Shown here: piece by piece, positions 1-20,000 of the stretch
How the letters are laid out: each line of letters opens with the position of its first letter
How positions within the stretch are numbered: the stretch's first letter is position 1
NCBI RefSeq assembly: GCF_004010195.1
Contig: NC_057718.1
Span: forward strand, 45,535,585 to 45,555,584
Length of the DNA: 20,000 nt
Source of the DNA: Chiloscyllium plagiosum
Lineage: Eukaryota
Reading direction: 5' to 3'
Notes under the pieces: generated by a model
The model's input: the letters and a program-made list of their open reading frames with translations, nothing else
Databases searched by the model: none
What the model was told of the DNA's origin: nothing
Made by a program: the position numbers and the translations under genes

Positions 1-610
1 GGTTATGCCTATACGGATGTTGCTTAATTGGAACAGCATCTCCTATGTCTACATCATGCATAATTAGGTTATTATTTCCCAGCTAATTTCCACATATCTT
101 CCCATGAGTAATAACTCTTTCAGCTCATTTCGATTTTCCTCTGGAAGGTAACTCAATAATATATCCCAATTTTTGACACCTTGCTCATTGTCCAGCCTAA
201 TTTTAGGAATCGCCAATTCAGAATCCTCTGAACTGGATTCTTCCCTCAATGCTGTAACCAATTAGCACTGTCCTCTTGCTTTCCTTCCCTAATCACATGA
301 CACACTGATTTCTTTGCATCTGGAGCCCTTATTAAATAGTTAACCACACAATTTCCTTTTGGTAAGATCCACTAAACTTTGCTTTTAAAAGGTTCACCTA
401 TCTCTGGAAGTAACACTAACACCTTATCTCTGGTAACAAAATTGCAAGTTTTTGATTCCTGTCTGCTTCCTGTTTCATTTTATCCTTTGTTACTTTAAAA
501 TGCTGTCTAGCCAATTACCCCGCTCTATTTAAATTGATCATGTGGTCTCTGAATTCTGACTTGCCAATTTCTCCTTAATTTTAGTCGCCCTCACTTCATG
601 CCCAAAAGCT

Positions 611-768
611 AAAATGTGCAGGTTAGGTGAATTGGACATGCTAAATTGCCCATAGTGTTAGGTGAAGGGTAAATATAGGAGTATGCCTGGGTGGTATACG
701 CTTCGGCGGGTCGGTGCGGACTTGTTGGGCCGAAGGGCCTGTTTCCACACTAAGTAATCTAATCTAAT
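611..768 (+). mobile_element. 5'-truncated HE1-type V-SINE
   Basis: Matches the 3' half of the full copies (gtgcaggttaggtgaattgg...ttgttgggccgaagggcctgtttccacact) with an (aatct)n tail. It splits the Gypsy integrase motif FEL|FGHEVR. Confidence 0.9.
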
Positions 769-1094
769 TCAAATAGACAATTTGATTCATTTGGTGACAT
801 CGCTGATCGCAAAAAGTATAAACAGAATTCCCTTACCCCAATCACCAGACTGTCTTGACTAGAAGCCCTCAAGATGGTCTTTTAATGTCTGCTGCCACCT
901 TTCTAGCGATCCCTGCGATTCTGGATGGTATGCAGTAAATTTGAATTATTTTATTCCTTAGCTGTCCATACCTTCCTTGAATAATTCCAATGTGGAGTTT
1001 GACCCTTGATCTGATTGTATCTCTGCGGGTGGACCATATCTGGTCCAAACAAATTGAGTAATTCCTCTACAATCTTATTAGCTGTGATGTTAGT

Positions 1095-1416
1095 GGGCGG
1101 CACGGTGGCAGAGTGGTTAGCACTGCTACCTCACAGCGCCAGAGACCCGGGTTCAATTCCCGCCTCAGGCGACTGACTGTGTGGAGTTTGCACATTCTCC
1201 CAGTGTCTGCGTGGGTTTCCTCCGGGTGCTCAGGTTTCCCCCCCACAGTCCAAAGATGTGCAGGTCAGGTGAATTGGCCATGCTAAATTGCCCGTAGTGT
1301 TAGGTAAGGGGTAAATGTAGGGGTATGGGTGGGTTACGCTTCGGCAGGTCGGTGTGGACTTGTTGGGCCGAAGGGCCTGTTTCCACACTGTAATGTAATC
1401 TAAAAAAAAATCTAAT
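1095..1416 (+). mobile_element. Full-length HE1-type V-SINE (tRNA-derived)
   Basis: Head gggcggcacggtggcagagtggttagca (A box) and ggttcaattcc (B box), V-domain tgtggagtttgcacattctcc...gggtttcctccgggtgct, LINE-like tail and aatct/A-rich end. Inserted in integrase PLH|NITA with a short tta duplication. Confidence 0.95.
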
Positions 1417-1475
1417 CATTATGTAATGGAACAGCCTCTGGAAATCAACACATCCATTATTATCATCAACAAATA

Positions 1476-1651
1476 CAGAGGAACCTCCATTAGCCAAAGG
1501 GCATGAGCGGAGGGTGTATTTCATTCGGTAAATCGAATTCCGGATAATCAAGTGCCAGATACCAGTTTAGCCAAGCATTGGGCAACCTTGCGATCTTGCC
1601 GGATTATCCGAATATCGGATAATTGAATGCTGGATGATCAAGGTTCTTCTG
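1476..1651. mobile_element. Tc1/mariner superfamily (Tigger/pogo-like) MITE, 176 bp
   Basis: TA at 1474-1475 and 1652-1653. Terminal inverted repeats cagaggaacctccattagcc vs reverse-complemented cagaagaaccttgatcatcc (15/20). Internal ggataat/attatccg motifs. Removing it restores integrase KSGNQYLL. Confidence 0.85.
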
Positions 1652-1962
1652 TACTGATTCCCACTTTTTGTTTCAGATAGAGGCCCTACGCAAATCAATT
1701 AAGACTCTAGTAAAAGGTTCCTCAAATGCAGGAATAGATATTTAAAAAGTGTGGGTTTTATTACTGTCTGTGGTTTTCCAGTTACCTGACATGTATGGCA
1801 GATCTGGCAAAATTTAACTACATCCTTGTGCAGTCCAGGCCAGCAAGAATGTTTTTGTATTTTAGCTAGAGATTTTCCTCTTCCCCTAAATGACCCCTTA
1901 CTAGTAGCTCATGCACCACTCAACACATTTCTATAACCCGCTCACTATGATTTGATGAACTT

Positions 1963-2280
1963 GGGCGGCACGGTGGCACAGTGGTTAGCACTGCTGCCTC
2001 ACGGCACCAGAGACCTGGGTTCAATTCCTGCCTCAGGCAAATGTCTGTGTGGAGTTTGCACATTCTCCCCGTGTCTGCGTGGGTTTCCTCTGGGTGCTCC
2101 GGTTTCCTCTCAGTCCAAAAATGTGCAGGATAGGTGAATTGGCCATGCTAAATTGCCCTAGTGTTAGGTGAAGGGGTAAACATAGGGGAATGGGTCTGGG
2201 TGGGTTGCTCTTCAGATGGTGGGTGTGGGCTTGTTGGGCCAAAGGGCTTGTTTCCACACTAAGCAATCTAAATCTAATCT
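1963..2280 (+). mobile_element. Full-length HE1-type V-SINE (first of a tandem pair)
   Basis: A box tggcacagtgg, B box ggttcaattcc, V-domain, tail gggcttgtttccacact plus (aatct)n. Confidence 0.95.
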
Positions 2281-2293
2281 TTTAAAAAAATAA

Positions 2294-2599
2294 GGGCTGC
2301 ATGGTGGCTCAGTGGTTAGCACTGCTGCCTCACAGCACCAGGGTCCCAGGTTCGATTCCAGTCTCGGGCGACCGTCTGTGTGGAGTTTGCACATTCTCCC
2401 AGTGTCTGCATGGGTTTCCTCCGGGTGCGCAGGTTTCCTCCCACAATCCAAAGATGTGCAGGTTAGGTGAATTGGCCATGCTAAATTGCCCCTACTGCCA
2501 TTCAGAGGGGAATGGGTCTGGGTGGGTTACTCTTCAGAGGGTCGGTGTGGAGTTGTTGAGCCGAAGGGCTTGTTTCCACACTGTTGGGAATCTAATCTA
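2294..2599 (+). mobile_element. Full-length HE1-type V-SINE (second of a tandem pair)
   Basis: A box tggctcagtgg, B box ggttcgattcc, V-domain, tail gggcttgtttccacactg plus aatctaatct. Confidence 0.95.
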
Positions 2600-4259
2600 T
2601 AAACTTCTGCCCATTTTTCATCTACCTGAATACATGATAATCTCCATTTCCTCATTAAGACATCATCATTTAAGATAGTAGCATTCAGGGATGCAATTAC
2701 AGAATCCAAATGTCTTTTGATACAATTGCTGTTAATTTTCATTTTTCTGTTGTAACTCAGTTAATTTATCTGAGCTAAAGGGGTCTGCTTTGTCATCTCT
2801 CTTATCCTGGTTTGTCTCAACTATTTGATCAAACAGGGTCTCTACTAATTCCACTTCAAAAAAACTTTATCTGTACTCTTTGATGTCTCCTGTTTGAACT
2901 GGCGACTTTGTGACCTTGTTACCACAGTCCAAAGAAATCCCAGGATGTGTCCTGGGATAGTTCAATTGCCAGAGTTTCCACTGGCTTTTCAACCACAGTA
3001 GGCAACACTCCTACTGGTGAACCAGCTATATCATTAGCAAGGACAAATTGTATTCCTGCAATTTGTCCAGTACTCCTACCATGACTTTTCCACTTTTCAC
3101 TGGACACTCTAACCTCACTCTACATAATTGAATGCTCCTTGTCTCAGTGAACTCACGATACTAGCACCTTTACTGGCAATAGTCCTTCAGAGGTACACAT
3201 TCCTTCATCTTTCAACATCACAGATTGAGAGGATCTTGTATCTCTGAATATTGTAACCTCTAATTGCTGCTCCTGGCCTATGAGAGTAAACTTTACTTTC
3301 ACAGGTATATGGTTTAAGATGATCTGGCACTTCCTCCTTAACCAACCTCTGACCAGCTTGTACATTCTGGTGCAGCTTTCTAGCCTCCACTGCAGCTTTC
3401 CATTTCCACGCCAACAAAATTCACTGGCTTGCCCTGTTTTCCTACATCTGGCTTCCCAGTGCTTTTCCTAACCCACCAACACTCATTTCATCTGGTCTAC
3501 TTTATTGCAGTGACTTTAACTTCTTTCCCTGGCAAGGGTTTCCTTTTCACCCTGTGGTAAGTTTTCCTTATGATCTTCAGAGATCTACCTTTCCACACTA
3601 GGATTTCTCTTTTCCCCAATTTCTAGCACTCACGGATTGAAACGGATTTTGGAAGCCAAATGTGGACTTATGGACCAACTCAATCATCAACCATTTCAGC
3701 TGCTAATTTTGCTGATTTAACTCTGCTCTGCCACAAGAGTTCTCACTATGTCAGGAAGTGAATTTGTGAACTCCAAAATAATCGTTTCTCTAATAGCATC
3801 ATAGGTTTGCTCTATCTTTAAAGCCCTATCCACCTATCACAATTACTTGAGTTTGATCCTTTCAAACTCAATGTAGCATTTGACCAGGATCCCACCTTTG
3901 GGTTCTTGAAGTGTTGTCTGTAGGTTTCTGGCACAAGCTCATTTGCATTTAAAATGGCTTTCTTCACCACCTCTTATGCCCCAGATATCTCCTCTGCTTG
4001 GGATGTGAACACCTCACTAGCTCTACAAGTTTTTTGTTTGGATCAACAAAACCCACATGGTCACTGGCCACTATATTTGTTGAGACACCTTTCCAAATCA
4101 AGATGAAAAAGAAGGCTTCCACATCCTTCTCAAATTTAGGCAATGCTCGAATATATCTAAACAGTTGCTCAACAGGCCTTTGGCTACCTTGGGTTTGCTC
4201 ACCCTCACTCAGTTTACCTTCAACCTTCATCTCCACGCTTTTAAACTGACTTTCCTGTC

Positions 4260-4463
4260 CAAGTCAAAACATGCGGCACTGGAAAAGAACAGCTGGTTAG
4301 GCAGCATCCGAGGAGCAGGAGAGCCAACTTTTCAATTTCATGAAGAAGAGCTTATGCTCAAAACGTCGACTCTCCTATTCCTCGGATGCTGCCTGACCAG
4401 CTATGCTTTTCCAGGGCCACACTTTTTGACTCATTTCCAGCATCTGCAGTCCTCACTTTTTCC
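4260..4463 (+). mobile_element. Fold-back non-autonomous insertion derived from a Penelope-like terminus, with a decayed hammerhead motif
   Basis: Inverted arms (~4262-4323 vs ~4370-4431) around catgaagaagagcttatgctcaaaacgtc. It ends in ccagcatctgcagtcctcacttt, the reverse complement of the ends at 4810 and 19472. tttcctgt occurs at both 4251-4258 and 4459-4466. Confidence 0.8.
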
Positions 4464-4809
4464 TGTTTAAGGTGAGAATTTCTTAAGTGCAAACTCCCTG
4501 TCTTCCTTTCCTCTATTTCTCTCTTCTGCTTTTAATTGTAATTCCTCGTCACTTGGTTCTAAATGAAGCTGCTTCATTTTCAACTGAATTTTAGCCATTA
4601 AGATTCCCATGGCATTTCCATCAAATTGAAATGCTGAGCTATTGCTGTAATTCTCTCCTTTCCTCACAGAAGGATGCAGCTCCAGCTTGTTTGCCAATTC
4701 CAGCAGCTTGGCCTTAACCACCTTTTATAAAACCCCCAAAATCATGTCTTCCACCCCCACAAAAAACTCTTGGTGACTGAGAGCCATTGCTATCCAAAGC
4801 ACTGTTTAA

Positions 4810-5012
4810 GGAGAAAGTGAGGACTGCAGATGCTGGAGATCAGAGCTGAAAATGTGTTGCTGGAAAAGCGCAGGTCAGGCAGCATCCAGGGAACAGGAGA
4901 ATCGACGTTTTGGGCATAAGCCCTTCTTCGGGCTTATGCCTGAAACGTCGATTCTCCTGTTCCCTGGATGCTGCCTGACCTGCTGCGCTTTTCCAGCAAC
5001 ACATTTTCAGCT
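4810..5012. mobile_element. Fold-back non-autonomous insertion derived from a Penelope-like terminus, 203 bp, with a 13-bp target-site duplication
   Basis: Perfect TSD aagcactgtttaa at 4797-4809 and 5013-5025. Near-perfect inverted arms 4844-4923 and 4930-5012 with a ttcttc loop. The first ~120 bp are nearly identical to 19472-19594. Confidence 0.9.
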
Positions 5013-5144
5013 AAGCACTGTTTAAACCAACCAAACTCAACATCTGGAAGAAAAGACACTCGCACCTGCCACTTGCCAGGTTCGAGTCCAACCACCTTAA
5101 TCCAAAATCCAAACTATAAAGCAAACCCCACAAAAAGCCCCTGA

Positions 5145-5370
5145 TCTTTTATGGGCCAGGCCATACTCCCCAATCTGAAAACCCAACATATTATACCAAC
5201 TTAACGATGCTATTCCAAATGCTTGCAACAGTCCTCAAACACCCCTTGGCACAAAATGGTAAAAATCAAATCCAAGGTCTTAAGAGGAGAGACGTCAGAA
5301 TGAGAGAGTGAGTGGGTGATAGGACGAGCCTGGATCTGCTTCTTTGAGGTCCAGCAGCTATTTTCCTCTT
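5145..5370 (-). repeat. Possible remnant of the 5' LTR of the Gypsy element
   Basis: Non-coding sequence upstream of gag. The plus-strand aaaagcccct (~5132-5142) may be a degenerate TGGGGGCT-type primer-binding site on the minus strand. Boundaries are uncertain and there is no partner LTR in the window. Confidence 0.3.
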
Positions 5371-6366
5371 GCTATCACCAAGGAAGGTGGTGCACTACCA
5401 AACAAGAAATCCATTTTGTTTTGTAACTGTATATTACACAGTCTAATGCAGCTAATGACCTCCTTCATCCCCAGAAAACAAGAAATAAGAAATTCAATTC
5501 TGGTGTAAGATCTACTGGCAACACTGCTTGCCTTGTAGAGCTGCCATTAAGATCATGCACAATTCTGGCATAACATCAAGACAAGGTCTGAGATGCAGGT
5601 CCTCTGCCAAGTTAGCAAGGTAAATGGCAAGAGAATGATGAGACACTCACCATAAACATTAAAAGGCCCTCCTCTAGCAGATACAGAATAGGATACAAAA
5701 AGAAAAAGGAAACTTCTGTTTTACCAAAAAGGAGGCTGATGAGACAAAAGACTTCGCAACTTACCAGCCTTCCTCAATTGCTTCTGGACACTCAGGCTTG
5801 GCTTCAGCCAGAAAATTTTGAAATCTGAACCTGCTCAAAGATCAATCATGCCAAGCACAATTCAAGTTGGTGCCTAAGTATCTATGAATTTCAGACAAAT
5901 CTTTGAAATTGAAAATGCTTAGATGACAGGGATTCAATTACTGTCAATCTGCCATCACCTTTTGAGAAGAGTGATCCTGAAGTCCATATTGGTCATAATT
6001 TCCTGCACTTTCAAATCCAACAGCTGTTGCAAGTACTAGGTTTCTGGCTCTGACTGACTAGAAAATGTAGATCAAGAACTAATGGTGTGGACTAATACAT
6101 CCCCTATTTTGCAGTAGGCCAAAAGTTAGGTCCACACAGCAGATAAACAGAAAACAAAAAACCCGTTTGGAATTCATCCGAAGCTCTCGGTTAATTCTAT
6201 GGATATACACCTCAAAGTCTTGTTGGAATCTTCACAACTCTAACAGAATAATAAATATTATGTGGCAAATCACACTCTATTTATAATGTACATGCGACAA
6301 TTCTGAAGTTACCTAGTCACATCCACAAACAAAAACACAAACAGTATTTCCAAATCTGATACAAGC

Positions 6367-6491
6367 CTTAGCAAAGAGTTCAATCAAGGCTGCCCGGTCA
6401 GGGAAGTCAAGGTGCTTGCTGTAGAAATGATGAAGGGCAGCAATGTCACTCTCAATCAGCTCTCTTTTCTCATTATCCAATTTATCAAGGT
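6367..6491 (-). CDS. SMYD2: SMYD2 internal coding exon (equivalent to human exon 5), 125 nt, phase 1/0, apparent GC donor
   Basis: Translation (H)LDKLDNEKRELIESDIAALHHFYSKHLDFPDRAALIELFAK (human, from memory: HLDKLDNEKKDLIQSDIAALHHFYSKHLGFPDNDSLVVLFAQ). Acceptor tctctctgtttcag|. The homology-defined 3' boundary is AAG|gcttgt. Lies within track ORF 6313..6519. Confidence 0.93.
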
Positions 6492-7764
6492 CTGAAACAG
6501 AGAGAAATTTTAAAAACATTGAGAGAGACTGGAGTGAAACCCTAGTAGTTCTGAAATCTTTATATTGCTATTAAATCCATTGGATTGAGATATTAATCAA
6601 CTCTGCAGAGCCATGCATTAAAATGATCAAATATGCAACATGGAAGTTGCACTGAACTAGGTGAAGAGATCTGACATTTTCTATGTGACCTCCAGTTTTA
6701 GTGATTTTGCTCATTACATGTACGCACGCCATCATAATCAACTCTGGAGTCTTAGGTTTTTAAATGGTTCAAACAGTATTTCTGCTGGATTACTCTTTCT
6801 CATTCATTAAACGAATGAAAGGAGACATTCTGTAGGCACTAAAATTTTAAAAACATTTAGTAATACTCACCATCCTTTTCTCACTTCTAAAGTTTTAAAA
6901 ATCAAATTTCTCAGACAAATTTAGTGATAAACTTATTTTGTTGCCTCTTAAGGTATGCCTGCTCTAAAATGGGACCCAATCTTACACTATTAAAATTCAG
7001 CTGACTAAAGACTCTTCCACTAATCCCACGCTGTCTTGTTTGTCCAGCTCTACTGGTTTAAGATGTTCACATGCTTGTGAATGAAAATCACACAGCTGAT
7101 CAGAAAAATTATAATTGCCATGCCACAACCTTCTTATCATCCAATAACAGCTGCCACCCTTTGAGTTATCAGTGGTCTGAAGTTTTCTCCAAACTCTTGA
7201 CTAATCATCTTCCTTTCAGACCTACTTCTTTGTTAAGCATTTAGTCATCCCTCTATTACCTCATTTCACAAACTATTTTTGGTTGGTCACATTCCTGCTG
7301 AAACAATTTAGGACATTTTATGCAACCTATTTTTGATGCTGGTAACAAATAAAAGTGGCACATGCTATTTATCTGGTAAGATTGGTTAATAATACTTCAA
7401 ATTCTTCAAACTGGGTCATTTCCTATGCACTTTGATTATATTTGGAGTGGCGACCAGGTATAATGGGCACACTGCCAACTGATAAGGATTGTGTACATAG
7501 AGATTAACAGGAAAATCCTTCTCAAACTCACTTCAAATGGCAGAATGAATATGGTAATGGATCAGATTATTAGGCAAATCAGATCCCCAGACTTAGATGG
7601 TTTTGTTTTTAAACAAGGCAGTCTTTTACTGAAACAATAACCCAAACCTGCAGCACTGAGAAAGTACACAAAAGTTTATTATAATATTTCTAAAGACTTC
7701 AAAACTCAATCTCATTAATCCCAACAGTATTCCATTACAGTACTCAAACACCACAGACACATCC

Positions 7765-7865
7765 CTGAAACACAAACAGAAATTGATGGAGAACCTCAAC
7801 AGGTCTGGCAGCATCTATGAGAGAAAACAGAGATAACATTCAAATCTGGTGACTCTTTAAAGAGA
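7765..7865 (-). mobile_element. Old fragment of a Penelope-like terminal repeat
   Basis: acagaaattgatggagaacctcaacaggtctggcagcatct resembles gctggaaaagcgcag..gtcaggcagcatcc of the other copies. It accounts for the spurious ORF MLPDLLRFS. Confidence 0.55.
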
Positions 7866-7972
7866 GAAAGCTTTCTGCCATTCCACTTAGGCTTGACTTG
7901 GTGTGGCTTCAATTCCTGGTCATGAGAATCTGGCAGTTAAGATAAATTAAGGATCAGGCAGAGCTTAAAACA

Positions 7973-8090
7973 GGTTAAGGGCTATGGGGAGAGTATGGGT
8001 AAGTGGAATTGAAACGGCCATCAGCCATGATTAAATGGCGGAGTGGACTCGATGGGCTGAATGGCCTTCCTTCGACTCCAAAATCTTATA
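7973..8090 (+). mobile_element. CR1/HER1-type LINE 3' UTR fragment
   Basis: aagggctatggggagag...atcagccatgattaaatggcggagtggactcgatgggctgaatggcct, typical of a CR1-clade 3' end and similar to the tails of the longer copies in this window. Confidence 0.7.
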
Positions 8091-8749
8091 TTCAGCTTCA
8101 AAAAACAACCTTCTGAGTTTTAACTAAACACTTCTGGTCTGGATGTTTTATGCAATTCCTTACCAAAGGTAATGTATTCCTAACAAGTGTAAGCTAAAGA
8201 CATCTTCTTCCTCTGGTCTCAGAAACAAGAGCTGAAGCTGGCTATGTAAAACAAAAGAATTGTGCAGATCTGCAGGAACTGAAATTTTAAAAATCTTTAA
8301 TTTCTTCCAAGCTCTGGGGTGTTTTCATCACTCCCCTCATCTCCGCTACAAAAATTCAGAATCTGAAAACCTACTACACTACACGGTTTTCTTTTGGAGA
8401 GTCTGAGCAAACGTATACAAATTCCAATTAGTCCCCAAAACTACCGGTCTCAAGCTATATTTTTCAAAAGACATTACCATGGATACAGAAGTTATGGAAG
8501 ATGCTTCAGACACCAGAAATCCATATGTCTCTAGTTCAAATTGAAAAGTCCAGCACAAGGATAAATGATGTTAAAATCTAAATAAATCCCATCTACCCAC
8601 AAAAGAATGAAAATCTTTAAGAGGCATTTTCCTTACTAACAAATCTTAACACTAATGCCATATCACATTAACAGGACTAACATTTTGACATTAAACATAC
8701 TGAGTTACATAGTAACCATATTTTACACAAATTCATTGCACCTACAAAA

Positions 8750-11700
8750 CCATCCATCAAATGTGCTCACTAAAAATGTTTCTTTTATACAATATACAGC
8801 TAGGGAAGCAAGCTCCTTTATAATACTTCAGGACAAGGGCCTGGGATTATTTCCAATTAAAAAAGTTAAAAGATTGTGGTCTATATAAATAACAGTTTAT
8901 TCCCTGTTGACATATATTTAAAAATGATGTACAGCCATCATAAGGCTCAATGTTGGTTTTTCAATGGTTCAACATTTTTATTGACAGGGAATGGGGTCAG
9001 TTTCTTGACCAACAGGTCATCCTGCAGTAAAACAGCCTCCAGACCAATGTCACGGGCATCAACTTTGAATGGTCTCCCATAAATTAGGCAGAACTGTCAG
9101 CCCTACTTCCACATTTTCATACTTTGATACTCAAGTCCATTCAGATTTTCTTACATTTTTCAACAACTTTGTTCAAAAGGTGCAATGTCAGTGAAGAAGT
9201 TCAGAACAAATCTGCAATAAAAATTCACTCATGCCAACTTTTCAGTTTATCCTAGCCTGCACTTTTACTTCTGTGTGCTACTTGGCTTTGTCCCACCATA
9301 TGACCCAAGTAAGGTCACTTTGACTTTAGCAAATTCATTATAATCAAATTGGCTGATCAAAACGGTGCAAGTGCTCTTCCCTGGTTTAGCAAAACTGCAA
9401 CCAAATTGTCAATGTAAACAGTATTATTACCAAGTCTTTTGATCATTGATTAGCCATTGAAATGTGGCTGGTACATTTTTCATTCCAAACAAAAGGACTT
9501 TGCACTGATAACATTCATCCCACATTACAAGAATTAAAGAAATATCAGCTTTATCAGTTAATGGAATTGACATCCTTTTAACAATGGATTTGTTTGACAA
9601 ATGATGAATGTAAGATTTATTTAACACAGTCCACCAGTCTAGGACTGGATGCAAATCGGCGTTCACTACCATGTTAATTACCACAAAGTTAACAGAATTG
9701 TTGTAACTCATCCAGTTTCAGCATTATTTGACAGGTGACGTCCAGCTACTGTGACAGTTCAATGTCATTGTCCACAATTAACTTAGTTTCTTACCTCACT
9801 TGATCTACACTCCCTGGATGGAGTCTGTACAGGAACTGCTTTATAGGCAATATCACCCACATTAACATGATCAAAACAAAACTTTCCTGATCCGTTCCCA
9901 CAAAGATTTATGGATCAGTAATAGCCTTCCTAAATCACTTCAAATGTCTTCAAGATAAAACATGTTATCTAACCTTTTAAGCATTAGTGTGTTTTTTCCA
10001 AGCTGATTGTTGGAGGATAATTTTTCAATTGCTGATTCATTCTCCAACTACTTTGATTTCTAGACTTCACCTTTTACTCCAATACCATTAAATTCATTTT
10101 TTTTTTGTTGTCTATTGGCCCTACCATATCTTTTCAATGTGTTACCCTGAAATGCTGGTTCTCACTCCTGTCTGAAATACTCACACAATTCACATTCTTA
10201 AGCTTTTTTTTGATTTGATAAAAGGTCCAGTGAATCTTGCTTTTGAAATGGCTCCAAACAGACTAAAATAGGACCAAAAACACATTTCCTGAAAGAAAAT
10301 GTCAAACTTTAAACTTTTAAAATCTGCTCTACTTTTCATTGTTTGTTTAGAATCCTTCAAATGCTTCCCTCCAACTCTCAGGCTTTTGTCAGTTTCTCTC
10401 AAACTGATGTTGAAAGTGTTGTTGATTTGGTTTACAATTCAAGTGGCCTCTCACTTAACATTCATTTATCTGTTCAAAACAAAAACTAAAACTAAATCTG
10501 GAGGACTCATTAACAGTGTCCCTAATGGCAACAAACTAATTTCCTTATACTAATCGCTATGACAATCTTGGCTCTAATCAGTCTTCAAAGTTTGAAGACT
10601 CTTTCCAAAGCAAAGAGATTGTGGGTGAAAAGTGAAGATGTAAATGATTTTAGCCCCAAAGTAATAATCATTTCTTCCAACATAAAATTTGAGCCTCAGA
10701 TTGATTATGTATATAAAAAAGACAATATCTTGTTTCAAAGAAAAAACAACTATTCCACTACCACATTTGTAGCAATGGTGACAATGCAGATTGATAGAGT
10801 GGTCAAGGTGGCATATGGCAATCGTTCCTTCATCAGACAGGGTGTTGAGTGCAAGGGTTGGCAGGTCATGTTACAGTTGTATAAGACTTTGGGTCAGCCA
10901 CATTTGGAATACTGCATAGTTCTTGTCACCACATTACCAAAAGGATGTGGATGCTTTGGAGAGGGTGCAGAGGAGGTTCACCAGAAATGTTGCCTGGTAT
11001 AGAGGGCGCTAGCTATGAAGAGAGGTGGAGCAGATTAGGATTATTTTCATTAGAAAGACAGGTTGAAGGGGGACCTGATTGAGGTCTACAAAAATCATGA
11101 CAGGTCTGGACAGGGTGGATAGCAAGAAGCTTTTGCCCCAGAACGGGGGAGTCAATTACTAGGGGTCACAAGTTCAAGTGAGAGGGAGATACGCATGGAG
11201 AGTTCTTTATGCAGAGGGTGGCGAGTGGCTGGAACGCATTGCCAACACTGGTGGTAGAGACAGGCACGATAGCATCATTTAAGATGCATCTAGACAGATA
11301 CTTGAATGGGCAGGTAGCAGAGGGATACAGATCCTTAGAAATTAAGCAATAGATTTAGATAGAGTGCAGGCTTGGAGGTCCAAACGGCCGGTTCCTCTGC
11401 TGTAATTTTCTTTGTTCTAATTATCCTGAAAGTCATGCTTCAGGAATGTATACATCCATAAAATTGTACAAAAATACAATGACTCCCATTCCTGGTTTTA
11501 GGTACTGTCTCAGATCACTATCTTAAGCCTTTTCTAAACAGTTCTCCAAAAGTTTTGGTACCCTGTATTAGAGTTTAAAGTTGTAGGGTTAAGGGAAAGT
11601 TGGGAATTCTCCACTACCGACCACAAATGGCATGTCAAGGCAAGAGTAATTACACCTCTAAGTAATTAAAGCTAATAAAAATGTTTTAGCATTTTACCGT

Positions 11701-12250
11701 TATCCCAACATCTAAATGACCTCGCAAAGGAATTTTGAGTCCTTTGTAAAACTTTGATATTCCAAAGGGACAGCTACCTGACAGACCACACTCCATTCCT
11801 CAAATTGATATTTGAGCTGGTCTCCATAGCTTCATTAAGTACTTTGTCTTTCAACTAATAAGACGTATTGTTTCAGATGCGATTGGAGTAGGCTGGTATA
11901 ACACTTTCAATTCAAAATCCATTTGATGTACTTATCCTAAAAAGGTGGCTAAACACAAGAGCTTCATTCTGTTGAACTTCATCCTTAACAGTTAGATTTT
12001 CAATAACTCAGATAACCAGATCTCCACATCTCCCTGGTTCATACTCCTTTTCTTCCTGTCTAACTTCGTAGGACTGAAATCTAGTCAGTCAGGAAACAAT
12101 CCAGGCTGTAGCTTTTGTAACATCCTCGTTTCAGAAAAGGTCTTCTGCTGTCCAACTAAGCCTCTACAATCTAAAACACTTTAATATGTTCACACAAGAC
12201 AGAGATCCCACTTTGGCTAATCCAAATGCTTTTAAAACAGTATAATAGCA
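8750..12250 (-). mobile_element. Second, more decayed Gmr1-like Gypsy pol (integrase - RT - RNase H), interrupted by a CR1 LINE
   Basis: Minus strand: KIPLRGHLDVG..LKHFY..TCH integrase zinc finger (~11620-11740); VPKTRNG..FMDV..PEA (~11430-11510); GSNFM and HPQS..ALER..TLK (~10590-10700); AIRDTVNES (~10510); ARFTGPF (~10230); PIKQFLYRLHP (~9830); YQCKVLLFGMKNVPATFQWL and VYIDN RT motifs (~9400-9510); PFKVDARDIGLEAVLLQD and YIDHNLLTFL RNase H motifs (~8860-9080). Confidence 0.85.
10777..11418 (+). mobile_element. 5'-truncated CR1/HER1-type LINE (C-terminal ORF2 plus 3' UTR)
   Basis: QIDRVVKVAYG..FIRQGVECKGWQVMLQLYKTLGQPHLEYC (CR1 ORF2 LYKTLVRPHLEYC motif), then ALERVQRRFTR-like and GDLIEVYK-like segments. 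Tail cctctgctgtaattttctttgttct. aat duplication at 10774-10776 and 11419-11421. Confidence 0.92.
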
Positions 12251-12274
12251 AATTAGGGATGCGATAGCAGTAGA

Positions 12275-12720
12275 GTGTTGGCAGAGGAGATTTACCAGGA
12301 TGGATTCAGTTATGAAGAGGGATGGAATTGATTGGGGTTGCTTTCCGTCAAGCCGAGAGTGATGATAAAAGTTATGTGAGGCATGGATGGGGTAGACAGG
12401 AAGGAACCTTTCCCCTTGGAGCAGGGAAAGGTAAGTGACCAGAGACAGAGGTTTACAGCAAGGTGCAGGAGGTTTAGAGGGGGCTATGACGAAGCTATTA
12501 TTCACTCAGAAGGTGGTGGGAGTCTTAATCTCATTGCCAGTAAGGGTGATAAAGGCAGAAATCCTCACTGAGAAAAGGATTAAAAATGTGCACTTGTGAA
12601 CTCATGCATACAAGACTATGGGCCAAGTACTGGCAAATAGGATTAGAATAGTTAAAATGATTATTTTTGACCAGCGCAGACTCAATGGGCCTTTTCCTGC
12701 GTTGTTAACCATTATGACAT
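12275..12720 (+). mobile_element. Degraded CR1-type LINE 3' fragment
   Basis: cagaggagatttaccaggatg (RRFTRM), gatggggtagacaggaaggaacctttccc, ttcactcagaaggtggtg and tail cgcagactcaatgggcc, homologous to 10960-11418. Confidence 0.75.
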
Positions 12721-13114
12721 TCCATAATCAGTCATCACTGACTCTGAGCACTCCATAGGAAGTATTGCAGGAGCATGTGCAGTCGTCGTAATTTCAGATA
12801 GGAGGTGCATGGAGGTCCAAGCAGACTTGGAAAAAAAAAGGGGACGTGTTAAAAACCTGGAAAGACAATTCAAGTTCATTTTTTTTGGGATTAGGAGGTA
12901 GACTTCAAGAACTTATTTCTCCACGACAAAATCCGTCTCAAAAACCGATCGCTGTTCAGAGCAAAGTCCAGACCCTGAAATCTGAAATTTTAGAATCATA
13001 CTTTTCTCTTACCTGATGCAGGAATCAGGTCAATCTTTTATAAAGGGTAAATATAGAGAAACTCTGATATATTTATACAAATTCTATGAACGCAACGTAC
13101 TAATAGCCTCTGAA

Positions 13115-13202
13115 ACGCTTTTGCCTGAAATGTCGATTTGCCTGCTCCTCAGATGATGCCTGACATGCTGTGCTTTTCCAGCACCACTCTAATCTAAACT
13201 CT
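13115..13202 (+). mobile_element. Fragment of a Penelope-like terminal repeat
   Basis: gcttttgcctgaaatgtcgatttgcctgctcctcagatgatgcctgacatgctgtgcttttccagca aligns with 4932-4998. Confidence 0.7.
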
Positions 13203-13300
13203 AGATCTGTTTAACTTTGAACTTAAAAACTGTCCTCTTTTGGAAAGTTGCAGTTTGTGAAACTAAAACTGAATTATTGTATTCTGTAATGAATACTTAC

Positions 13301-13361
13301 GTGATTCAAATTCACTAACAGCTAGTAATTCCTCTGAAGGAGTTTTGTCTGGGTGCATTTT
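13301..13361 (-). CDS. SMYD2: SMYD2 internal coding exon (equivalent to human exon 4), 61 nt, phase 0/1
   Basis: Translation KMHPDKTPSEELLAVSEFES+C (human, from memory: KIHPERTPSEKLLAVKEFESH). Acceptor ttcctTgtgtag| and donor C|gtaagt. The split His codon (C+AC) is completed by the next exon. Confidence 0.95.
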
Positions 13362-14179
13362 CTACACAAGGAAATAGAAACAGAATTTAGAAGCATATTA
13401 ACTGCAGCAAGGTTTGAATATGTCAACAGAGAAAACCAATCATCTGACATTAACTCATTCAGCAATTAGTATTAATCATTATATAAAAAGACTAGAGTAG
13501 AAGATGCTATATATGTATTGGGTGGGGGAGGGGGGTTTAAGTTATACAGCAGGAATATTTATAAGAAGATCAGGCAGAGATTAGTCATAGTCACCAGTGC
13601 CCTCTGGATTAAGAAAAAAAAGTGTTAAAATTAACCTGTTTCCTGAATTGAAGGCTTTTTTCTATGCAGTGAGCACACATCCATCACATTGAGCAACAAA
13701 TCACAGGTAACACCATTCACTTAGCTTTGCTGCAAATCTTTGAAATTCTGATATGACATACATCCAAGAGGTTTGTCCATTCGAAAAGAATCACTATACA
13801 ATGGGGGAAAAAACCTCATTAAGTTGCTCGCTGTTGCTGCCTCAGTCTCCACTATGTCACCCAGCTGCTTGCAGCTTAACTTGAACTCCGTACACTTTAC
13901 CTTTATGGATTTTTGAATTTTAAAGATCAGCAAAAACTTCAGAATATACCCGCAAAGTTCCAACTTCACATCAAAAGGAATAGCGAACAGGGCCAGAGGG
14001 GAGTTAACTGGAAATCAAAAACTGAAACTTATGATCCTAAAAGGGACATTACAGACAAGTTAATTTGCACTTAAAACATTACTTCTATCCTCTCTCCATA
14101 TATACCACCAGAACAGAGTTTCACTAGCATTTAAATTTTCAGCATCTACAGTATTTTGATTTTAAAAAGCAGATGATAA

Positions 14180-14490
14180 ATAGATGTTTACCCCTGTAGG
14201 AAAAGATTAAAGCTAAAAAAGAATACACCATTTAAAGATAATGGGGTCTTCCACTTTAAGATAGGAATGAAGAAAAAAGTTCTCTCAGTGTCAAGAGTTG
14301 GTGGATTTCTCTTCCCAAGAGACCAGTGGAGGTAAAGTCATTGAATATTTTTGAAGGCAGAGTTAGATACAACCTTCACTGACAAAGAGGTCAAAGGACA
14401 CAGGGACTGACAGGAAAGCAGAGACCTAAATCAGATCACAATCTTATGAATGGCAGGGCAAACCGAAGGAGATGACTGGCCTACTCCTAA
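14180..14490 (+). mobile_element. Degraded CR1-type LINE 3' fragment
   Basis: gatgtttacccct..., tggatttctcttcccaagagaccagtggagg, attgaatatttttgaaggcagagttagata, and tail gaatggcagggca...tggcctactcct. Confidence 0.7.
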
Positions 14491-14619
14491 TAGAAATGTT
14501 AGTCAGCACATATCCTTTAGACAACCAAAACATTACAATAACCTTACGGAATGTCTAAAATCACAGATCCAATCAAGCACATCAGTTGGGCTATTTTTGG
14601 AATTGTGTAAACAACACTG

Positions 14620-15117
14620 ATCTCCCTCCTATAGGAAGGATGTTATGAAGCTCGAAAGGGTTCAGAAAAGATTTACAATGATTTTCCCAGGGTTGGAGGA
14701 TTTCAGCGACAGCGAGACTGAATAGACTTGGGCTATTTTTCCTGAAGCATCGGAGGTGGAGGGGTGACCTTAGAGGTTTATAAAATCATGAGCACCATGG
14801 ATACAGTGAATAGACAAGGTCTTTTCCCTGGGATGGGGGAGTCCAGAATTAGAGGGCATACTTTAGGGTAAGCGGGGGGCAATTCAAAAGCAAATTAAAG
14901 GATGGTGCATGGAATGAGTTGCCAGAGGAAGTGGTGACGGCTGATACAATTACAACATTTAAAAAAGGCATCTAGATGGATATATGAATAGGAAAGGTTT
15001 AGAGGGATATGGGCTAAGTACTGGCAAATAGGACTAGGTTAAATTTAGGATATCTGGTAGGCATAGACAAGTTGGACCAAAAAGGTTCTGTTTGTGTTAT
15101 ACATCTCTTGGACTCTA
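14620..15117 (+). mobile_element. CR1/HER1-type LINE 3' fragment
   Basis: SPSYRKDVMKLERVQKRFT, gggggtgaccttagaggtttataaaatcatg, and tail ggcatagacaagttggacc. Same subfamily as 18792-19471, in the opposite orientation. Confidence 0.9.
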
Positions 15118-16882
15118 ACACTTAGTTTTAGAAATACACCATGGAGACCTAGCTTTTGGTTTCTGTTACTTTGCTTGGAAATTAAAAATAAATCATAATT
15201 GTGGAGAACAGAAAGAGACCACTTTGTCTATTATGCAAAGACCTTGCTTTTAAAAAACAGGCAAGGCCAAAGTGATAATAAGTTGTCAACATATATACAA
15301 TTAATCAATAGGGGTATAATTTACTGACTTCCTAGTTTTCCTCCCCATTTATCCCTTCACCCATTGGTCCAAGACGACAAAATGACTTAAACCAATAGTT
15401 TAGTAGGTGATAGCTACAGCCTTCCAGCATCAGATCAGACAGCCTATCCTGTGCAGAACCACGAAGGCCTGTTCAGTGCATGTACTTGTGAGTTTCTTCC
15501 CATCCCGATCATCATAATGATCAGCCCTTTTCACCCAGCTGTATTTTTCCGGTTTCTCTTTAAAATGGGTCTACACTATTTGGCTCAACATATCCTTGCG
15601 ATAGCTTGTTTTACATTTAACTACTCCCTGCTAATGTTCCACCTGAATTGTCTATTGCATTTGCTAATTATCCTTTAATCTTGGCCTCCAACACAAGCAG
15701 GGGCTCGGCTTTCATTTTTGGTTCTACCATCTCCCTCTTCACGACATCAACATGATATGCAATACCATGACTTTGGTATAAAAGGTGACAATTTGCTCCA
15801 GTGTCAAAATAAGGACAGCAGATGGGCTCCAGAAGGTGGCGCTTGAAAATAGAAGGGCTTTGAGCATTGTAGGAAGTGTGGCAGGCTATGGACATAAGGG
15901 AAAGAAAAAATATGCTCCTGATATTCCAAAAAACCAACCAGTCACATCATGCAGCTGGCAGGGGCACGGAGGTTAAATCAGATTCTGGAGTCCATCCTTT
16001 AAATCATTTCTAGTCATCCACTGGACTCCGGTTGCCATGGAGGTGGGGGTAGGGGGCACTCGCTGAGTGATGTATTCCAGTTGGCTTCCAATCTCAGAAG
16101 AACTTGAACCTACCTACCTCCTTAAAAACAGCTTAGAAGTGGGAAGACAGCAGTAAACTGCCACCTAGTGATGTTGTGAAATTCTGAGCCTGCCCACCTT
16201 CATACCCATGTCCAGCAGGCAACGAAAACCAAGCCATACCGATTAATAGCCAAGATTTTGCTGTTATAATGGTGAAACGGTTAATGGCTACTAACTGTGA
16301 TTCTGCACTATTGACGTTACCAGAGACAGACAGGCAAACAAACAAAATCTTTAATCACCAAAACTCCCACTGCTGGGATGTCTGGAAGTGTGAATTTGTC
16401 AGGAAAAAGTAACATCCACTTCAGAGATGTGTTCTGGTCACATCAAGATCAACTGTGCCACTAACTGCAAAATACAGTCCATTATCAACCCAAAAAAAAA
16501 AACCTGAAGACCTCTATCAGGTCAACCCTAATGTATTCAGTCATTTTTAAATAGGTACAAACTCTCAGATCCTTAAAATTATTTTTGTACCTTGACCGAT
16601 ATCCTTTTGTAATTTGGGGACTAGTAGCATGCAGAGTTGGGACAATTGATTTCAGCAAGTTATATCGTTATGATCATCAGAAGGAAGGAAAGACAATGGA
16701 AATTATGTACAATCCTGTCCTGACTAGATACTAGCTAACATGCACTTGGAGCACAAGTTACCGAGTAATAGTCACAAACTGGAATCCAACTTCATGCCAT
16801 GCCAAGAGAGGCTAATTCAGCCGAGATAGCAAACTGTCCAGTCACATTTCCAAAGTATAATAGATCACAGCTGTTGCTGGCT

Positions 16883-16909
16883 ACGAGGACGAGGACGAGG
16901 ACTAGGACT
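16883..16909. repeat. Short hexanucleotide tandem repeat (ACGAGG)3 plus a variant unit, about 20 nt into the intron after the exon-3 donor
   Basis: acgaggacgaggacgaggactaggact. Confidence 0.8.
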
Positions 16910-16928
16910 GTCAATTCATCCACCTCAC

Positions 16929-17039
16929 CTGTTTGACCAGGATTCTTGCCAGCAGCCTGACCGTCTCAGAGGGGTTCCAGTTCTGCCCAAATTTGCTCAT
17001 GGAAGAACATTCCAGTTTGTGCATTGGCCAATCAGCTTT
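16929..17039 (-). CDS. SMYD2: SMYD2 internal coding exon (equivalent to human exon 3; end of MYND finger and I-SET region), 111 nt, phase 0/0
   Basis: Minus-strand translation KADWPMHKLECSSMSKFGQNWNPSETVRLLARILVKQ matches vertebrate SMYD2 (human, from memory: KEDWPMHKLECSPMVVFGENWNPSETVRLTARILAKQ). Preceded by a (CTTT)n polypyrimidine tract ending ttcag and followed by donor CAG|gtgagg. Missed by the ORF track. Confidence 0.96.
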
Positions 17040-17041
17040 CT

Positions 17042-17075
17042 GAAAGAAAGCAAGAAAGAAAGAAAGGAAGGAGAG
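17042..17075. repeat. (GAAA)n-like microsatellite that forms the polypyrimidine tract of the exon-3 acceptor
   Basis: gaaagaaagcaagaaagaaagaaaggaaggagag directly abuts the acceptor. Confidence 0.85.
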
Positions 17076-17844
17076 ATACATTTTAACATGAAGAATCCAA
17101 ACATTTTAAATAACAGCTAGATAGCACTAACTTTCAGAATTCCAACCTAACACTTGGACTCAAAATTGGTTTATGCCATAATGAGCTTTTGATTCAACCA
17201 TTAATATTTGACACTCTCTCTTTGTCGCATCCCAAGAAGAACAGCTGGAATGAATATGTTCAATTCCCAAAGTGTGATCCATACATTCCAAAACGGGTCG
17301 TGGAGATCATGTTACTCCACTTAAATATATAGGAATCTCAACTTTGCAACAGTCAGTTCAAACGCAAGCAAGAGATGAAGTAGCCCAGCACACTAGGAAA
17401 AAAAATCACGAGAGAATATTTACAGTTTGGAGCAACTCACTATTTAAATTTTTACTGTCTGCACAGTATGGTTTGCCCCCTCTCCCAATTTTCTACCTTT
17501 ACTCTCAAGGTAGATTGTTTGCAAGTTGAGGGAAGCCCACAAATGTATAAGATTTGAGTGGTGACTCTCCTGAAGTGAGCAGAGGGCATTTTGATCATGG
17601 CCACCATCACAACAAAAACACAAAAAAAAACACAAATGTTGTCCCTACTCAGTATCCATGGAAGGTCAACTGCACCAAACATTAGATGAGCAAAAGCAAC
17701 AATCCCATCTAACTTTGGGACATTGAGAAGCAGGAATAATGGAGAGGGAGGAAGGTGGGGTAGCAAAATGAAGTTTGGAAATGAAGTGTATCCTTTTGAG
17801 GGGTCAAACATTGAACCATTTGATTTAAATTTGAGCACTACATG

Positions 17845-18015
17845 GGTGTGTGTGTGTGTTTGTGTGGGAAAGAGGAGGAGGAGGAGGTGTTCGATAAATA
17901 TGAAAATATTGAGGGGGAAAATCAGATGTAGTAGTAGTAGTAGTAATAGTAGTACAAGGGGGATTTTTAAATATTATTCCAATTGATTATTATTATATTT
18001 AAATATTATTCCAAT
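17845..18015. repeat. Compound simple-repeat cluster: (GT)n, (GAG)n, (GTA)n and an 18-bp direct repeat
   Basis: gtgtgtgtgtgtgtttgtgt (~17846-17865), gaggaggaggaggagg (~17872-17887), gtagtagtagtagtagtaatagtagta (~17927-17954), tttaaatattattccaat at 17966-17983 and 17998-18015. Confidence 0.85.
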
Positions 18016-18166
18016 AGTTCAAGTCAATGGAAGACAAGGAGTAGAAGGAATTTGTCAAATTTATTCAATAGAACTTCCTTGAGCAATATGTTTTTGGCTC
18101 AAATAGGAGGAATGCATTGATGGCTGAGGATCTGATGTTAGGGATTTAGGTAGGCCAAATGATGTG

Positions 18167-18472
18167 TGGGTGGAACAGTGGTTAGTATTGTGCTGCTTAG
18201 CACCAGGGATCTGGGTTTGATTCCAGCATTGGGTGACTTTCTCCCTGCGTTGGCATGGGTTTCTGATGGGAGCTCCGGTTTCCTCCCACAGTCCAAAGAT
18301 GTACAGGTTAGGTGGATTAGCCATGCTAAGTTGCCTTGTAGTGTCCAGGGATGTGCATGGTAGGTGGATTAGCCATGGGAAATGTGGGGTTATGGGGATA
18401 GAGCAGGGATTTGGGTCTGGATGGGATGCATATGGAGGGTCCCTAGAGACCCAGTGGACAGAATGGGATTCA
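18167..18472 (+). mobile_element. Older, diverged HE1-type V-SINE
   Basis: Degenerate A box tggaacagtggttag, B box ggtttgattcc, ctccggtttcctcccacagtccaaagatgtacaggttagg, and an internal duplication taggtggattagccatg (18309-18325, 18361-18377). Confidence 0.85.
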
Positions 18473-18597
18473 GTGATGGACTTCCTCCCAAAAACCTTTT
18501 TAAAAAAAATGGAACCATGATATAGCTAATGCATTGGCTTTAACATTTAAAAAAAAAACGCATGGCCCCTTTTTAGACTGGACCTTATTCCTTCACT

Positions 18598-18705
18598 TAA
18601 AAATTCTGGAATTCCTCCTGATCATTGTGGGCGTTCCTACACAAAATGGATTGCAACAGTTCCAGGAAGTTGCTCTAGACGCTACAATAATTGAGGATGG
18701 AAATA
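18598..18705 (+). mobile_element. Possible degraded CR1/L2-type LINE 3' end
   Basis: aaaattctggaattcctcc...tgtgggcgttcctacacaaaatggattgcaacagttccaggaag resembles a LINE ORF2 terminal WNSLP segment. Recognised from memory only. Confidence 0.4.
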
Positions 18706-18791
18706 TCAAGGAAATTTCTTCTTCATTTATTGCCCAACAATTACTGCCCACTTCACTGAATGCAATATAATTTAATTCAGTCTTCACAAGA

Positions 18792-19471
18792 AACAAACCC
18801 TTCCGTCCAACTCGTCCATGCCGACTAGATATTCCAACCTAATCTAGTCCCACCTGCCAGCACCCAGCCCAAATGCTCCAAACCCTTTCTACTCATATTG
18901 CAATATGTTAGCTGCCACCACTTCCTCTGGAAGCTCATTCCATATAAGCACCACCCTGTGTGTGAAAAAAGGAGTTGCCCCTTATGTCTCTTTATATCTT
19001 TCCCCTCTGACCCCAAACCAATGCCCTCTAGTTCTGAACTCACCCACCCCAGGGAAGAGATTTGTCTATTCATCTTATCCATGTCCCTCATGATTTTACA
19101 AGCCTGTATAAGGTCACCCCTCAGCCTCCAGGGAAAACAGCACCAGCCTATTCAACCTCTCCCTATAGCTCAAATCCTCCAACTCTAGAAACATCCTTGT
19201 AAACCTTTTCTGAACCCTTTCAAGTTTCATAACATCCTTCCAATAGGAAGGAGGCCAGAACTGCATGCAATAGCCTAACCAATGTCCTATATAACCGTAA
19301 CATGACCTCAACTCCTATACTCAATACTCTGACTAATTAAGGAAACCATACTAAACACCTCCTTCACTATCCTAGCTACCTGCAACTCCATTTTCAAAGA
19401 GCGAGGAATCTGCACTCCAAAGGTCCCTTTGTTCAGCAACACTCCCTACGACCTTACCATTAAGTGTATAA
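18792..19471 (-). mobile_element. CR1/HER1-type LINE 3' part, interrupted by the Penelope-like insertion
   Basis: Minus strand YCMQFWPPSYWKDVMKLERVQKRFTRMFLELEDLSYRERLNRLVLFSLE (track ORF 19114..19311). 3' tail cggcatggacgagttggacggaagggtttgtt at ~18792-18823. Confidence 0.93.
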
Positions 19472-20000
19472 GGAGAAAGTGAGGTCTGCAGATGCTAGAG
19501 ACCAGAGCTGAAAATGTGTTGCTGGAAAAGCGCAGCGTGTCAGGCAGCATCCAGGGAACAGGAGAATCGACGTTTCGGGCATAAGCCCTTCTTCAGGAAT
19601 GAGGGAAGTTTGTCAGGCAGGCTAAGATAAAAGGTAGGGTCCACACCGCCCACCAACGCAACCTCCACTCCTGGCACCTTCCCCTGCAACCGCAGGAGGT
19701 GCAAGACTTGCGCCCACACCTCCCCCCTCACCTCCCTCCAAGGCCCCAAAGGAAACTTCCATACCCGCCACAGATTCACCTGCACCTCCACACACATCAT
19801 CTATTGCATCCTCTGCACACGATGATGCCTCCTCTATATTGGGGAGACAGGCCAGCTACTTGCGGAGCGTTTCAGAGAACACCTCGGGGACACCCGGACC
19901 AACCAACCCAACCACCCCGTAGCTCAACATTTCAATTCCCCCTACCACTCCACCAAGGATATGCAGGTCTTTGGACTCCTCCACCGCCAGACCACAACAA
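19472..20000 (+). mobile_element. Penelope-like retroelement fragment: inverted 3' terminus (19472-~19638) followed by GIY-YIG endonuclease coding sequence (19640-20000, one premature stop)
   Basis: Frame from 19640: STPPTNATSTPGTFPCNRRRCKTCAHTSPLTSLQGPKGNFHTRHRFTCTSTHIIYCILCTR*CLLYIGETGQLLAERFREHLGDTRTNQPNHPVAQHFNSPYHSTKDMQVFGLLHRQTTT. This shows IIY..YIGET..RFREH (GIY-YIG) and an upstream C-x4-C-x2-C cluster. TGA at 19823-19825. Confidence 0.92.
19566..19600 (-). ncRNA. Minimal type I hammerhead ribozyme motif (Penelope-associated)
   Basis: Minus strand auuc-CUGAAGA-a-GGGC-uuau-GCCC-GAAA-CGUC-gauu: CUGANGA and GAAA boxes, 4-bp stem II, palindromic ACGU in place of stem III, and a GUC cleavage triplet (predicted cut between 19569 and 19568). 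Activity is not shown. Confidence 0.7.

Follow-up and report, generated by a model that had tools for sequence, protein, structure and literature searches.

An intact minimal hammerhead motif of a Penelope-like element lies in SMYD2 intron 2 of a shark and is likely inert for the host transcript

The hammerhead motif found in intron 2 of SMYD2 in Chiloscyllium plagiosum is very probably the hammerhead of a Penelope-like end repeat, brought there in a truncated inverted insertion and likely inert for the host transcript. It is a real, intact copy of an already known kind of Penelope-like hammerhead and most likely travels as a passenger in the host intron. The window, i.e. the whole stretch of 20,000 nucleotides analysed here (NC_057718.1, positions 45,535,585 to 45,555,584), had been described in a sequence-only reading as holding a ribozyme that could act on the host pre-mRNA.

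The motif occupies 19565..19600 of the minus strand, where every core base of a minimal hammerhead is present. It opens with AUUC (19600-19597), followed by the core segment C3-A9, CUGAAGA (19596-19590), an unpaired A (19589), a 4-bp stem II of GGGC (19588-19585) and GCCC (19580-19577) closed by the loop UUAU (19584-19581), the GAAA box (19576-19573) and C-G-U-C17 (19572-19569), with a predicted cut at 19569/19568. Stem I is formed by G19568-C19597 and A19567-U19598 and, across a U-U mismatch, by U19565-A19600 (2+1 bp). The core bases, 4-bp stem II, palindromic ACGU, interrupted stem I and cut position given by the sequence-only reading all agree with what we read on the minus strand. The sequence reads as a minimal type I hammerhead motif; in folding over five contexts stem II had a pair probability of 0.84-1.0 and stem I, the helix spanning the cut site, at most 0.09, and one subfamily has 4 bp in this helix.

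The minimal hammerheads described in the pseudo-LTRs (pLTRs) of metazoan Penelope-like elements (PLEs) by Cervera and De la Pena (2014, PMC4209133) are likewise of type I with a helix III reduced to the palindromic 15.2-16.2 pair, an unpaired base between 9 and 10.1, a G10.1-C11.1 pair and a short helix I. Here, the boxes CUGANGA, GAAA and UH come in type I order, helix II (GGGC/GCCC) has the G10.1-C11.1 pair with A19589 as the unpaired base before it, the palindromic 15.1-16.1 stretch permitting a dimer is present as ACGU, and the motif lies in a pLTR; among 12 long copies, 7 show it following closely on the RT/GIY-YIG frame. Stem II has 4 bp and stem I 2+1 bp in our motif, and a stem I of 2 bp is reported for D. 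virilis (PMC4209133). A strict hammerhead descriptor, proposed earlier as a check, gave a single match in the window, at this motif, and none in 300 shuffles. The other proposed check, an Rfam hammerhead model, did not recover it, as the 12 window matches at E<=5 include no hammerhead family. Genome-wide, intact cores with this spacing number 127,312 against 34 for a reversed-pattern control, and these counts together with the shuffles show that the motif is not a product of chance.

The same abundance makes the copy in SMYD2 an ordinary one, since the exact 28-mer of the motif occurs 33,157 times in the genome and the density of intact cores is one per 28 kb. Intactness is the usual state of young copies of this Penelope family. 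The family exceeds more than tenfold the highest number in the text of PMC4209133 (about 9,000, in Xenopus), and it resembles the elements described there in consisting mostly of single, truncated, dispersed copies with pairs on opposite strands; sharks are unnamed in the main text of that work, and its supplementary alignment may include them. Our searches of the openly accessible literature listed no work dealing with PLE hammerheads in sharks or with copies that begin at the motif. Retrozymes have been reported in one cartilaginous fish by a 2026 preprint (10.64898/2026.07.22.740005). In C. plagiosum, four motif matches exactly 663 bases apart at C20:58067062-58069084 form a retrozyme-like tandem array, an arrangement that could permit a dimer in cis.

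A lack of excess conservation in the core boxes across genomic copies had been named as a result that would speak against a ribozyme, but the cores are kept. Among the 92 of 181 sampled copies that retain the region, non-CpG variation above 20% occurs within the 28-nt motif only at N7 and two loop II bases, all of them free positions in a hammerhead (chance 0.003-0.011), and the variable places listed in RNA reads, which include 19582-19584 and 19592, agree with this genomic pattern. Two additional families of minimal hammerheads were identified in a sample of ~1.1 Mb, with 22 and 8 strict sites. Family 2 has a GGAGC/GCUCC stem II, an AGCU stem III (22 of 22 sites, AGCU having been part of the sorting rule) and a CAC/GUG or UAC/GUA stem I, while the further family retains the core with a long stem II and a GCA/UGC stem I. 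MAFFT did not bring the three families into register and their stems were compared from per-site tables. Common to all three are the core and its unpaired base, closure by a G-C pair, a stem III that is palindromic (AGCU or ACGU) and a paired stem I, which has 3 bp in the two further families, and the letters differ. Compensatory change in stem II was absent among the sampled copies of the window's own family. Retention of the core on differing stems in two further families makes it likely that selection for the fold took place in the elements and not at the SMYD2 locus; this comparison of sequences suggests that selection likely acted in active element lineages and would have maintained the fold for as long as those were active. 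Part of the region's conservation could come from promoter or protein-binding constraints. Among 50 family-2 sites examined, one had a GIY-YIG-like frame upstream and two had inverted RT fragments; family 2 also makes head-to-head pairs beginning just before the core.

The motif is carried by an inverted, 5'-truncated end piece (pseudo-LTR and tail) at 19471..19639 on the minus strand, delimited by BLAST against 19 other copies; over its first 120 nt it departs from the family majority at 5 positions, all outside the motif. The sequence-only reading was right on both counts, the minimal type I hammerhead and its place in an inverted Penelope-like terminus. On the plus strand, 19640..20000 is a 5'-truncated ORF piece encoding a C-X4-C-X2-C linker and, after it, the beginning of a GIY-YIG endonuclease (86% identity over 120 aa to a long copy with RVT_1 and GIY-YIG; Pfam GIY-YIG E 0.02, below the cut-off, for the piece itself). 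This piece has an in-frame stop and runs, at the right end of the window, into 2,737 unreadable bases (N). The element at this locus is a dead, truncated insertion. Elsewhere, RVT_1 and GIY-YIG were found in all 3 long frames scanned (RVT_1 passes the cut-off in 2, GIY-YIG is just under it in all), and the distance from frame end to hammerhead is about 159-179 nt in four clean long copies. RT followed by GIY-YIG in one frame, 5' truncation and an inverted end piece are the features of PLEs with a C-terminal endonuclease, and an inverted truncated piece on the 5' side is a described trait of Penelope-like elements (PMC8557442). The same source defines Neptune/Nematis by a C-X2-5-C-X2-C linker before the GIY-YIG motif, absent from Penelope/Poseidon. 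The linker in the window, CNRRRCKTC, fits this rule and unlike Penelope/Poseidon the shark family has it, so that the linker motif, taken by itself, points to an element of Neptune or Nematis type.

Head-to-tail tandem hammerhead units, as in non-LTR retrozymes, were absent on the readable side of the insertion, the other side being N. The element's own forward end is present in three similar loci, and if the 2,737 N hold it here, a long inverted repeat would form part of the SMYD2 transcript and, by pairing with the motif, would mask it. A full-length 5' end was not found among 12 long copies or 30 further loci, where homology stops in a repetitive stretch. The Penelope piece was inserted into a LINE-like repeat at ~19471, and reads from other copies continue across that point. 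LINE-like pieces at 18910-19308, 10863-10892 and 14617-14942 are presumably of CR1 type, and another dispersed repeat, which we take to be SINE-like, has five copies at 551-2582 and 18169-18377, four of them clustered within 2 kb. The window also holds further material of the same Penelope family. At 4803-5012, a head-to-head pair of end pieces forms a near-perfect hairpin (54-nt arms, 96%, and a 30-nt outer pair) in which both hammerhead cores are truncated or damaged, and which accounts for several weak Rfam miRNA matches; a second, older inverted arrangement lies at 4262-4464 with a damaged core at 4335-4370, and a single decayed end piece at 13112-13192 (+).

SMYD2 is encoded throughout by the minus strand. 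Downstream, the motif is followed first by exon 3, at 16929..17039, which matches residues 80-116 of the human protein between AG/GT borders (phmmer E 1.4e-15 to SMYD2 chains). Exon 2, with zf-MYND, lies ~8 kb and exon 1 (residues 9-58, E 5e-20) ~15 kb past the right window edge, and later exons extend to ~22 kb left of the window. With exon 2 outside the window on the right, intron 2 contains the motif in sense orientation, which bears out the earlier claim of a shared strand and of a position in the intron ahead of the window's exon. A pyrimidine run ending in AG at 19622-19639 (-), ~25 nt before the motif, resembles a 3' splice acceptor, is sense within intron 2 and is retained in most subfamilies of the element; no splice joint at it was listed in the RNA reads. 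Simple repeats (dinucleotide and trinucleotide runs) lie around 17860-17960 in the same intron.

The suggestion that the motif could cleave SMYD2 pre-mRNA through a second copy found no support: the readable gene has no intact same-family partner, a dimer is predicted to be unfavourable and sense cores are undepleted in 20 dynein genes. A search of 119.5 kb around the window found no second intact same-family core on the SMYD2 strand of the readable gene, though the 2,737 N could hide one. Same-family copies on that strand are damaged, and the one other strict core there is an AGCU core of family 2, ~24 kb downstream, ~4 kb left of the window and in a later intron. Minimal hammerheads in the literature are described as lacking activity as monomers and having little of it as dimers (PMC4209133); cleavage by dimers is also treated in a review (PMC6765202). 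In our predicted folding, which omits tertiary contacts and proteins, a two-core dimer reached -13.3 kcal/mol versus -16.4 kcal/mol for two monomers and is thus ~3 kcal/mol less stable. In active lineages, the hammerhead would cut only when two copies dimerise through their ACGU stretches or when the element's protein assists; the copy in SMYD2, with no partner nearby, would fold stem II only and then leave with the spliced intron.

Strand counts in 20 dynein heavy-chain genes (1 Mb) gave 21 sense versus 23 antisense intact cores (95% interval of the sense share 0.32-0.63), 30 sense versus 38 antisense when cores of all three families were pooled (p 0.40) and 98 sense versus 85 antisense for all end pieces; the core comparisons comprise 44 (68) sites, many in head-to-head pairs, with flanks assumed to lie within genes. 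These counts show no strong cost of sense cores; a mild depletion is compatible with them and the pooled 30:38 leans toward it. RNA reads came from one poly(A) single-cell run, of which ~2 in 100 were read and 1,086 aligned; only 30 of the 1,086 are at least 99% alike, so the reads report the whole family and not the SMYD2 copy. Read ends did not pile up at the cut site at ~500-fold depth, a weak negative given that poly(A) single-cell reads miss 5'-OH/cyclic-phosphate ends.

That the SMYD2-intron copy cuts the pre-mRNA to any meaningful extent, with a partner in cis or trans or with the element's protein, and thereby tunes SMYD2 is in our view very improbable. The core is fully intact on the sense strand of intron 2, but intactness is the common state of young copies. 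Partners exist in principle, as the family is abundant in RNA and a near-intact same-family copy, with A6 changed, lies ~27 kb downstream on the same strand, and a lizard element's hammerhead cuts once its protein is added (PMC11167929); against this stand the unfavourable predicted dimer, a stem I formed less than 10% of the time, the undepleted sense cores of the dynein genes and, weakly, the missing pile-up of read ends. Low-level cleavage of the SMYD2-intron copy would be compatible with the evidence. The ultraconserved intronic hammerheads of amniotes are single-locus, canonical and conserved across species. Our motif resembles them in being a hammerhead on the sense strand of a host intron, and differs in being a young repeat copy among ~127,000, with a minimal fold.

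The copies of the family also bear on which form of the element RNA was copied. An initiator-like TCATTCC at 19596..19602 (-) matches TCAKTY and YYANWYY (PMC4581360), and its A19600 is the commonest copy start of the family and the predicted transcription start of the element, with promoter activity presumed from the sequence. Starts 28-40 bases before the cut site, most often at the A of ATTC with which stem I begins, account for 66 of 181 sampled copies, a figure that missing references for old subfamilies may inflate, and 10 of 181 begin within 3 bases of the cut site. In genome-wide nested counts of the young family, the share of copies departing from the element is 6.5% at -29, 22.5% at -32, 27.3% at -33 (one base ahead of the initiator A) and 19.2% at -34, where a subfamily variant accounts for part of it; at -44 it is 1.8%. 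The 30 loci inspected from the -33 class were all true ends. The end piece in the window starts 39 bases further upstream than this peak and was thus made from a longer template.

A G precedes the initiator A in 67 of the first 100 cases listed, counted by eye, versus 38 of 100 for the control at -29 and 27 of 72 for that at -44 among the matches listed, also by eye (p 7e-5 and p 2e-4, respectively), and G remains in 15 of 24 loci after removal of five with a partner-supplied base and one duplicate. Departures at the cut site reach 0.90% (286/31,870) versus 0.61% and <=0.51% nearby, counting genome-wide only cases with a purine before the site. Inspection of 30 such cases gave 13 point changes and 17 real departures, one of them an internal deletion. 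A small real excess at the cut site (odds 1.5) is possible, and CpG mutability together with junction microhomology could produce it. The cut site does not qualify as a hot spot for copy starts, its share being at most about 1%.

For full-length L1 and SVA ends, an untemplated G has been explained as a copy of the cap (PMC3287187). Starts at stem I, the extra G and the ~1% at the cut site fit capped, uncut templates, and they suggest that copies were mostly made from uncut, likely capped RNA. On the simplest reading, reverse transcription would start in the tail and run off a capped, uncut 5' end that coincides with the first base of stem I; most short copies, with the exception of that in SMYD2, would have been reverse-transcribed from the uncut front end of the element RNA. 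We regard it as an evenly balanced question whether the element RNA starts at the hammerhead's first base, with the ribozyme beneath the cap, the short stubs being cDNA of a capped leader and the extra G a copied cap. If so, tens of thousands of stubs are a fossil record of a Penelope-type RT starting internally and running off a capped end, cut RNA is rarely used as template (about 1%), and the role left to the ribozyme may be, for example, removal of the cap-bearing 32 nt or trimming of read-through RNA. A broad peak, a missing DPE (+28 to +33 does not match the consensus DSWYVY) and the want of a full-length copy linking the proposed start to the ORF count against this model.

It is possible, though rather doubtful, that the pile-up of starts reflects an endonuclease preference for ATT and microhomology at head-to-head junctions instead of a capped 5' end. 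The lizard enzyme cuts at ATT within its own repeat, and the start peak extends over several bases (19-27% at three neighbouring positions). By eye, the G came from the inverted partner in 4 of 20 inspected cases and lay in the target duplication in 3, and G is somewhat high at both controls, yet well below its share ahead of the initiator A. The second ATT, immediately behind the cut site, shows no concentration of starts (0.9%), and six head-to-head junctions end in G from neither partner, three of them in a single G.

Templates of uncut RNA are also known from the green anole, where cleavage by the hammerhead of the Poseidon element PAc required the element's protein (Frangieh et al. 2024, PMC11167929). 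The shark family is like PAc in having the motif near the front of the element RNA, the tail ~100 nt downstream and, probably, uncut RNA as the main template, and in both no reads end at the cut site; the ORF of PAc starts inside the motif. The D. virilis Penelope has an internal promoter in its pLTR, with a TATA-less start and an initiator (Schostak et al. 2008, PMC2377424), as proposed here. Its hammerhead, in that account, follows an intron well downstream of the start, whereas in the shark family the proposed start coincides with the motif's first base.

The overlap with the likely start site raises an unlikely alternative, namely that the motif is hammerhead-shaped only, with catalysis no longer important even to the element, and was kept as a core promoter or protein-binding site. 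The near absence of copy starts at the cut site (about 1%), the insertion of the lizard element in vitro unaffected by core mutants (PMC11167929) and the success of Naiad elements without a hammerhead (PMC8557442) would all suit such a role. A DNA promoter, in contrast, does not explain why three families keep the core, closing pair, palindrome and stem I with different letters, and the mismatch with the DPE consensus argues against it as well.

The function of Penelope hammerheads has been called unclear (PMC8557442), and the more than 100,000 dated copies of this shark genome allow asking which RNA form was copied; the counts point mainly to uncut RNA whose 5' end lies at the first bases of the motif. 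With one intact core per 28 kb, most long genes of this species will contain one, and a single copy, such as that in SMYD2, matters little. As the strand counts show no bias, a vertebrate seems able to tolerate minimal hammerheads in its introns in very large numbers, and these are likely near-silent without a partner or helper.
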